Both the position numbers and the translations under genes were made by a program. A stretch of 64,000 nucleotides of DNA from Candidatus Thorarchaeota archaeon (GTDB lineage Archaea; Asgardarchaeota; Thorarchaeia; Thorarchaeales; Thorarchaeaceae): assembly GCA_004524445.1 (NCBI GenBank), contig SDNP01000015.1, positions 1-64,000 on the forward strand. The letters are read 5' to 3'. Below, one piece after another: positions 1 to 64,000 of this stretch. Under the pieces are notes generated by a model. That model saw only the letters and a program-made list of their open reading frames with translations, had not been told where the DNA came from and made no database searches. Every line of letters begins with the position of its first letter. Positions within the stretch are counted from its first letter, which is position 1.

Positions 1-432
1 TGTCGCTCCAAATAGGCCCTCCCATTCCCAATCACTTGCAACGCTCATAGTGTTCATGGCCTCAGTTTGGTTCACATCGCTCATCTTTTCACAACCAAGA
101 ACAAGCATGCAATCATGTTCACCAGACTTTATTGACATGTATGCTTGACGGACTGCAGCACCACCGCTTGCGCAAGCGGCTTCCACACTGTATGCAGGAA
201 GATTTCCCAAACCGCCCATATCTGCAGCAAGGGCACCCAGGTGTTCTTGTCCAGTGAACCTTCCAGCACTCATGTTCCCAATTACCACAGCATCGAGGTC
301 TGCGCCTTGAATATTTGAGTCGAATATCGCAAGCATACCTGCTTCAAGTGTGAAATCGCTTAGATTCTTGTCCCAAAGTTCCCCAAAATTGCTCATTCCA
401 ACACCGATAATCGCTACTCTATCACTCATCAT
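1..432 (-). CDS. Acetyl-CoA acetyltransferase (archaeal thiolase), 5' part; runs off the window
   Basis: Manual translation from ATG 432/429: MSDRVAIIGVGMSNFGELW...GQEHLGAL...VEAACASGGAAVRQAYMSIKSG...GCEKMSD (thiolase catalytic Cys motif). Directly downstream of HMG-CoA synthase. Confidence 0.93.
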   Translation of the reverse strand, partial: MMSDRVAIIGVGMSNFGELWDKNLSDFTLEAGMLAIFDSNIQGADLDAVVIGNMSAGRFTGQEHLGALAADMGGLGNLPAYSVEAACASGGAAVRQAYMSIKSGEHDCMLVLGCEKMSDVNQTEAMNTMSVASDWEWEGLFGAT

Positions 433-440
433 TATGCACC

Positions 441-1484
441 TCACCCCAGAGCCTTGATTTTCCGTCTATATTTCGCATATATCGCATAACTCACATATTT
501 CTTTCTCGATATGAAATCATCTACAGTGGGGACCTCTCCTCGATGATTTTCTATCTCGTCTTCAACACGAATCGAGAACGCATCACTTCCTGCACCAGAA
601 CCATAAGACACCATAAAGACCCGCGATCCCGGGTCAGCAATGTCAAGAACCCTCGCAAGACCGATCATGGCGGAACCCGAGTATGTGTTTCCAATCTGAC
701 GAACAACTAGACTATCCTCAAGCTTTTCACTCGGCACACCCAGTTGTTTGCCCATTGAAACAGGGAACTTGCCATTTGGCGTATGAAAGATGAAGTAGTC
801 AAAATCATCAACCGTCGTTCCAGTCTGCTTGAAGAGTAATTTTGCGCCCTCACCCACGTGTCTAAAATAGGCAGGCTCTCCGGTAAATCGTGCCCCGTGA
901 CTTGGGAAGTCCTCCCCCTCGCGTCGCCAAAAGTCAGGAGTATCCGTTGTAAATGATGCTGTTGCTTCTATGGTTGCAATCGAATTCTCTTCGCCTATTA
1001 TGTACGCTGCACCACCCGCTGCAGCAGAATACTCAAGCGCATCACCAGGTCTGCCTTGAGCGGTATCTGCCCCTATTGCAAGGCCCAAATCAATCATCTG
1101 CGATTTTACTAGACCCATGTTGGCTTGTATTGCGGCGGTTCCGGCCTTGCATGCAAACTCGAAATCTGAAGCAGTTAGATTGGCTGTACATTCGATTGCC
1201 TCAGCAACAATCGTACCGGTTGGTTTCACAGCATATGGGTGAGACTCTGAACCGACATATATCGCCCCAATTCTCTTTGCATCAATTCTGGCATATTTCA
1301 CCGCGTTTCTGGCTGCTTCAACAGAAATGGTGGCTACATCCTCATCTGGGCCTGGAACGGATTTTTCAAACACACCCAATCCATGTGCTAGCTTCTCTCC
1401 ATCTTCTCCCCAGACCTCAGCAATGCTTTCAGTCTTGATTCTATAGCGAGGTATGTAAACACCATAACCAATAATTCCAACCAT
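441..1484 (-). CDS. Hydroxymethylglutaryl-CoA synthase (archaeal type)
   Basis: [14 protein letters not shown] start, [20 protein letters not shown] (catalytic Cys), [25 protein letters not shown]. In an operon with thiolase. Confidence 0.95.
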
Positions 1485-1799
1485 TCACGAATCTCTCCAT
1501 TTTCTCCCCACTACGGGAAATGTCGAAGTCATATACGTCGTTCTTCTACTCTCATTGGCGGACAGGGTCCCCTATATAGAGCTTTTCATAGCATGAGCCA
1601 TGTGTTTACGTCTTTTTGCGAATCTCGACCCTGCTATTGCTTATTGACGATAAGTATACAGGAGTGATGGTTGTATATATTGCTGACGACGTGAATAAGA
1701 TAGCATATTGTCGAATTAGCAAGAAAAAGTGAACCAAGCCGGTCAATTTGTGGATACTCAAGTGGCGTAAGATAATAAGCAAACAATTGCATACATGAG

Positions 1800-2006
1800 T
1801 TGGCGATTGGAGTGACAGAGTCTTTCTCCGGAATCAAATATCAGAAGATTGTTCTTCAAGAAACAAAGACAGTTTCTCAGTTGCTTGAAGAATTAGAGTT
1901 GTCAACGGATCATGTAGTTCTGATAAATGGGAAGCGAGTTGATTCTGATTTCGTTATTGATACATCAGACTCAGTTGTTGTCCTCCCACTGATTAAAGGC
2001 GGGTAG
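1800..2006 (+). CDS. ThiS/MoaD/SAMP-like ubiquitin-fold small protein
   Basis: 68 aa with TVSQLLEELEL...VVLINGK...DSVVVLPLIKGG and a C-terminal di-glycine. TTG start. Confidence 0.85.
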   Translation: MAIGVTESFSGIKYQKIVLQETKTVSQLLEELELSTDHVVLINGKRVDSDFVIDTSDSVVVLPLIKGG

Positions 2007-3515
2007 ACGCCCATAACGAGAAAATCGATATGCATGCTCCAATTCATTTTCAGAGGCAATTTCTCTCTGGGAACGCACAGGTATGCCAACAATATATCCA
2101 ATCTGCTTTAGAACATCAGGCAATGCTCTTCGTAAGTCCCTTTTGCTTGCACCCTTGAGTTTCTTGATATTCTCAGCAATTCCCTTGAGTAAAAGCTTGC
2201 TAGAGCCCGAGCTGTATTGGGTTGCACTCTTCACTTTATTGGCAATTGCTTCTGGCAAACCCATTCGAGTGCATATCTTCCGGAATATCACCTTGCGTCG
2301 AGGTAAGCCTTCAGGCGCAATTTTGTATGACGGTGGTATCGAAAGGCCGTACTGAACGAAAGGAGGGGATAAGTAGGGGAAGAAAGCTTCACACCCGGAG
2401 TATTCGATTGCCTTCATATCCCTTGCGATGTTTGCCTCATGTGTAATAGACAAGTTTTCGATAAGTTCATGCTGTAATGCCTTCTGACCCCGTTCTTTGA
2501 AGATACGAACATGCCTTGCGTAGCCAGCAAATATTTCATCTGGGCCCTGTCCAGAGATGAGCAGATTGCGTCCGTTGGACGCTGCTAATCTTGCCGATAG
2601 AAAGAAAGGGATTGCGATTTCAACATCCATTGCATTGGTTGTCTCAATCGAATATATGACCTCTGGCAATATATGCCATATCAAATCAAAATCCAGCAGA
2701 ACTTTCTGGACATCCATATCCAACATTCTTGCATGGGATTCAGCAACTTTCTGATCCTTCGATTCATCACCAAAAGCTGAGATGAGAGTTAAATCATCCA
2801 CGTATTTTCTTGACAGTAGGACTGCCATGGAACTGTCGACGCCTCCAGAAAACAACACTGCCGCTTTATCGACACCTCTCAGTTTGGAAAAGGAATTCAA
2901 CAGAAGTGTTTCCATATTCTTGTATATGTTTTTCATTTGCAGTTGGGACTTGAATGAATGCCCAGTTCTCAAAGACGACTCAACCCGTAAATGACCTGAG
3001 TCACGGAGAGTTAAAACATCTCCAGGAAACACAACAGCAACGTGGGGCATATTGAGATTCCATAAAGCTTTCCTCTGCGTGGAAAAGATTGTTCTATCGG
3101 AATTGGCTGCAACATAGAGGGGGATCTGACCATCTTGTGACCGGATAACGATTCGATGGTCTTTCTGTTCAACGACCATTATGAAAGTGGTAAGAGAGTT
3201 TTCCAATCTACTGATGAAAGAAGATTTCTCCTGAATGTCATGATTGCCGAGTAGGCACGAAATGTGTTTCGCATTCTGGGGAGCCATTTGGTGGGTGTGG
3301 CAGAGAAATACATTTTGATTCCTGTAATCCACATTCTGTAGTCGATATGTTCTGGGATAGGTGGCGCACCATTGAGTAGCACCATTATCGGAGCCGGAAA
3401 TGCAAACAGTCGAAACACCAGTGTCGCCATGAGAAAGGGACTCTAACATTTGAGAAATTCGTTTGGCATTAGAGCAAGAATCGGTTCTCTCAACAATCCC
3501 AACCAGCGCTGGCAT
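1971..3515 (-). CDS. Asparagine synthetase B-like protein (N-type ATP pyrophosphatase) with degenerate glutaminase domain
   Basis: FSGGVDSS PP-loop, SGQGPDEIFAGY, PYLS...K.IFR...K.ATQYSSG. N-terminus MPALVGIV lacks the Ntn Cys. Confidence 0.85.
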   Translation of the reverse strand: MPALVGIVERTDSCSNAKRISQMLESLSHGDTGVSTVCISGSDNGATQWCATYPRTYRLQNVDYRNQNVFLCHTHQMAPQNAKHISCLLGNHDIQEKSSFISRLENSLTTFIMVVEQKDHRIVIRSQDGQIPLYVAANSDRTIFSTQRKALWNLNMPHVAVVFPGDVLTLRDSGHLRVESSLRTGHSFKSQLQMKNIYKNMETLLLNSFSKLRGVDKAAVLFSGGVDSSMAVLLSRKYVDDLTLISAFGDESKDQKVAESHARMLDMDVQKVLLDFDLIWHILPEVIYSIETTNAMDVEIAIPFFLSARLAASNGRNLLISGQGPDEIFAGYARHVRIFKERGQKALQHELIENLSITHEANIARDMKAIEYSGCEAFFPYLSPPFVQYGLSIPPSYKIAPEGLPRRKVIFRKICTRMGLPEAIANKVKSATQYSSGSSKLLLKGIAENIKKLKGASKRDLRRALPDVLKQIGYIVGIPVRSQREIASENELEHAYRFSRYGRLPAFNQWEDNN

Positions 3516-3597
3516 CTTTACCGCTCACATTCGGGTCATACGCCTGATTTGAAGATTGGAGATAGAGGACAAAGATAGCATGATTGTACTAAGGAAT

Positions 3598-4014
3598 TCA
3601 TTCCAAGGGTACATTGACTAACTTGACCTTTTTAACCCCAGTGATGCCAGAAATTTGATCTCTCAAATCATCTACTTCAACACTTAGCTGTTCAGGAGTA
3701 AAATAGCATTCATAGAAGCATTTGGAAGCTTCTTGACATATTCCAGATGTGAAAAGAATATCCTCAAGGTCAGCCCGCTCAAAGATACTTGTAAGCTCTT
3801 CCAGAAAGCTCTTGCTGAGTTTTTCAATCTCCAAACGAAGATAGAGCACCTTGTTAGACCCCACAGGATAGATTTTTACATTTCTATCTTTTACAACCAG
3901 TATAGCCAAGCCAAAAGGTTGAGACATTCCTTTAACAAAATCTGACGGCAGAGAGATTTCATTACCTTCGACAACTTTGAGAACTTTCGCTTGAGTCATT
4001 TCTGTTTTATCCAA
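3598..4014 (-). CDS. Hypothetical protein, possible AbrB-like N-terminus plus ACT-like C-terminus
   Basis: KVVEGNEISLPSDF resembles an AbrB swapped hairpin; the C-terminal region ending ISGITGVKKVKLV is ACT-like. GGAGG lies 9 nt upstream of the TTG. Confidence 0.55.
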   Translation of the reverse strand: MDKTEMTQAKVLKVVEGNEISLPSDFVKGMSQPFGLAILVVKDRNVKIYPVGSNKVLYLRLEIEKLSKSFLEELTSIFERADLEDILFTSGICQEASKCFYECYFTPEQLSVEVDDLRDQISGITGVKKVKLVNVPLE

Positions 4015-4211
4015 GTTCCATTTCCTCCAATCTCGGCAATTCTAGAATGTGCTCCGCAATTATATCTCTTTTGCCAAAAAGCGAAGATTAGGCCAGCAAT
4101 AGAAAAAAGACTCGTGATAGGTTTCCAAGGTAACTGAACAGTAGTTCAAAGCCCATCTCTCGCGAAAACCCTAAGGATTAATGTGCAAATGTGCGTCTCT
4201 CCGGAAGATTT

Positions 4212-5795
4212 TCATGCTCCACGGAGACCGAACCACTTTCTGATTCTTCTGATGGCTCCAAAATCAGGTTTTTCTACGACGCGGAGTGTCCATTTATTTC
4301 TGGCTGGTTTGTAATATTCTAGGAACGCGACTTCACCACTAGACCGGATTCGCTCCATTTCCTGCAGTTGACCCTGCAGCCACGCCTTTCTAGATATGGG
4401 CATCCTAGAAGTAGCAGTATCGAAGAGGGTTGGTTGAAAATCGAAAACGAGAGCTCGTTCAGTCATGTATTCGAGGATACCCTCTTCAAGTGTAGGGCTT
4501 ATGGTTTCTCTGTCTGTAAAAAATGAAGCAGCCACTGATACATTGGGATATTTTTCAGGGAGGTTTAGAGCAAATTTGAAAGACCGTTTGAATTTGGACA
4601 GATGGGTGGCTGCGTCAAGAAAGAGGAGTGTCTCGGGCTTTCCCTCAAAGACATCTTCATCAGGCTCATCTCCCTCTGCCGCCTTATGTTTCTCAATGAA
4701 ATCTTGAATAAGTTGATCGGTCACCGGAGGAAGATCTTCCTCACTTGGTTTTTCGTACTCTAAAGAGTCATCCTCAATGGTGGAGCTGCTTTTCCCTTTC
4801 CGTGCCGTGCTCTCTGGTTTTCTTCGACGGCGATATTTTGGATGGATATAACCAATCTCATGGACCAGATGCTGCAATACCAGTGGAAGAAATAGGTCAT
4901 AAAGCGTTCCTCTAGTTTCCGTTATCAACAAAACAGGTTTGAATTGCGATACAGCTACAGGGAGGCCAGAATTGTATTCCGGATCTGCATCAAAAAATTT
5001 TCTGAGATTATTAACAGAATACCCATCAGTTACGCGATTTTCCCACTCCAAATAAACATCCTTTACCTCCTGCTTACGGCGATCCTTGACCAGACTCATA
5101 AACTTCCCAAGGTACTTCACACCTCTCGATACCGCTGTAGCAGGACTCACGAAAACGGTCATTAGACCAACGGCTTCTCCGGCATACTCGCTGGCCTCGG
5201 TGTCTTTTATCTTCCCTAGCACCTCTTCTGTCAATGAAGGAGGACCCAGCTTCTCAACGAGAACTTCATGCATTCCTTCAAAATTTTCAAATGAAGCATC
5301 GCCCGGTCCAATGTCTTCACCAATGGGGGAGGCATCTGAGAGAACCTCAGCAAATAGATTGGGTCGAGTAATGAGCCATTGAAGCGGTACCTTCAATGAG
5401 GGGTAGTTGTGCATGTACGTTCGATCGGATTCCTTTGCGCCAAAGTAGTATTTTTCTGATTGGGGAAATAGACCGTCAAAAATCTCCATGAACTGAATGA
5501 ATCCTTCCTCTGTGCTCAGACCCATCTCAGCACGTTCAAGAGCATCCGCAACAAAGACAAGTCCTCGACCAGGAGTCTTAGCATCCTTCGCCATGATGGC
5601 CATGACCTGCTTTGGCGAGAGATAGAGCAAATTACTAGCTGCGAAAGGAGCGTCATAGAATGAAAAAATACCTAATCTTCGCCACGGGCGATTATCCATC
5701 TTGGAAGTGACAAGGTGTGAAAACCACTCAAATCCACGTTGATATCTTGAGATGTTTTCTTCAATAAGCTCATGCTCACTGGTCATATAATACAC
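4212..5795 (-). CDS. Hypothetical protein (527 aa; start may be ATG 5786)
   Basis: Long ORF with protein-like composition. Walker-B-like LLFLDAA but no Walker A; basic amphipathic C-terminus. Confidence 0.75.
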   Translation of the reverse strand: MYYMTSEHELIEENISRYQRGFEWFSHLVTSKMDNRPWRRLGIFSFYDAPFAASNLLYLSPKQVMAIMAKDAKTPGRGLVFVADALERAEMGLSTEEGFIQFMEIFDGLFPQSEKYYFGAKESDRTYMHNYPSLKVPLQWLITRPNLFAEVLSDASPIGEDIGPGDASFENFEGMHEVLVEKLGPPSLTEEVLGKIKDTEASEYAGEAVGLMTVFVSPATAVSRGVKYLGKFMSLVKDRRKQEVKDVYLEWENRVTDGYSVNNLRKFFDADPEYNSGLPVAVSQFKPVLLITETRGTLYDLFLPLVLQHLVHEIGYIHPKYRRRRKPESTARKGKSSSTIEDDSLEYEKPSEEDLPPVTDQLIQDFIEKHKAAEGDEPDEDVFEGKPETLLFLDAATHLSKFKRSFKFALNLPEKYPNVSVAASFFTDRETISPTLEEGILEYMTERALVFDFQPTLFDTATSRMPISRKAWLQGQLQEMERIRSSGEVAFLEYYKPARNKWTLRVVEKPDFGAIRRIRKWFGLRGA

Positions 5796-5861
5796 CTAGC
5801 TCGACGGACCAAGGTGATCCACAAGGCCTATCTCGCTCTTGTCGAGATAAACCTATTGCCT

Positions 5862-7070
5862 TCAGTAGTCCAACCTGAGCGCGAAAAGCCCCACGATAAG
5901 GGCACCAACGAAGAACAATATCACAAATAGGAGGCGCCAGTCCACCAGAGGTGGTGATGGATTATTTGGATCTTCGAGGTAAATACGATTCATTATTGTA
6001 CCATTATCATCAATGATATTGATGGCCTTGAATGCTAAGCCTGCTCGATAAAGAGAGCCCGACGAAACACCGGGGACATTCGCCCAAGTCCCATCATCTG
6101 CTTGACAGTTATAGATGAAGTCAGCTATTCGGCCAATCTCACTCTCACCAACTCTACCAAGCAATTGAAGGGTTTCCAGAGCCCAATAAGTGCTGACAAG
6201 GTTGGTATCATTAGTCATGTAGCCTTCTTCGAACCCCCCAGAAAGCTCCTGATATTCCTCGTTGAGTACCTGTCGTTCAATTATCCAACTCCCAATTGCT
6301 CCTTGATTGTCTGCAGCGTCTAGTGCGCCCAGAATATCGAGGGCAAGAAGTGCTCCTGCAGTTGAGGTTACGCCTGAGATGCTGGAAGATGGACTCAATT
6401 TGAATGCATCTCCATCCCTGCAACTCAGAATCCAGTTCACAGTTTTAGTACGGTTCCAGAGCCAATCATCTATTGATGTTCCAAGTTTCTCGGTCATGGC
6501 GTCTATGACAAAGAGGGCATAGTAGGTGGACATAACATCGGGGGAAGAACCCTCTGCATTTCCAAAGCCTCCTGATTCCGCTTGAGTTTTATTTGCATAA
6601 ACCAGAGCCGCTGTGACATTAAATTTTTCTTCAGTTGATGGGAGGTTAGGAATATCCTGCTCCTCTGCAATCATGTTCCAAAGCTGAACACCATGATATG
6701 AATTTCTAATCGAAACGGGTCCTGCAATGAAAAGCGACCAGCCACCATATCTCTCAAAGTCTTCTCCGCCGCTTTGCCACTGAAGTTTCCTCGTGAAATT
6801 CAGCAGTTTAACAAGATCCACTGATGGGGGTCTGGCATCAAAGAAGCCTCTATCATCCAGTATTGTAGCTGCTCCCCATGTAGGATAGAGCCGGGGCACA
6901 TCGGCATCAGCAGGAGAATATGCACCTTCTGTTGTATCATAGTTCTCTGCAATATGTGCGTAGAGTGAATCCCATCTAGTTCCCGGATTTGCTGATACTG
7001 GTGTCATGTAGACTGAAACAGTCACTAATGCTAATAAGATGAGTACACCTGCTACTTGGATTTTCTTCAT
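5862..7070 (-). CDS. Secreted, C-terminally anchored prenyltransferase/squalene-oxidase repeat (alpha/alpha toroid) protein
   Basis: Start reassigned to MKKIQV (signal peptide). Repeats GGFG...STYYAL, GGFEE...STYWALETLQLLG, FIYNCQADDGTW; C-terminal TM helix. Confidence 0.8.
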   Translation of the reverse strand: MKKIQVAGVLILLALVTVSVYMTPVSANPGTRWDSLYAHIAENYDTTEGAYSPADADVPRLYPTWGAATILDDRGFFDARPPSVDLVKLLNFTRKLQWQSGGEDFERYGGWSLFIAGPVSIRNSYHGVQLWNMIAEEQDIPNLPSTEEKFNVTAALVYANKTQAESGGFGNAEGSSPDVMSTYYALFVIDAMTEKLGTSIDDWLWNRTKTVNWILSCRDGDAFKLSPSSSISGVTSTAGALLALDILGALDAADNQGAIGSWIIERQVLNEEYQELSGGFEEGYMTNDTNLVSTYWALETLQLLGRVGESEIGRIADFIYNCQADDGTWANVPGVSSGSLYRAGLAFKAINIIDDNGTIMNRIYLEDPNNPSPPLVDWRLLFVILFFVGALIVGLFALRLDY

Positions 7071-7188
7071 TTGGTTATCCCGGCCAATTTGCTGTTTTGC
7101 AGAACATACACTCTGCAGGATGTGCCTCGTTTGAAGTGACATTATTAACGTTTCCCCAAAGGGAGCAAATGTACTGCTATGACCAGAA

Positions 7189-8193
7189 CTAGGCAGAATA
7201 GCCTCTTGGGGTTTCACGTTTCTCGTCGCGGATGTAAGTGTACGCTGAGTCTGCAGCAATAGCACCATGACCAACTGCAACTGCAATCTGTTTCATTCCC
7301 TGCACTACATCACCTGCAGCAAAAAAGCCGGGTATGTTGGTAGACTGGTCGGCATCAACCAGGATTTCCCCTTTGGCATTCGTTTGAACTCCGAAGCTCC
7401 TGGCAAGATCACTATTCGGATCAGAACCAAGTGCAACAAAAACGCCATCTACCTCCATCCGTCTGGTGTCACCCGTCTTAACGTCCTCAATAATGATGTA
7501 ATCAAGCATATCGTCTCCTCGAAACTCCTTGACAATGTGATCCCAGAGAATTTCGACAGGCGAGTCAAAGATAGTTTCTCGCATTGCGTTTTCTGCTCTC
7601 AGTTCATCGCGTCTGTGGATAAGGTATGTCTTTTCAGTCAAGTCAGATAGATATACAGCTTCGGTGGTTGCCGTATTTCCTCCACCGACAACAGCCACAG
7701 TCTTTTCCCTAAATAGTGGGCCATCACATGTGGCACAATACGAAACACCGCGTCCGGTAAGTCGCTCTTCTCCAGGTACATCCAGATGCCTGTGGCCACC
7801 GCCTGTTGCATATATGACGACCTTGGTTCTATAATTCCCTCTCCGTGTTTCAAGAATGAAATCACCGGATTCACCATCTCTTGAAATGTTTTTCACTTCA
7901 GTGATTTCTTTAACATCTGCTCCTGAAGCCTTAACCTGTTCTTTCATTTTGTTTGCCAGGTCTATACCACTAATCCATGTAAACCCAGGATAGTTTTCAA
8001 TTCCGGGACTTGTTGCTTGTGCGCCACCCAGGACCTTCTCTTCCAGGATAACGGTCTTGAGACCATATCTTGCGGTGTAGATAGCTGCAGTCATGCCTGC
8101 AGGACCACCGCCAATTACAGCCACCTCCCAATCAAGGTCTTCGCGCGGTTTGCCTTCTTCCTCTTTATTCGAAGTATTCAAGTCGATTTTCAT
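7189..8193 (-). CDS. trxB: Thioredoxin-disulfide reductase
   Basis: GGGPAGMTAA, GRGVSYCATCDG (CxxC), VVGGGNTA, IHRRD, FAAGDV. Confidence 0.95.
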   Translation of the reverse strand: MKIDLNTSNKEEEGKPREDLDWEVAVIGGGPAGMTAAIYTARYGLKTVILEEKVLGGAQATSPGIENYPGFTWISGIDLANKMKEQVKASGADVKEITEVKNISRDGESGDFILETRRGNYRTKVVIYATGGGHRHLDVPGEERLTGRGVSYCATCDGPLFREKTVAVVGGGNTATTEAVYLSDLTEKTYLIHRRDELRAENAMRETIFDSPVEILWDHIVKEFRGDDMLDYIIIEDVKTGDTRRMEVDGVFVALGSDPNSDLARSFGVQTNAKGEILVDADQSTNIPGFFAAGDVVQGMKQIAVAVGHGAIAADSAYTYIRDEKRETPRGYSA

Positions 8194-8224
8194 CAGGTAG
8201 ACCTTTCTCTGTGTAATTTCTCAA

Positions 8225-9076
8225 CTATATTTGAACTAATCGCTCTATGTCTTGCTTACGTAATCCGGTTTTTGGATAGACTCGCATTTTACTGATGGGC
8301 TTAATCAGGTCGGATACTTGACTGAAGCTAACTTCTCTAATTGATGCGTTGCTGTATGTTGATATTTGTACAGCCTTCAACATCCGTTCAGGATCAAAGC
8401 GGAATGCCTGTCCAGGCGATACGGCAATTATCGAGTCTACATTGGTGAGCTCTTCCCAAGGCCAGACCGTATCGTTAAATGCCTCGATAACAACAATATC
8501 TGCCCTTTCTTCAACCCAATCAAATGAATCACCAATATGACCCTCTAGCATCCCTTCTTCAAATGCATGCGCTTCTGAGAAGGTAGATATACTCTCCACA
8601 ACAGCATCACCAGTCATCTTCTCGGCATTTTCCTTTGAAAACAATACAGAATCAGAATCTATCAACTCTTTTGCCAAGAGGTTTGTGGATTCAATCGCAT
8701 CATCCTTGGGATGGCTGAATCTTTGCATAACAAGAACCGAATCCATCCCTGCAATGGCTAAGGTGGATGGCAGTGAGGCTAATGGTCTCTCCGTTAGTGC
8801 AGGCGCATAAAGCCTATGCACAGGATTGGAAATTTCTAAGGGCAGCTTCGATTCGTAGAAGCGGCGGACATATGCAGCATCCTTTGAATGCAAAGAACTA
8901 GATTCTAGACAATTTTCCGAGTGTGAGTAATTATGCCAGAAGTTGTGAGCACTCAGAGGTTTGAAATACTCCCCGCTTGCGTCGTTGTTTTGCAGGTAAT
9001 CCATGATTTGTGCAGCAACTCGTGTCTTTCCCGAATTGTAGGTATGAACCCCAATTATGAGTATCCTTTTCGACAT
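8225..9076 (-). CDS. Archaeal P-loop NTPase (dethiobiotin-synthetase-like fold)
   Basis: ILIIGVHTYNSGKT Walker A, YFKPLSAHNFW, DIVVIEAFND Walker B. Confidence 0.75.
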   Translation of the reverse strand: MSKRILIIGVHTYNSGKTRVAAQIMDYLQNNDASGEYFKPLSAHNFWHNYSHSENCLESSSLHSKDAAYVRRFYESKLPLEISNPVHRLYAPALTERPLASLPSTLAIAGMDSVLVMQRFSHPKDDAIESTNLLAKELIDSDSVLFSKENAEKMTGDAVVESISTFSEAHAFEEGMLEGHIGDSFDWVEERADIVVIEAFNDTVWPWEELTNVDSIIAVSPGQAFRFDPERMLKAVQISTYSNASIREVSFSQVSDLIKPISKMRVYPKTGLRKQDIERLVQI

Positions 9077-9107
9077 CGCGAGTAATGCTCCTGAAAAATG
9101 AGTGGAA

Positions 9108-9126
9108 AGGAGCCAAAAAGGCTCCT
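9108..9126 (-). terminator. Hairpin downstream of the thermosome gene
   Basis: AGGAGCC-AAAAA-GGCTCCT perfect 7-bp stem, followed on the minus strand by a pyrimidine/T-rich tract. Confidence 0.55.
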
Positions 9127-9150
9127 CTATTCTATTGTACTTCTAGTCGC

Positions 9151-10830
9151 TTACATCATGCCGCCCATGCCGGGCATTCCGCCCATGCCGCCCATACCGC
9201 CCATTCCACCTGGACCGCCGGGACCGCCTTGCGGGGGACCGCCTGCAGTTGCCTTTGCTGCTATGACATCATCAATTCTGATGATCATTTGTGCAGCTTC
9301 AGCAGCAGAGCGAATTGCCTGATGTTTGACCCGTGCTGGCTCAATGACACCTTCTTTCATCATGTCGCTGATTTTCCCAGTGAGTACGTTGACACCTGCC
9401 CAGATACCTTTTTCATCTGAGTGTTCCTTATTCAGGTCCGCAATGATGTCAATGGGGTCATGACCGCCATTCTCAGCGAGCGTCTTTGGAACTATCCTGA
9501 GAGACTCGGCAAATGCTTCAATAGCTAACTGCTCACGACCGCCGAGTTTCTTAGCATATACATCGAGGCGCTTTGAGATTTCAGCCTCAACAGCTCCGCC
9601 GCCGCCAACATATGTACCATCTTCGACTACGTTCCTCACTACACAGAGAGCGTCATGAAGTGCTCTATCAGCCTCGTCAACAACGTGCTCGGTACCACCG
9701 CGGATGACGATGGATACTGCCTTTGGATCGGCACAGTCTTTGATGTAGACCATCTTGTCATTGCCAATCTTGACTTCTTCCACATTGCCTGCGCTGCCCA
9801 AATAGGTTTCATCTAGCTCATCAAGACCTGAAGCGACCTTGCCGCCAGTGGCCTTTGCTAGTTTCTCAAGAGTGCTCTTCTTTGCTCGGCGGACTGCTAG
9901 AACTCCAGCCTTTGCTAAGAAGTGCTGAGCAACATCATCGATACCCTTCTGGCAAATCAAAACGTTTGCGCCTGTGTCAAGTATCTTTTCGACCATCTGC
10001 TTCAGCATGCCTTCTTCCTGATCCAAGAATGCCTTTATCTGATCAGGAGTTTCAATCTTTATCTCAGCATCAAACTCTGTCTTCTCTACTTCAATAGCTG
10101 AGTTGATTAGAGCAATCTTTGCGTCAGAAATCTTTCGTGGCATTGATGCGTGGACTACTTCCTTATCGACAACCATGCCGTTGACAAGTTCAGTTTCTGT
10201 CAGGCTCTTGCCTTGCTTCTTGGTAATCTCAATCATATCGATATCAGCAACAGTCTTGCCGTTTACGTCCTCCTTGATTTGAAGAACTGCATCGACTGCG
10301 ACCTTGGCAAAGTGGTCCTTTGCTGCACTGATTGACTTGCTGTTCATCGAGGTCTGCGCAATACTCATGAGAACTTTCTTGTCCATTCCCTCCATGGAAA
10401 CAGCCATCTCTTTGAGAGCCTTAGTTGCCTCATCAGATGCCTTCTGATAACCACCCACGATTGTAGTGGGATGAATTTTCTTCTCGAGCAGGTCTTGGGC
10501 TCTCTTAAGAAGCTCACCAGCGATGACCACACTAGTTGTGGTACCGTCGCCAGTTTCCTGATCCTGACTCTTTGCTACTTCAACAAGCATCTTAGCTGCG
10601 GGATGTTGTACATCAATCTTCTTCAAAATAGAAGCGCCGTCGTTGGTAATAGTGACATCACCCAGTGAGTCCACGAGCATCTTATCCATACCTCGTGGGC
10701 CTAGTGTGGACTTGACAGCGTCGGAGATCACAATGCCAGCCATGATGTTATTTTGCTGTGCGGACTTTCCGCGGGAACGTTGTGTTCCTTCTTTCAATAT
10801 TAGAATCGGTTGTCCTGATAATTGTGACAT
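9151..10830 (-). CDS. ths: Thermosome (group II chaperonin) subunit
   Basis: Start [15 protein letters not shown]; [30 protein letters not shown]-repeat tail. Confidence 0.97.
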
Positions 10831-10932
10831 TTCGATTTCCTCTCTTTTCTTTGTATTTGCGAGCAAAGCCTAGGTCAATTCACTATAGCCTAGAACACAA
10901 TGCTGCTGCGAAAACTGTACATGGACTTCGGG

Positions 10933-10964
10933 TGTTGATATAAAAGGATTTTCGTATATCAACA
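10933..10964 (-). promoter_or_regulatory. Thermosome promoter (BRE/TATA CGAAAATCCTTTTATAT on minus strand) within a perfect 10-bp inverted repeat
   Basis: TGTTGATATA (10933-10942), 12 nt, TATATCAACA (10955-10964); about 100 nt upstream of the start codon. Confidence 0.6.
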
Positions 10965-11050
10965 GGTGGTTCTCGGTGCTCAAAACCTTTTGTAAGAAAA
11001 GACTCAAAAACCTCGGATACATAGAATAAACGATAGTGAACTGTATGGGT

Positions 11051-11152
11051 ATGAAACCAAAATGCAAAAAATGCGGAAAAGAATTCGACACTCAAGAAGA
11101 ATTAGAGGAACACATTAAGGAGCATCATGCTGAAAAAGCGAAAAAGGCGTAG
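11051..11152 (+). CDS. Single C2H2 zinc-finger microprotein (33 aa; alternative ATG 11045)
   Basis: MKPKCKKCGKEFDTQEELEEHIKEHHAEKAKKA fits C-x2-C-x3-F-x5-L-x2-H-x3-H exactly. Below the ORF-track size cut-off. Confidence 0.85.
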   Translation: MKPKCKKCGKEFDTQEELEEHIKEHHAEKAKKA

Positions 11153-11382
11153 TAGGCGCCTAATGTTCTAAGAATATGCTATTGTTCCTCTTAGGTATAT
11201 TCTAATAGTCACCGAAGACAGGAACGATTCAAGTTGGCAACTTCCAACCCTGCTTAGATGCATTTAGTAGGATAACATCGGACAGAGGATAGCGAACCTG
11301 AATGCCCATCTCAAGGTGGAAGGGGTATATTCCCATAGTAGAATAGTTTAGATTGGACTTCAACCTATGAGTAGTGAAATAG

Positions 11383-11511
11383 ATGAAAATTAAGCCCGAG
11401 TGCCATGTTTGCGACAAGAAATTCGACTCCGTTCAGGAGCTAGAGGAACATCTCCGGGAGCACCACAAAGAAGAGAAAGGTAAACAATCATCAGAATTCG
11501 AAACAACTTGA
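11383..11511 (+). CDS. Single C2H2 zinc-finger microprotein (42 aa), paralog of 11051-11152
   Basis: MKIKPECHVCDKKFDSVQELEEHLREHHKEEKGKQSSEFETT has the same exact C2H2 spacing. Confidence 0.85.
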   Translation: MKIKPECHVCDKKFDSVQELEEHLREHHKEEKGKQSSEFETT

Positions 11512-11550
11512 GGTTTATTTGGGGGGCTTACAAAATGCGGGCCTTGAGAT

Positions 11551-12477
11551 TCAGCCAGGAGTCCTGAACTCAATCAGATTACTCTCTTCCAAGAATTCTA
11601 GCAATCGATATACTACGTTCCTCAGTTCATATCCAGTCTCAGCATCCTTGAGCGATGTGATATCTGTGGTTGCACCTCTTCCCTTACTGGCATCGGCTGG
11701 TTTAATGACAACAGCAGAGTCAATTCCTTCCACCACTTGTCTTGCTTCTTCCCATATTTCGGTCATAGCGTCCTCTGGCACGGGCAATCCTCCAAGTTTG
11801 AGCATGGTCTTTGTGACAATCTTTGATTGGGCAATCTTCATGCCTACAAAAGATGTGGAGTCAGTAATGGTTGCTTCAATTTTTCTGCTTTTTGACCCAT
11901 AGCCAAATTGCACCAGATTGTATTGATTAAGGCGCATAGCGGGAATGTCAAGTTCTTTCGCCGCTGAAACAATAGATTGTGTACTGGGGCCCAGAGAGTA
12001 GAGATAATGATCCCTTTCCAATTTATCGATATTCTGTGAAATAATCCTTGGCTGTCCTTCTTTCAGTTCGTTTAGGATATCAACCGCATCATAGATGGCA
12101 TTACTTACAACTCTCTCAGCATCCATCTGCAAAACAAACTCAATGAACTGACCATTTTTCTCAATATCCTTCAGGATTTGATATTGTTCTCCAGTTGCCT
12201 TTTGCAGGAGTTCAATTGTAAGCATTGGCAAGAGGGGCCAAAGCGGTACTTGTTGACCATTCCACTCCTCATGCTCAAGTTCACTATCTAGTCCACTCTC
12301 AATCTTTTCGAGAATCGAGTGAAAGTCCTCTTGCGAAACAACGTCGTCATTACTCACTTCTACCTTGGGCTTGATACTCGCGTGTTCAGACGAATAAATA
12401 CTCGGACCCAGGTAGCTTTGGACATCTACAAGTTTCAATTTCCTCAGTCCCACGACAAAGTTTTGGGAGGTGTCCAT
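11551..12477 (-). pseudogene. cphA: Truncated cyanophycin synthetase (N domain plus start of ATP-grasp domain only)
   Basis: LGPSTQSIVSAAKELDIP..RLNQYNLVQFGYG.K.RKIEATIT..TS..GMKIAQSK..TK.ML..GGLPVP...VVIKPADASKGRG. Ends at 308 aa, versus roughly 870-900 aa for intact CphA1. Confidence 0.75.
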
Positions 12478-12664
12478 GGCCTAGACAAATAGACCTGCAA
12501 TCATTCAATATTTCAGTTCTCTATGATTCAAATAGAGTTGTGATTTTCTATAGTGAAATATCCTGTGACTGCGGCTTTATTTCTGTCAGATTGCAAAAGG
12601 ACGTAGAAGAACAAATATAATCCACGAAACATTTGAAATATCATCTCATTCGAGGGATGGATGA

Positions 12665-14374
12665 TTGGAACTCAATTTCAATATTGGTGGAGCAGCTGGT
12701 CAAGGAATTGATACCATTGGCGATTTGCTCGCCCAGGTCTTCGTACAAGCTGGATACTACACATTTACAATCAAAGACTATTTCTCGCGGATTCGGGGCG
12801 GGTATAATTTCACTCAGGTCCGAGTTTCGGACTCACCCGTACATGCGCCTATTAACCCCATAGATGTAGTAATTGCACTCACGAGAGATGCAGTCACTAG
12901 GCAGCGAGAGAATCTGACTGAAACAGGCAGGATCATCTTTGACGATGCTCTTGAGGTAGATAGTCCAGAGGACTGTCACTTCGCTGCACCACTCTCAAAG
13001 ACTGCCAGAGAGGTTGGCGGAAATGAGAGGATGACTAATGCAGCGGCGCTAGGTGCAACATTGGCCATCCTAAGGGCCCCCTTTAGATTAGCGGAAGAGT
13101 CACTCAATGAGGTTTTCAAGAAAAAGGGCGAAAAGATAGTTCAGGGTAATGTGGAAGTTGCCAAGGCAATGTATGACCGAGCTCAAGAGGAGTTTGTGGG
13201 ATCGTGTCCACAGAATCTTGAGGAAATTGGGGAAGGCCCATGCAAAGACAAGCTACTTATCACTGGCAATCGCGGAATCGCTCTTGGCGCAGCAGCAGCC
13301 AATTTGAAGTGGATTTCTGCGTATCCCATGAGCCCTTCGACGGCAGTGTTTCAAGACCTTGTCGACTGGTCAGAGCGATTGAAGATTGCTGCAATTCAAG
13401 CTGAAGACGAAATAGCAGCACTCACAATGGCAATTGGAGCATCATTTGTGGGAGCAAGGTCCATGGTAACCACTTCGGGCGGTGGCTTCTCATTGATGGC
13501 CGAGTCTCTTGGCCTAGCTGCTGCCAGTGAAACACCGGTGGTCATCTATAATGCACAACGCCCCGGACCAAGCACAGGACTTCCCACCAGAACCGAACAA
13601 GGTGACCTTCTGTTCGTGCTATTTGCTAGTCAAGGCGAATTTCCACGCATAGTTTTTGCACCTAAGGACCCATTGGAGGGTTTTCATGCAACGACCAGGG
13701 CGTTCAATCTGGCTGAAAAATATCAGGTGCCAACAATGATTCTTGGCGACCAACATTTCGCAGATTCAGTGAAGAATATTCCCAAAATCGATGTTTCGAC
13801 GGTAGAAATCAATCGTGGAAAACTTGCAGATGATGGTGACTCCTATCGACGGCATGAGTTCACAGATGATGGAGTGTCACCCCGAGCATTTCCAGGAGAT
13901 CCCAACAGAACAGTCGTATCAACCGGAAATTCACACACACAAGCAGGGCATATATCTGAAGACCCTGAAATAAGGAATAAGATGGTGGAGAAGTTCCAGA
14001 AGAAGATTCCCAGTATTCTCGAAGACATGAATCCTCCGAAGAGATATGGCAGCAAGAATGCGACCAGTACTCTCCTGACATGGGGTTCTTCATGGGGCGC
14101 GGTATATGAGGGAATGCAGATGCTGAATGAAGAGGGACATGATCTAGCCCAACTGCATTTCTGTGACATTTATCCACTGAGAGCAGATGAACTAAAGAAT
14201 GAATTTGAAATTGCCAAATCAATCATATCGATTGAGCAAAATGCAACGTCCCAGTTTGCAAGACTAGTGGCGATGGAAACGGGCCTTGTACCAGATGCAA
14301 CGATCAACAAATATGATGGGCGACCAATGACGCCACAATGGGTGATTCAAAAACTAAAGGAGGGGCATATCTAA
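12665..14374 (+). CDS. korA: 2-oxoacid:ferredoxin oxidoreductase alpha subunit (gamma-alpha fusion)
   Basis: GGAAGQGI, SRIRGG, AYPMSPST, QAEDEIAA, TTSGGGFSLM, QRPGPSTGLPT. Confidence 0.95.
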   Translation: MELNFNIGGAAGQGIDTIGDLLAQVFVQAGYYTFTIKDYFSRIRGGYNFTQVRVSDSPVHAPINPIDVVIALTRDAVTRQRENLTETGRIIFDDALEVDSPEDCHFAAPLSKTAREVGGNERMTNAAALGATLAILRAPFRLAEESLNEVFKKKGEKIVQGNVEVAKAMYDRAQEEFVGSCPQNLEEIGEGPCKDKLLITGNRGIALGAAAANLKWISAYPMSPSTAVFQDLVDWSERLKIAAIQAEDEIAALTMAIGASFVGARSMVTTSGGGFSLMAESLGLAAASETPVVIYNAQRPGPSTGLPTRTEQGDLLFVLFASQGEFPRIVFAPKDPLEGFHATTRAFNLAEKYQVPTMILGDQHFADSVKNIPKIDVSTVEINRGKLADDGDSYRRHEFTDDGVSPRAFPGDPNRTVVSTGNSHTQAGHISEDPEIRNKMVEKFQKKIPSILEDMNPPKRYGSKNATSTLLTWGSSWGAVYEGMQMLNEEGHDLAQLHFCDIYPLRADELKNEFEIAKSIISIEQNATSQFARLVAMETGLVPDATINKYDGRPMTPQWVIQKLKEGHI

Positions 14375-15240
14375 TGGTAAACAGAGATGATTTGGAAGCG
14401 CCTCAAGAGATTCAGTGGTGCCCGGGCTGTGGAAACTTTGGCATCCTGAGGGCACTAAAAGATACCATAATGGAGATTGGAGAGCCGCGTCATAACTACT
14501 TCATCGTATCAGGAATAGGTCAATCGGGAAAGGTTCCTCATTTCATTAACCTGAATGGATTCCATACACTGCATGGTAGACCAATTCCCATCGCTACTGC
14601 CGCTGCGGTCGCAAATCCTGGTCTGAAAGTCATAGTTCATGCAGGAGACGGAGATACATTTGGAGAAGGACTTGGTCATATGCTACATGGTGCAAGGCGA
14701 AACGTAAACATTGCATGTTTCATCCACAATAACGGCATATACGGTTTGACTAAGGGACAATACTCGCCTACAACTCCCCACGGACAGATTACGAAAACCT
14801 CTCCGAAGCCCGTTGGTGTGCCGATGCAAGCTGTAAACCCGATCGGGCAAGCTATTATTGGTGGTGCCACTTTTGTGGCGCGTGGATTTTCAGGTGATAT
14901 GGAACAACTCACAGGATTAATGGTAAAGGCAATTAAGCACAAGGGATTTGCATTTGTTGAGATTATGCAACCATGTGTCGTTTTCAATAAGGTCTGGACT
15001 TGGGATTTCTTCAAAGAGAGAACTTACTCCTTGGATGATGAAAATCACGATTCAAGCGACAAGGTGGCAGCACTGGAAAAATCATTTGAGTGGGGAGAGA
15101 AGATTCCGACCGGGTTATTCTATAAAGAGTCAAGAGTGACATTAGAACACGAGCTCTATACGCCAAGGGAGGGTAGTCTGGTCACTCATGAAACGGATAG
15201 AAGTGATTTACAACAGCTTATAGATGAACTCTCCCTATAG
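14374..15240 (+). CDS. korB: 2-oxoacid:ferredoxin oxidoreductase beta subunit
   Basis: WCPGCGNFGI, GDGD TPP motif, NNGIYGLTKGQ. TAATG stop/start overlap at 14372-14376. Confidence 0.95.
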   Translation: MVNRDDLEAPQEIQWCPGCGNFGILRALKDTIMEIGEPRHNYFIVSGIGQSGKVPHFINLNGFHTLHGRPIPIATAAAVANPGLKVIVHAGDGDTFGEGLGHMLHGARRNVNIACFIHNNGIYGLTKGQYSPTTPHGQITKTSPKPVGVPMQAVNPIGQAIIGGATFVARGFSGDMEQLTGLMVKAIKHKGFAFVEIMQPCVVFNKVWTWDFFKERTYSLDDENHDSSDKVAALEKSFEWGEKIPTGLFYKESRVTLEHELYTPREGSLVTHETDRSDLQQLIDELSL

Positions 15241-15265
15241 GTACTGGTATCATAGAGGCGTCCAT

Positions 15266-16657
15266 ATGACCGATGATAAAAGGGTAGAAAAGGATGTTCT
15301 AGGCGAAGTTGAAGTCCCTGCTGATGCCTATTGGGGCATAAGTACTCAGAGAGCCATTGAGAATTTTAAAATCAGTGGAGAACGAATGCCAGAAAATTTC
15401 ATTCTTGCCTTGGCACAAGTAAAAAAGGCGTGCATCCTTGCTAACATGGAGGGAGGGAATATTAGCCAAAGGGTCGGACAAGCGATTCTAGAAGCTAGTA
15501 ATGAAATGCTAGAAGACCATAAAATGCTGGATCAGTTTCCCATCGATATCTACCAGACAGGAAGCGGAACCCAGACCAATATGTGTATGAATGAGGTCCT
15601 AGCTAATCGAGCAAACCAGATTCTTGGCCATCCGATGGGAATGAAGGAGCCCGTACACCCAAATGATCATGTGAATATGGGGCAGTCATCAAATGATGTC
15701 ATACCGACAGCCATGCACGTAGCAGCCTTGCAGGAACTGAAAGAGCATTTATTTCCAGCTATAGAAAAAGCAATTGAGGTGCTTGACACAAAAATTGCTG
15801 GATTTGAGGGAATAGTAAAGGTAGGGAGAACACATCTTCAGGATGCTGTTCCTATCCCCCTCTCACTGGAGTTCAAAGTCTATCGTGAGCAGTTATCTGC
15901 AACACGGCTAGCTCTTGATGCTGCTCGGGATGAGCTATACACAATTCCCATTGGGGGTACTGCATTAGGAACAGGATTGAATGCACCAGATGGTTTTGCG
16001 GAACAGGTATCTGAGATTCTCTCCAAGATTACCGGCTTTCCCTTCGTAGTAGGTGATGTCAAGGCTGAAGGGATTGCCTCTCATAGGCGGTTTGTTCGAC
16101 TTAGTTCAGGACTAAAGCAATTGGCGCTGTCGCTCATGAAGATGTCAAATGATATTCGCTGGTTGGGCAGTGGGCCCCGTGCAGGTCTTGGCGAGCTTAA
16201 CCTTCCTAAGAACGAACCTGGTTCGAGTATCATGCCTGGAAAAATCAATCCTACACAGAGTGAAGCACTAATCCAAGTTTGCCTCCGAGTCCTTGGAAAT
16301 GACCAAGTGGTAACCATGGGCGAAGGATATGGAAGTGTCCTGGACTTGAACGTGGCGAAACCTCTCATTATAGTGACTGTACTCGACTCTCTGAACATCC
16401 TAACAGGCGGTATATTATCATTCACTAAGAATTGCCTAATAGGATTAGAGGCAGATTTAGCATTAATTGAGCGACAGCTTGAACGGAGTCTCATGACTGT
16501 CACTCGGTTGTCGCCCATAGTGGGATATGATACTGCGAGCAAAATCGCCAAGCATGCACAGGATAACGGACTTACCATAAGAGAAGCGATTGAAGAACTC
16601 GATATCGAGATTGATGGAAATCTCGATCAAATACTTGATCCAGCAGAAATGGTCTGA
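15266..16657 (+). CDS. fumC: Fumarate hydratase class II
   Basis: QTGSGTQTNM, HPNDHVN, GRTHLQDAVP, GSSIMPGKINPTQ signature. Start MTDDK. Confidence 0.93.
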   Translation: MTDDKRVEKDVLGEVEVPADAYWGISTQRAIENFKISGERMPENFILALAQVKKACILANMEGGNISQRVGQAILEASNEMLEDHKMLDQFPIDIYQTGSGTQTNMCMNEVLANRANQILGHPMGMKEPVHPNDHVNMGQSSNDVIPTAMHVAALQELKEHLFPAIEKAIEVLDTKIAGFEGIVKVGRTHLQDAVPIPLSLEFKVYREQLSATRLALDAARDELYTIPIGGTALGTGLNAPDGFAEQVSEILSKITGFPFVVGDVKAEGIASHRRFVRLSSGLKQLALSLMKMSNDIRWLGSGPRAGLGELNLPKNEPGSSIMPGKINPTQSEALIQVCLRVLGNDQVVTMGEGYGSVLDLNVAKPLIIVTVLDSLNILTGGILSFTKNCLIGLEADLALIERQLERSLMTVTRLSPIVGYDTASKIAKHAQDNGLTIREAIEELDIEIDGNLDQILDPAEMV

Positions 16658-16745
16658 TTGAGCTATATGAAGAAATCATTCATAACTGGTTATGTATACT
16701 TAGAACAGAGCTACGCGTGCAATAAAGCTCAGAGGAGAGCTATTT

Positions 16746-18425
16746 GTGACATTCAAACATGACGTTTTGGTCGTTGGTGCAGGTCTTTCAGGACTAAGAA
16801 CAGCCATCGAGCTGGCAGAAGACCATGACGTGGCCATTTTATCGAAAGTATACCCTCTCCGTTCTCACTCTGTTGCTGCACAGGGGGGAATAAATGCATC
16901 ACTAGGTGAAGATGACTCCTGGGAGTCGCACGCATTTGACACTATCAAAGGAGCGGATTATCTTGCGGACCAAGATATCGCAGAGATTCTCGCAAAGGAA
17001 GCACCTAGGACAGTGATAGAAAATGAGCAATGGGGAACCGCCTTCTCAAGAACGGATGAAGGTGAGATTGCCCAAAGGCCCTTCGGAGGAGCCATGTATC
17101 CAAGGACTTGCTATGCTGCCGATAGAACCGGTCACAATCTGCTACATACCACATTCGAGCAATCGCTAAGACTTGGGATTCAACGTTACGATGAATTCTT
17201 TGTCACATCTTTGGTGTCGGATGAGAAGGGTATCCACGGGGTTACGGCATTAGAGTTGTCGACAGGGGAGGTTCATGGGTTTGCTTCCAAAGCAGTTGTA
17301 CTAGCAACAGGAGGTTTTGGAAGAGTCTATGGAAAATCAACCAATGCGCTCATCAATACCGGTGATGGTTGTAGCCTTGCCCTTAGAGCAGGTGTTGCAT
17401 TAAAGGACATGGAATTCGTTCAATTCCATCCCACAACTCTTTGGGGTACAAACATCCTCATAACTGAAGGAGCCAGAGGCGAGGGGGGACATCTGCTCAA
17501 TAAAGAGGGCGAGCGATTCATGTCTGTGTATGCTCCTGAGCAGATGGAGCTAGCACCCCGCGATATAGTCGCGAGAGCAATTAGAACGGAAATCAACCAG
17601 GGAAGGGGAATAGAGGGAGAATACGTCCACTTGGACTTAACTCATCTCGGGAAAGAGAAAATTATGAGCAGATTGCCTGGCATTCGAGACATTGCGATGT
17701 ACTTCGCAGGTGTTGATCCGATTGAAACACCCATTCCCGTTCAACCTGGACAGCACTATTCAATGGGGGGAATAGACTGCAATGAGAAGGGTGAAACATC
17801 CCTTCCAGGACTTTATTCCGTGGGCGAAACGTCTTGCATGAGTGTTCATGGTGCAAATAGGCTAGGCGGGAACTCGCTGCTTGAAACGCTTGTCTTTGGG
17901 CGACTTGTAGGTCAGGCAGTCGCCGAGTACGTGAATGATGCAGCACTCAGTACTGTTCAGCGAGTCGAAGATGGAACGTTCTCAGAACGGGAAAGACTCC
18001 AAAAAATGATTCTTAATGAGAGAGGAGAGTCCGTGGCGGAAGTACGCGAAGAACTCAGTAACACTATGGATGAATTAGTCGGAGTTTTTCGCGAGGAAAA
18101 GGAATTGAGGGCAGCGCTCGATGCTATCAAGGGCTTGCAGAAACGATACGATAATGTCGCCGTAGGAGATAGCGATGAACGGTTCAACTTTGCATTAGTT
18201 CGAGCTCTCGAGCTTGGTAGCATGCTGGATTTGGCTCAAGTGATCACATTGGGAGCACTGAAGCGAACGGAAAGCCGTGGAGCTCACTGGAGGGTGGATT
18301 ATCCAGAAAGAAATGACGATGAGTTTTTGAAACATACAATAGTCACCAGAGAAAATGAAGAACTGGAACTGAAATACTCAGAGGTAACTCTTGGCAAATT
18401 TGAAGTGAAGAAGAGGTCATACTAA
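16746..18425 (+). CDS. sdhA: Succinate dehydrogenase/fumarate reductase flavoprotein
   Basis: GAGLSG, RSHSVAAQGG (covalent FAD His), QFHPT, HYSMGG, HGANRLGGNSL, ESRGAH. Confidence 0.96.
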   Translation: MTFKHDVLVVGAGLSGLRTAIELAEDHDVAILSKVYPLRSHSVAAQGGINASLGEDDSWESHAFDTIKGADYLADQDIAEILAKEAPRTVIENEQWGTAFSRTDEGEIAQRPFGGAMYPRTCYAADRTGHNLLHTTFEQSLRLGIQRYDEFFVTSLVSDEKGIHGVTALELSTGEVHGFASKAVVLATGGFGRVYGKSTNALINTGDGCSLALRAGVALKDMEFVQFHPTTLWGTNILITEGARGEGGHLLNKEGERFMSVYAPEQMELAPRDIVARAIRTEINQGRGIEGEYVHLDLTHLGKEKIMSRLPGIRDIAMYFAGVDPIETPIPVQPGQHYSMGGIDCNEKGETSLPGLYSVGETSCMSVHGANRLGGNSLLETLVFGRLVGQAVAEYVNDAALSTVQRVEDGTFSERERLQKMILNERGESVAEVREELSNTMDELVGVFREEKELRAALDAIKGLQKRYDNVAVGDSDERFNFALVRALELGSMLDLAQVITLGALKRTESRGAHWRVDYPERNDDEFLKHTIVTRENEELELKYSEVTLGKFEVKKRSY

Positions 18426-19171
18426 TGCTCTTGAGAATAGCAAGAAGCCGTAATGGCGGGAAAATTACTCATTATGATTTGTATAAAGTACAAGATAGAC
18501 CGGGAATGACTATACTTGACGCTTTATTCCAGATACAAGATAAAATGGATCCCTCGTTGGCTTTTCGTTACTCCTGTCGAGGAGCAGTCTGCGGAACTTG
18601 TGCCATCCTAATCGACAAAGAGCCGCGACTTGCATGCAAAACGCAGTTAGCAAAAGTCAAAGAACTGAATCAGAGATTGCAGGAGTTTCCTGCACTAACA
18701 AGTTCTCCAAAGGGATGGAATCCCAAAGAAGAAATTCTCATTGAACCATTGCCAAACTTTCCAATTCTGAAAGACCTAGTTGTTGATTTGAAAAGGTTCT
18801 ACGACGCATTAGAAAAAATGAAGCTGTGGGCTAGTCCAGCTAAAGGCAACGAGCCCAGAACACAGAATCCAGCTGAACGCAAGGAGATTGAGAGGTATCT
18901 TCAGTGCATATTATGCGCGATTTGCGTTGCTTCATGCCCGATAAACGCTGAAAAGGAGGAATATCTTGGTCCTGCAGCCCTAGCTAAGGCTTGGAGATTT
19001 GCTGAGGATAGTAGAACATCAAATAGGGGGCATTATCTTGATGCGGCCGCCAGCAACAACGGGGCTGCACTCTGCGAGCTTATTATGAACTGCGTAAAGG
19101 CGTGTCCAAAGGGAGTGGCGCCTGGTGGTGCCATCAGAAAGATAAAGAAAGAGCTTGGGCAAATAGACTGA
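18425..19171 (+). CDS. sdhB: Succinate dehydrogenase/fumarate reductase iron-sulfur subunit
   Basis: SCRGAVCGTC...LAC, CILCAICVASCP, CELIMNCVKACP. TAATG coupling with sdhA. Confidence 0.94.
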   Translation: MLLRIARSRNGGKITHYDLYKVQDRPGMTILDALFQIQDKMDPSLAFRYSCRGAVCGTCAILIDKEPRLACKTQLAKVKELNQRLQEFPALTSSPKGWNPKEEILIEPLPNFPILKDLVVDLKRFYDALEKMKLWASPAKGNEPRTQNPAERKEIERYLQCILCAICVASCPINAEKEEYLGPAALAKAWRFAEDSRTSNRGHYLDAAASNNGAALCELIMNCVKACPKGVAPGGAIRKIKKELGQID

Positions 19172-19176
19172 GTACT

Positions 19177-19665
19177 CTAAGTCATATTTTCGATTGCATC
19201 CTTCGCTCTCCGGAGAGTCAGAGCCACCTGTCCTGCATGATGGACTGTGTGAAATCCGCCCATTACGCGCAGAATTGTTTCAACGGTTCCTTCACGTAAT
19301 CGTGCAGGAGGCGGCAGGGTTGTTCTCTCCGCCATCATTGAGTCATCCAATTTTGTACATAACTGCTTGAACAAATCATATGCGGAATTAATCGGGAAGG
19401 CGAAACTCTCGTAATCACTTTGGTCTGATGGTTCATCCATTTCCTCCAGCCGTATTCCATAATCATCGGCAATTTTTGAGCAGACAATTGAAACGGTCCA
19501 TGAGATATGTTCTAGTATTTCTGAAACGGATCTTCCTCCGTCAGGGGGTTCCCAGCTGAGAAGTGTAATATCATCCATTAGCTGTGATAATAACCAATTA
19601 CGGGCACCCAAGCCAAGACGTAGCAAATTTCCACGTAGCCCAACAAGATGATTTTCTTCTGGCAA
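19177..19665 (-). CDS. DinB/YfiT family protein
   Basis: W.PPDGGRSVSEILEHI and FHTVHHAGQV metal-binding His pattern. Confidence 0.8.
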   Translation of the reverse strand: MPEENHLVGLRGNLLRLGLGARNWLLSQLMDDITLLSWEPPDGGRSVSEILEHISWTVSIVCSKIADDYGIRLEEMDEPSDQSDYESFAFPINSAYDLFKQLCTKLDDSMMAERTTLPPPARLREGTVETILRVMGGFHTVHHAGQVALTLRRAKDAIENMT

Positions 19666-19713
19666 AGATTATGCCTCCAGGATTATACAACTTGTAGTGA
19701 GTAAATTAGACCT

Positions 19714-21024
19714 TCACTGTTTCCGTTTATGCTTTTTCCCCGGTTCTGACGGATTCTCAAAAGGTGAGAGGGAATCAGAATATGCCAACTTGACTACCTC
19801 CTCGAGACTACGGTTTCCCTCTGGATACTCAAGAATAGTTACAAGCTCGCCCATTAGGATGCCAAAGGGCCCCGCGCCTATTTCGCGAGTCACAAGTATT
19901 TCTGCATCTTGGTCTAGAATTAGCTGTGCAGTTTCAATACCGCGCTTTGAATCAGCTGATACTCCGGGATTTTCAATGGCGGTCGGGTTTTCCAGTGTTC
20001 CATCTGAAACATCAACAAAGAGGATATAGGGTGCTCTGGCGAAATGTGGGCTCACCTCAGAGAAGAGTCCATTATCCTCTGAAACCGGCACCGCAATCCT
20101 ATTTCCTTTTCGGGTTGCGGGATCTATATGGATGGTGATGGATTCAAGCTCAGGTTCAGCATCGCAGACTCGTTTATCAACAATGTTTGAGATGCGATGT
20201 GCATGTTCGAGGGGGAGGTCTTTCCTGACGGAGATATGCATCTCACCAAATAAGACAGCACCAGCCCTCCGCAATCTCACATCATGGACACCCATAACGC
20301 CCTCAACACCACGTGCGACTTCACGAATTCGTTTCACATTTTCAAGATCCACCGCTGCATCCATAAGTGAAAAAATGGCATCCTTTGCCAATTGGGCACC
20401 TTCCTTCAGGATATAGGCACCAATGGCGATTGCGACAAGAATTTCAACATGAGGGAATCCTGCTGCAGAGAAGAATATTCCTGCAAATGCAATCACTCCT
20501 GCCCAGACATCAGCCAAAGAGTGCGCGCCATCTGCAATAAGCGCCCGACTTCCAATTTCCTCCCCCACGTTCCGCTTATAGCGACCAATAAGAAAATACA
20601 CTGCAGCGGATGTTGCTGCTGCTACCAAAGGCAACAATGCTTGTCGAATTGGTTCAGGATTGAAAATGCTGAAAATTGACTCCCATATGATACTTAGACC
20701 GGTTAGGGAAACCATGGCTGCAACAATTAGAGATGCGATGGTTTCAGCGCGATAATAGCCGAAGGGAAATTTCTTATCGGGGTCACGGTTAGCAAGTTTC
20801 AACCCAGACCAAACAAGCGCTGATGCTAATATGTCAGAGAAAGAGTTCACAGCATCAGCCTGTAGAGCAACGCTACCGTAGATCAACCCAACTGAGCCCT
20901 TCAAGATTGTTAGAAATACCATTAATATGGCAGAAATCATGGCAACCGTTCTGCCCTTATCGAACTCAGATGACGGTCGTCTTCGTCCCCCTTTGTCAAC
21001 TGCCATTGCAATCACTAATTCCAC
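19714..21024 (-). CDS. Cation diffusion facilitator fused to a NifB/NifX (FeMo-cofactor-binding-like) domain
   Basis: SVALQADAVNSFSD, FPFGYYRAE, ADGAHSLAD, ZT-dimer ITIHIDP, then RIAVPV...VSPHFARAPY. Confidence 0.88.
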   Translation of the reverse strand: MELVIAMAVDKGGRRRPSSEFDKGRTVAMISAILMVFLTILKGSVGLIYGSVALQADAVNSFSDILASALVWSGLKLANRDPDKKFPFGYYRAETIASLIVAAMVSLTGLSIIWESIFSIFNPEPIRQALLPLVAAATSAAVYFLIGRYKRNVGEEIGSRALIADGAHSLADVWAGVIAFAGIFFSAAGFPHVEILVAIAIGAYILKEGAQLAKDAIFSLMDAAVDLENVKRIREVARGVEGVMGVHDVRLRRAGAVLFGEMHISVRKDLPLEHAHRISNIVDKRVCDAEPELESITIHIDPATRKGNRIAVPVSEDNGLFSEVSPHFARAPYILFVDVSDGTLENPTAIENPGVSADSKRGIETAQLILDQDAEILVTREIGAGPFGILMGELVTILEYPEGNRSLEEVVKLAYSDSLSPFENPSEPGKKHKRKQ

Positions 21025-21093
21025 AAATAATCTCCTAGTTGAATGTTACCATGATTGCAGTCCCAGAAGCGAAGAATTTCCAAACATCTCAAT

Positions 21094-22182
21094 TTATGAA
21101 TCTACAATCTCGTACATCCATGGGGAGTCTTTTTCATCATCACTATTTTGAATGTCTAGGAGTTGTTTTTGAAGGATATCGATAGCCAATTCTGAGATGT
21201 CACTAACTACCCAGCGGCGTTTCATTAGTTCAGCTGCAACAGCGGTAGTTCCAGAGCCAACAAAGAAGTCGGCAATAATATCTTCTTCATCAGTAGAACT
21301 CTCAATTATCCGCTTCAACAGAGCACGCGGCTTTTGGGTTGTGAAGCCAGTGTACTCTGCAGAAGCGCCCTGTACTGGAGGAATATCTAGCCATAGGTCA
21401 GATACTGGAATTCCTTTTACATCAGCCAAATACTGTTTCTTTGAATACCGTCCGTTTCGACTCGTGTAGATAATGCCTTCATTCCACCACTTGTCCAAAG
21501 TTTCCTTCCTATATAGATAAGGGGCCGTTCTTCCTCTCCACTCGAACTGTTTTCTGTTCTGGGTTCGCTGAATCCCATGTGCTTCGATCTCAATTAGGCG
21601 AAACCTTCCTCTTTCATCTTCATAGCTATAGGGACGAAGAGCACGCTTATCATGAGGACGATATATTATCTTGGCCTCAAATTCTTCCGCATTGTTGGCA
21701 TAGAGAAGGATAACATCATGTTGAGAACCAAATCCATGACTTTGCGCTTTTGGGCTATTTGTCCTCTTCCAGATAATTTGATTTACAAAATTCTCATATC
21801 CAAAGATTCTATCGAGCATAACCTTAGCGTAATGCATTACGTGTGAATCAAGATGGAGCCAAAAGGAACCATCCTCAGTAAGCAGGGGCTTCATTGCTTC
21901 AATACGTTCGTTCATGAAGGATAAGTACGCCTCTAACCCCCCATCCCATACATCAGAGTATGAATCATACTCAGTTAGGGATGCAGCATTCTTCCCGCTC
22001 GCGACCCCCTTTTTCTTTATCGTATAATCTTGACCAGAAAAGAAAGGAGGATCAATATAGATTGCTTTAATTTTTGATTGCAGTTCAGTGCCAAGACTTT
22101 CAATGGCCTCAAGGCAATCTCCTAGGAATATCTTGTTCTTCCATGAGGACATAATCAGTATAGATGATACAATCCTTATCAC
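21094..22182 (-). CDS. Site-specific DNA methyltransferase (N6A/N4C, beta class); start may be ATG 22152
   Basis: IYIDPPF (motif IV) precedes TQKP..LL.RII and DFFVGSGTT (motif I). Confidence 0.9.
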   Translation of the reverse strand: MIRIVSSILIMSSWKNKIFLGDCLEAIESLGTELQSKIKAIYIDPPFFSGQDYTIKKKGVASGKNAASLTEYDSYSDVWDGGLEAYLSFMNERIEAMKPLLTEDGSFWLHLDSHVMHYAKVMLDRIFGYENFVNQIIWKRTNSPKAQSHGFGSQHDVILLYANNAEEFEAKIIYRPHDKRALRPYSYEDERGRFRLIEIEAHGIQRTQNRKQFEWRGRTAPYLYRKETLDKWWNEGIIYTSRNGRYSKKQYLADVKGIPVSDLWLDIPPVQGASAEYTGFTTQKPRALLKRIIESSTDEEDIIADFFVGSGTTAVAAELMKRRWVVSDISELAIDILQKQLLDIQNSDDEKDSPWMYEIVDS

Positions 22183-22271
22183 TCCTTACATTATCCAATC
22201 ATCCATTGAAATTATCCGACACCAATATTAGAGACGATACAACCTAGAGAATCGCTTGGAGGATTAAATAA

Positions 22272-24977
22272 TTGCAGAAATACCAAGTGCCAATTGTTGC
22301 AATGATTGTTTCCATCCTTGTGTTACCAGGTGCAGTAATGGCACTGGTGGTAGTTGGACCGATTTCTCCCCAACAGGCTCCAAATCCTGTTAAAGTTGCC
22401 GTAGTAGGTAGCACCAGAGGCCAGGCGATCGTCAGCTCGCTCGAAATTGACCAGTCATCAATTTCTCTGACTCTGGCAGATAGCATTTTCGATGCCATTT
22501 CGGCAGGGCCTGATGTAATTGTCATAATTGATTCGCCCATTGTGGCTGGAGATCTTACAATTCTAAGCCCATACGTTGATGGAGGTGGTGGGCTTCTTAT
22601 CCTCTCTGGAGCTGAAATGACCGCCACTGGTACTGGTTTTTCCGAACTCTCAATAACAGAGTCAAATGATCTCCGAGCTAGCCAAGATAATGCAGGTGTC
22701 GTTACACGCATGTTGGAAGTGGAGCATCCGTTATTGAGCATTGATTGGTCATCCGCCCCAGCATCTGAGAAAATCACAATCCTCCCAGAGCTATCTGATT
22801 CGTCTACGATTCTTCTTGCCAATGACACGGGCTTCGGTACAGCAGGTGCACCACTGCTCGTACATACGGAATATGGCTCTGGAGATATACTGGTCTACAC
22901 ACCTTGGTTGACAGTAAATGAAACAGCTGAAGTAGAACAAACAAACTATGAACTAATCTTATGGCCCTACTTCAACTATTTCCTGTATTCGTCATCAGTC
23001 TATCTTGGCGGAGAAACGCCCTATACATACGCGGAGTGGGAATACTCGCCTGTTCCGCACTATGAGCAACAGTTGATCATCGGGATTATAGTTCTGGTGA
23101 TAGGTATTACCACAGTTTCGGCCTATAGAACCATGAGAAAACGCTCGAAGAAACGGAGGGAGGTTCTTACTGAAATAGAAAAAGCAGAACTCCTCGTTGA
23201 AACCACTGAAGAAGTCGATGAGTGGGAAGAAATTGGCATGCATCGGCAACTTGGTGGATTTCTAATACAGCTATTCGCAACGCTATTGATAATTATCCCA
23301 AGAGTTGTCCTCTCGATTATGATCTACCCTCGTTTCGTGATGCCCTTCCCACAAGCAGCAGGTTGGTTCTCCTTCAGTGTTAACTTATTCCTTGGTCTTT
23401 GGGTATTGTTTGACTTGGGTACCAGTGTGGCTCTTGCGAAGTACTTTGCAGAGTATAGGGTGTCACAGCCAGAAGAGGCAGTCAAGTATGCTCAAATCTT
23501 CGTATGGTTTCAGTGCCTGACTGGCATGGTGCAAATCACATTGGTTGCATTTGTTGGCTCCATATTATTCCCTCACACATATCTGGCGCACTTATCTTAC
23601 GTATTCATAGCCCATTCGCTATTCCAATTCCCAGGCTTCACCCTTCTCTTTATTCATGTCTTTCGGGGAATGAACAGGATAGACCTGCAACAAATCACTA
23701 GTATTCTCTATTATGCCGTGTTCAATATCCTAGGTCCATACGTCATGATACTGGTCTTCCGTTGGTGGGGCAGCCAAAATCCCATCTTTGGGGAGGCACT
23801 AGGAGGTGCGATAGGACAAGCAGTTGGGTCATACCTAACAGAATGGATGACATTTGGAGTTTCGCTCTATCTGTTTAAGAGACTGGGCTTTAATGCTAGC
23901 ACGTTGTTCAGAGTCGATTTTGGGAGGGACCAAATCAAAAAGGCAATGAAATTTGGTGCCAAATGGACAGTCGGGGCGGCAACCGTGCCCCTTGTTTGGT
24001 TCTTTCAAATGATTCTAGTTAGCACCAATTTACTCAATTGGTCAGCGCTACAGGGACAATACCAGCTCGCATGGGACCTTGCAATAATGGTTTCAGTAGT
24101 CGGGTTGTTCATGGAGGGGATGCTTGGAGGTATCTCTGAAGCTTACTCTCATGCAAAAGAAAAGCTAACCGAATTGTATACAGCACAAGGTCTCAAATAT
24201 GGGGCTTTCTTTGTCTTCTGGCTTATTTCCGTATTAGCTGCAGTTGGCCCAAGAGCAATCCTTGGCGCGGCAGGTGAAAATTGGGCATATGCAGCGTACT
24301 TGCTTTGGTTCTTTCTGCTATTCCAACTGATGGGCTTTTGGAGCTGGCTTGGTGACTGGATGTTTGCTGGAGCAGAAAAAACAGGACTTGCTGCAGCAGT
24401 GTGGATTCTGGAGCAATCTGTGAGGGCAATAGGAATGGCGTATTTTGTCATTACTGAACCAGTTATCTATGGCATATACCTGGGGGGAATGCCCGGAATC
24501 ATAATCGGCTATTGCATTGGACTCTTTGTGAAGGATATTGTGGCATGGATCATAATTAGACGGAAAATCGCTGCACCGAAATTCTATACATGGCAGAGCT
24601 ACATCGGCCCAGCGTTAGCAGCTATTATGAATTACTTGATTCTGGAAATCCTATCAAGACTCATCTGGGGCGGAGTGAATGATATCATCACCTCGGCCTT
24701 GCTCTTCTTCATAGGCACATTGCCATCTCTATACATCTATTCGTTCATAAGCGGACTAACAGGAACCTGGGATGAGAGAACGCTCTCTGAGTTTAAGCGA
24801 GCCTCTGAGATGGTAAGGGCACGAGGACTGGGATGGTTGTCTCGACGATTCTATGGATCCATAGCGTTGGGTGCAGCAATATCTCCACTCCACGACAGAT
24901 ATCCAATAGATATCTATGACGACGCAATGGCAGAAGCCAAAGAACTCACTAAGGAGAAAAAAGAGCTGGTCATCTAA
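22272..24977 (+). CDS. Multi-pass membrane protein: extracellular domain plus MOP/oligosaccharide-flippase-like domain
   Basis: N-terminal signal/TM, ~240-aa soluble domain (YVDGGGGLLIL), TM, charged linker, then 12-14 TM helices with FDLGTSVALAKYFAEY. Confidence 0.7.
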   Translation: MQKYQVPIVAMIVSILVLPGAVMALVVVGPISPQQAPNPVKVAVVGSTRGQAIVSSLEIDQSSISLTLADSIFDAISAGPDVIVIIDSPIVAGDLTILSPYVDGGGGLLILSGAEMTATGTGFSELSITESNDLRASQDNAGVVTRMLEVEHPLLSIDWSSAPASEKITILPELSDSSTILLANDTGFGTAGAPLLVHTEYGSGDILVYTPWLTVNETAEVEQTNYELILWPYFNYFLYSSSVYLGGETPYTYAEWEYSPVPHYEQQLIIGIIVLVIGITTVSAYRTMRKRSKKRREVLTEIEKAELLVETTEEVDEWEEIGMHRQLGGFLIQLFATLLIIIPRVVLSIMIYPRFVMPFPQAAGWFSFSVNLFLGLWVLFDLGTSVALAKYFAEYRVSQPEEAVKYAQIFVWFQCLTGMVQITLVAFVGSILFPHTYLAHLSYVFIAHSLFQFPGFTLLFIHVFRGMNRIDLQQITSILYYAVFNILGPYVMILVFRWWGSQNPIFGEALGGAIGQAVGSYLTEWMTFGVSLYLFKRLGFNASTLFRVDFGRDQIKKAMKFGAKWTVGAATVPLVWFFQMILVSTNLLNWSALQGQYQLAWDLAIMVSVVGLFMEGMLGGISEAYSHAKEKLTELYTAQGLKYGAFFVFWLISVLAAVGPRAILGAAGENWAYAAYLLWFFLLFQLMGFWSWLGDWMFAGAEKTGLAAAVWILEQSVRAIGMAYFVITEPVIYGIYLGGMPGIIIGYCIGLFVKDIVAWIIIRRKIAAPKFYTWQSYIGPALAAIMNYLILEILSRLIWGGVNDIITSALLFFIGTLPSLYIYSFISGLTGTWDERTLSEFKRASEMVRARGLGWLSRRFYGSIALGAAISPLHDRYPIDIYDDAMAEAKELTKEKKELVI

Positions 24978-25072
24978 GAGCAGAAGAAGGAAAAATGGAT
25001 TCCAATTTCACCTATGGTGGAACCCAACCGGCAAGTTAATTGCAGCTAGAGAGTGTGATATCTTACTGAGAT

Positions 25073-25321
25073 TCAAAAATCCATATCGTCGAGGACTTCT
25101 TCGCCTGTTTGATCAATTTCTGCCTCTTTTTCTGCAACCTCTTGTTTAACCAAACGTACGAGATAACCAGCAATCCTGTTCCGAACAGTCTTTGTTTGGA
25201 CATCAGTATATTGTTCAACGAGTCGTTTGTTCGTTTCAAAATCATCGGTAAACTCGTCAGGATAGTACTGCATCAATCGCCTTGCAGCAGCCTTAATGTA
25301 GGTCGGTCTAATACTTCCCAA
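25073..25321 (-). CDS. rps17e: 30S ribosomal protein S17e
   Basis: MGSIRPTYIK...FTDDFETNK...TKTVRNRIAGY. Confidence 0.96.
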   Translation of the reverse strand: MGSIRPTYIKAAARRLMQYYPDEFTDDFETNKRLVEQYTDVQTKTVRNRIAGYLVRLVKQEVAEKEAEIDQTGEEVLDDMDF

Positions 25322-25416
25322 TTGTTATCCACCATCAAATCTGTTCGGTTTTGTGGAGCGGCTCGACTGCGTTTATAAAGCATGTGGTTACTCCGTCCTA
25401 AAGTGGTGCTCTCGCA

Positions 25417-27180
25417 GTGCTCTATCGATACTTAGCAGATGCATATGACGCTATTGAATCAGTTTCATCCTCTCTAGAGAAGATTGACATATTCTCGAAG
25501 CTGCTAACAGAAGCAACTGCTGACGAAATTGAGAAGATTATTCCGCTGACGATTGGGAAACTACATCCGGACTGGCAAGGTCTCCCTGAGATTGGAATAG
25601 CAGAGAAAATGGCAATTCAAGTGATTGCGCAAGCGGCTTCTTCAACAGAATCAGCTGTGAAAGACAGGCTAAGAAGGATTGGAGACATTGGATCCGTTGC
25701 AGAAGAGCTTCTGGAGTCAGGGAGCCAAACGACACTTGCACCGGAGGAACTCACAGTAACCGGGGTATATGTGACGCTAGATGAAATTGCAGAAGAGAGT
25801 GGCACGGGGAGCGCCAGAGTGAAAATGTCCAGATTGATTGGATTGCTATCTGATGCAGAACCGCTCGAGGCGAGATACATTCTAAGAACAATCACCGGTT
25901 CACTTCGATTGGGTTTAAGCGAGATGGGTATCCTTGACTCGCTTGCTTTAGCTTTTACTGGTACTCGTGAAACCAGACCGGATATCGAGAGAGCCTTCAA
26001 TATGTGTAGTGACCTAGCACGTGTGGCCAAGCTTCTACACTCTGAAGACCTGACTGCAATTAGGGAATTGGGACCGCAAGTCGGGACACCCATTAGAATG
26101 ATGGCTGCCAAAAAACTCACAACAGCTGAAGAAATATTGGAGAAGGCAGGTGGCAAAGCCCTTGTGGAAGTCAAATACGATGGGGAGAGAATCCAAGCGC
26201 ATCGGAAAGGTAATCGAATTGTGCTATTTTCCAGAAGGCAAGAAGAAATAACACACCAGTACCCAGATGTAGTGCAATATATCACAGAAGGAATTACAGC
26301 TGATTCTTGCATAATCGAGGGTGAATGTATAGCCATTGACCCACACACAGGAAAAACGCGCCCATTCCAGGAGCTGATGAGACGCAGGAGAAAGACGGAC
26401 ATTCGAGAAATCAGTGAAGAAATACCTGTTGCCTTCAGGGCGTTTGACCTTTTACTTCTGAATGGTGACGACCTTACTAGTAAGCCGATCCTGACACGTC
26501 GTAATCATCTGGAGAGCATCACGGTTTCTAATGAGAACATATCGCTTACAGAGGGTGAGGTAACTGATGATTTCAAGAGGTTGCAGGAACTTTTTGAAAA
26601 TTCTTTGAAATCGGGCAATGAAGGAGTAATTGCAAAGGCTGTACATGATGATGCAGTATATCAAGCTGGTTCTCGGTCGTGGCTTTGGATCAAGTTGAAG
26701 CCGTCATACACAGATACATTTACGGACTCAGTAGATTTGGTTGTAGTTGGAGCGCTACATGGGAGGGGTAAGCGGACAGGAGTGTATGGAACAATTGTGG
26801 CATCAGCCTATGATGAAGAACACGATACATTTCCAACGGTATGCAAGATAGGAACCGGTTTCACTGATGAGATGCTAGCAGAGTTCAAAGAGCGTCTTGA
26901 TGTATTGCGACTTGAGAGTCCGAGTCCCAAAGTCCTAGCAGACATTCAGGCAGACATATGGTTTGAGCCAAAAGAGGTAATAGAGGTGATTGGTGATGAG
27001 ATGACTCTGAGCCCAATTCATCTTGCGGGAAAGGATAGACTGAGAGAGGGAGGATTGGCCATACGATTTCCACGTTTCACTGGAAGATGGAGGGATGACA
27101 AATCCCCCACTCAAGCAACTACAGTGGGCGAGCTCATTGAGTTATTCCAATCCCAACATGCAAGAAAAGGTCATGAGTAA
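25417..27180 (+). CDS. lig: ATP-dependent DNA ligase
   Basis: EVKYDGERIQAH (KxDG), EGVIAK, WLWIKLK, IRFPRF..WRDDK. Confidence 0.97.
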   Translation: MLYRYLADAYDAIESVSSSLEKIDIFSKLLTEATADEIEKIIPLTIGKLHPDWQGLPEIGIAEKMAIQVIAQAASSTESAVKDRLRRIGDIGSVAEELLESGSQTTLAPEELTVTGVYVTLDEIAEESGTGSARVKMSRLIGLLSDAEPLEARYILRTITGSLRLGLSEMGILDSLALAFTGTRETRPDIERAFNMCSDLARVAKLLHSEDLTAIRELGPQVGTPIRMMAAKKLTTAEEILEKAGGKALVEVKYDGERIQAHRKGNRIVLFSRRQEEITHQYPDVVQYITEGITADSCIIEGECIAIDPHTGKTRPFQELMRRRRKTDIREISEEIPVAFRAFDLLLLNGDDLTSKPILTRRNHLESITVSNENISLTEGEVTDDFKRLQELFENSLKSGNEGVIAKAVHDDAVYQAGSRSWLWIKLKPSYTDTFTDSVDLVVVGALHGRGKRTGVYGTIVASAYDEEHDTFPTVCKIGTGFTDEMLAEFKERLDVLRLESPSPKVLADIQADIWFEPKEVIEVIGDEMTLSPIHLAGKDRLREGGLAIRFPRFTGRWRDDKSPTQATTVGELIELFQSQHARKGHE

Positions 27181-27230
27181 GACACAAATTTGAATGAGTT
27201 CTGTTTTAGTAACGTAAGATGTGATAATGG

Positions 27231-27689
27231 ATGCACAGTATTCGTGTGGACGATCGGAAACTAAGATTCAGTGCGGCGCATTTTGTACAGGGAACGGATT
27301 ATTGCGAAAGCCTTCATGGTCATAACTACCAAGTGTCTATCACCATAACTGGAGAGTTAGATTCATACGGGATGGTGCTCGATTTTGGAGTTGTGAAGAA
27401 GCAGGTCAAAGAAATATGCGATACTCTGGACCACATGATACTACTGCCAGGAAGCTCGGATGTGATCAACATTACGTCGGGAACAGACGAAATAGAAGTG
27501 AATATCGATGATAAGCGGTATGTCTTTCCTTCAGAGGATTGTTTGATCCTTCCAATACCAGCAACTACCGCCGAGTTACTTGCAGAATATGTAGCCTCAA
27601 ACCTAGATTTGCCAAACAAATATCAAACCAAAATATGTGTCAGTGAAAGCGAGGGAAGCAGCGGATGCTTTTACTCCGAGCCCACATGA
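27231..27689 (+). CDS. queD: 6-carboxytetrahydropterin / 6-pyruvoyltetrahydropterin synthase family
   Basis: FSAAHF, CESLHGHNY, LDFGVVK, LDHMIL, TTAELLA. Confidence 0.88.
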   Translation: MHSIRVDDRKLRFSAAHFVQGTDYCESLHGHNYQVSITITGELDSYGMVLDFGVVKKQVKEICDTLDHMILLPGSSDVINITSGTDEIEVNIDDKRYVFPSEDCLILPIPATTAELLAEYVASNLDLPNKYQTKICVSESEGSSGCFYSEPT

Positions 27690-27785
27690 AATCTAGCCCG
27701 ATATCGCAAAGCTAAAAGGCGATTCATTCACCGCCTCTTAACAACAGCTTACACGTTTTCGTGAACGCCTTAGGAGATACAGAAA

Positions 27786-28598
27786 CTGGTCATCGATACT
27801 CAGAACGAGAGCCCAAAACACAGAATCCAACTCAAGAAAGTGGGAGTAAAGAATCTCAAGACATTCTTGATTACAGAGAGAAGTGGATTGAGGCATCATA
27901 TCATACCAACAGTAGAGATGACAATTAACCTCCCAGCGGATTTGAAGGGAATCCACATGTCAAGATTAGTTGAATCGATGACTGAAGTGATTAGTGACCA
28001 GTTTCGAGTACATGAATCAATCGAAGAACTGCAGATTAAGATTCTTAAAGCTCTTCGAGAACGTCATGGATTCAAGCGGGGAGAGATTAGGTTCGACTTT
28101 GAGTTCGGATACTCTACTAAGACGCCTGTTTCCAAGAAGAGAAGCTGGGAAGTCTGTGACATCACTGCCTCCACTGTGAAGGAGAACGGCAAGCCAGCAA
28201 TCCATGATGTTTCTGTCAAGGTCATAGGGAATACAGTCTGTCCCCATTGCTTGGCGAATAATGGAGGGATGACCCATATGCAGCGCGCATCGGGGACAAT
28301 CAGAGTGGTAGGAACTACACAAGACATTCCCACCTACGGTTCTATGATCGAGGTCGTAGAGAACTCATTCTCTAGCAAGACATACTCTTTGTTGAAACTT
28401 GAGGATGAAATGTATGTAACAAAGAAGATGCATGACAACCCTCTTTTTGTTGAGGATGTATGCAGAAACATCCTCCAGAATGCGCGAGAATCTTTCGCCG
28501 GAAGAAAACTGGAGATGCATGCGGAGGCACGTTCGTTAGAGAGCATTCACAAGCATGATGTCATTGCACATGGAAGAATTGTGACAAATGGCGAATAG
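27786..28598 (+). CDS. mptA: GTP cyclohydrolase FolE2/MptA family (probable CTG start at 27786; track start GTG 27840)
   Basis: KGIHMSR, TVCP, THMQR, LKLEDE, NPLFVEDVCR, ESIHKHD. The conserved DTQ..P...L.KVGV segment lies upstream of the track start. Confidence 0.88.
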   Translation: MVIDTQNESPKHRIQLKKVGVKNLKTFLITERSGLRHHIIPTVEMTINLPADLKGIHMSRLVESMTEVISDQFRVHESIEELQIKILKALRERHGFKRGEIRFDFEFGYSTKTPVSKKRSWEVCDITASTVKENGKPAIHDVSVKVIGNTVCPHCLANNGGMTHMQRASGTIRVVGTTQDIPTYGSMIEVVENSFSSKTYSLLKLEDEMYVTKKMHDNPLFVEDVCRNILQNARESFAGRKLEMHAEARSLESIHKHDVIAHGRIVTNGE

Positions 28599-28715
28599 CC
28601 TTTCGATTTTTTGAGGGAGTACATGCTGAATACTGTTTAATACAATTTTTCGTTGAGCTTCCATCCAGCAATCCCTGTGTCAGGCATGGCGTTATAGAAA
28701 AAGAGGGTAGTCCAA

Positions 28716-31700
28716 ATGAGAAAAGAGAATGTCTTGTTGCTAGCAATTCTATTGATTCTTCTGTCAGCTAGTGCCATGCAAACTAACACCGAGGAGATGT
28801 ATCCCGAAACATCTATCCAGTCTGGGGTTGAGAATACAGAAAAATTCCATAGCAATCCCAGATCAATATCATCTTACTCGGACACTAAGACAGGATATCT
28901 TGACCCCCTAACTGTGGAACGCTTTGGCTGGACGACGTCTGGAAGCATAAGTGCTAGAACCGATACAGATAGCAATTTGGTCTATAATCTGCCCCTAGAT
29001 GAGAGCCACAATTGGGTCGGAAGTAAAGTTGGGGTAAATATCGATAATCTTTCTCGTCACTATGCGGTAAATGGCACCTTTGAAGATGGCATTGTCGATA
29101 CAAATGTGAATCCTACAGGAGAAGTAGAAAGCTATCCATATGGTTGGATGCCCTCTTTTGTTAGCACAGATGAAAGGCAGACTCAAAGGTCCGCTTATGT
29201 TGGAAGCGGGAGAAAGTATGTCACTGCAGAGAACGAGGGAGACTACGGTACCCAGGGTCATCCAAAGGAATATTCACACTTCGCAGGGACAGCGATAATG
29301 TGGAATCAAAATATCACGCGTATACCATATACTGAGCAGTTCTATTTCTCATTTGATTATCAGTATTTCCGGGGGCCCTTAGAAGCTGCCGGTGGTGGTA
29401 ATGCCTCATTATTCTTAGCCATTAACGGTACCAGAGTCTGGAATATGAGTCTTGACACCATTAATGAGAGAGGAACCTGGTATTCCACACAAAAGATACC
29501 GATACAAATATCCGAACCAGGCGACATTTTTGTTTTTACAATTGGGCTGAGCATAGACAATACTATGTACCTTGACCCAGAAATTCACGGCGGGCTAGAA
29601 AACACTGCGTACATTACACTCTTCTTGGATGATGTCAAATTTATCGCGCAAGACCCGATAGGCCTAAATCAAGTGGATTTATCCATGACTGTGGATAATA
29701 CTACTGTTCATTTCGACACTCAATCTGATAGTGGGTATGCTGAGATTACAAATGCAGAATACTGGACAGCAGGACCTGTGACCACCGTTCTTGAGGCTAA
29801 CACAAGCATTGGATTTGTCTATGTGGCACGGCTGCTAAGCCATAATTTCGTTAATTCTAGTTGGACAACAAGCGAAGACCAAACTGGCATAGAATATGAA
29901 GTCGACTTTAATCAACCTCTCTACTTGGAACTCTATACATACCTTGGCTTTCTTGGTGATTATGAGAATTTGAGAATTCGAGCGACCCACCCTCATGATT
30001 GGGCGAATCCCACCATATACGATCCTTTCGGAGCCAATGTCACAGATTTATGTGTCCTTGGTGAGGACTACTTCCAAATCAGTAGCAGTCTAACATCTCG
30101 TTTAGGTTGGTGGAGAATAAATCTCGATGCGCCCAACTACCTGAACTCTAGCATTATTCAGGTTTATGACCAAGCAAACGAATTGTGGATTAATTTAACA
30201 CAGATTCGAAGTTCCAATCTAACAAGGGCGACCGTTAGTATTGGCACAACAAGTGATGTCGCCACCGATGCAAATCCCGTAAACATGACTTGGATTTCTC
30301 CTGAGGGGGCGACTTGGTTTTCCGAGTCTCTTTCAGGTGACTCCTCCGGAGAAGTAAATGGTAGTGGATTGATATTCGGCCCCGATAATACGACAGCAGG
30401 TGAATGGTATACCCTAATTGAATGGACCAATGGCACTCACGTTGCCCACGGGGGGTCAACCTTTGGAGTCTATCATCAAAGCGAGCTTGCAGCTCTTGAT
30501 GATATCATTGATACTGAGGCGGGCTTAACTGTGAGAGCTAGAGTCCAATTCCGCGACTCAGAGAACGGGGATTATCTCATAGGTTCGTCTGCAAATGTTA
30601 TTGCAAATTGGACAAGTGGCATCATCGAATTTCAGCCAAATGCAGTAAACAACTGGTGGGAATACGAACTTGATACATCAGGATTGACTGGAGGCAATTA
30701 TACTCTTGTTGTAAATGCGTCACTAGCTTACTTCGATAATTCTTCAACATCCCTAGTTCTACGTGTTATTCGGACTGATAACACGCTGACTTTGAAACAA
30801 GATGTGGCGGAACTAGACTTAGGCGAGCCTTTCGTAGCGATTCTGCATTATCAAGATTCACTTGATGTGGACATAGAAGGAGCTCAATTATCAGTAAGAT
30901 TCTCTGGACCGTCCGAGGGCATAAATTGGTCCTCTCCAGTCGACCAGGGTTCTGGAAACTATACGATTGATTTCAGCACGTTCCTCTCTGGAAGCTACAC
31001 AGTAACTATAACGGCTAAAGCAGATTTCTATGAGGCGGCTGAAGATGCTCTCTTCATTTATGTTGGCGAAATTGGAACTGAACTGACTATCATAAATGGA
31101 AGTACTGGTGCCATAGATTATGGAGAAGACTACAGAATTGTTGTGGAATACCAAAATATAACTGGTTATAGTTTGGATGGGGCAACAGTTTCGGTTGCTA
31201 GTATCTCACCAGAAACGGGATTAGAAGTCACAGAAATTAATGCACTGGGAGATGGATTCTATGAGATTCTTTTCTCCTCGTCTAAAGCTGATACATACAC
31301 ACTACTCATTGCAGCCAACCTAACCAATCACAAGACCCAGTTTAAGTCATTTACTTTGTTGGTGTCCGAAATCAGCACGGTGCTGACACTGGTGGCATCC
31401 GATGATGTCATAACTATCGATGAATCTTGCTTTATTGAATTAACTCTATTGAATAGCACGGGAGATGGCGTAGAAGGAGCCAGTGTGACAATTATTGATC
31501 CCCCAGATGGGCTGGTTATATCGGATACTACAGATTTGAGCGGAGGATCCTACTTCATTACAATATCATCAAATCAAACGGGAACCTATCAACTGGTATT
31601 CCGAGCATCACACATGAACCATATAGATTCAACTAGTTCACTCACTCTGTCCGTTGTACTTGTTCCCACGCGAATATATACGGGTAATCAGGAATTGGAC

Positions 31701-33365
31701 CCCGTAGTTGAATATGGTGATTCATGGACCTTAAGATTCTACTATGAAGGCCTAGATCGTAATGGACAGGCCTATGCTAATATCTCAGGAGCTGACATTT
31801 TGGTCGAAGTGATTTCTGGCTCAGAGAGTAGTATGGGCATGACAATAACCGAGTGCGAAGAGTGCTTCTATTTGGAAGTCTGGACAAAGGAAACGGGCAT
31901 TTGGGATATACGAGTTCTAGCAAATAGAACAGGATTCTTGGAGGCTGATGCTGATATTAAATTGACCGTCATCCAAACTCAAACAGCCATCAACTCCATT
32001 GACGACTTCGAATGCTATGTGCAGAACCCTGTCGCGTTCTTGGTGAATTACTCGTATGCGAGTAATGGTACAGTCGTCCCCGATGCGGAACCACGTGCAT
32101 CGGGCACAGGGTCTGGTTGGGTCACTATGCAAAAGCTAGCTTCGGGTCTCTACAATGTCACATTAATTGCAGAGGAAACAGGAAGCTACAGTATAGAATT
32201 GGTATTTTCGTCAGAAGGACATGAACCTCAATCTGTATCACTGGATTTCACTGCATCGCTTCGGCCACTGAGTATCGTAGTGGATACCATCATTTGGCGT
32301 CAAGGTACGAATCTAGTTCTTACAGTGACTACTACAGATTCAGAAGATGGTACAGCTATTTCAGATGCACATGTTGAGTATGTCCTGATTCAAGATGGGA
32401 GTGAGGTTTTATCCGGCACGCTAGATTACTCCGAAGCTGGAACATACAGCGCAACAATTCCGGTGAATTGGCGAGAAACAGACGACTTACAGGTAGAATT
32501 CACTGTGCGTAAGCAGTTCTATGAGTCAACTAGTACAACGGTGAATATAGTTACTCAGCCAGATATTGCTGCATTTCTGAGTGAAGCGGCAATGACGGTC
32601 ATTCCCATCGGTCTCGCGGCAGTGGTCGTTTTGAGTTTAGTGGCTGCTGCTTACAATAGATATCAGAAACGGCAGATGGAGCACCTTCAGGAAACCAGGA
32701 AGGTCAAGCGTAGGTTTGATGATGCTGCCAATCTACTGGGCATGATCGTTCTTCACAAGAGCAGTGGTTTGCCGGTTTATTCAAAAATTCTCAAGAGTGG
32801 TCTGGAGGAGGGCATGGTGTCAGCCTTCATAACGGCAATAACTCACTTTCGATCAGAATTCGAAATGAGTGAACATTCTGTGGAAGGGCGTGCAATTCCA
32901 ATATCTGATGTCATTAGGGCTGTACCGACCAAGAATCTGATTTGTGCATTCATCACGATTACTTCGCCATCTCGTGCTCAAGAAATTAGAATGGAGGCAT
33001 TCTCTGCCGCCATTGCAGAAGGCTATGATGAGCTCTTAGGGGAAACTCCCAAGGAGTATAGAGATCATGGAATAGCAAATGAAATGGACCAGCTGTTCGA
33101 AAAATTCATGGATGGTAGCCTCCTCAGAAAGTACACTCTGAGAGAAACAGCCGAAATTGGCGATAAGTACAAGCCCGTGGTCAATCACGCTCAAGAGCTG
33201 AATGGAGAGGAGTCGTTCAGCTTGTACCAGCTAGCACAGCTGGTGATGGATGACGGGATTCTTGAAGCGGAAGCCTACTACAGAATTCTTGATGTGGTGA
33301 ACGAGGGAGTTCTAGTACCCGAAAGCTCACCTAGAGAAGCCACCTATTTCAATGATGTTGACTAG
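28716..33365 (+). CDS. Large cell-surface glycoprotein with Ig-like repeats, one TM, and cytoplasmic longin-like and winged-helix-like domains
   Basis: Signal peptide; about 30 N-x-S/T sequons; ~95-100 aa beta-rich repeats (G..I.GA.V...G.G.Y.I.F...G.Y.h.h.A); TM VIPIGLAAVVVLSLVAAAY; cytoplasmic LGMIVLHKSSGLPVYSK...VSAFITAI. Confidence 0.8.
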   Translation: MRKENVLLLAILLILLSASAMQTNTEEMYPETSIQSGVENTEKFHSNPRSISSYSDTKTGYLDPLTVERFGWTTSGSISARTDTDSNLVYNLPLDESHNWVGSKVGVNIDNLSRHYAVNGTFEDGIVDTNVNPTGEVESYPYGWMPSFVSTDERQTQRSAYVGSGRKYVTAENEGDYGTQGHPKEYSHFAGTAIMWNQNITRIPYTEQFYFSFDYQYFRGPLEAAGGGNASLFLAINGTRVWNMSLDTINERGTWYSTQKIPIQISEPGDIFVFTIGLSIDNTMYLDPEIHGGLENTAYITLFLDDVKFIAQDPIGLNQVDLSMTVDNTTVHFDTQSDSGYAEITNAEYWTAGPVTTVLEANTSIGFVYVARLLSHNFVNSSWTTSEDQTGIEYEVDFNQPLYLELYTYLGFLGDYENLRIRATHPHDWANPTIYDPFGANVTDLCVLGEDYFQISSSLTSRLGWWRINLDAPNYLNSSIIQVYDQANELWINLTQIRSSNLTRATVSIGTTSDVATDANPVNMTWISPEGATWFSESLSGDSSGEVNGSGLIFGPDNTTAGEWYTLIEWTNGTHVAHGGSTFGVYHQSELAALDDIIDTEAGLTVRARVQFRDSENGDYLIGSSANVIANWTSGIIEFQPNAVNNWWEYELDTSGLTGGNYTLVVNASLAYFDNSSTSLVLRVIRTDNTLTLKQDVAELDLGEPFVAILHYQDSLDVDIEGAQLSVRFSGPSEGINWSSPVDQGSGNYTIDFSTFLSGSYTVTITAKADFYEAAEDALFIYVGEIGTELTIINGSTGAIDYGEDYRIVVEYQNITGYSLDGATVSVASISPETGLEVTEINALGDGFYEILFSSSKADTYTLLIAANLTNHKTQFKSFTLLVSEISTVLTLVASDDVITIDESCFIELTLLNSTGDGVEGASVTIIDPPDGLVISDTTDLSGGSYFITISSNQTGTYQLVFRASHMNHIDSTSSLTLSVVLVPTRIYTGNQELDPVVEYGDSWTLRFYYEGLDRNGQAYANISGADILVEVISGSESSMGMTITECEECFYLEVWTKETGIWDIRVLANRTGFLEADADIKLTVIQTQTAINSIDDFECYVQNPVAFLVNYSYASNGTVVPDAEPRASGTGSGWVTMQKLASGLYNVTLIAEETGSYSIELVFSSEGHEPQSVSLDFTASLRPLSIVVDTIIWRQGTNLVLTVTTTDSEDGTAISDAHVEYVLIQDGSEVLSGTLDYSEAGTYSATIPVNWRETDDLQVEFTVRKQFYESTSTTVNIVTQPDIAAFLSEAAMTVIPIGLAAVVVLSLVAAAYNRYQKRQMEHLQETRKVKRRFDDAANLLGMIVLHKSSGLPVYSKILKSGLEEGMVSAFITAITHFRSEFEMSEHSVEGRAIPISDVIRAVPTKNLICAFITITSPSRAQEIRMEAFSAAIAEGYDELLGETPKEYRDHGIANEMDQLFEKFMDGSLLRKYTLRETAEIGDKYKPVVNHAQELNGEESFSLYQLAQLVMDDGILEAEAYYRILDVVNEGVLVPESSPREATYFNDVD

Positions 33366-33600
33366 ATAGGATACTTGACAACACCCTCTGTCCCCTCCTG
33401 TTCTTGTGGAAAGCCAGTACGAAAGCCGTAAGGTACCCACAATGGCACTCTATTAGCCATTTTATCCACATATTTTGATGCATATCTAGGTATTATCCAG
33501 ATATCACGCCAATAGGCCGTGGATTTGACGTAACCTTTTATGCATTCCAGTAGAAGTAAGGGTGAGTTGTACCACGGAACACAAACATGGAGATGCGAAA

Positions 33601-33753
33601 ATGACCGACACTAAATCCAACAACCCTCGACCAAGTTCAACCCTTCAGAAGAATGCAGAAGTTCTCCACGTGCTTTACGGCCTGCTTGATAGTGATCGCG
33701 AACCAACAGACGCAGATGCCCAGAGCCTGCGTGTTCTCTACGCTAGCTCCTAA
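33601..33753 (+). CDS. Small hypothetical protein (50 aa)
   Basis: GGAG 8 nt upstream of ATG, TATA-like TTTTATG near 33536-33542, helical core LQKNAEVLHVLYGLLDSD, downstream hairpins. Confidence 0.6.
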   Translation: MTDTKSNNPRPSSTLQKNAEVLHVLYGLLDSDREPTDADAQSLRVLYASS

Positions 33754-33823
33754 TTTCATGCTCCTCATTTCATTATGAGGTCTTTTCGCGGCTCCGTGTG
33801 CACCTCCCGGCAACCGAACCGCA

Positions 33824-33847
33824 GTGGGGGCGTCTTTTTGCCCCCAC
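33824..33847. terminator. GC-rich hairpin between convergent genes
   Basis: GTGGGGGC-N8-GCCCCCAC perfect 8-bp stem. Confidence 0.55.
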
Positions 33848-33990
33848 AAATTCTCCTGATTTTGATTCTGGTTTCGTGTAAACCTCATATCTATTCCAAA
33901 AGCGTGGATGTGATTGATTAGAACACGTGGTCTAAATAACTAATCAACCGACCAGATTTTATACCGCAGGACACAATGCGAGCACAGGAG

Positions 33991-34767
33991 CTATTGTTCG
34001 AGTTTCTCTAACGCATCAAGAGCCGCGACCGCTTGATTTTGACCAGCTTGCGCGTATAGCTCACCTATGTAGTCTAGACTCCATCCCTCAATCAGGTCGA
34101 TATATGGTTGTAGCAGAACTCCGAGAGGAATAGACTTCTGATGCCCTAGACTGAACAAGGCCGCGGCCTCCCCATTTTCCATGGACAAACAGCCTCTACT
34201 CCTAAAATGCTCAATGTCGTGCTTTGATATCCTGTATACAGCCTCATGAGAAGCCACTCCGCCTGTTTTCCAAGATTGATCCAACTTCTTTAATGACTCT
34301 CTTAGTGCATTGATTGGAGAGAGAGGTGCGTCAATTTTCGAGCTATCTTTTCCATACCAGGATGACGTGCCATCGACACCGACTGCAAAGGAAGGTACAT
34401 GAATCTCTCCTGGTGCCAGATATTCAGCGCCCAAGCTCCAAGAAGCACACACAAGTAGAATCACCTTGGCGCCAAAATAAATCAACTCCTCGGCGAGAGC
34501 AGTAATTACCGACGCACCCATTTGAGGAATTATGACATGAATGGGCGAACGCTCATATTCTCCGAGAAAGACCTTCTTTGGCTTGCAATATGGCGAGTAT
34601 TTGGCTGCGCTCCATTCAGTTTCCTTGAGGCCGCAGATCTCCTTTAACTTTTGATACACGGGTTGATTGAAGGTAAGTATCACTCTAGATGAAACTCTGA
34701 GTTTCTCGGCTTCCTCACCGTGATTTCGTGCTTCTCGCTCGACATCCGATGGGTCAAGTACAAACAT
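33991..34767 (-). CDS. Purine/uridine nucleoside phosphorylase family protein
   Basis: MGASVITALAEELIYFGAKVIL, DGTSSWY, ASHEAVYR, GCLSMENGEAAALF. Confidence 0.8.
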   Translation of the reverse strand: MFVLDPSDVEREARNHGEEAEKLRVSSRVILTFNQPVYQKLKEICGLKETEWSAAKYSPYCKPKKVFLGEYERSPIHVIIPQMGASVITALAEELIYFGAKVILLVCASWSLGAEYLAPGEIHVPSFAVGVDGTSSWYGKDSSKIDAPLSPINALRESLKKLDQSWKTGGVASHEAVYRISKHDIEHFRSRGCLSMENGEAAALFSLGHQKSIPLGVLLQPYIDLIEGWSLDYIGELYAQAGQNQAVAALDALEKLEQ

Positions 34768-34946
34768 AGGTTTCAGCTCGAGTTACTGCTTGCATCAATT
34801 ACTGGAAACTGAGTTCTTTCTGAGATAATAAGACTCTTCAGCTCGTAGCAATGCTTTGCTCTTTCCAGTAGCAAACGCACACAACTAGAACCTCTCCTGC
34901 CAAAAGAACGCTGCATAAGCCAATAGCTGGACGGCTGCGTAAGGCT

Positions 34947-35408
34947 TCACCATGTCAAAATCTTGTCCCGATATCTATCAAAGCAATTGTCACAGACTCG
35001 TATCCAAAGATTCTCATCCGGATTTTCTAGCCGCTTGGACCTGATACCTCCATCTACAATATCGAGTTCGCATCCACATATATTACATGTGTAGTGAGCC
35101 ACAATTCTGAATTGGATGACCCTACTCGGGCACGTGTAAGTTCGCTCGTTTCGTTTTTCGCTGCCCAGCTCTCTCATGTCGCCAAGAACCCGTAGCGAAT
35201 GAAGAACTGGGTACATTCCCACAAACGCTTCAGAACACATACCCTTAGGAGTGTTCCATTCGAAGGCAAACTCTTGTCCGGCGTTATGCCCTGCCCTGCA
35301 GTTACCATCTTTGACAATTTCAATTGTAAAGCGAACAGGTTCGTTCCAGTGCTCACCAATTGAGATTGTGTCTTCGTCCCGTTTTGCTCCACTCATAGTC
35401 ATTTCCAC
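34947..35408 (-). CDS. TIGR04076-like protein with C-terminal zinc finger
   Basis: GNCRAGHNAGQEF, TPKGMCSEAF, TCP core; extra CNICG...VCDNC. Confidence 0.7.
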   Translation of the reverse strand: MEMTMSGAKRDEDTISIGEHWNEPVRFTIEIVKDGNCRAGHNAGQEFAFEWNTPKGMCSEAFVGMYPVLHSLRVLGDMRELGSEKRNERTYTCPSRVIQFRIVAHYTCNICGCELDIVDGGIRSKRLENPDENLWIRVCDNCFDRYRDKILTW

Positions 35409-35462
35409 CTTTGAACAGGATGAGGTATTCCCATAACCTGCTTGGGGACCAGATATCAGTAT

Positions 35463-36578
35463 TTAGACTCTGGTTGCGAATTCACGAACTAGTTCAATGT
35501 AGCTTTCAGCCGGGAAGTCCCAAGTCTTTGTTTCAGGATTGAAAATATCAAAGAAGGGTTCATGTTCCTCTTTGACAACTTCGTAGCCGAGTTGGAAAGC
35601 ATAGAAGGGTATCTCGTCCCGCATGATGTTGAAGCCCTTGACAAACTGATTCACATATTTGCCCGGCAAATAAACTCTCATTGATATGCGAGTCGGAGAT
35701 TCAACTGAGAATCCAAGAGCGAAGGGAAGCTGATAAAGGCTATAGATTATGGAAGAGGCTGTTTCACCAAGCCTCATAAAGACCCAAATCTCAGTCGGGT
35801 CATCACCAAGGTCATAGATGGGTCTATAGCCCTTTATTACCCCCTCTCGTTCCAGTTTCTTGATGCGTTTGTTCACTTGAGACTCTGAGAGATCGAAATT
35901 CGCTGCGATTTGCTTCATTGTTGCCTCAGGATTATGAATCAGCTCCTTGATGATCTGTACATCCTTGTAGTCGAAGTCTGAGAGGGCAGGACGCGAATCA
36001 ACCGAGACGGGATTTCTTCTATCGGATTTTAGACTACGTTGGATAATGCTGTACCATCTTTCCCAATCCCAAAGCCACCCCTCTTCAGAATCATAGTAAG
36101 AGAGATTGGGACGCTTTCGCTCATAGTCGACGATGTCGTATATCTCATAGGAAGATACAAGCCCACCTCTCACCATTTCATCAGCAATCTGCTTGTTCAT
36201 TTGGGGGGTGACAAGAGGATACATCGAGTGAACCAGGTATCCGTTATATTTGCCTACCGTGGGAGCGTAGTTCCAGTAGCACGGCATGGCTGTTACCAAT
36301 TCAGACAGTATATCGCTATTCTGAGGATTCTCCTCAAGAATCAATAGGTGCTCGCCAAGTCCAATCCTTCTTTCATGCGTCTGCACCCGAGGTGTCTTCA
36401 GAATACCAGCTTTTCTCATATTTTCTAGGCGGTAACGTACAGTTCTATCCGAGATCTCCTTTAATGATTCATCCCTGGCGAGTTCCTGCTGCAATTGACG
36501 TGCAGAGGTCTTTGCACCCAGTTTGTCCAAGAGCTCCAGGATTCGCTTATCTCGTTTGTCGATTGTATGGCTTGCCAT
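35463..36578 (-). CDS. Lrp/AsnC-like transcriptional regulator with two winged-HTH units
   Basis: IDKRDKRILELL...SDRTVRYRLENM and FDYKDVQIIKEL...LSESQVNKRIKKLEREGVIKGY. Start reassigned to MASHT. Confidence 0.85.
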   Translation of the reverse strand: MASHTIDKRDKRILELLDKLGAKTSARQLQQELARDESLKEISDRTVRYRLENMRKAGILKTPRVQTHERRIGLGEHLLILEENPQNSDILSELVTAMPCYWNYAPTVGKYNGYLVHSMYPLVTPQMNKQIADEMVRGGLVSSYEIYDIVDYERKRPNLSYYDSEEGWLWDWERWYSIIQRSLKSDRRNPVSVDSRPALSDFDYKDVQIIKELIHNPEATMKQIAANFDLSESQVNKRIKKLEREGVIKGYRPIYDLGDDPTEIWVFMRLGETASSIIYSLYQLPFALGFSVESPTRISMRVYLPGKYVNQFVKGFNIMRDEIPFYAFQLGYEVVKEEHEPFFDIFNPETKTWDFPAESYIELVREFATRV

Positions 36579-36675
36579 GAATTCACTTACACCCATTTGC
36601 TGCTGACTTGCTCGTTGTGCAGATGTATGAACTGCACTACTGTATATAGAGGGACCTATCGGCCTTGATTTGCTA

Positions 36676-36776
36676 TGTTGGCAATATTTATAAAATTTGT
36701 TGCCAATAATAGCATAGGATGAAATATTTGGCAATAAATGGTCTAATAATTGCCGTAATTATCGATTCTGTCAATA
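36676..36776. promoter_or_regulatory. Array of TTGSCAATA motifs around a TATA box between divergent regulators
   Basis: TTGGCAATA 36678-86, TTGCCAATA 36700-08, TTGGCAATA 36728-36, degenerate CTGTCAATA 36768-76. TTTATAAA lies between the first two. Confidence 0.55.
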
Positions 36777-36803
36777 GGAAAGGGTTCGCGAGGTGAATCA
36801 TAG

Positions 36804-37088
36804 GTGACGGAAATGACGCTTCCCAAAAGCGCGATTGTAGTACTGGATACTCTGGCTGAAGATGGGCCCCTTACAACTCGTGAAATTAGCGATAAGTCAG
36901 ACTTGGCTATGCGGACAGTAAACTTCGCTCTCAGAAAGCTAAGGAAATGCGACTTATGCAAGGGTTATCCGGACTTGATGGACACGCGTCTAAACTACTA
37001 TGTTGTCAATCCTGAAAAAATGAGGCTATATCAAATTGATCTTGATCGATGGAGAACCATGGGTCGAGTCTATCTCAAAATAGCATAG
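36804..37088 (+). CDS. Small winged-helix (MarR-like) transcriptional regulator
   Basis: LPKSAIVVLDTLAEDGPLTTREISDKSDLAMRTVNFALRKL...PDLMDTRLNYY. Confidence 0.82.
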   Translation: MTEMTLPKSAIVVLDTLAEDGPLTTREISDKSDLAMRTVNFALRKLRKCDLCKGYPDLMDTRLNYYVVNPEKMRLYQIDLDRWRTMGRVYLKIA

Positions 37089-37470
37089 GAATTAGTAAAG
37101 ATGGGGAAACGGGAGTGTGGCGTTTTTCAATGGCTGCTAGCCAGAGAATGTACATCAACTCGCTAACCAGTCGAATCGGTTCGTTCAGTTGTACGTGTTC
37201 ATCCTTCCATAGTTTCTATCGCCCGTTCTCCATCACCCCCTCCGCAATTCGTCATCACTGAGTCATAATAGCGTTAGAGTTATATTCTGATAAGCCAAAC
37301 GTGCCTCTAACATTCCAAGGCGGTTAAACAAGCTTCACGAAACAAACCTCAACACCAAGCAGACTAGTCAAATACCAGAAGAGATTCCGCCATCTCAGGT
37401 ACATATCAGATTTTACAGAGTCATTCTGCAGTGGTCAGTAGGCTAGTTTTCATCATGGAATGTCAGGAGC

Positions 37471-39519
37471 GTGAAAAAACTGAGCGATTATCCGAGCGAA
37501 GAACCTGTTCTAGTGACTTGTGGCCTACCCTATGCTAGTGGAGAAATGCACATCGGTCATTTGAGAACCTACGTACCAGCAGATGTGTTTGTCAGGCTCC
37601 TAAAAAAGATGCAAACTGAAGTGCGGTTTGTTTGCGGTTCAGACACACACGGAACTCCAGTTCTCACGAAGGCTGAAAAAGAAGGCATCAGCCCCAAGGA
37701 ATTGTATCAGAAATATCATCAACACTATTTGGAAACCTTTCCGAAACTGCACATAAATTTCGACAACTATGGTACCACTGATGACCCGGAGAATATTCAC
37801 CGGACGCTGCAGATCGTTGAAAAAATCCAAGAGAAGGGATATATCTATCCCCAGAAATTAGAGAGCCCCTATTGCCCCAATTGTGGCCGTTCATTGCCCG
37901 ACCGTTTCGTCAGAGGAGAGTGCCCGTATTGCCATGCGGATGCACGTGGTGATGAATGCGACCAAGGATGTGGCAGATACCTTGAGCCTGGTGAGATTCT
38001 GAACCCCAGATGCGCAATATGTGGTTCTCCAACAAAGAAAGTTGAGAGAACTCATTACTACTTCGAATTGACAGCATTTGAGGACTTCCTTAGAGAATTC
38101 TTAGAGAACGTTGAAGGAACGAAGAATGCCAAGAACTATGCGCTAGGCTGGGTGAATGAGGGGCTAAGGGACTGGTGCATCACTAGAGACCTAGACTGGG
38201 GCATACCATTCCCTGGAGATGAGTCTCTGACATTGTATGTTTGGGTCGACGCACCAATCCACTATATGTCAAGCACAGAGCAGTGGGCCAAGAAGATTGG
38301 AGAACCTGATAAGTGGGAAGAATTCTGGCTCCCCGGTAATGCAAAACTTGTCCACTATATTGGGCAGGACATTGTCTACCATCACTGTATATTTTGGCCG
38401 TCCATGCTGAAAGCAAGTGAATACAATTTACCCTTCGCCATAGTTGCCTCGGGAATGGTCAAAATAGAGGGGCATAATTTTAGCAGAAGTCGCGGCTATG
38501 TGGTTTGGATTCAGGAAGACTATCTAGACAAGGGGCTCGATCCAGATTACCTGCGATATTATATGGTAGCAGCAACTTCGCAGACCAAGGATCTTGATTT
38601 CAGCTGGGAAACCTTCAGAGACAAGGTCAATAATGAGCTTGTGGCAACCTTTGGCAATTTCATCTATCGGGCACTTCACTTCACGAACAGCAATTTCGGA
38701 GAGGTTCCAGAGGGGGTTCTTGATGATGCACTCAGAATCCAAATCGAGCAATCTGTTGATGCGATACGGGATGCGGTGAATCAGTATGAACTGAAGAAAG
38801 TATCAGATGAAATATTGCGATTGGCCGCTGTTGGAAATGAATACTTCCAGGCAAACAAACCATGGGAACTAGTCAGGAATGAGAAGGAAAAGGCGGCGGA
38901 TATACTCTATAACGCGGTTGCCTTGGTTAAAGCGCTTGCAATAGCAATTGAGCCCATAATGCCCAGGACAGCAGAGGTGATCTGGGAACAATTGGGATAT
39001 CAGGGCGATGAGATCCACCAAATTCCCCTTGATGATGCACTCACGCCACCAAAGGTTGGAACCAAGCTTCCGAAACCGAAACCAGTAATATCAAAGGTCG
39101 AGGACGATCTTCTCGAAGAACTTGAGAATTCATTTCAGAACAGAATTAAGAAAGCCAAACAGGCAGAGAGTGGAGAACCCATGATAAAAGACACAATTGA
39201 ATTTGATGATTTCAAGAAACTTGACTTCCGAGCTGGAAAGATACTGAAATGTGAACGCGTCCCAGACACTGATAAACTTCTGGAGATGGAAGTTGATATT
39301 GGCATTGAGAAAAGAAAAATCGTCACGGGGCTTGCGGACCAGTATGACCCTGATGATCTCGAAGGAATAACAGCTCTATTCTTGGTGAATCTGGAACCTA
39401 AGAAGATCGCAGGCATTGAGAGTAATGGCATGATTATCGCCGTCGAGAATAAGGATGAACCAGGTCAATGGGTGCCTGTCAAGCTTGAGGGTGTACCGCC
39501 TGGTAGCAAAGCAGCATAG
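37471..39519 (+). CDS. metG: Methionine--tRNA ligase with C-terminal tRNA-binding domain
   Basis: LPYASGEMHIGH, Zn knuckles, LYVWVDAPI, FSRSRG (KMSKS variant), C-terminal OB domain. Confidence 0.97.
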   Translation: MKKLSDYPSEEPVLVTCGLPYASGEMHIGHLRTYVPADVFVRLLKKMQTEVRFVCGSDTHGTPVLTKAEKEGISPKELYQKYHQHYLETFPKLHINFDNYGTTDDPENIHRTLQIVEKIQEKGYIYPQKLESPYCPNCGRSLPDRFVRGECPYCHADARGDECDQGCGRYLEPGEILNPRCAICGSPTKKVERTHYYFELTAFEDFLREFLENVEGTKNAKNYALGWVNEGLRDWCITRDLDWGIPFPGDESLTLYVWVDAPIHYMSSTEQWAKKIGEPDKWEEFWLPGNAKLVHYIGQDIVYHHCIFWPSMLKASEYNLPFAIVASGMVKIEGHNFSRSRGYVVWIQEDYLDKGLDPDYLRYYMVAATSQTKDLDFSWETFRDKVNNELVATFGNFIYRALHFTNSNFGEVPEGVLDDALRIQIEQSVDAIRDAVNQYELKKVSDEILRLAAVGNEYFQANKPWELVRNEKEKAADILYNAVALVKALAIAIEPIMPRTAEVIWEQLGYQGDEIHQIPLDDALTPPKVGTKLPKPKPVISKVEDDLLEELENSFQNRIKKAKQAESGEPMIKDTIEFDDFKKLDFRAGKILKCERVPDTDKLLEMEVDIGIEKRKIVTGLADQYDPDDLEGITALFLVNLEPKKIAGIESNGMIIAVENKDEPGQWVPVKLEGVPPGSKAA

Positions 39520-39527
39520 AATATAAC

Positions 39528-39571
39528 AAAGATCTGGTATGAGTTTCGCCAGATCTTTTCCATCCTTTTTT
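39528..39571 (+). terminator. Hairpin plus T-tract after metG
   Basis: AAAGATCTGG-N11-CCAGATCTTT 10-bp stem followed by TCCATCCTTTTTT. Confidence 0.6.
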
Positions 39572-39662
39572 CTAGATTAGCTAGGAGAGGAAAATTCTTC
39601 TTTCTGCCTTTGAATGTTTTGACATAGCAGCTATATTCTAAGCAGTGCGAGGATGCGTTGAT

Positions 39663-40232
39663 ATGGGCTCTCAAAACCAAATCTTTCTACGTCATGCTGA
39701 AACACAAATCGATTCCAACATACCAGTATCGCAGTGGGCATTGACTGAGTCGGGAAGATATAGAGCGAGGAAACTATCTGCATCAGAAGATTTTCCACAA
39801 TACAGAGAGGTCTATTCATCCAAGGAGCCCAAGGCTATAGCAACCGCACAACCGTTTGCTGACAGAATCCATGTTGAGCTTAGGACTCTGAGAGGGCTGG
39901 GCGAACTTGACAGGGCTGCCACATACACACAAAGTACAGTTCAGTACAATCTAATGGTGAGGGCAGCCCTGACTGATAGAGGGAGGTCTATCATGGCCTG
40001 GGAAACCGCAGAAGATGCCCTCATGAGATTTTCAAATGCAGTTGATGACATAATTTCTGACCCTGAGGCAAATGATGTACTCATTGTTTCACACGGAATC
40101 GTGCTGACATTATATTTTGCGAAACTTGTGGGCAAACTCGACAATGCATTTGAGAGATGGAGAGAGTTGCATTTTCTTGACTGGGGAATCACTTCCAACG
40201 GGAAAGTTGTCAAAGATATTGTCCAAGATTAG
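39663..40232 (+). CDS. Histidine phosphatase (phosphoglycerate mutase-like) family
   Basis: FLRHAET, YSSKEPKAIATA, LIVSHG. Confidence 0.85.
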   Translation: MGSQNQIFLRHAETQIDSNIPVSQWALTESGRYRARKLSASEDFPQYREVYSSKEPKAIATAQPFADRIHVELRTLRGLGELDRAATYTQSTVQYNLMVRAALTDRGRSIMAWETAEDALMRFSNAVDDIISDPEANDVLIVSHGIVLTLYFAKLVGKLDNAFERWRELHFLDWGITSNGKVVKDIVQD

Positions 40233-40330
40233 ATATCATAGACTCTCGTTTGTGCTTAGGCATGAGCTTGAACAACGTGAAAGCAATAACCCATTCATAG
40301 ACCAAAAGGAGGCCATGGGAGAATGTCAGG

Positions 40331-41236
40331 CTATGGAGTTGCTGCCTTCAACCTGCTTAACTTCTCATCATAATTGGTTCCCAACAGTTCCTCGGTAGTT
40401 CTCCAAAGACGCTCTTGAAGCTCTTCATTTTTGACCTCGTCTGGCAAATCCTTCCGTTCTCTGTCAGCAAAGAACTCTCCCGATAGTCCTTTGACCTCAG
40501 AGGATGCAGCAACATAAATGGGTGTTTCAGCACCCTCTTCTGGAGATTTTTGGAATGGGCGTGAAATCTTAAGAAGAATACGCATGCCCAGGCCGGTATT
40601 TTTTTCTCCGAAATTGGTATTCACAAAGCCAGGATGTGCTGCATTTGCGGTCACGCCAGTTCCTTGAAGTTTCCTAGCAAGCCAATTCGTATGCATGGTT
40701 AGCATCAGTTTGGATGTTCCATACGCCTTCATTGTTCCGTAGTCCTTCTCATAGTTGATATTCTCAATATCAATTCTCCCGAGTGATTGAGCTCCTGAGG
40801 ATACATTGACTATTCTGGCAGGAGAGCTTTGTATTAACAAATCGAGCAATTCATGTGTAAGCAAGAATGGAGCTAAGTAGTTCAATGCAGTAGTCCTTTC
40901 ATAGCCTTCAGATGTTAGTTTTCGTTCGCCAAATACTGCACCCGCGTTGTTAACCAAGATATCCAGCCGATCGAATTTTGATATGAATTCATGAGCAACG
41001 CTTCTTACTTCTCCCATCACCGATAGGTCAGCAATAAGCATGTGAATATCTTGATTTCCGGATTGCTCGATTATTTCTTGCATGGCATCTGTACTACGCT
41101 CAGCACTTCGAACAACCATAACTACTCTAGCACCTCTTCTTGCCAATTCCTTCGCGGTTTCTTTACCAATTCCTGAATTACTGCCTGTGACAACGACTGT
41201 CTTACCTTTCATTTGCTGAGATTCCATTGGCATCAT
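40331..41236 (-). CDS. SDR family oxidoreductase (retinol dehydrogenase-like)
   Basis: TGSNSGIG, LVNNAG, NVSS, YGTSK (YxxxK), HPGFVNT. Confidence 0.92.
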   Translation of the reverse strand: MMPMESQQMKGKTVVVTGSNSGIGKETAKELARRGARVVMVVRSAERSTDAMQEIIEQSGNQDIHMLIADLSVMGEVRSVAHEFISKFDRLDILVNNAGAVFGERKLTSEGYERTTALNYLAPFLLTHELLDLLIQSSPARIVNVSSGAQSLGRIDIENINYEKDYGTMKAYGTSKLMLTMHTNWLARKLQGTGVTANAAHPGFVNTNFGEKNTGLGMRILLKISRPFQKSPEEGAETPIYVAASSEVKGLSGEFFADRERKDLPDEVKNEELQERLWRTTEELLGTNYDEKLSRLKAATP

Positions 41237-41336
41237 CCCTGTTGTTATTTAACAATAGTTAATGTGTCCCTATATGAGGGTTTTGAAACCGATGCTTTAT
41301 TTTCTGTGCAAGCGTATTCGATATGGAGTGAAATCG

Positions 41337-41975
41337 TTGAAATACAAGAATCGGCAGCACGCAGGCGAGGTTCTGGCTCGAAAACTTTCAGATATAGACT
41401 TCGAAACCCAGCCAGTTGTCCTAGCAATACCCAATGGTGGCATTCCAGTTGGTGTCGAGATTGCAAAGAGGATCAATGCTGATTTTGACGCAATAATCGT
41501 ACGCAAAATGCAGATACCCGGAAATCCAGAAGCGGGATTTGGGTCCATCACGTCGTATGGATCGGTAGAGTTCAATGAAGCCTTGCTTAGGCGTTTGAAC
41601 TTAGGGCAAGACCAAATAGAGGCTGTAATTGAAAGTACACGCAGTCAAATTGAGTCCCGAAAGGAGGAATACGAGGGGCTTGTGGGGGTTATCAAACCAG
41701 AGGGGCGAGACACTATCATTGTGGATGATGGAATAGCATCCGGCTATACCATGTTGGCTGCGATACACTCCATTCAGCCAATAGCTCCAAGAAGTCTAAT
41801 TGTGGCGGCACCTACGGCATCAGCCAGAGCAGCCAGTCTAGTTAGAGAAAAGGCGGATGAATTGGTATGCCCCAATATTGAATCAGGTTTTGTTTTTGCA
41901 GTGGCAAACGCTTACGAGAAATGGTATGATGTGCCGGATAGTGAAGCCAAGACGTTGTTGAAAGAGTTCAGGTGA
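41337..41975 (+). CDS. Type I phosphoribosyltransferase family protein
   Basis: YKNRQHAG, LAIPNGGIPVG, IIVDDGIASGYT PRPP-binding loop. Start reassigned to TTG 41337. Confidence 0.85.
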   Translation: MKYKNRQHAGEVLARKLSDIDFETQPVVLAIPNGGIPVGVEIAKRINADFDAIIVRKMQIPGNPEAGFGSITSYGSVEFNEALLRRLNLGQDQIEAVIESTRSQIESRKEEYEGLVGVIKPEGRDTIIVDDGIASGYTMLAAIHSIQPIAPRSLIVAAPTASARAASLVREKADELVCPNIESGFVFAVANAYEKWYDVPDSEAKTLLKEFR

Positions 41976-42027
41976 GTATGAAAAACTGTCCGTACACTGA
42001 AATAGTAGATATGTTATTGAAACCACC

Positions 42028-43236
42028 ATGCCCCTGACCATTGTTCCAGTATTCTCATCCCTGACCGCATTGAATATCAAAAACCGACGACTGAATGACA
42101 TCACAGAAACAGGTGCCAAAATCCAAGAGGTGCACGAGCACCGCCCCCTAACTGACCGGCGAGCACCGATACATATTTTCGTAGGTTCAGGGGGCACTGA
42201 AAACGCCATAGCAGAATACGTATTGGAACAACAAGGCGTTTCTTCCGTGGTACTCATTGCACATGATTCCAATAATTCCTTACCAGCGGCATTGGAAACG
42301 AAAACTTGGCTGCAGAAGAAAAGCATCGACTGCAAACTTGTTTGTGATTCCTACGAAGGAATTCTCAAGAAACTTGAGAAATGGAATGAGTTCTCGAAAG
42401 TTTTGGATTCAATTGAAAAAATGAAAATAGGCCAACTTGGGGCTCCCTCGGATTGGCTGATTGGGTCAGAAGTCAATCGGGACTTGGTGAAGCAACATTG
42501 GGGGATAGAGATAGTGCTCGAAGCTCTAGATGATATATTATCAGAAATCGAGCCATTGGAAAGTGAGCGGCAAATGGAAGAATTCATGGAGAAAGCGAAG
42601 CGAACAAGTGTATCCAAGGCTAGTATTGCCAAAGCGGCCAATTTGGCGGCTAAAATGGAACAAGCTGTATTATCAAAATATGATGCAGTCACGATTCGTT
42701 GCTTCGATATTGTGATGGAATCGGGCATAACCGGATGCTACGCGGTTTCATTGCTAAATGATCAGGGTATTACTGCGGGCTGTGAAGGGGATATTCCATC
42801 TCTGTTCAGTATGCTTCTAGTTCGTGAGATAATCGATCAGGCCTCATTTATGGGAAATGTTGTCAGTATTAACGAGAACGAAAATACTATTGGACTTGCA
42901 CATTGTACCGTGCCTCTATCTTTGACATCTGAGTACGAGATATCAGATCACTATGAAACTGGGAAGAGCGTTTCTATAAGAGGGGGTTTCAAAGAGCAAG
43001 AAGTCACGGTTTTCAAAGTGGCTGGAGAATCTCTAAAGAAATACTGGGTTTCGAGTGGTGAGATAGTTGGTACGCCTAGAAACGAAGAGGCATGTAGGAC
43101 ACAGGTGAAAATACGTCTAAATAAGCCCATCGACTACTTCATGGAACGTCCCCTTGGCAATCATCATATTATGACTTTGGGCAATCACGAAGATTTGCTA
43201 AGTTCATTCATGTCTTTCGCCACTCGTGGATATTGA
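42028..43236 (+). CDS. L-fucose/L-arabinose isomerase-like protein
   Basis: AVTIRCF, AGCEGD, LAHCTVP, CRTQV, PLGNHHIM. Confidence 0.8.
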   Translation: MPLTIVPVFSSLTALNIKNRRLNDITETGAKIQEVHEHRPLTDRRAPIHIFVGSGGTENAIAEYVLEQQGVSSVVLIAHDSNNSLPAALETKTWLQKKSIDCKLVCDSYEGILKKLEKWNEFSKVLDSIEKMKIGQLGAPSDWLIGSEVNRDLVKQHWGIEIVLEALDDILSEIEPLESERQMEEFMEKAKRTSVSKASIAKAANLAAKMEQAVLSKYDAVTIRCFDIVMESGITGCYAVSLLNDQGITAGCEGDIPSLFSMLLVREIIDQASFMGNVVSINENENTIGLAHCTVPLSLTSEYEISDHYETGKSVSIRGGFKEQEVTVFKVAGESLKKYWVSSGEIVGTPRNEEACRTQVKIRLNKPIDYFMERPLGNHHIMTLGNHEDLLSSFMSFATRGY

Positions 43237-43253
43237 TTTGCTCCTATCACAGC

Positions 43254-43706
43254 CTATGTGGTTATTGACAATTCCTTCGGAAGCTCATCATCACGGAGTG
43301 GTAGGACTTGCAACTGCTTCATGATGCTCTCGTATTTTTCCATGAGCCCATTTCCAAGGGGTCCAACAGTCTTGCCTTCGAAAGCACGATCTAACATTGA
43401 GCTTAATTCCTCAAGCTCCGAAAGACCAAATTCTGCATCTATAACGTTGTGTTCGGACAATATCTTCAAGTGTTCTTTTTCATCGCCATTATCATCAAGA
43501 GGAGGGAGTCCATGAACCCTTCTCAATGTGTCCGAAACAAAGAACCGAAGTAGTGCAGACACTAGTGCATCATAAAATGCAGCAATGGCGTCAGCATTCT
43601 CACCCCTTTCTTGTCGAATACGCGCACCACGAACATGGAGTTTGGCTCTCAACAGGAGCTCTTCCTCTTCCGAGATGTTTGGTGGGATAAGACCAGCATG
43701 AGGCAT
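43254..43706 (-). CDS. Hypothetical helical protein (possibly HEPN-like)
   Basis: LLRAKLHVRGAR...DAIAAFYDALVSAL helical-bundle pattern; no RxxxxH motif. Confidence 0.6.
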   Translation of the reverse strand: MPHAGLIPPNISEEEELLLRAKLHVRGARIRQERGENADAIAAFYDALVSALLRFFVSDTLRRVHGLPPLDDNGDEKEHLKILSEHNVIDAEFGLSELEELSSMLDRAFEGKTVGPLGNGLMEKYESIMKQLQVLPLRDDELPKELSITT

Positions 43707-43900
43707 TGATATCGCTTAGACATTGATTCGACACGCCTAAAATGTACCGCTATTTGCAATGAAATTCCACCAACCTTCTTTTTCCGAATCTGTATGTATG
43801 CTTACAAATAGTCTGCTTGATTCAGTCTATGCCGACATCTTCATGTATAAAATGCTTTAATGCTGTCAGGATAGACAGATTAGAAAGGAGAATTCAATGA

Positions 43901-45874
43901 ATGTCTTACGCGTGGGAACCACCAATAAGCCGCCAACAGTCGAATTCATCATCGGGATTGAAATTGATTGCAGTGATTGTCATCTTGCTTGTTATCATAG
44001 CTGGCGGCATCATCGTCATTTTCAACATGAATCCTTTCGGAACTTCCACTGAAACTGCCGATGTCAGGGTTGCAGTTGTTGACTCAGGAGTGAATGCGGA
44101 TTTTACAACGCAAAATCGAATAGTATCTGCAAAGTCATTCATATCACCACTCTATGGCTATGATGAAACAGACACATCTACTTCGGATTCAAATCCTTCG
44201 CAAGGAGGGCAATCAGTTCCACATGGAACAATTGTTGCATCAACGGTTATTGAAAACAGCCCTAATGCAGTTATTGTCAACGCAAAGGTGGTTGCTTCAG
44301 ACGGAACAGCCACTTCACTTGCACTGATTGCGGCTATATATTGGGCTGTTGAAGAAAACTGTTCAGTAATCAATCTTAGCATTGGATCTACTCCTTCGTA
44401 CGGTGACCCTATGAAAGAAGCGGTGGACTATGCTTTCTCGAAGGGAGTACTCGTTGTTGCATCTGCAGGAAATGAGAATTCAGCAGGTGTTGCTGGAACA
44501 AGCATCTCGTCGCCCAGTGTTTTTCCCAATGCGATTGCCGTAGCGGCATTAGACCAGAATGGCTATCCAGCTGATTATTCCAGTCGCGGGCCCACCGCTC
44601 AAAGATACATGAAGCCTGATATAGCCGCGGCCGGCTACGCAGAAACATCTAGTGCCACGTATTTTGGAACGAGCTTCGCAGCTCCGCGCGTAGCGGCAGC
44701 ATGTGCAGAACTTATCTCTTATTCAGAGGCAAACGACCTTCTGTACACACCAGGATCTATAATGGCAGCACTGTTCCAGGGAGCAGAACCTTATGACGCG
44801 CCTAGTTTTGTGGTCGGCTCGGGAATTTTGGATCTTGACGGTGCCAAGAGCATAATAGATTCAGCAACTAGAATATCAGATTTACCACAGATTACTCATA
44901 TCCACCCAGAAACCCTTCCTCTCTCTTTTGAGCAGTTGTTTCGCGGCGATTCCTACGAGTTCAATCTGTTGGTCTATAATTCAGATTCCATGGAATATGA
45001 AATAACTGTCAATAGCGATAATGAGTCAATCTTCTCGCTAGATCCCATAGTCAGAATAAATCAAAGCGGAATAGTTCGTTTTGCAATGGAAGTTCCCCTT
45101 GATAGTACGGAGATAACAGCCACAGTAGAGCTTGATTCTGATGTTTCAAGTGCATCTCTTGATATTCACATTTCACCAGATGAACCCGATGCGAGAATCG
45201 CCTTCGACATCAGCCACACTACTTGGGAAATGGATACGGTATACGGACAATTCAAGGAACTATACATTGAATTGACCTCCAATCAGATATCTGTGACTGA
45301 AATCCGCAACAGTAGTCTGAACACATATGACTATTTGAGCGAATTTGATGCAGTCTTTCTTCTCGACCCCTGTGTGTGGGATGTGAATTACACAAATCCA
45401 TCAAATCCGAGTATTTTCTCGCTTCCATATTCTGCTCAAGAGATTGAAGCCTACGAACAATACTACAGAGATGGAGGCGGTGTATTTGTTACAGGGTTTT
45501 CCAATGAAAGCACTGACGTAGATTCCCTCAATGCCTTCCTATCATGGTCAGGCTTCTCAATTGGTTACGAAACAGTCGTCGGAGGCGGCGATCCCGCCAT
45601 CATAACTAACACAAATTCGCATCCAGTAACTTCAGGAGTTGCTTCATTCGCCTATTCAGGCGCTGCTGTGCAATTCAATTCCAGCGCACAATCACTTGCT
45701 GACTACGGAGTTCACTCGCTTATTGGTGCCATGGAAACAACTGGAGGAGGAAGGATAATCGTTACAGGAACCAACTACTTCATAGACAATTGGGCATTGA
45801 CCGGAAACTACGGTTCGTCCTCAGACGATACTTTATCACTCAAAATTGCTCTCTGGTTAAGTGGCATCTTGTAG
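43901..45874 (+). CDS. Membrane-anchored S8 subtilase with C-terminal GATase-like domain (Site-1-protease-like domain order)
   Basis: Triad VAVVDSG / PHGTIVA / GTSFAAP, oxyanion SAGNE, SSRGP, KPDIAA; N-terminal TM; C-terminal IAFDISH...GGGVFV...GGRIIV. Confidence 0.9.
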   Translation: MSYAWEPPISRQQSNSSSGLKLIAVIVILLVIIAGGIIVIFNMNPFGTSTETADVRVAVVDSGVNADFTTQNRIVSAKSFISPLYGYDETDTSTSDSNPSQGGQSVPHGTIVASTVIENSPNAVIVNAKVVASDGTATSLALIAAIYWAVEENCSVINLSIGSTPSYGDPMKEAVDYAFSKGVLVVASAGNENSAGVAGTSISSPSVFPNAIAVAALDQNGYPADYSSRGPTAQRYMKPDIAAAGYAETSSATYFGTSFAAPRVAAACAELISYSEANDLLYTPGSIMAALFQGAEPYDAPSFVVGSGILDLDGAKSIIDSATRISDLPQITHIHPETLPLSFEQLFRGDSYEFNLLVYNSDSMEYEITVNSDNESIFSLDPIVRINQSGIVRFAMEVPLDSTEITATVELDSDVSSASLDIHISPDEPDARIAFDISHTTWEMDTVYGQFKELYIELTSNQISVTEIRNSSLNTYDYLSEFDAVFLLDPCVWDVNYTNPSNPSIFSLPYSAQEIEAYEQYYRDGGGVFVTGFSNESTDVDSLNAFLSWSGFSIGYETVVGGGDPAIITNTNSHPVTSGVASFAYSGAAVQFNSSAQSLADYGVHSLIGAMETTGGGRIIVTGTNYFIDNWALTGNYGSSSDDTLSLKIALWLSGIL

Positions 45875-45954
45875 TATCTTGCTCGAAGTGTGTCCAAGTA
45901 CACCTTGATTGCTTAGTATCGGAGGTTTAAAAGGGGGGATTTACATACCTTTCA

Positions 45955-46035
45955 TACCAAAAAACCGAGTCGAAGTCGGATGTGCTGATGGCAGGATGTA
46001 TTTCCAGTCATCAGCTTTCCGCACTGTTTTCTTTT
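45955..46035 (+). ncRNA. Candidate structured small RNA or leader upstream of the MFS transporter
   Basis: TATA-like TTTAAAAG 45926-33, long hairpin 45974-46025, then T-tract GTTTTCTTTT. Confidence 0.35.
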
Positions 46036-46103
46036 GTTGATTTCAATTTGTTCACAACATAGCATTTAACATTTAGAGCCATGCTTCCCAAAATACGACC
46101 AAA

Positions 46104-47327
46104 ATGGGAGCTCACAACCAGTTGACCAAGATTACCAAGGCATCATATGCCATCCTTGTAGCTCTGTTTATAGCCCATTTTTTGAATCACGTCTACACTG
46201 GAGTATTATCACCCTTTCTCCCCCTAATCAGGGATGAATTATCGCTTTCACTAACACAAGCAGGGATACTAACATCTGCTGTAATCGTCACAATGACTTC
46301 TTTTCATCTTCTGGTGGGATATCTAGCAGATAGGAATCTAAGAGAAATCATGATATCGATAAGTGTCATTGGAGCGGGCATATCAGTTCTTCTCATGTCC
46401 TTCGCTCCGTCATTTCTATTTCTTGCCCTCATTCAGGTAGTTCTTGGCGTAACCGTTTCCGGTTATCATCCTTCATCATTTCCTGCAGTTGCGGATGCAT
46501 TTCCAAAGAAGGCACGAGCCAAGGCAGTGGGAGTATCAGCCATGGGAGGGTTGGTTGGCATGGCGTTAATACCAATTCTGGGAGCTTTTCTGCTTATAGT
46601 ATATTCTGATTGGAGAGTGTCCTTAGTGGTGTTGGGCTTACTCGGAGTAGTTCTATTTGTTCCCGTGACTTTGTTACTCCGGTATTCGAAAACCAATCAA
46701 ACGCCAATCGAAAATAATGAGAACGAAACAGAGGGCCCACAGGAGTGGACAAAAAACTTCGGGCTGGTGGTGATCTTATCTGGACTCAGAGGCATCCCTT
46801 TTCGCTGTACCACTCTTCTGATGCCACTATACCTTGCTGTCAGTTATGGATACGAGCCAGTTTGGGCAGGCTCCTTAACCACAGTGATGCTAGTTTCTGG
46901 CATGTTTGCAGAGATAATTGCAGCCCCGATATCAGATAGAACAGGAAAGCGTGTTCGGTTCATGACATTGTCTATTGGATTATTAGCTCCATTATTGTTG
47001 CTTCTCAACTTCCGCCTGAATCCAGTACTATTGGTACTTGTCTTGATTGGTATCGGTTTCTTCTACTTCTTTGGAGTTCCTCCTGGACAAGCATACCAAA
47101 CAGAGGTCTGTCCTACTCAAACGAAAGGATTAGCTTTTGGAGTGCTATTTTCGATAGGAGCCATTCCCGGAGCGATTGCACCGGTCATTTTCGGTGTAAT
47201 CGGAGACATATATGGGCTAGACGCATCTATTCTCTTCCTAGTAGGGACGACTATTATAGCCACAATAGTGTCTCTCTTCTTGAAAGAAGACCACGCAATA
47301 CATGTGAGACCAAGAATTGCGGAGTGA
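46104..47327 (+). CDS. MFS transporter (Fsr-like)
   Basis: About 12 TM helices; AHFLNH, GYLADR, SGYHP, APISDRTG, FGVIGD. Confidence 0.9.
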   Translation: MGAHNQLTKITKASYAILVALFIAHFLNHVYTGVLSPFLPLIRDELSLSLTQAGILTSAVIVTMTSFHLLVGYLADRNLREIMISISVIGAGISVLLMSFAPSFLFLALIQVVLGVTVSGYHPSSFPAVADAFPKKARAKAVGVSAMGGLVGMALIPILGAFLLIVYSDWRVSLVVLGLLGVVLFVPVTLLLRYSKTNQTPIENNENETEGPQEWTKNFGLVVILSGLRGIPFRCTTLLMPLYLAVSYGYEPVWAGSLTTVMLVSGMFAEIIAAPISDRTGKRVRFMTLSIGLLAPLLLLLNFRLNPVLLVLVLIGIGFFYFFGVPPGQAYQTEVCPTQTKGLAFGVLFSIGAIPGAIAPVIFGVIGDIYGLDASILFLVGTTIIATIVSLFLKEDHAIHVRPRIAE

Positions 47328-47362
47328 AAGGGGAATGTCAGCTGAAGTGAACAGCATCCTGA

Positions 47363-48211
47363 TTGCAGGGGGCGGCACTCCTGATTGATTATCATATTCA
47401 TCCTGATTACTCACTGGACGCCCAAGGTACTCTCACTGAGTTTTGCCAAGCAGCCGTGAAAAGAGGTATTTCTGAAATAGCATTCACAACTCATGTCGAT
47501 ACTGACCCAGTCACAGACGATTGCTTTGTAGTAGTAAATGGAGAAAAGGTCAATGTACATTCAGGAGACTGGCTTGCAGACTATGAGGCATCAGTGCTGC
47601 AAGTTGCGAATAGATATCAAGAAGAGGGCCTTGTTGTAAGATTGGGAGCAGAAATCGATCTGCATCCCGAGGTAGGCGCAAACCTTCCAGACAATTTCTA
47701 TGATACTGATTTTGATTTGATAATCGGATCTGTTCATCTCATCGACCATTTGGCTATATCAACCGAAGAAGGTGCCAAGGTGATTTTCTCAAGATACTCA
47801 CCAAGTGAGCTCGCAGACATCTACTTCCCTATGCTCTTGGATGCCCTCAATGAGCGCTTGATTGATATTGTTGGACATTTGGACATATATCGCCGCTATG
47901 GAAGAAACTACTATGGAGAAGAGATTGGTTTAATCTGGCAGCCATATCTACTCGAGCTTGTGAATAAAATGAAAAAGCAGAATCTCGGATTTGAAGTGAA
48001 TACTTCAACGTGGCGCAAAGGAATGGAACAACCAATGCCTTCTGCAACAATCACCAAAGAACTGGTGGAATCAGGCGTTGATGTGGTTACAACCGGATCT
48101 GATGCTCATCGCCCCCAAGATGTGGGTTATGGAATTGAGAAAGCAGAGAGAATGATACAGTCATTTGGTGTCGATAGCCCTGCGAGATTCGCTTCTAGGA
48201 AAATATTGTGA
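47363..48211 (+). CDS. PHP-domain phosphatase, histidinol-phosphatase HisJ family (possible CTG start 47381)
   Basis: DYHIH, IAFTTH, GAEID, IGSVH, GHLD, FEVNTS, GSDAH. Confidence 0.88.
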   Translation: MQGAALLIDYHIHPDYSLDAQGTLTEFCQAAVKRGISEIAFTTHVDTDPVTDDCFVVVNGEKVNVHSGDWLADYEASVLQVANRYQEEGLVVRLGAEIDLHPEVGANLPDNFYDTDFDLIIGSVHLIDHLAISTEEGAKVIFSRYSPSELADIYFPMLLDALNERLIDIVGHLDIYRRYGRNYYGEEIGLIWQPYLLELVNKMKKQNLGFEVNTSTWRKGMEQPMPSATITKELVESGVDVVTTGSDAHRPQDVGYGIEKAERMIQSFGVDSPARFASRKIL

Positions 48212-48265
48212 GTTTTCAAAATCGTGCCAATAGAGAATTAAGGAAGCAGCTGTATTACCTCAGGT

Positions 48266-48691
48266 ATGAAAAATAGGAATTCCTTTATTCTATGTTTCAT
48301 AGGCGGAATATTGTTGATATCAGTGGGAGCAGTGGGAAGCATTGGTTTCTTCGAGATGCTCACTCTAATCACTGAGATACCAGCTCTTGCATCTCTTGCA
48401 TGGCTGATTGAAATATTGCTCTATGCCTTGGGATTCATAGCAGGGCTGGGAGGCCTTGGGGTTATCTTTGGAGGATATATGCTAACTACGGACCGACTTG
48501 GAACGGGCAAATTTGTGATAGGAATAGCAATGGGGATGTCCTTAGTTGGACTGATTATTCATCTAATCCAGACGCTTTACTTCTATGGCATTGGAGCTGT
48601 GCTCAATTTCTTATCTCTTGCTGCCCAATCGATTGGTTGGATTGGAATATTCATCTCAATTGCTGGAAGAAGATCCGCAAACAGCGAGTAG
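48266..48691 (+). CDS. Small Gly-rich membrane protein (about 4 TM)
   Basis: Hydrophobic Gly-rich segments throughout. Confidence 0.7.
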   Translation: MKNRNSFILCFIGGILLISVGAVGSIGFFEMLTLITEIPALASLAWLIEILLYALGFIAGLGGLGVIFGGYMLTTDRLGTGKFVIGIAMGMSLVGLIIHLIQTLYFYGIGAVLNFLSLAAQSIGWIGIFISIAGRRSANSE

Positions 48692-48741
48692 AATAGCTGT
48701 TTCCAAACGCTTATTCCTGATGCGAGGCATAAGAAATCAAA

Positions 48742-49386
48742 ATGTCGTCACCAGAAACCCCTCGATTGACCAAAGCCATCCAATTGATTCAAGACGGCCT
48801 ATTTGAAAAAGCTGAAGAAGTACTTAGAGAGCTGCTTGAGGAGAATCCAGATAGCCTAGAGGGGTGGTATAATCTTGGATATGTATTATCTGAGTCGGGA
48901 GAAGACGAAGAGGCGGTAAAGGCGTATGACGAGGCGCTTGCTATTGATAGCGAGATTTTTGACATCTGGTTCAACAAAGCCAGCGCATTCTATCATTTAG
49001 CTGATTTTGAAGAAGCGAAAAAATGCTATGAACGTGCTTTGGAGATAAATCCTAATGAGGCTGAAGCTTGGAACAACCTCGGCAACTGCTATTCCCGATT
49101 AGGTGAGGGGCAGAAGGCAATCGAAGTATACACCAAGGCAGTGGCACTCCAACCTGATTACGCAGAAGCACTGTACAACAAAGCGAATGCACATTTCATT
49201 GAGGAAGAAGACGAAAGGGCCGTTGCTTATGGAGAGCTAGCCGTCAAAATAAATCCCGATTTGGAGAAACGGGTGTCAAAATGGATTGACATATCAAGAC
49301 GTCGAATGGTTTCTTCAAGAGAGGAGAAGGTGCACCGCGAGAAACACAAAAAACTCTCCGAGGTAGTTGATGACGACACATCTTAG
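48742..49386 (+). CDS. Tetratricopeptide repeat protein
   Basis: Tandem 34-aa repeats WYNLG...A..YD.AL, WFNKA, WNNLG, LYNKA. Confidence 0.92.
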   Translation: MSSPETPRLTKAIQLIQDGLFEKAEEVLRELLEENPDSLEGWYNLGYVLSESGEDEEAVKAYDEALAIDSEIFDIWFNKASAFYHLADFEEAKKCYERALEINPNEAEAWNNLGNCYSRLGEGQKAIEVYTKAVALQPDYAEALYNKANAHFIEEEDERAVAYGELAVKINPDLEKRVSKWIDISRRRMVSSREEKVHREKHKKLSEVVDDDTS

Positions 49387-49443
49387 GACGTAGGATTGAT
49401 TCATTCAGTATACCTAAAAGAGATATGAACTACATAAGCAGAG

Positions 49444-49986
49444 GTGTCTTCAATGCTGGGCCTAAGCATCAGTAAGAAAAAACAGAAAATCCTTGTATCT
49501 TTCGCGATTATTATTATGGTCGGGGGTATAGCTGTGGAATGGCTACTTGGGCACGATTTGATTCAAATTGACATACCATCAGGGACTGTTTTTGGCCTTA
49601 CTATACTCACTGGTCTCATTATTATCTGCTGTATTTCATCCATGTTAACGGGATCTTATGCTGCTAAGATGCCCGAGTATGGGGAGATGGAAACAAAATT
49701 CAACGAAGGCATGGCTTTGTACGAAGAGGGAGAATACGAGGAGGCAATTCAGATATTTAAAGAACTCATGGGCTCGGAATTGAACCATAAGAGAGCTCTG
49801 TATTATACTGCTGAAGCCTATGAACATCTGGATGAGCATGAACAAGTCAAGAAATACATCACGAAATACCTTGAGATGCAGCCAAATGATCAAGAAGCGT
49901 GGGGAATGCTTGGAGATGCCCACAAGAAACTATTCGAGTATGAAGAGGCTGAAGAGGCATATTCAAAGGGGAAGAAGCTTTCTTAG
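49444..49986 (+). CDS. Two-TM protein with C-terminal TPR repeats
   Basis: Two hydrophobic helices, then EGEYEEAIQIF, ALYYTAEAY, AWGMLGDA. Confidence 0.8.
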   Translation: MSSMLGLSISKKKQKILVSFAIIIMVGGIAVEWLLGHDLIQIDIPSGTVFGLTILTGLIIICCISSMLTGSYAAKMPEYGEMETKFNEGMALYEEGEYEEAIQIFKELMGSELNHKRALYYTAEAYEHLDEHEQVKKYITKYLEMQPNDQEAWGMLGDAHKKLFEYEEAEEAYSKGKKLS

Positions 49987-50045
49987 AAATACGTTTAGAA
50001 ATAAACGAAATCCGTCAAGACAATGAACTATGGAGTAGTGCTCAA

Positions 50046-52337
50046 TTGCCAATCCATTCTCAATGCTGTACAATTGACGTCACAGACAAATCGATAGAAC
50101 TCTCAAATAATGTTGTAAGAGTGAAATTTGACACGCTACTTGGTACAATATCACTGTTGAATAGTCAAAATAACACGCCGATTTTTTCCAATGCCTATAT
50201 CCTCATTCACACTGGAAGAGGAGTTCTCGATTCCAGAGAGATGACGTACAAGGCATTTAGTGGACTCGATTTCAAGGAGGGGAATTTGCGGGGTAAGTCG
50301 GTTGTGATCAGAACAGAAGATGCCAACCGAAGGAATGAGATGAGCATTAAACTCACAGTTCTAGAAGGAGTGCCTGGCTACACCTGTGTCATCAGATTTG
50401 GCAATCTGGATGAAGAAACTGAGGTTTCGGCCATTGATTCCTTGGTACTCGATGTGATGCCAAATGCACCACCTAGTATTGGACAAGATAGATCGAATCT
50501 TAGATATTTCAGAAATGGGTTTCAATCGTGGGACCTTAGCCTGTCTGTACCAGTTTCCGACGGGCGAAATACAAGTCATCTCTATTCAACGATTAATAGT
50601 ATAGAATCTGACGAAACATATCTGGTTGGATACATTACTTCATCTAATATGTTCTCAACCGTCCAGATCTTGGGAGCAGAAGATGAAAAAGAGGGGCTCA
50701 AACAGATTCTTGCATCCTGCAACGTTGATGATATTTCAGTAACGACCAGAGATTCCATTGTGTCTGAGGAGATGTTGTTTCTCACGGGCATCAACTCAGT
50801 TCGGCTCACAGAAATCTATATGGACTTGCTTGCAACAAAGATGGATGCGATCAGTTGGAAGAACATTCCAACAGGTTGGTGTAGCTGGTACTTCTACTAC
50901 ACCATGCCCGATGAGCAAGAGATTGTTGACAACACACGCTTTCTAGCGGAGCGTTTTGGAGATTCTATCGAATGGATTCAAATCGATGATGGTTTCCAAG
51001 AAGCTGTAGGGGACTGGGAGGAGAACTCGCGCTTTGCAAGTGGGCTTGACGAACTTGTTGAAGAGATTCATCGTAAGGGTTACAAAGCGGGCATCTGGAC
51101 TGCGCCGTTTGTAGCATCAGAACACTCAGATATTTTCAAGGATCATCCCGACTGGTTTATTCGTGACAAAAATAATCTACCAATAGCTGTTGACCAAAAC
51201 CCTCTGTGGCTGGGTAATTACTATGCTTTGGACTTGACAAACCCAATTGTCATAGAACACATCGAGAAGATATTCGAAAAAATGAAGAAATCTGGCTTTG
51301 AATACTTCAAGATTGACTTCCTATACCATGCAGCACACCAAGGTAGAAGAGTCAATACTAATATGACCAGAGCGCAAGCAGTTCGGAGAGGTCTAGAAAC
51401 AATCAGAAACATTGTTGGTAATGATTTGATTCTAGGTTGTGGAGCACCTCTTGGTGTGTCAATAGGAATCACTAATATGATGCGTATTGGCACAGATATT
51501 GCAACAGATTGGCGATATGATTGGGGAGGCGGTGTCTATGAGTGTGCGATCAATACGATAACGCGTTCGCCAATGCACAACAGATTATGGATCAATGACC
51601 CCGATTGCATCCTTGTTAGACAAGATGACAATAATCTGACGATTGAAGAAGTCAGACTGTGGCTATCTGTTGTTGCAGTCAGTGGAGGCGCAGTCCTTCT
51701 CAGTGATAGAATGATGGACGTGTCTGAAGGGCGACTACGCATCGTAGACAAGGTTCTTCCACCTTATGGCAAGGGCGGAATTCCTGTTGACGCCCATCTG
51801 TACGAAGAACCAAGAGTATTTGCAGTTCCTGTTGAGAGCCCAATCGGATATTGGTCCGTAGTTGCGGTTGTGAATCTGACAGAGGAAAAAATCGATGTTT
51901 CTTTCGGATTAGAAGATGCAGGTCTCAGCGAGAAGATTCCTCATCACGTCTTCAGTTTCTGGGATTCTGAGTATCTGGGATTATATGAGGATGAGGTGGT
52001 AATAGAAGACCTGAAACCTCATTCATGCAGGCTTCTCACCGTTAAACCTTCATCGAGTCTTCCAACCATAATGAGTACATCAATTCACTTCACTCAGGGA
52101 GCAATAGAACTCAATAATCTAGAATGGAGTTCGGATGGTAAAGAGTTAAGCGTCAGAGTCAAGATGGATACCAAGTCGCGAGAGTCGGTGTCTTTTGTTT
52201 TCAACAATGATTGGACTCCCTTGAAGGCATTCATCAATGATGTAGAAACTGACATCCAAGAGATAGCTCCTGAAGTCATATCCGTCAGAGAGAGGTTCAA
52301 ATCTGGGGATATCATTCGAATCAAGTTTCAACGCTAA
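50046..52337 (+). CDS. Glycoside hydrolase family 36 (alpha-galactosidase-like)
   Basis: GWCSWY, IQIDDGF, GIWTAPF, YFKIDF (nucleophile), MRIGTD (acid/base), WINDPD. Confidence 0.88.
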   Translation: MPIHSQCCTIDVTDKSIELSNNVVRVKFDTLLGTISLLNSQNNTPIFSNAYILIHTGRGVLDSREMTYKAFSGLDFKEGNLRGKSVVIRTEDANRRNEMSIKLTVLEGVPGYTCVIRFGNLDEETEVSAIDSLVLDVMPNAPPSIGQDRSNLRYFRNGFQSWDLSLSVPVSDGRNTSHLYSTINSIESDETYLVGYITSSNMFSTVQILGAEDEKEGLKQILASCNVDDISVTTRDSIVSEEMLFLTGINSVRLTEIYMDLLATKMDAISWKNIPTGWCSWYFYYTMPDEQEIVDNTRFLAERFGDSIEWIQIDDGFQEAVGDWEENSRFASGLDELVEEIHRKGYKAGIWTAPFVASEHSDIFKDHPDWFIRDKNNLPIAVDQNPLWLGNYYALDLTNPIVIEHIEKIFEKMKKSGFEYFKIDFLYHAAHQGRRVNTNMTRAQAVRRGLETIRNIVGNDLILGCGAPLGVSIGITNMMRIGTDIATDWRYDWGGGVYECAINTITRSPMHNRLWINDPDCILVRQDDNNLTIEEVRLWLSVVAVSGGAVLLSDRMMDVSEGRLRIVDKVLPPYGKGGIPVDAHLYEEPRVFAVPVESPIGYWSVVAVVNLTEEKIDVSFGLEDAGLSEKIPHHVFSFWDSEYLGLYEDEVVIEDLKPHSCRLLTVKPSSSLPTIMSTSIHFTQGAIELNNLEWSSDGKELSVRVKMDTKSRESVSFVFNNDWTPLKAFINDVETDIQEIAPEVISVRERFKSGDIIRIKFQR

Positions 52338-52364
52338 TTCAATGCAAGCGATACTGCAAAAGCC

Positions 52365-53267
52365 CTATTGGACAGGGTTGATCAGTTTACCGATCCCTTC
52401 GATGAATAGCTCGACTTCATCCCCAGGCTCCAAGAACTCTGGTGGATCTCTTGTGAAGCCCACTCCAGAGGGCGTTCCGGTTGCAATTATATCACCCGGC
52501 TCAAGTTTGAATGACCTTGAAAGATATGATACAACTGCACGTACGCCATAGAGTAAATCGGAGGTGCTTGATTTTTGTTTTATTTGGCCATTGACCTTTG
52601 TATACATATCCAGATCTGATGCATCTCCAATCTCATCTGTAGTTGTGATGCATGGTCCCATAGGACAAAATGTATCAATCGACTTAGCCCGAATCCATTG
52701 ACCGTCCGACTTTTGCAAGTCCCTAGCACTGACGTCATGGATGATTGTGTAGCCAGCTACATACGATAGCGACTCATCTTCATTCACATCTTTGCAGGCC
52801 CGTCCCATGACAATTCCCAGTTCAACCTCCCAATCGATTTTCTTGCTGATTTTAGGGATGACAATAGGTTCTCCGGGGCCAACTATAGAAGAGGGGAATT
52901 TTGCAAAAACAACAGGGAATTCTGGAACCTTATGACCGGCCTCTTGAATGTGATCCCTGTAATTTAGCCCTAGAGCAACAATTTTCCCTGGATTTTGAAT
53001 TGGCGCACTGAGGGAAATCTGGTTTGATGGATAAGGTAGAGGCTGCTCATTAGAATTAGCATTTTGATAGCTTTCCACTATTTGCTTTACAACATCAAGC
53101 CCAGACTCCCATTTCAACAGGTCCAACATAGTACGCGGAAAAGTTTGTCCGCCAATATGGTAAGTACGTCCAAAACGAGAAGCAGCCTCTGGAATATCAA
53201 GGATTCCTTCTTTGAGCTGCACACCTATTGAAGGCACACCGAGCCGAGTATAAGTCACAAGTTGCAT
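52365..53267 (-). CDS. Fumarylacetoacetate hydrolase family protein
   Basis: GLNYRDH, DWEVEL, DVSARD, KSIDTFCPMGP, GDIIATGTPSGVG. Start reassigned to MQLVTY. Confidence 0.92.
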   Translation of the reverse strand: MQLVTYTRLGVPSIGVQLKEGILDIPEAASRFGRTYHIGGQTFPRTMLDLLKWESGLDVVKQIVESYQNANSNEQPLPYPSNQISLSAPIQNPGKIVALGLNYRDHIQEAGHKVPEFPVVFAKFPSSIVGPGEPIVIPKISKKIDWEVELGIVMGRACKDVNEDESLSYVAGYTIIHDVSARDLQKSDGQWIRAKSIDTFCPMGPCITTTDEIGDASDLDMYTKVNGQIKQKSSTSDLLYGVRAVVSYLSRSFKLEPGDIIATGTPSGVGFTRDPPEFLEPGDEVELFIEGIGKLINPVQ

Positions 53268-53305
53268 GTTCGAAAATATAGCAATCGTTTCATTTATCCG
53301 TACTG

Positions 53306-53665
53306 GTGACAACATGGGAAATGGTGAAGCATGTGTCAAAGGATAGATCGCTAGATGAGCTTCCAGACCAAGTCTTCGTGGCGCTAGGCAGAAGAGGTAT
53401 GGAGGGAATACCACTCAAAGAATGTACTTATGAGGAGTGTAATGCTTCTGATTTGGAATTGATAAGTGTGCAAACAGACCCGGCTCAAATAAGTGGTGAT
53501 GGACAAGAAACCCAGATTGAAGACTGGGAAGTCAAATGTCCGGATTGTGATAGAAAGTTTACAATTCGGCTGAAGACTAGATTCTTTGACGGTGAGAGAA
53601 TGGACACAATGACCAATATTATTGATGATGAAGGAAATGACTTGGGATGGCTAGGTAGCTACTAG
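53306..53665 (+). CDS. Hypothetical zinc-binding protein (start may be GTG 53333)
   Basis: CTYEEC and CPDC Cys pairs; first gene of the leuBCD-like operon. Confidence 0.7.
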   Translation: MTTWEMVKHVSKDRSLDELPDQVFVALGRRGMEGIPLKECTYEECNASDLELISVQTDPAQISGDGQETQIEDWEVKCPDCDRKFTIRLKTRFFDGERMDTMTNIIDDEGNDLGWLGSY

Positions 53666-53674
53666 GTGATATGA

Positions 53675-54832
53675 TTGGCAGATGTATTCAAGATAGCAGT
53701 GTTGCCAGGAGATGGCATAGGTAGAGAAGTTATCCCTCAGGCGGTACGTGTTCTCGAAGCCATCGAAGATGAGATTAGTGGTTTTGAGTTGGAAACACAT
53801 CTATTCAACTGCGGTGGTGAGTACTACAGGAAACACAGAAGAGAGTGGCCAGAGGAGGCGGAGAGCTTTTCAAAAGAGGAGGCTGATGCTATTCTCTTGG
53901 GTGCAGTTGGAGCAGTTGACTCTAGTGGTGAAGAGGTCAGATTGCCAGATAATAATCTCGCTGGGTACAATATCGTAATTGGTTTGCGGATGGAGTTGGA
54001 ACTATACGCAAACGTGAGACCCGTTAGGCTCATCCCCGGCGTTCCAGTTCCAGTTAAGAAAGAATCTGAATCAATCGATATGATAATGATTAGAGAAAAC
54101 ACAGAAGGCCTCTATGCTCCTATTCGAGGGAAGCTATCAAGAGGTAGGAGAATTGACCTCGCCACGGATGTAAGAGTCATCACCCGCTTTGCTAGCGAGA
54201 GAATTGCGCGTTATGCATTTGAGAGAGCAATTGCGAGAAAAGGTGCCCCAAAGGACGGAGTGAAAAGAGTCACATGTGTAGACAAGAGCAACCTGCTCGC
54301 AGGATGCCAGTTATTCAGACAAGTTTTTACCGAAGTAAGTCAGACTTACGAGGGAATCCACGCTGACTTTGCCTATGTTGATTCTTTTGTTCAGTGGCTG
54401 GTTCGAAAGCCAGAATACTATGATGTCATTGTGGCACCCAACGAATTCGGCGATATAATCACAGACTTGGGTGCAGCATTGCAGGGAGGACTAGGGATGG
54501 CACCAGCAGGAAACATTGGCAGTGATAAGGCTATGTTTGAACCTGTTCATGGTTCTGCGCCCGCCCATTATGGAAAGAATTCAGCAAATCCCGTTGCGGC
54601 AATCCTGTCAGGAGCTATGATGCTTGAATGGCTTGGTGAAAAGAACAAGAGCAAATCATGTCTATTGGCATCGGAAACTGTCCATAAGGCAATTGAAGAG
54701 GTTCTGAAAGACGGAAAGATTCGAACTTCTGACTTATGTTGGGGAGAATGGGCTGGCATTAAGCCTTCTTCAACCAAGGTGATGACAGACAAAATTATCT
54801 CAAGAATCAAAGAGATTGTTTCAGAGAGATGA
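53675..54832 (+). CDS. leuB: Isocitrate/isopropylmalate (beta-decarboxylating) dehydrogenase family
   Basis: [45 protein letters not shown]. Substrate specificity uncertain. Confidence 0.85.
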
Positions 54833-54839
54833 GGAAATA

Positions 54840-56105
54840 ATGGGATTGACACTTGCTGAGAAGATTCTTTCAAGACACACCATAGAAGGAGAAGCATCTC
54901 CAGGAGAGATTGTGGATGCAAAAATCGATTTCCTAATGGTCCATGAGGTTCTAGGGTCAAGAATAATCCCAATCTTGGAGAAGATGGGCGTAGATAAGGT
55001 ATGGGACCCAGAATCAATGTTGGTTGTGAATGATCACTGGGCTCCGGCACCGGATATCGCCAGTGCCAAGATTCATGCAAAAAACAGGAAATTTGTTCGA
55101 GACCACGATATAGCCCACTTTTGTGATGTAAATTGTGGAATCTCGCACCAGGTATTACCCGAGATGGGGCTTGTAGCTCCTGGCGACCTAGTTATAGGAA
55201 GTGATTCTCATTCTACAACATATGGAGCATTCAACGCTTTTTCGACAGGACTAGCTGCAACGGATAGTGCTCTAATCATCGCGACCGGCAAGTGCTGGTT
55301 CAAAGTTCCAGAGTCAATCCGAATAGAAGTCACGGGAGAACTTGGAAGTAGAGTCATGAGCAAAGACCTCATTCTTAGCCTCCTATCGGACCTAGGGCCT
55401 GATGGAGCAAACTACCTGTCAATGGAATTCAAAGGAGAAACCATTGACAATATGTCAGTTGGCTCTCGGATGACAATATGCAATATGACAGTTGAGGCAG
55501 GAGCAAAGTGTGCGCCCATGGAAATAAATGACCATGTAAGGAAATGGATGGCAAAATACGCTCCAAAGCGGAAGTGGAGTCCCCTGAAACCAGATGATGA
55601 TGCGGAGTATCTCCGCACAATGTTTGTAAACTTGAATGAAACTCCACTTGAACCAGTAGTGGCTACGCCTCATAGCCCTGCAAACGGAAAAGCGGTTTCC
55701 GAGGTTGAGGGTACACCTATCGATCAAGCCTTTATTGGGTCCTGCACCAATGGCAGATTGGAAGATTTGGCTATAGCTGCTGAGATTCTCAAGGATAAAC
55801 GAGTGGCTGATGGTACTCGATTGATAGTAACACCAGCAAGCACCAAAACACTACAGAGAGCTATGAAGGAAGGGATCATTCAGACCATCTTGAAAAGTGG
55901 GGGTATCGTCACTAACTCGACTTGTGGAGCATGTGTTGGGGGTCATCTAGGCATCCTTGGCCCAGGAGAGGTGTGCATTTCAAGTACCAATCGGAACTTC
56001 AGAGGGCGAATGGGACATCGAGATTCTGAGATTTATCTTGCATCACCAGCAACCGTTGCAGCGAGTGCCATCACAGGAACAATCACTGACCCCAGGAGTG
56101 TGTGA
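54840..56105 (+). CDS. leuC: 3-isopropylmalate dehydratase/homoaconitase large subunit
   Basis: MGLTLAEKI, DH, GSDSHST, IGSCTNGR, CGACVG, NRNFRGRMG. Confidence 0.9.
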   Translation: MGLTLAEKILSRHTIEGEASPGEIVDAKIDFLMVHEVLGSRIIPILEKMGVDKVWDPESMLVVNDHWAPAPDIASAKIHAKNRKFVRDHDIAHFCDVNCGISHQVLPEMGLVAPGDLVIGSDSHSTTYGAFNAFSTGLAATDSALIIATGKCWFKVPESIRIEVTGELGSRVMSKDLILSLLSDLGPDGANYLSMEFKGETIDNMSVGSRMTICNMTVEAGAKCAPMEINDHVRKWMAKYAPKRKWSPLKPDDDAEYLRTMFVNLNETPLEPVVATPHSPANGKAVSEVEGTPIDQAFIGSCTNGRLEDLAIAAEILKDKRVADGTRLIVTPASTKTLQRAMKEGIIQTILKSGGIVTNSTCGACVGGHLGILGPGEVCISSTNRNFRGRMGHRDSEIYLASPATVAASAITGTITDPRSV

Positions 56106-56112
56106 ATTGTCT

Positions 56113-56610
56113 ATGAAATCAGAGCGAATTACAGGCAAAGCTTGGGTCTTTGGAGATAATATTGACACAGATCAAATAATCCAAGGCAGATATCTAACAA
56201 TCCTTGATTATAGTGAAATGGCTTCTCACGCGCTCGAAACAATCCGGCCAGAATTCTCCAAAAAGGTAGAGAAGGGCGACATTCTAGTCGCTGGTAAGAA
56301 TCTTGGGGCGGGGTCTTCTAGGGAAGAAGCACCCATGGTTTTGAAGAAACTGGGGATTGCCTGCATTATCTCTGAATCCTTTGCTCGAATCTTTTATCGC
56401 AATTCCTTCAATATTGGCTTGCCAGCCTTGTTAGTAAAAGGGATTTCATCTGAAGTCAATGATGGAGATATCCTCAGTGTAGACCTTGTTAGTGGAAATG
56501 TGGAAAACAAGACTTCAGGAAAGATTCTATCGGGGAGCAGAATACCAGAAAGAATGCTCGAATATTTGCAGGCGGGCGGAGCGGTTGCATGGTACAAAAA
56601 GAACTATTGA
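56113..56610 (+). CDS. leuD: 3-isopropylmalate dehydratase/homoaconitase small subunit
   Basis: GDNIDTDQII, GAGSSREEA, SFARIFYRN. Start reassigned to MKSER. Confidence 0.9.
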   Translation: MKSERITGKAWVFGDNIDTDQIIQGRYLTILDYSEMASHALETIRPEFSKKVEKGDILVAGKNLGAGSSREEAPMVLKKLGIACIISESFARIFYRNSFNIGLPALLVKGISSEVNDGDILSVDLVSGNVENKTSGKILSGSRIPERMLEYLQAGGAVAWYKKNY

Positions 56611-56680
56611 GCTGTTTTAAGAAACAACTAAAAGCATCTACAACATGTCTGTTTAAAACTGCAGGAGACATTATCACGAC

Positions 56681-58456
56681 ATGAACGTTTTTCTATTCTT
56701 ACTTGTTAGTTTGATTGTGCATTCATTACCCATCCCCTATCGGCCTGGAATGCTCCGGTTTCGTGGACTCATTCGATGGCTTCCTCTTAGACTGATTTGG
56801 GGCACTGTTGCGTGGGCGGCTATAACAATATTCATGATGCTTACTCTTCCGTGGGCAATCATTGGACTTGTCATGAGTTTTGGACTCATGATTCTTATGA
56901 CAGCAGGATTAGGCCGTAGAAATATCGAAGATATCATTCGGGGGGCACAAATGCCTATAGCTTGTATGGGCTTGATTATAGTCATTGCTCTTCCTGCCTT
57001 CACTGGAGTGATCACATGGACTTCTGATGTGTCTAACGCAGTATTTTTCGATGACATGATTGTGGAAACGGATGAACCGCTATTTGCAGAACCAATACCT
57101 GACCACATGGTTCGATTGGTTACAAAAGACTATGCAATTTATGTGGCAAGGCAACATATCGGTCCCTTTGGCTCAAATGTTCAGGTTGCAGCATCACATA
57201 TTACAACAAAGGAGGATAGACTTGTTTGGGTCTGTACCATAACTTCAACGAATGTCCTCGCTGAAAACTTCATCAAAGGATTTATTGTCGTGGATGCCAA
57301 TGACCCACAATCTATAGACCCCCTCCTTATTAACGGTTCAACAATTCCGGTTGGGGAGGGTCTATTTTGGGATAAGAATATCCGATTTGCCAACTATCTC
57401 AATGATATGGGTGCAGCCTATCAATACGCATATCCAACATGGGATCCTGCCGGTAATATGGTCTATGTGCAGACAAGAACCCCCCTCGGATATGATTTCG
57501 TAGAGCGAGCAATAGGGCCAGTAGTATATGCAGAGAATGGCAGTGTCTATAGATACGACACCATTGAAGGTACACCAAGCTGGATAACGCAAGCATACGC
57601 GGAGGAGTATTTGGAGAGGCAGGTTGCGAGATGGGGCGGATACAGAAGGGGAGATGGATTTGACCTCTTTGCGGGAGGACTTCTCTGGATAGTAGCACCA
57701 TCAAATGACCGTCTAGAAATCACAGAGGATACAAGATACATCGTAAGTCCGGATACTGGTCGCGTTGAGGCATTTCTAGCAGTCCATCCTGTTACTAGTT
57801 CACGTTCTCTAGCCGGCGTTTTTCGTGCAACTCAGAATAAAGTCTATTATCATGACTTGAGTGGTGAAAGCTTCATCAGTGGCACAGCGGCTGCTGATAA
57901 CGTCGTTGCAGACATTTCTCAACCCGCTTCAGGGTTCTATTTTGGTTCGATGCCACTTCTCTATCCGGTCAGAATAAACTCATCCTACTCGAAATGGACG
58001 TGGTATACTCCAATCTATTGGGCAGAAGGATCGTACGATGACGATGACCAATTCAGCATCCTCAACATGCGACTTCATGCACTGGCGCTGGTTGATGCTT
58101 CCAACGTTGATAGATATGCACGCATTGATGCAGGTGGATCGTTGACGGGAGGTTCTTTGGTTGAGCAGGTGAGAAACGAATACATCACATTGTTTGGCGG
58201 AGTCACAGAGGAAGAAGAAAACGAGTTCGAATTGACAGCCACTATCATGAATAAGTCACAATATGTAGAAGATGGAGATACCTACATAGTTTTGGGCACC
58301 GACAATTCTACCGCTCCCTATATTGAAGGCACCAGAAGCTGGATGAGCCTTGAAGACTGGTACACACTGCTTAACTTGGAGGTTGGAGATAACTTCACTG
58401 CAGTAGTTCATGTCTTTGAGGGGCAATATAGAATCAAAGCAATAGAAAAGAATTGA
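56681..58456 (+). CDS. Membrane protein with 3-4 N-terminal TM helices and a large extracytoplasmic beta-rich domain
   Basis: Hydrophobic N-terminal ~110 aa, aromatic/beta-rich remainder with N-x-S/T sequons. Confidence 0.75.
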   Translation: MNVFLFLLVSLIVHSLPIPYRPGMLRFRGLIRWLPLRLIWGTVAWAAITIFMMLTLPWAIIGLVMSFGLMILMTAGLGRRNIEDIIRGAQMPIACMGLIIVIALPAFTGVITWTSDVSNAVFFDDMIVETDEPLFAEPIPDHMVRLVTKDYAIYVARQHIGPFGSNVQVAASHITTKEDRLVWVCTITSTNVLAENFIKGFIVVDANDPQSIDPLLINGSTIPVGEGLFWDKNIRFANYLNDMGAAYQYAYPTWDPAGNMVYVQTRTPLGYDFVERAIGPVVYAENGSVYRYDTIEGTPSWITQAYAEEYLERQVARWGGYRRGDGFDLFAGGLLWIVAPSNDRLEITEDTRYIVSPDTGRVEAFLAVHPVTSSRSLAGVFRATQNKVYYHDLSGESFISGTAAADNVVADISQPASGFYFGSMPLLYPVRINSSYSKWTWYTPIYWAEGSYDDDDQFSILNMRLHALALVDASNVDRYARIDAGGSLTGGSLVEQVRNEYITLFGGVTEEEENEFELTATIMNKSQYVEDGDTYIVLGTDNSTAPYIEGTRSWMSLEDWYTLLNLEVGDNFTAVVHVFEGQYRIKAIEKN

Positions 58457-58462
58457 ATAGGC

Positions 58463-58479
58463 GGGGGACTATGTCCCCC
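58463..58479. terminator. Hairpin between convergent genes
   Basis: GGGGGAC-TAT-GTCCCCC perfect 7-bp stem. Confidence 0.5.
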
Positions 58480-58506
58480 ATCTCTCTTTGTTTGAAATAG
58501 AGTTGA

Positions 58507-59061
58507 CTAGCTTTTACCCATCATTTTTCTCTTCAAGGCGGCATATTTGTCCTTGATTGCACCCCAGATCTTTGAGCGAGTTGATTGATATGCAGTTGTA
58601 TGAATGGGACATTGATCCCCTAAGGGACAATCGTCAGAGAAGCCACCATATGAATGCAAAGCATCTGGTAAGGTATCGTTTACCAACTCATTCTCGAAGT
58701 CGTTCATAATCTCGCCCGTCACGTGAGTCCATTCAATATCATTGAATCGGGGTTTTGCCAGCACATCATTAACGGCACGAAATACTGTTTCTGCTACTTC
58801 AGGTCTATTCTCAGATAAGCCAATCACTACTGACTGTCCACCGGGAGTAGTCTTGGAGAATCGCATCTGTGTAGGCCCCATCTGGATAGATTCCAATGAA
58901 AGACCAGAACCCAAAGTTGGCGGGATGGTTTCAATAGCCGAAAGAAATCCAGACAAAAGCTCTGGCTCTTTGAATGCGGTCTTGCAGAAATTCCCGTAGC
59001 ATTTACTATATATTGGAAGCCCTGATTCAGTATAGACCATCAAATATTCAAGAATAGGCAT
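58507..59061 (-). CDS. Longin-like domain protein with Cys-rich insert
   Basis: LMVYTESGLPIYSK...LLSGFLSAI...LESIQMG beta-beta-alpha-beta pattern; CPLGDQCPIH; basic C-terminal helix. Confidence 0.65.
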   Translation of the reverse strand: MPILEYLMVYTESGLPIYSKCYGNFCKTAFKEPELLSGFLSAIETIPPTLGSGLSLESIQMGPTQMRFSKTTPGGQSVVIGLSENRPEVAETVFRAVNDVLAKPRFNDIEWTHVTGEIMNDFENELVNDTLPDALHSYGGFSDDCPLGDQCPIHTTAYQSTRSKIWGAIKDKYAALKRKMMGKS

Positions 59062-59157
59062 GTGTATAGCTCCTTTCAGAACCGTTTTCCCTGTAAGCCA
59101 AAATACTTTGTGGCTATGCGATATTTATGGTTGCCTTCTCCATCATTTAACATATCA

Positions 59158-60342
59158 TCATTCTTTTGGAAGCATCTGCTTGAATACCTCTCTCTGAATC
59201 AAAAAGCGAAGAATTTCTGCAGTACCTCCGCCAATCGTCATCAATCTAGCATCTCTCAAAAACCGCTCTATGGGATAATCAGTTGTATAGCCTGAACCTC
59301 CAAGAATCTGAAGAGCATCATTAGTTATCTCAATAGCAGCCTCTGTCGTATAGAGCTTCGCAATAGAGGCTTCCTTCGTGATATTGTTGCCCTTGTCGTA
59401 CATTCGAGCTGCAGTCAGTGTGAGTGCGCGACCAGCCTCAAGTTTCATTGCCATATCTGCAATCTTGAAACTCACTCCTTCAAAGGCCCTTATAGGACGT
59501 CTGAATTGCTCACGTTCATTTGAATAATTCACTGCAACCTCAAAGGGAGTTCTGCCATATCCTATCGCCTCGCCTGCGATTGCAGTCCTTTCACTGTCTA
59601 GCTCATCCATGAGAATGGGAAATCCCTGTCCAACTTCGCCAAGTAACATATCGGATGATACGTGTACATCCTCAAGCTTGAGCCAGGAGACCCGAGCAGA
59701 TTTCATCCCAAGCAAGTCATGATCTTCTACAACACTGAAGCCATCAGTTGATGTGTCTACGATGAAGGCACTCATACCCTCTTTAGATTTGACATCAGGG
59801 TCAGTTATTGCAAAACAGCACATAAAATCAGCTTGACTGCCATTGGTTATGAATCTCTTCTCACCATTGATAATCCAGTCATCGCCATCCTTTTCTGCAC
59901 GTGTTTTCATCCCTGCAGTGTCCGATCCAACATCAGGCTCTGTAATCCCTATACACCCGATTCTGTCTCCACTGACAACAGGCATCAGGTATTTCTTTTT
60001 CTGTTCTTTTGTTCCAAATTTGCTTACAGGCATGCCATACAGAGTTGTTGATGCCATACGTGCCATGTCAAGCCCACCATTTGCTGCAGAAATCTCCTCA
60101 GCGATAATAATCTCATAGGAGAGCCCCTTATTTGACCCGCCTACTTCCTTATCATGCATAACACCCATGTACCCCGCCTTGCCAATTTTCCTAAGTAACT
60201 CTCGTGGATAGGGCCCTTCATCTATTTCATCAGCTATCGGGTAGATTTCTTTGTCACAGAATTTCCTGACTTCTTTTCGGAACTCGATTTCATCTTCTGT
60301 CCAAAGAACACTGCTCAAATAATCGTCGACCATGGTTGACAC
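59158..60342 (-). CDS. Acyl-CoA dehydrogenase
   Basis: ITEPDVGSD, NGEKRFITNG, REQF, QILGGSGY, RDAR, IGGGTAEI. Confidence 0.95.
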   Translation of the reverse strand: MSTMVDDYLSSVLWTEDEIEFRKEVRKFCDKEIYPIADEIDEGPYPRELLRKIGKAGYMGVMHDKEVGGSNKGLSYEIIIAEEISAANGGLDMARMASTTLYGMPVSKFGTKEQKKKYLMPVVSGDRIGCIGITEPDVGSDTAGMKTRAEKDGDDWIINGEKRFITNGSQADFMCCFAITDPDVKSKEGMSAFIVDTSTDGFSVVEDHDLLGMKSARVSWLKLEDVHVSSDMLLGEVGQGFPILMDELDSERTAIAGEAIGYGRTPFEVAVNYSNEREQFRRPIRAFEGVSFKIADMAMKLEAGRALTLTAARMYDKGNNITKEASIAKLYTTEAAIEITNDALQILGGSGYTTDYPIERFLRDARLMTIGGGTAEILRFLIQREVFKQMLPKE

Positions 60343-60417
60343 CTTTACAGAGCGATGAAATAATGCCTTAAATCAGTAACTAGTTAGGACATGAATTCCA
60401 ATTCCGCGAAGAATTGA

Positions 60418-60735
60418 TTATGCCTGGAAGACGAAGCGCTGCTTTTCATCATAGGAAAGCCTTACCTCCATCCCGATTTCAAGGTCCTCGATATCTCGCG
60501 AATTGCATAGTGCCAGAACAAGTGCGTTTCGCTCCAGCTTAACTATGCCTAATGTAATTGGTGCTTCGAATTTAGATGGAGGAAATTGAGAAACTGTATA
60601 GCTTTCTAGAGTCCCGTATTCAGATAGCTCTATTGCACGCATTGAACCACGTGAGATGCCGCATTTTGGGCAGATGCTTCTTTGAGGAATGATCACCTTG
60701 CCACAACTACTACACTCTGAAGCAGATATCGACAT
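60418..60735 (-). CDS. DUF35-type Zn-ribbon/OB-fold protein
   Basis: CSSCG...CPKCG, GTLESYT, LEIGMEV. Start reassigned to MSISASEC. Confidence 0.85.
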   Translation of the reverse strand: MSISASECSSCGKVIIPQRSICPKCGISRGSMRAIELSEYGTLESYTVSQFPPSKFEAPITLGIVKLERNALVLALCNSRDIEDLEIGMEVRLSYDEKQRFVFQA

Positions 60736-60813
60736 TTGACTTAACCTTGAGTGAATCACCCGCGCATGAAGAAAAAGATTTCGTGACAAAAACAAATCGA
60801 ACAGATTTCCACC

Positions 60814-61155
60814 CTATTTTGGAGTCCGTTTCTTAAGGGTCCTGACTACTGATTTAAGATGTTTCTTGATAAATCGGCGAAGTCTTGGATCCTCACTCAG
60901 ATAGATCATTGTATTTGGATTCATATCATCGACATTTCCCTCGACATCTATTGCATTGCCAAGGTCTCTTATGTCACTCCGAAATACTCGCTCTATTGCA
61001 TGCGGTGAGAAACCTTCTTTCTTGTAAACAGGCATGATTTGCCCCTTTTTTCCACTCCCTCCCAGTTTCAAAAGGGATAACACTAGTAACCAATGGTGCC
61101 AAGCCAGAGTGTAGTTTTCGAGAAACCGCATTACTTCTTCGATACTCTTAGACAT
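60814..61155 (-). CDS. Hypothetical basic protein, possibly winged-helix
   Basis: MSKSIEEV...WHHWLLVLSLLKLGGSGKKGQI; last gene of the GTPase-led cluster. Confidence 0.7.
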   Translation of the reverse strand: MSKSIEEVMRFLENYTLAWHHWLLVLSLLKLGGSGKKGQIMPVYKKEGFSPHAIERVFRSDIRDLGNAIDVEGNVDDMNPNTMIYLSEDPRLRRFIKKHLKSVVRTLKKRTPK

Positions 61156-61183
61156 ATTAATGGAGTCTCCAGTAAAAGCTTGT

Positions 61184-62572
61184 TCATTGTGATTCCTTTT
61201 CGTTGTTTTCCGACGCCTGCGAATGGGATGCATCCGTTTCTTTAGAATCATTAGCTTTATTTTCTTTAGGTGTTTCATTCCCCGTAATGTTAGATATCTG
61301 AACAGGGCGTATCTTTTCGCCTTCTATTTCAACTAGACCTGCATTGATAAATTTCTGTAACTGCCCTTTCAGTCTCACAGTCGGAACTCCTAAAGCGGAT
61401 GATAAGTGCGATAATGGAAACCATTGCGATTTATCAGCAATGATGAAATAGGCCTGAAATGTAGGCTCGTCTTCTGCGATTTGAACCAACACGTCCCATC
61501 TAGCTTCCAGCTCGCTAATTCTTGACCGAGCCAACTCAAAATCCGACATCGTAGTCCTATACTCACTTCTAATTTTGGAGAGCTGATTCTCCAAATCACC
61601 TATCGTGTGCTGCAGGTCAGCTCTCTCAGATTCTAATTGAATCTTTTCAGATTGGAGATTCTCAATGGCGGACTGCTGCTGTGCCACTGTTTCCTCCAGT
61701 GAGGATACTTTTCCTTTGAGGCGTGAGATTTCTTCTGCGCTCTTCTCGTATTCTACAACCAACTCTTCTGCAGAATCCAGCTTTGCAATTAGCTCTTTTT
61801 GCTGTTCTACCTCTGATTGTGCTTGGGCAAGCTCTCCAGAGATGATTGAATAGTCTGCATCTCGCTCCTCGATTTGGGTTATGAGGCGTTCCTTTTCATT
61901 TTCCAGTTTGTGGATTTCCTCTTCCAAATTCGCGAGCTTCTGCTCGTTCAGTTCATTACATTCATTCAACTCGTTTATTTCAGTTCTGAGAGCACTATTC
62001 TGAGCCCTCATGGTTTCCAATTCGTGTTCTCTTTCATTCAACAAAGCATGAGCCTTGACTAATCTCGTTCTCAAGTTTCCCAAATTCGATTGTAACGCTT
62101 TCGTAGAACCACGGCTTGCCTTTGACAAGATATCATATATTTCCTTGCGGCTCTCCTCAACAGCCTGATACACATGATGCAGTGAAGTTTCTGGAGATAA
62201 TGATGCCCGTAGTTCTTTTTTCACAACAGATACTGCAAGATTTGTAAAGACGCCAAGACCTGCATCCTGCAATTTCTTTGCAATACGCTCTATTGCATCA
62301 TCTGCCTCCTGTTGGACTGCATTCTCTGTGCTTCCCAAGCTGTCCTCAATAGACGAAAGAATATCATTCATTCTCAATTCAATACGTTCATAGGTCGAGC
62401 TAATCGAATCTGTAAACTCCAAGCCGGTTTTCTCACGGGGTGTCGATGACTCGAGCTGCCCCACGGAATCGGAGTCTGATTCTTTCAGAGCCTTATGCAT
62501 GAGTTCTCTGGTCTTCTGTTCAGTCTCAGAGTCATCTTCGAACTTTTTTTCGTCATGGGGAGGCACGGGCAT
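61184..62572 (-). CDS. Long coiled-coil protein with C-terminal winged-helix domain (track start 62593)
   Basis: About 200 aa of heptad repeats, then FPLSHLSSALGVPTVRLKGQLQKFINAGLVEIEGEKI. ATG 62572 lies 4 nt after the upstream stop. Confidence 0.8.
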   Translation of the reverse strand: MPVPPHDEKKFEDDSETEQKTRELMHKALKESDSDSVGQLESSTPREKTGLEFTDSISSTYERIELRMNDILSSIEDSLGSTENAVQQEADDAIERIAKKLQDAGLGVFTNLAVSVVKKELRASLSPETSLHHVYQAVEESRKEIYDILSKASRGSTKALQSNLGNLRTRLVKAHALLNEREHELETMRAQNSALRTEINELNECNELNEQKLANLEEEIHKLENEKERLITQIEERDADYSIISGELAQAQSEVEQQKELIAKLDSAEELVVEYEKSAEEISRLKGKVSSLEETVAQQQSAIENLQSEKIQLESERADLQHTIGDLENQLSKIRSEYRTTMSDFELARSRISELEARWDVLVQIAEDEPTFQAYFIIADKSQWFPLSHLSSALGVPTVRLKGQLQKFINAGLVEIEGEKIRPVQISNITGNETPKENKANDSKETDASHSQASENNEKESQ

Positions 62573-62576
62573 TTCC

Positions 62577-62954
62577 TCAGTGTAATATTCCACGATAACC
62601 GAGAGCTGTTAGCCTGGATGAGGTCGCTTTTAGTTTCTCAGAAACACGCGAAGCTTCCTGAATCTTCGACATCAGTTCTTTCCGGAATTCAGCAGTTGAG
62701 AGTTCACCTCGATCCAGACGTTCGGTGAGCTTTGCCCGATCCTCTTGCAGGACTTGCCGCTTCCGCTTGAGTCGTTCATATTCAGCAACAAGGGACACCA
62801 ATTCGTTTTTTGTTTCATCATCTAGCGTCTCCACACCAGGGGCGCTTCGCTGAATATCCGGTTTGTCACCACTAGTCAGGATTTCTCTTCCTCGTTTTTT
62901 CTGTTCTTTCTCTTTCTTTTTTCCGCGACGTCTCCATCTGTCAAGTAGTCCCAT
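62577..62954 (-). CDS. Small coiled-coil protein with basic amphipathic N-terminus and SHOCT/steadiness-box-like hairpin
   Basis: MGLLDRWRRRGKKKEK; LTERLDRGELSTAEFRKEL. Confidence 0.7.
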   Translation of the reverse strand: MGLLDRWRRRGKKKEKEQKKRGREILTSGDKPDIQRSAPGVETLDDETKNELVSLVAEYERLKRKRQVLQEDRAKLTERLDRGELSTAEFRKELMSKIQEASRVSEKLKATSSRLTALGYRGILH

Positions 62955-62971
62955 TTTTCCGTCTCCTATGA

Positions 62972-63541
62972 TTATTCTGTTAACATTGTTTGAATATTCT
63001 CGAGTTTTGTTTCAAGCTCCTGTCGCATTTCCCTAGCAACTGCAGCTTTCTTTTCATATTCGTCTGCACCGGCAGGATCATTCAATGCCATTTCCAGCAG
63101 TTCGTTTTCCTTCTCAAATAGCATAGCAATTTTCGTTGAGATTTGTTTTGATTGCCTCTGAATCTCACTTCGGTCAGCATCTTGGAGTTCTTGCTCTTCT
63201 ATTAGCTCCTCTGATTGATTGTCTTCCCCAATAATGAATTCAGAACTCTCAAGCTTTTTGAGGTCACCATTCTCACTGGTTAAGCGGACCTTGATTCCTT
63301 CCTTGAGAGTTGCCTCAAGGGTATTCATTCGGTCTTCAATTTGATGCATCTTTGACTCTAAGCGCTTCATGACAATAGTTTGATTTTCAACAGTTCTGAA
63401 AAGCTCATCTGCAAATTGCTCGAAATTCAGCCCATACTTGAAGCTGTCAAGAATATCCTTTATACTGGATATCTCTCTGACCAGCTTTTTTCGTTCTTCC
63501 TCGCTTACCAGACTTTTCATTTTACTATGTTCATCAGACAT
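62972..63541 (-). CDS. Coiled-coil hypothetical protein
   Basis: Two heptad blocks separated by an acidic linker; starts 3 nt downstream of the GTPase stop. Confidence 0.75.
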   Translation of the reverse strand: MSDEHSKMKSLVSEEERKKLVREISSIKDILDSFKYGLNFEQFADELFRTVENQTIVMKRLESKMHQIEDRMNTLEATLKEGIKVRLTSENGDLKKLESSEFIIGEDNQSEELIEEQELQDADRSEIQRQSKQISTKIAMLFEKENELLEMALNDPAGADEYEKKAAVAREMRQELETKLENIQTMLTE

Positions 63542-63544
63542 TTT

Positions 63545-64000
63545 TTAGTCAACCTCAATATCCCGTACTACTTTGAAATCAATTGTTTCAAAGGCTAACC
63601 CCCGAAGAAGGCCCAGCCATCTGTCTCTGAAGTCACGTTGATTCGCTTGCATCCCATAGGCTGGAATTCCAAGTTTCTTGCCCACCGTTTCCGGGGAAAG
63701 TGCCCCCGTGATATCTTGTTTGTTTGCAACTGCTATTATTCGAGCATAGGGTAGTTCATTCTTTAAGACAGGATATGCAACTCTTCGTGTCCAAGCGAGA
63801 TTATCATTGGTAGAGTCTGTGACTACAAACACCATGCTGCCAGATCGTATTATTTTCCCCCATTCTTGTACGAACCGGTCTTGCCCGCCCAAGTCAAACA
63901 TGCTAAATACATAGGGGTCAAAATTGGCTTTCAGCAAAGCTTTGTCCCCGAAAAATGTTGGTACATACTCCTGTGGAGGGCCTTTGGATGGTAGAGTGGC
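63545..64000 (-). CDS. Ras-superfamily (Arf/Rab-like) small GTPase, 5' end outside the window
   Basis: Frame open to 64000: EYVPTF (G2), FDLGGQDRF (G3), VFVVTDST, ANKQD (G4), MQA (G5-like). G1 is not in the window. Confidence 0.9.
   Translation of the reverse strand, partial: ATLPSKGPPQEYVPTFFGDKALLKANFDPYVFSMFDLGGQDRFVQEWGKIIRSGSMVFVVTDSTNDNLAWTRRVAYPVLKNELPYARIIAVANKQDITGALSPETVGKKLGIPAYGMQANQRDFRDRWLGLLRGLAFETIDFKVVRDIEVD

Follow-up and report, generated by a model that had tools for sequence, protein, structure and literature searches.

A conserved gene cassette around a longin-Arf GTPase of Thorarchaeia, a candidate switch module at the cell membrane

Results

Five genes in a row form the downstream end of a seven-gene cassette

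In a 64,000-nucleotide stretch of Candidatus Thorarchaeota DNA (contig SDNP01000015.1), referred to here as the window, five genes are arranged in a row on the minus strand at positions 60814 to 64000 (Table 1). The co-orientation and the intergenic gaps of 3, 17, 4, and 28 nt reported in a first-pass annotation proved exact, and each of the five starts is directly preceded by a ribosome-binding-like motif (GAGG, GGAG, or GGTGA). The genes encode a small GTPase and four partner proteins, named B189, C125, CCwH, and D113, and no enzyme domain was found in any of the four partners.

Table 1. Features of the cassette genes in the window (nucleotide positions; for the two B189 regions, positions along the protein)
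Feature	Position	Strand	Remarks
GTPase, C-terminal half (residues 143-293)	63545..64000	-	full gene, contig C38 63545-64426
B189, 189 aa	62972..63541	-	ORF
B189 N-terminal block	about 10-85		helical/coiled-coil, conserved
B189 C-terminal helical hairpin	about 125-185		preceded by a variable linker
C125, 125 aa	62577..62954	-	ORF
C125 N-terminal basic amphipathic helix (MGLLDRWRRR type)	62913..62954	-	candidate membrane anchor
CCwH, 462 aa from ATG	61184..62572	-	upstream GTG 62593 would give 469 aa
CCwH coiled-coil rod	61499..62086	-	about residues 170-365 (of 469); an unbroken rod would measure roughly 29 nm
CCwH C-terminal winged helix	61304..61480	-	best-conserved part of CCwH, column identity about 0.78
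D113, 113 aa	60814..61155	-	ORF

The first-pass annotation had treated these five genes as a whole unit, which had to be revised at both ends. They are the downstream end of a seven-gene cassette whose other two members lie upstream, and the D113 gene is an addition restricted to Thorarchaeia. One of these upstream genes encodes F24, which combines longin and winged-helix parts; the product of the other is a giant surface protein that crosses the membrane once and has a conserved tail motif. Contig C17 of the same genome holds F24 and the 5′ part of the giant gene, and its end overlaps the end of contig C38 by 432 bp at 93%. Short stretches of four of the five window genes and of the giant gene also occurred in metatranscriptome contigs from two salt-lake studies, and two such contigs spanned the GTPase-B189 and B189-C125 junctions; as DNA carry-over is possible, they do not prove expression or a single transcript.

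The GTPase combines a longin domain with an Arf-like G domain

The window end cuts the GTPase gene, the product of which has a true length of 293 aa. As the window stops short of G1 (GHGGTGKTT) and of a 120-aa N-terminal domain, the first-pass annotation was limited to residues 143 to 293. The motifs YVPT, DLGGQ, and NKQD that it had named were confirmed in the window part, and its description as a GTPase stands, but the Ras-family label is corrected: the protein has an Arf-like G domain (Pfam Arf E 1e-11, above the cut-off), which is fused to a longin domain. The top PDB matches were Arfs, with Arf1 and Asgard ArfR (8oun, 8oum) as the closest structures. The protein has intact G1 to G4 and the GQ and W of switch II that mark an Arf-type G domain, and G1, PT of switch I, GQ, and NKQD were invariant across 36 homologues from eight families.

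The profile of the N-terminal domain aligned end to end, over positions 1 to 118, with the longin domain of AP-2 mu (E 0.0013) and also with sigma, and homologues matched Fuz_longin_1, Longin, and Clat_adaptor_s, all below the cut-off. Four arginines of this longin domain are conserved (R3, R53, R55, and R72). The nucleotide-toggled N-terminal amphipathic helix that defines Arfs is absent, the N terminus being formed by the 120-aa longin domain. A complex prediction that paired the GTPase, loaded with GTP and Mg, with residues 40 to 125 of C125 (score 0.02, mark 0.32) carries no weight either way.

F24, B189, and C125

In F24, the WD motif in the first longin loop was invariant in 19 homologues and is followed by GP in Thorarchaeia and by GA or GT elsewhere; its longin domain showed no conserved arginine finger among the homologues. 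The C-terminal winged helix passed Pfam HTH_20. PDB sequence searches with F24, C125, and D113 each returned no significant family.

B189 is acidic and matched no named family, an Atlas search with it gave no usable match, and B-like proteins outside Thorarchaeia matched it weakly (hhalign probability 26%). C125 is basic. Its N-terminal amphipathic helix is separated by a variable linker from a helical hairpin, the turn of which reads G-[EK]-[IL]. C125 had been counted among three coiled-coil proteins; this holds for CCwH, which has a coiled coil with a C-terminal winged helix, but not for C125, which contains no long coiled coil. The basic amphipathic N terminus noted in the first pass is kept throughout Asgard archaea: roughly 60 distinct C125 N termini were scored, with hydrophobic moments of 0.41 to 0.84 and net charges of +1 to +6, and one member from family f13 fell outside the N-terminal motif. 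The membrane link proposed earlier is made plausible by this conserved N terminus. A paralogous origin of the B189 and C125 hairpins was considered and found unsupported (hhalign probability 4%).

CCwH and D113 are winged-helix proteins

CCwH is acidic; a helical region at its N terminus is followed by a coiled coil of ~195 residues, and the protein ends in a winged helix. Hydrophobicity at heptad positions a and d was 0.62 to 0.88 in the rod versus 0.1 to 0.3 elsewhere, and the rod aligned nearly without gaps among Thorarchaeia. The winged-helix fold, assigned by sequence alone, showed weak matches to the ArsR, TrmB, and MarR types, and its best PDB sequence matches were archaeal transcription regulators (E 1e-5). 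CCwH equivalents in four other families have only 157 to 239 aa, and many Thorarchaeia do without CCwH; the first-pass proposal that a long coiled coil acts as a tether is therefore unsupported.

D113 had been described as a basic protein of 113 aa. Its pI is indeed 9.9, but it is itself a stand-alone winged helix according to the AlphaFold2 fold and fold searches. The fold used was the alignment-based one (pLDDT 92.5), a single-sequence fold having reached a pLDDT of only 49. The fold search gave generic winged-helix matches (best Z 8.3, rmsd 2.8 Å over 88 residues), and because scores were tied among ORC1, forkhead, JetA/JetB, and MarR, D113 was left without a family assignment. An SMC/Wadjet reading was dropped, as no SMC ATPase is encoded nearby, and an Atlas search with D113 gave only leads below 0.9.

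Charge counts, which are not a surface calculation, gave means of −2.4 for the third helix of D113, at the recognition position, and −3.3 for its wing, the basic charge being located in the C-terminal helix. The CCwH winged helix is near neutral by the same kind of count (mean net charge +1, recognition helix +1.6, wing −0.2). By these counts neither protein has the basic recognition helix and wing of MarR/ArsR/PadR-type regulators.

Retention, loss, and reshuffling of the cassette in Asgard archaea

The neighborhood comparison suggested by the first-pass annotation revealed a cassette order kept throughout Thorarchaeia and parts reordered elsewhere. As the identical order occurs in ~20 relatives spanning many genera, the arrangement is far beyond chance. 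Seven Thorarchaeia genomes (85 to 97% complete) lack orthologous GTPase, C125, CCwH, D113, and F24. Four of these seven show a clean joint deletion of the six cytoplasmic genes, with the thiolase and DUF35/acyl-CoA dehydrogenase genes that flank the cassette on one contig; two of these four deleted loci hold another giant protein, without the conserved tail motif. We rejected a tie between D113 and the DUF35/acyl-CoA dehydrogenase genes downstream of it, as D113 vanishes with the cassette and those genes stay.

A reduced form, F24-GTPase-C125-D113, lacks the mutually nonadjacent genes for the giant protein, B189, and CCwH. On a quick LG+G4 tree, this form requires five changes, at least four of them forced by starred branches, and a single origin was rejected (p-AU 1.4e-5). 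The three genes were lost together in three to five lineages; as only three independent pairs lie on starred branches, this co-loss stays short of statistical significance (sign test p 0.25). No B189 or CCwH orthologues were found genome-wide in five reduced genomes. Single-gene losses also occurred: locus L093 lacks only B189 and L094 only CCwH, and L115 retains C125 alone.

Cassette parts recur in changed orders in seven further Asgard families: giant-F24-GTPase-C-wH in f13; F24-GTPase-B-giant-longin/wH-wH-C in f16 (on two contigs that overlap by 546 bp at 87%); F24-GTPase-C in f7 and f19; F24-C, with the GTPase missing, in f6 and f21; and F24-GTPase-B-longin/wH-wH in f8. A second longin/wH gene thus joins the operon in f8 and f16, the former with a weak Pfam NPR2 match (E 0.012). 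C125 stands alone in f3 and f12, and parts are dispersed over the genome in f2, f3, f6, f12, and f21. Retained order, joint deletion, and reassembly in other Asgard lineages bear out the earlier proposal of a conserved functional unit around an intact GTPase.

Discussion

We propose, at a probability of about one-half, that the cassette encodes a GTPase switch module on the cytoplasmic side of the cell membrane, with the window genes as its downstream cytoplasmic part and an optional arm to the surface protein. The module is defined by gene content, gene order, domain types, and joint retention and loss, and from these links, all of them genomic, we infer its wiring. The core would consist of the longin-Arf GTPase, F24, and C125. 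Within this core, F24 is the probable pairing partner of the GTPase's longin domain and would set the nucleotide state of the GTPase, and the basic amphipathic N terminus of C125 may hold the core at the membrane, as an in-trans anchor for a GTPase without its own helix. C125 may dock on F24, as suggested by its being the usual neighbor of C125. B189 and CCwH would form the optional arm, retained where the giant surface protein is retained; with B189 as the likely GTP-dependent effector and CCwH as a putative rod-shaped scaffold, this arm would couple the switch to the surface protein by placing, clustering, or engaging it. D113 could be a Thorarchaeia-specific winged-helix subunit that is more likely to bind proteins than to act as a standard repressor.

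Winged helices occur in three of the seven proteins, which invites a different reading: the giant protein as a receptor, the GTPase as a relay, and the winged helices of CCwH, D113, and F24 as outputs that bind DNA, either to control transcription or to anchor the chromosome at the membrane. The ArsR-like regulators PH1932 and 2p4w are the top solved sequence relatives of CCwH, D113 with its basic pI resembles MarR, PadR, F93, and ORC winged helices, F24 has its HTH_20 match, and a 29-nm rod could reach from membrane to DNA. We nevertheless consider surface-to-gene signaling unlikely, because the recognition-helix position and wing of D113 are acidic, with the basic charge in its C-terminal helix, the CCwH winged helix is near neutral, D113 is absent outside Thorarchaeia, and ESCRT-II uses winged helices as protein-binding modules (PMC11188069). 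It is still less probable that the seven genes merely share an operon, a core GTPase module being co-regulated with genes that, for example, make or export the giant surface protein. The split of parts over the genome in five families and the single-gene losses would fit such a mixture, but the same parts regroup in different orders in distant families, three separated genes were lost together more than once, and enzyme domains are missing from all four partners, so that we regard this reading as very unlikely.

The first-pass version, a GTPase-controlled machine for ESCRT/Cdv-like membrane remodeling or long-range tethering, has in its favor the basic amphipathic N terminus of C125 and one distant B-like protein with CdvA as its top Pfam match (E 1.6e-4, below the cut-off). 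In addition, the G-x-[IL] turn of the C125 hairpin is reminiscent of the ESCRT-I steadiness box. Hairpins, coiled coil, and winged helices are building blocks shared with the ESCRT-I steadiness box, CdvA, and ESCRT-II, and the CdvA hairpin has been linked to the steadiness box (PMC11188069). No specific kinship emerged, however, from profiles or neighborhoods: Vps23_core had no match in this genome at E 10, searches with the C125 and B189 alignments ranked neither it nor CdvA near the top, no significant profile match was obtained, with the CdvA model giving none on the cassette genes here, and the operon neighborhoods read contained no ESCRT-III, Vps4, or ubiquitin gene. As the coiled coil is also short in four families and missing from reduced operons, we judge this version improbable.

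Asgard archaea encode dozens of small GTPases whose native regulators, effectors, and roles are stated to be unknown (PMC11914678, PMC10933270). The fused longin-GTPase type has already been published: the longin-fused Arf/Rag-like GTPases of the AArf clade (Zhu et al. 2025, PMC11914678; Tran et al. 2024, PMC10933270) likewise have an N-terminal longin and an intact Arf-like G domain. Native regulators or effectors are not identified in these papers, and Zhu et al. describe them as yet to be determined, whereas the GTPase described here has a conserved partner set. This set was not found in the literature; our search, whose coverage excluded most subscription papers, found no paper describing the operon. 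[quoted passage not shown] For an Arf-like GTPase that has no membrane helix of its own, the cassette suggests a route to the membrane.

Among longin GAP complexes acting with Rag/Arf GTPases, namely GATOR1 (NPRL2-NPRL3), C9orf72-SMCR8, and FLCN-FNIP, the WD motif is known in C9orf72 and the GP motif in GAP-type longins (PMC12290439). F24 shares with them a longin carrying both motifs and winged helices, and its gene lies beside that of an Arf-like GTPase. In contrast to these complexes, F24 has no conserved arginine finger, the second longin sits on the GTPase itself, and the giant surface protein, the hairpin proteins, and the coiled-coil/winged-helix protein have no counterpart. The Asgard DENN-roadblock-Rab operon (Liu et al., 10.1101/2020.10.19.343400) is likewise a conserved Asgard operon of a small GTPase with longin/roadblock partners, but its GTPase class and partners differ, and none of the seven cassette genes encodes a DENN or roadblock protein.

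The cassette provides a matched set of candidate partners for one widespread, unexplained eukaryote-like Asgard GTPase, and the pattern of keeping and loss across relatives names those that can be tested. The natural reduced versions sort a core (F24, GTPase, and C125) from parts that track the surface protein (B189 and CCwH). In Myxococcus, the small GTPase MglA and its coiled-coil effector AglZ act with surface adhesion proteins at the Agl-Glt focal adhesions. The parallel, a prokaryotic small GTPase acting in concert with a long coiled-coil partner and with adhesion proteins of the surface, is an analogy only and is not drawn from sequence; the cassette contains no motor genes. The module might tentatively be pictured as a "focal adhesion"-like machine of archaea, in which a longin adaptor grips the inner tail of a giant adhesin, together with a longin-Arf switch, a separate amphipathic-helix anchor, and a coiled-coil/winged-helix brace; we see this as possible but doubtful. 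If true, it would be an instance of Arf-type control of cell-surface contact in a prokaryote, already in place early in the evolution of the Asgard archaea.

Results

The first-pass annotation described five co-oriented reading frames. These were found again: all lie on the minus strand, spaced 3, 17, 4 and 28 nt apart. The window covers the first 64 kb of contig C38; the GTPase gene runs past it to position 64426 and encodes 293 aa in full, and the coiled-coil/winged-helix protein CCwH has 462 or 469 aa, depending on whether ATG 62572 or GTG 62593 is the start codon. The claim that these genes form a unit held insofar as they are conserved together, but the unit proved to be larger. Upstream lie the genes of F24, a 387-aa longin/winged-helix protein, and of giant, a single-pass surface protein whose inner tail bears a conserved motif and whose length in relatives is about 1900-2400 aa. 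The order F24-giant-GTPase-B189-C125-CCwH-D113 is kept in about 20 relatives; the related loci carry the taxon label Thorarchaeota. In the genome studied here, the giant gene is split over two contigs, with F24 just upstream. C17 carries F24 and the 5′ part of giant, and its end shares an overlap of 432 bp (93% identity) with the end of C38. The two contigs likely join, a junction not present in the assembly, and the 93% identity suggests strain variants or a repeat.

Features and gene orders (B and C, B189- and C125-like; wH, winged helix; f, Asgard family)
Feature	Location	Strand	Remark
DUF35/ChsH2-like and acyl-CoA dehydrogenase genes	window 59158-60795	-	downstream neighbours of the cassette
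Orphan longin-like gene	window 58507-59061	-	184 aa
Membrane protein gene	window 56681-58456	+	591 aa
giant, two parts	C17:1-6380 (L119); C38:64720-66910 (L001:6721-8910)		
Different giant proteins	L141:3725-13774; L142:3353-14269		3349 aa; 3638 aa
Small conserved gene	L048:11242-11586 and others		110-140 aa
f2 longin-like gene	L059:10420-11952		510 aa
Paralogous pair	C19:16049-19812 (L120)		same genome as the window
Rab-like genes or Rab fusions, f13 and f21	L064:10180-10731; L065:5133-6936; L066:5041-6876	opposite	
f3 longin-GTPase locus	L076:351-9032; L077		
f12 C125-like genes	L129:8053-9034		face to face
f13			giant-F24-GTPase-C-wH
f16			F24-GTPase-B, then B-giant-longin/wH-wH-C on second contig (overlap 546 bp, 87%)
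f8			F24-GTPase-B-longin/wH-wH
f7, f19			F24-GTPase-C
f6			GTPase-B; F24-C at separate site
f21			F24-C; GTPase elsewhere

Orthologues of the GTPase, C125, CCwH, D113 and F24 were not found in seven Thorarchaeia genomes. Because a missing contig could mimic absence, the site itself was inspected in genomes without the cassette. In G005 and G010 the cassette is gone and a thiolase gene directly adjoins the DUF35 and acyl-CoA dehydrogenase genes, and in G003 and G107 the gap is taken up by another giant membrane protein, one that lacks the tail motif. At these four sites the cytoplasmic genes, D113 included, were therefore deleted as a block, which sets them apart from their lipid-metabolism neighbours. 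The DUF35/ChsH2-like and acyl-CoA dehydrogenase genes belong to a metabolic cluster that also includes genes for thiolase, biotin carrier and carboxyltransferase, which lie upstream of F24; the GTPase cassette appears to have been inserted into this cluster.

A reduced operon, F24-GTPase-C125-D113, is missing the giant gene, B189 and CCwH; as retained genes lie between them, their loss takes three deletions. In a phylogeny built from the concatenated locus proteins, 5 changes were required to explain the reduced state, at least 4 of them forced by starred branches, and a single origin was rejected (p-AU 1.4e-5); the rows L034, L086 and L099 cover the CCwH slot only. In the five reduced genomes searched, B189 and CCwH orthologues were not found, and the surface-protein tails left were paralogous only. 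Giant and B189 were concordant in 3/3 independent pairs, too few for significance (p 0.25). Exceptions are L093 (loss of B189 only), L094 (loss of CCwH only) and L115 (C125 alone retained). We take the co-loss of giant, B189 and CCwH as a real but statistically thin sign of a sub-module.

The G domain of the GTPase is Arf-like (Pfam Arf, E 1e-11); among solved structures it is closest to Arf1/2 and Asgard ArfR. All 36 homologues keep G1, the switch I PT, GQ and NKQD without change, so the protein is very likely an active switch. Residues 1-120 form a longin domain: the family profile could be aligned over its whole length with the longin of AP-2 mu (E 0.0013), and the homologues matched three longin Pfams, all below cut-off. 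With the longin at its N-terminus, the protein has no amphipathic helix of the kind by which Arf proteins are defined (10.1101/2024.02.28.582541). F24 starts with WD, a motif that is invariant and, in Thorarchaeia, continues as GP; it shares these with C9orf72 and GAP-type longins, for which the WD and GP motifs, respectively, have been described (PMC12290439). A conserved arginine finger was absent from F24.

In B189, the helical block at the N-terminus is conserved and a hairpin lies at the C-terminal end; none of 93 relatives retrieved had an informative name. C125 combines a hairpin with a basic amphipathic N-terminus that is retained across Asgard families. In CCwH, a coiled coil of ~195 residues precedes a conserved C-terminal winged helix; in f6, f8, f13 and f16 the corresponding protein has 157-239 aa, which shows that the long rod is not constant. 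D113, found only in Thorarchaeia among the genomes searched, is confidently predicted to be a winged helix (pLDDT 92.5) with generic structural matches only.

The gene orders in other Asgard families, f6 and f21 among them, show that C125 adjoins F24 even without the GTPase. In five families the gene immediately after the GTPase is B-like; the distant B-like proteins resemble B189 in position, size and layout, but their match to it is weak. In f9, a small WD..GP longin adjoins a more distant coiled-coil/winged-helix gene.

Discussion

The operon is a real GTPase module with a predicted role, and a variant of a published type: longin-fused Arf/Rag-like GTPases of Asgard archaea (PMC10933270; PMC11914678) and Asgard GAP-like longins are already in print. 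No paper on the present partner set was found in the literature searched. New here are the clean deletion of the genes as a block, the recurrent loss of three genes together, and the neighbour rule by which C goes with F24 and B goes with the GTPase. We propose that F24 pairs with the GTPase longin and would set the nucleotide state, that C125 may act in trans as the membrane anchor of the core, probably via F24, and that B189 would be the effector and, together with CCwH, would connect the giant surface protein with the switch. D113 would be a late addition. We assign this reading as a whole a probability of about 0.5.

The winged helices might instead serve as a DNA-binding output, which we consider unlikely; D113 bears its acidic charge on the third helix and wing and its basic charge in the last helix, which is not the usual repressor pattern. 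An ESCRT-like form of the remodelling or tethering machine put forward in the first-pass annotation is improbable: the Vps23_core and CdvA models did not match these genes, and ESCRT-III and Vps4 genes are not linked to these loci. That the shared operon reflects mere co-regulation is the least likely of these readings.

Neighbouring genes and paralogues

The 591-aa membrane protein is conserved, has a transmembrane block at its N-terminus, and adjoins the cluster in most relatives, including the sister family f2. The orphan longin-like protein (Fuz_longin_1, E 0.037) adjoins the acyl-CoA dehydrogenase and is present in some relatives and missing from others. A small conserved gene, perhaps ribbon-helix-helix-like, often lies between DUF35 and acyl-CoA dehydrogenase, and after D113 in f2; between CCwH and D113, f2 has a gene whose product is longin-like at the N-terminus and matches no Pfam family. 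The paralogous pair consists of an F24-like longin/winged-helix gene (26% identity) and then a longin-GTPase of 642 aa, whose tail is long and acidic. In f13 and f21, Rab-like GTPase genes or Rab fusions lie beside the cassette or its GTPase. In f3, a more distant longin-GTPase, by score not an orthologue of the cassette GTPase, borders a ubiquitin/ESCRT cluster with one OB-fold-like gene between. The two C125-like genes, which come from one f12 genome, have no GTPase or F24 nearby.
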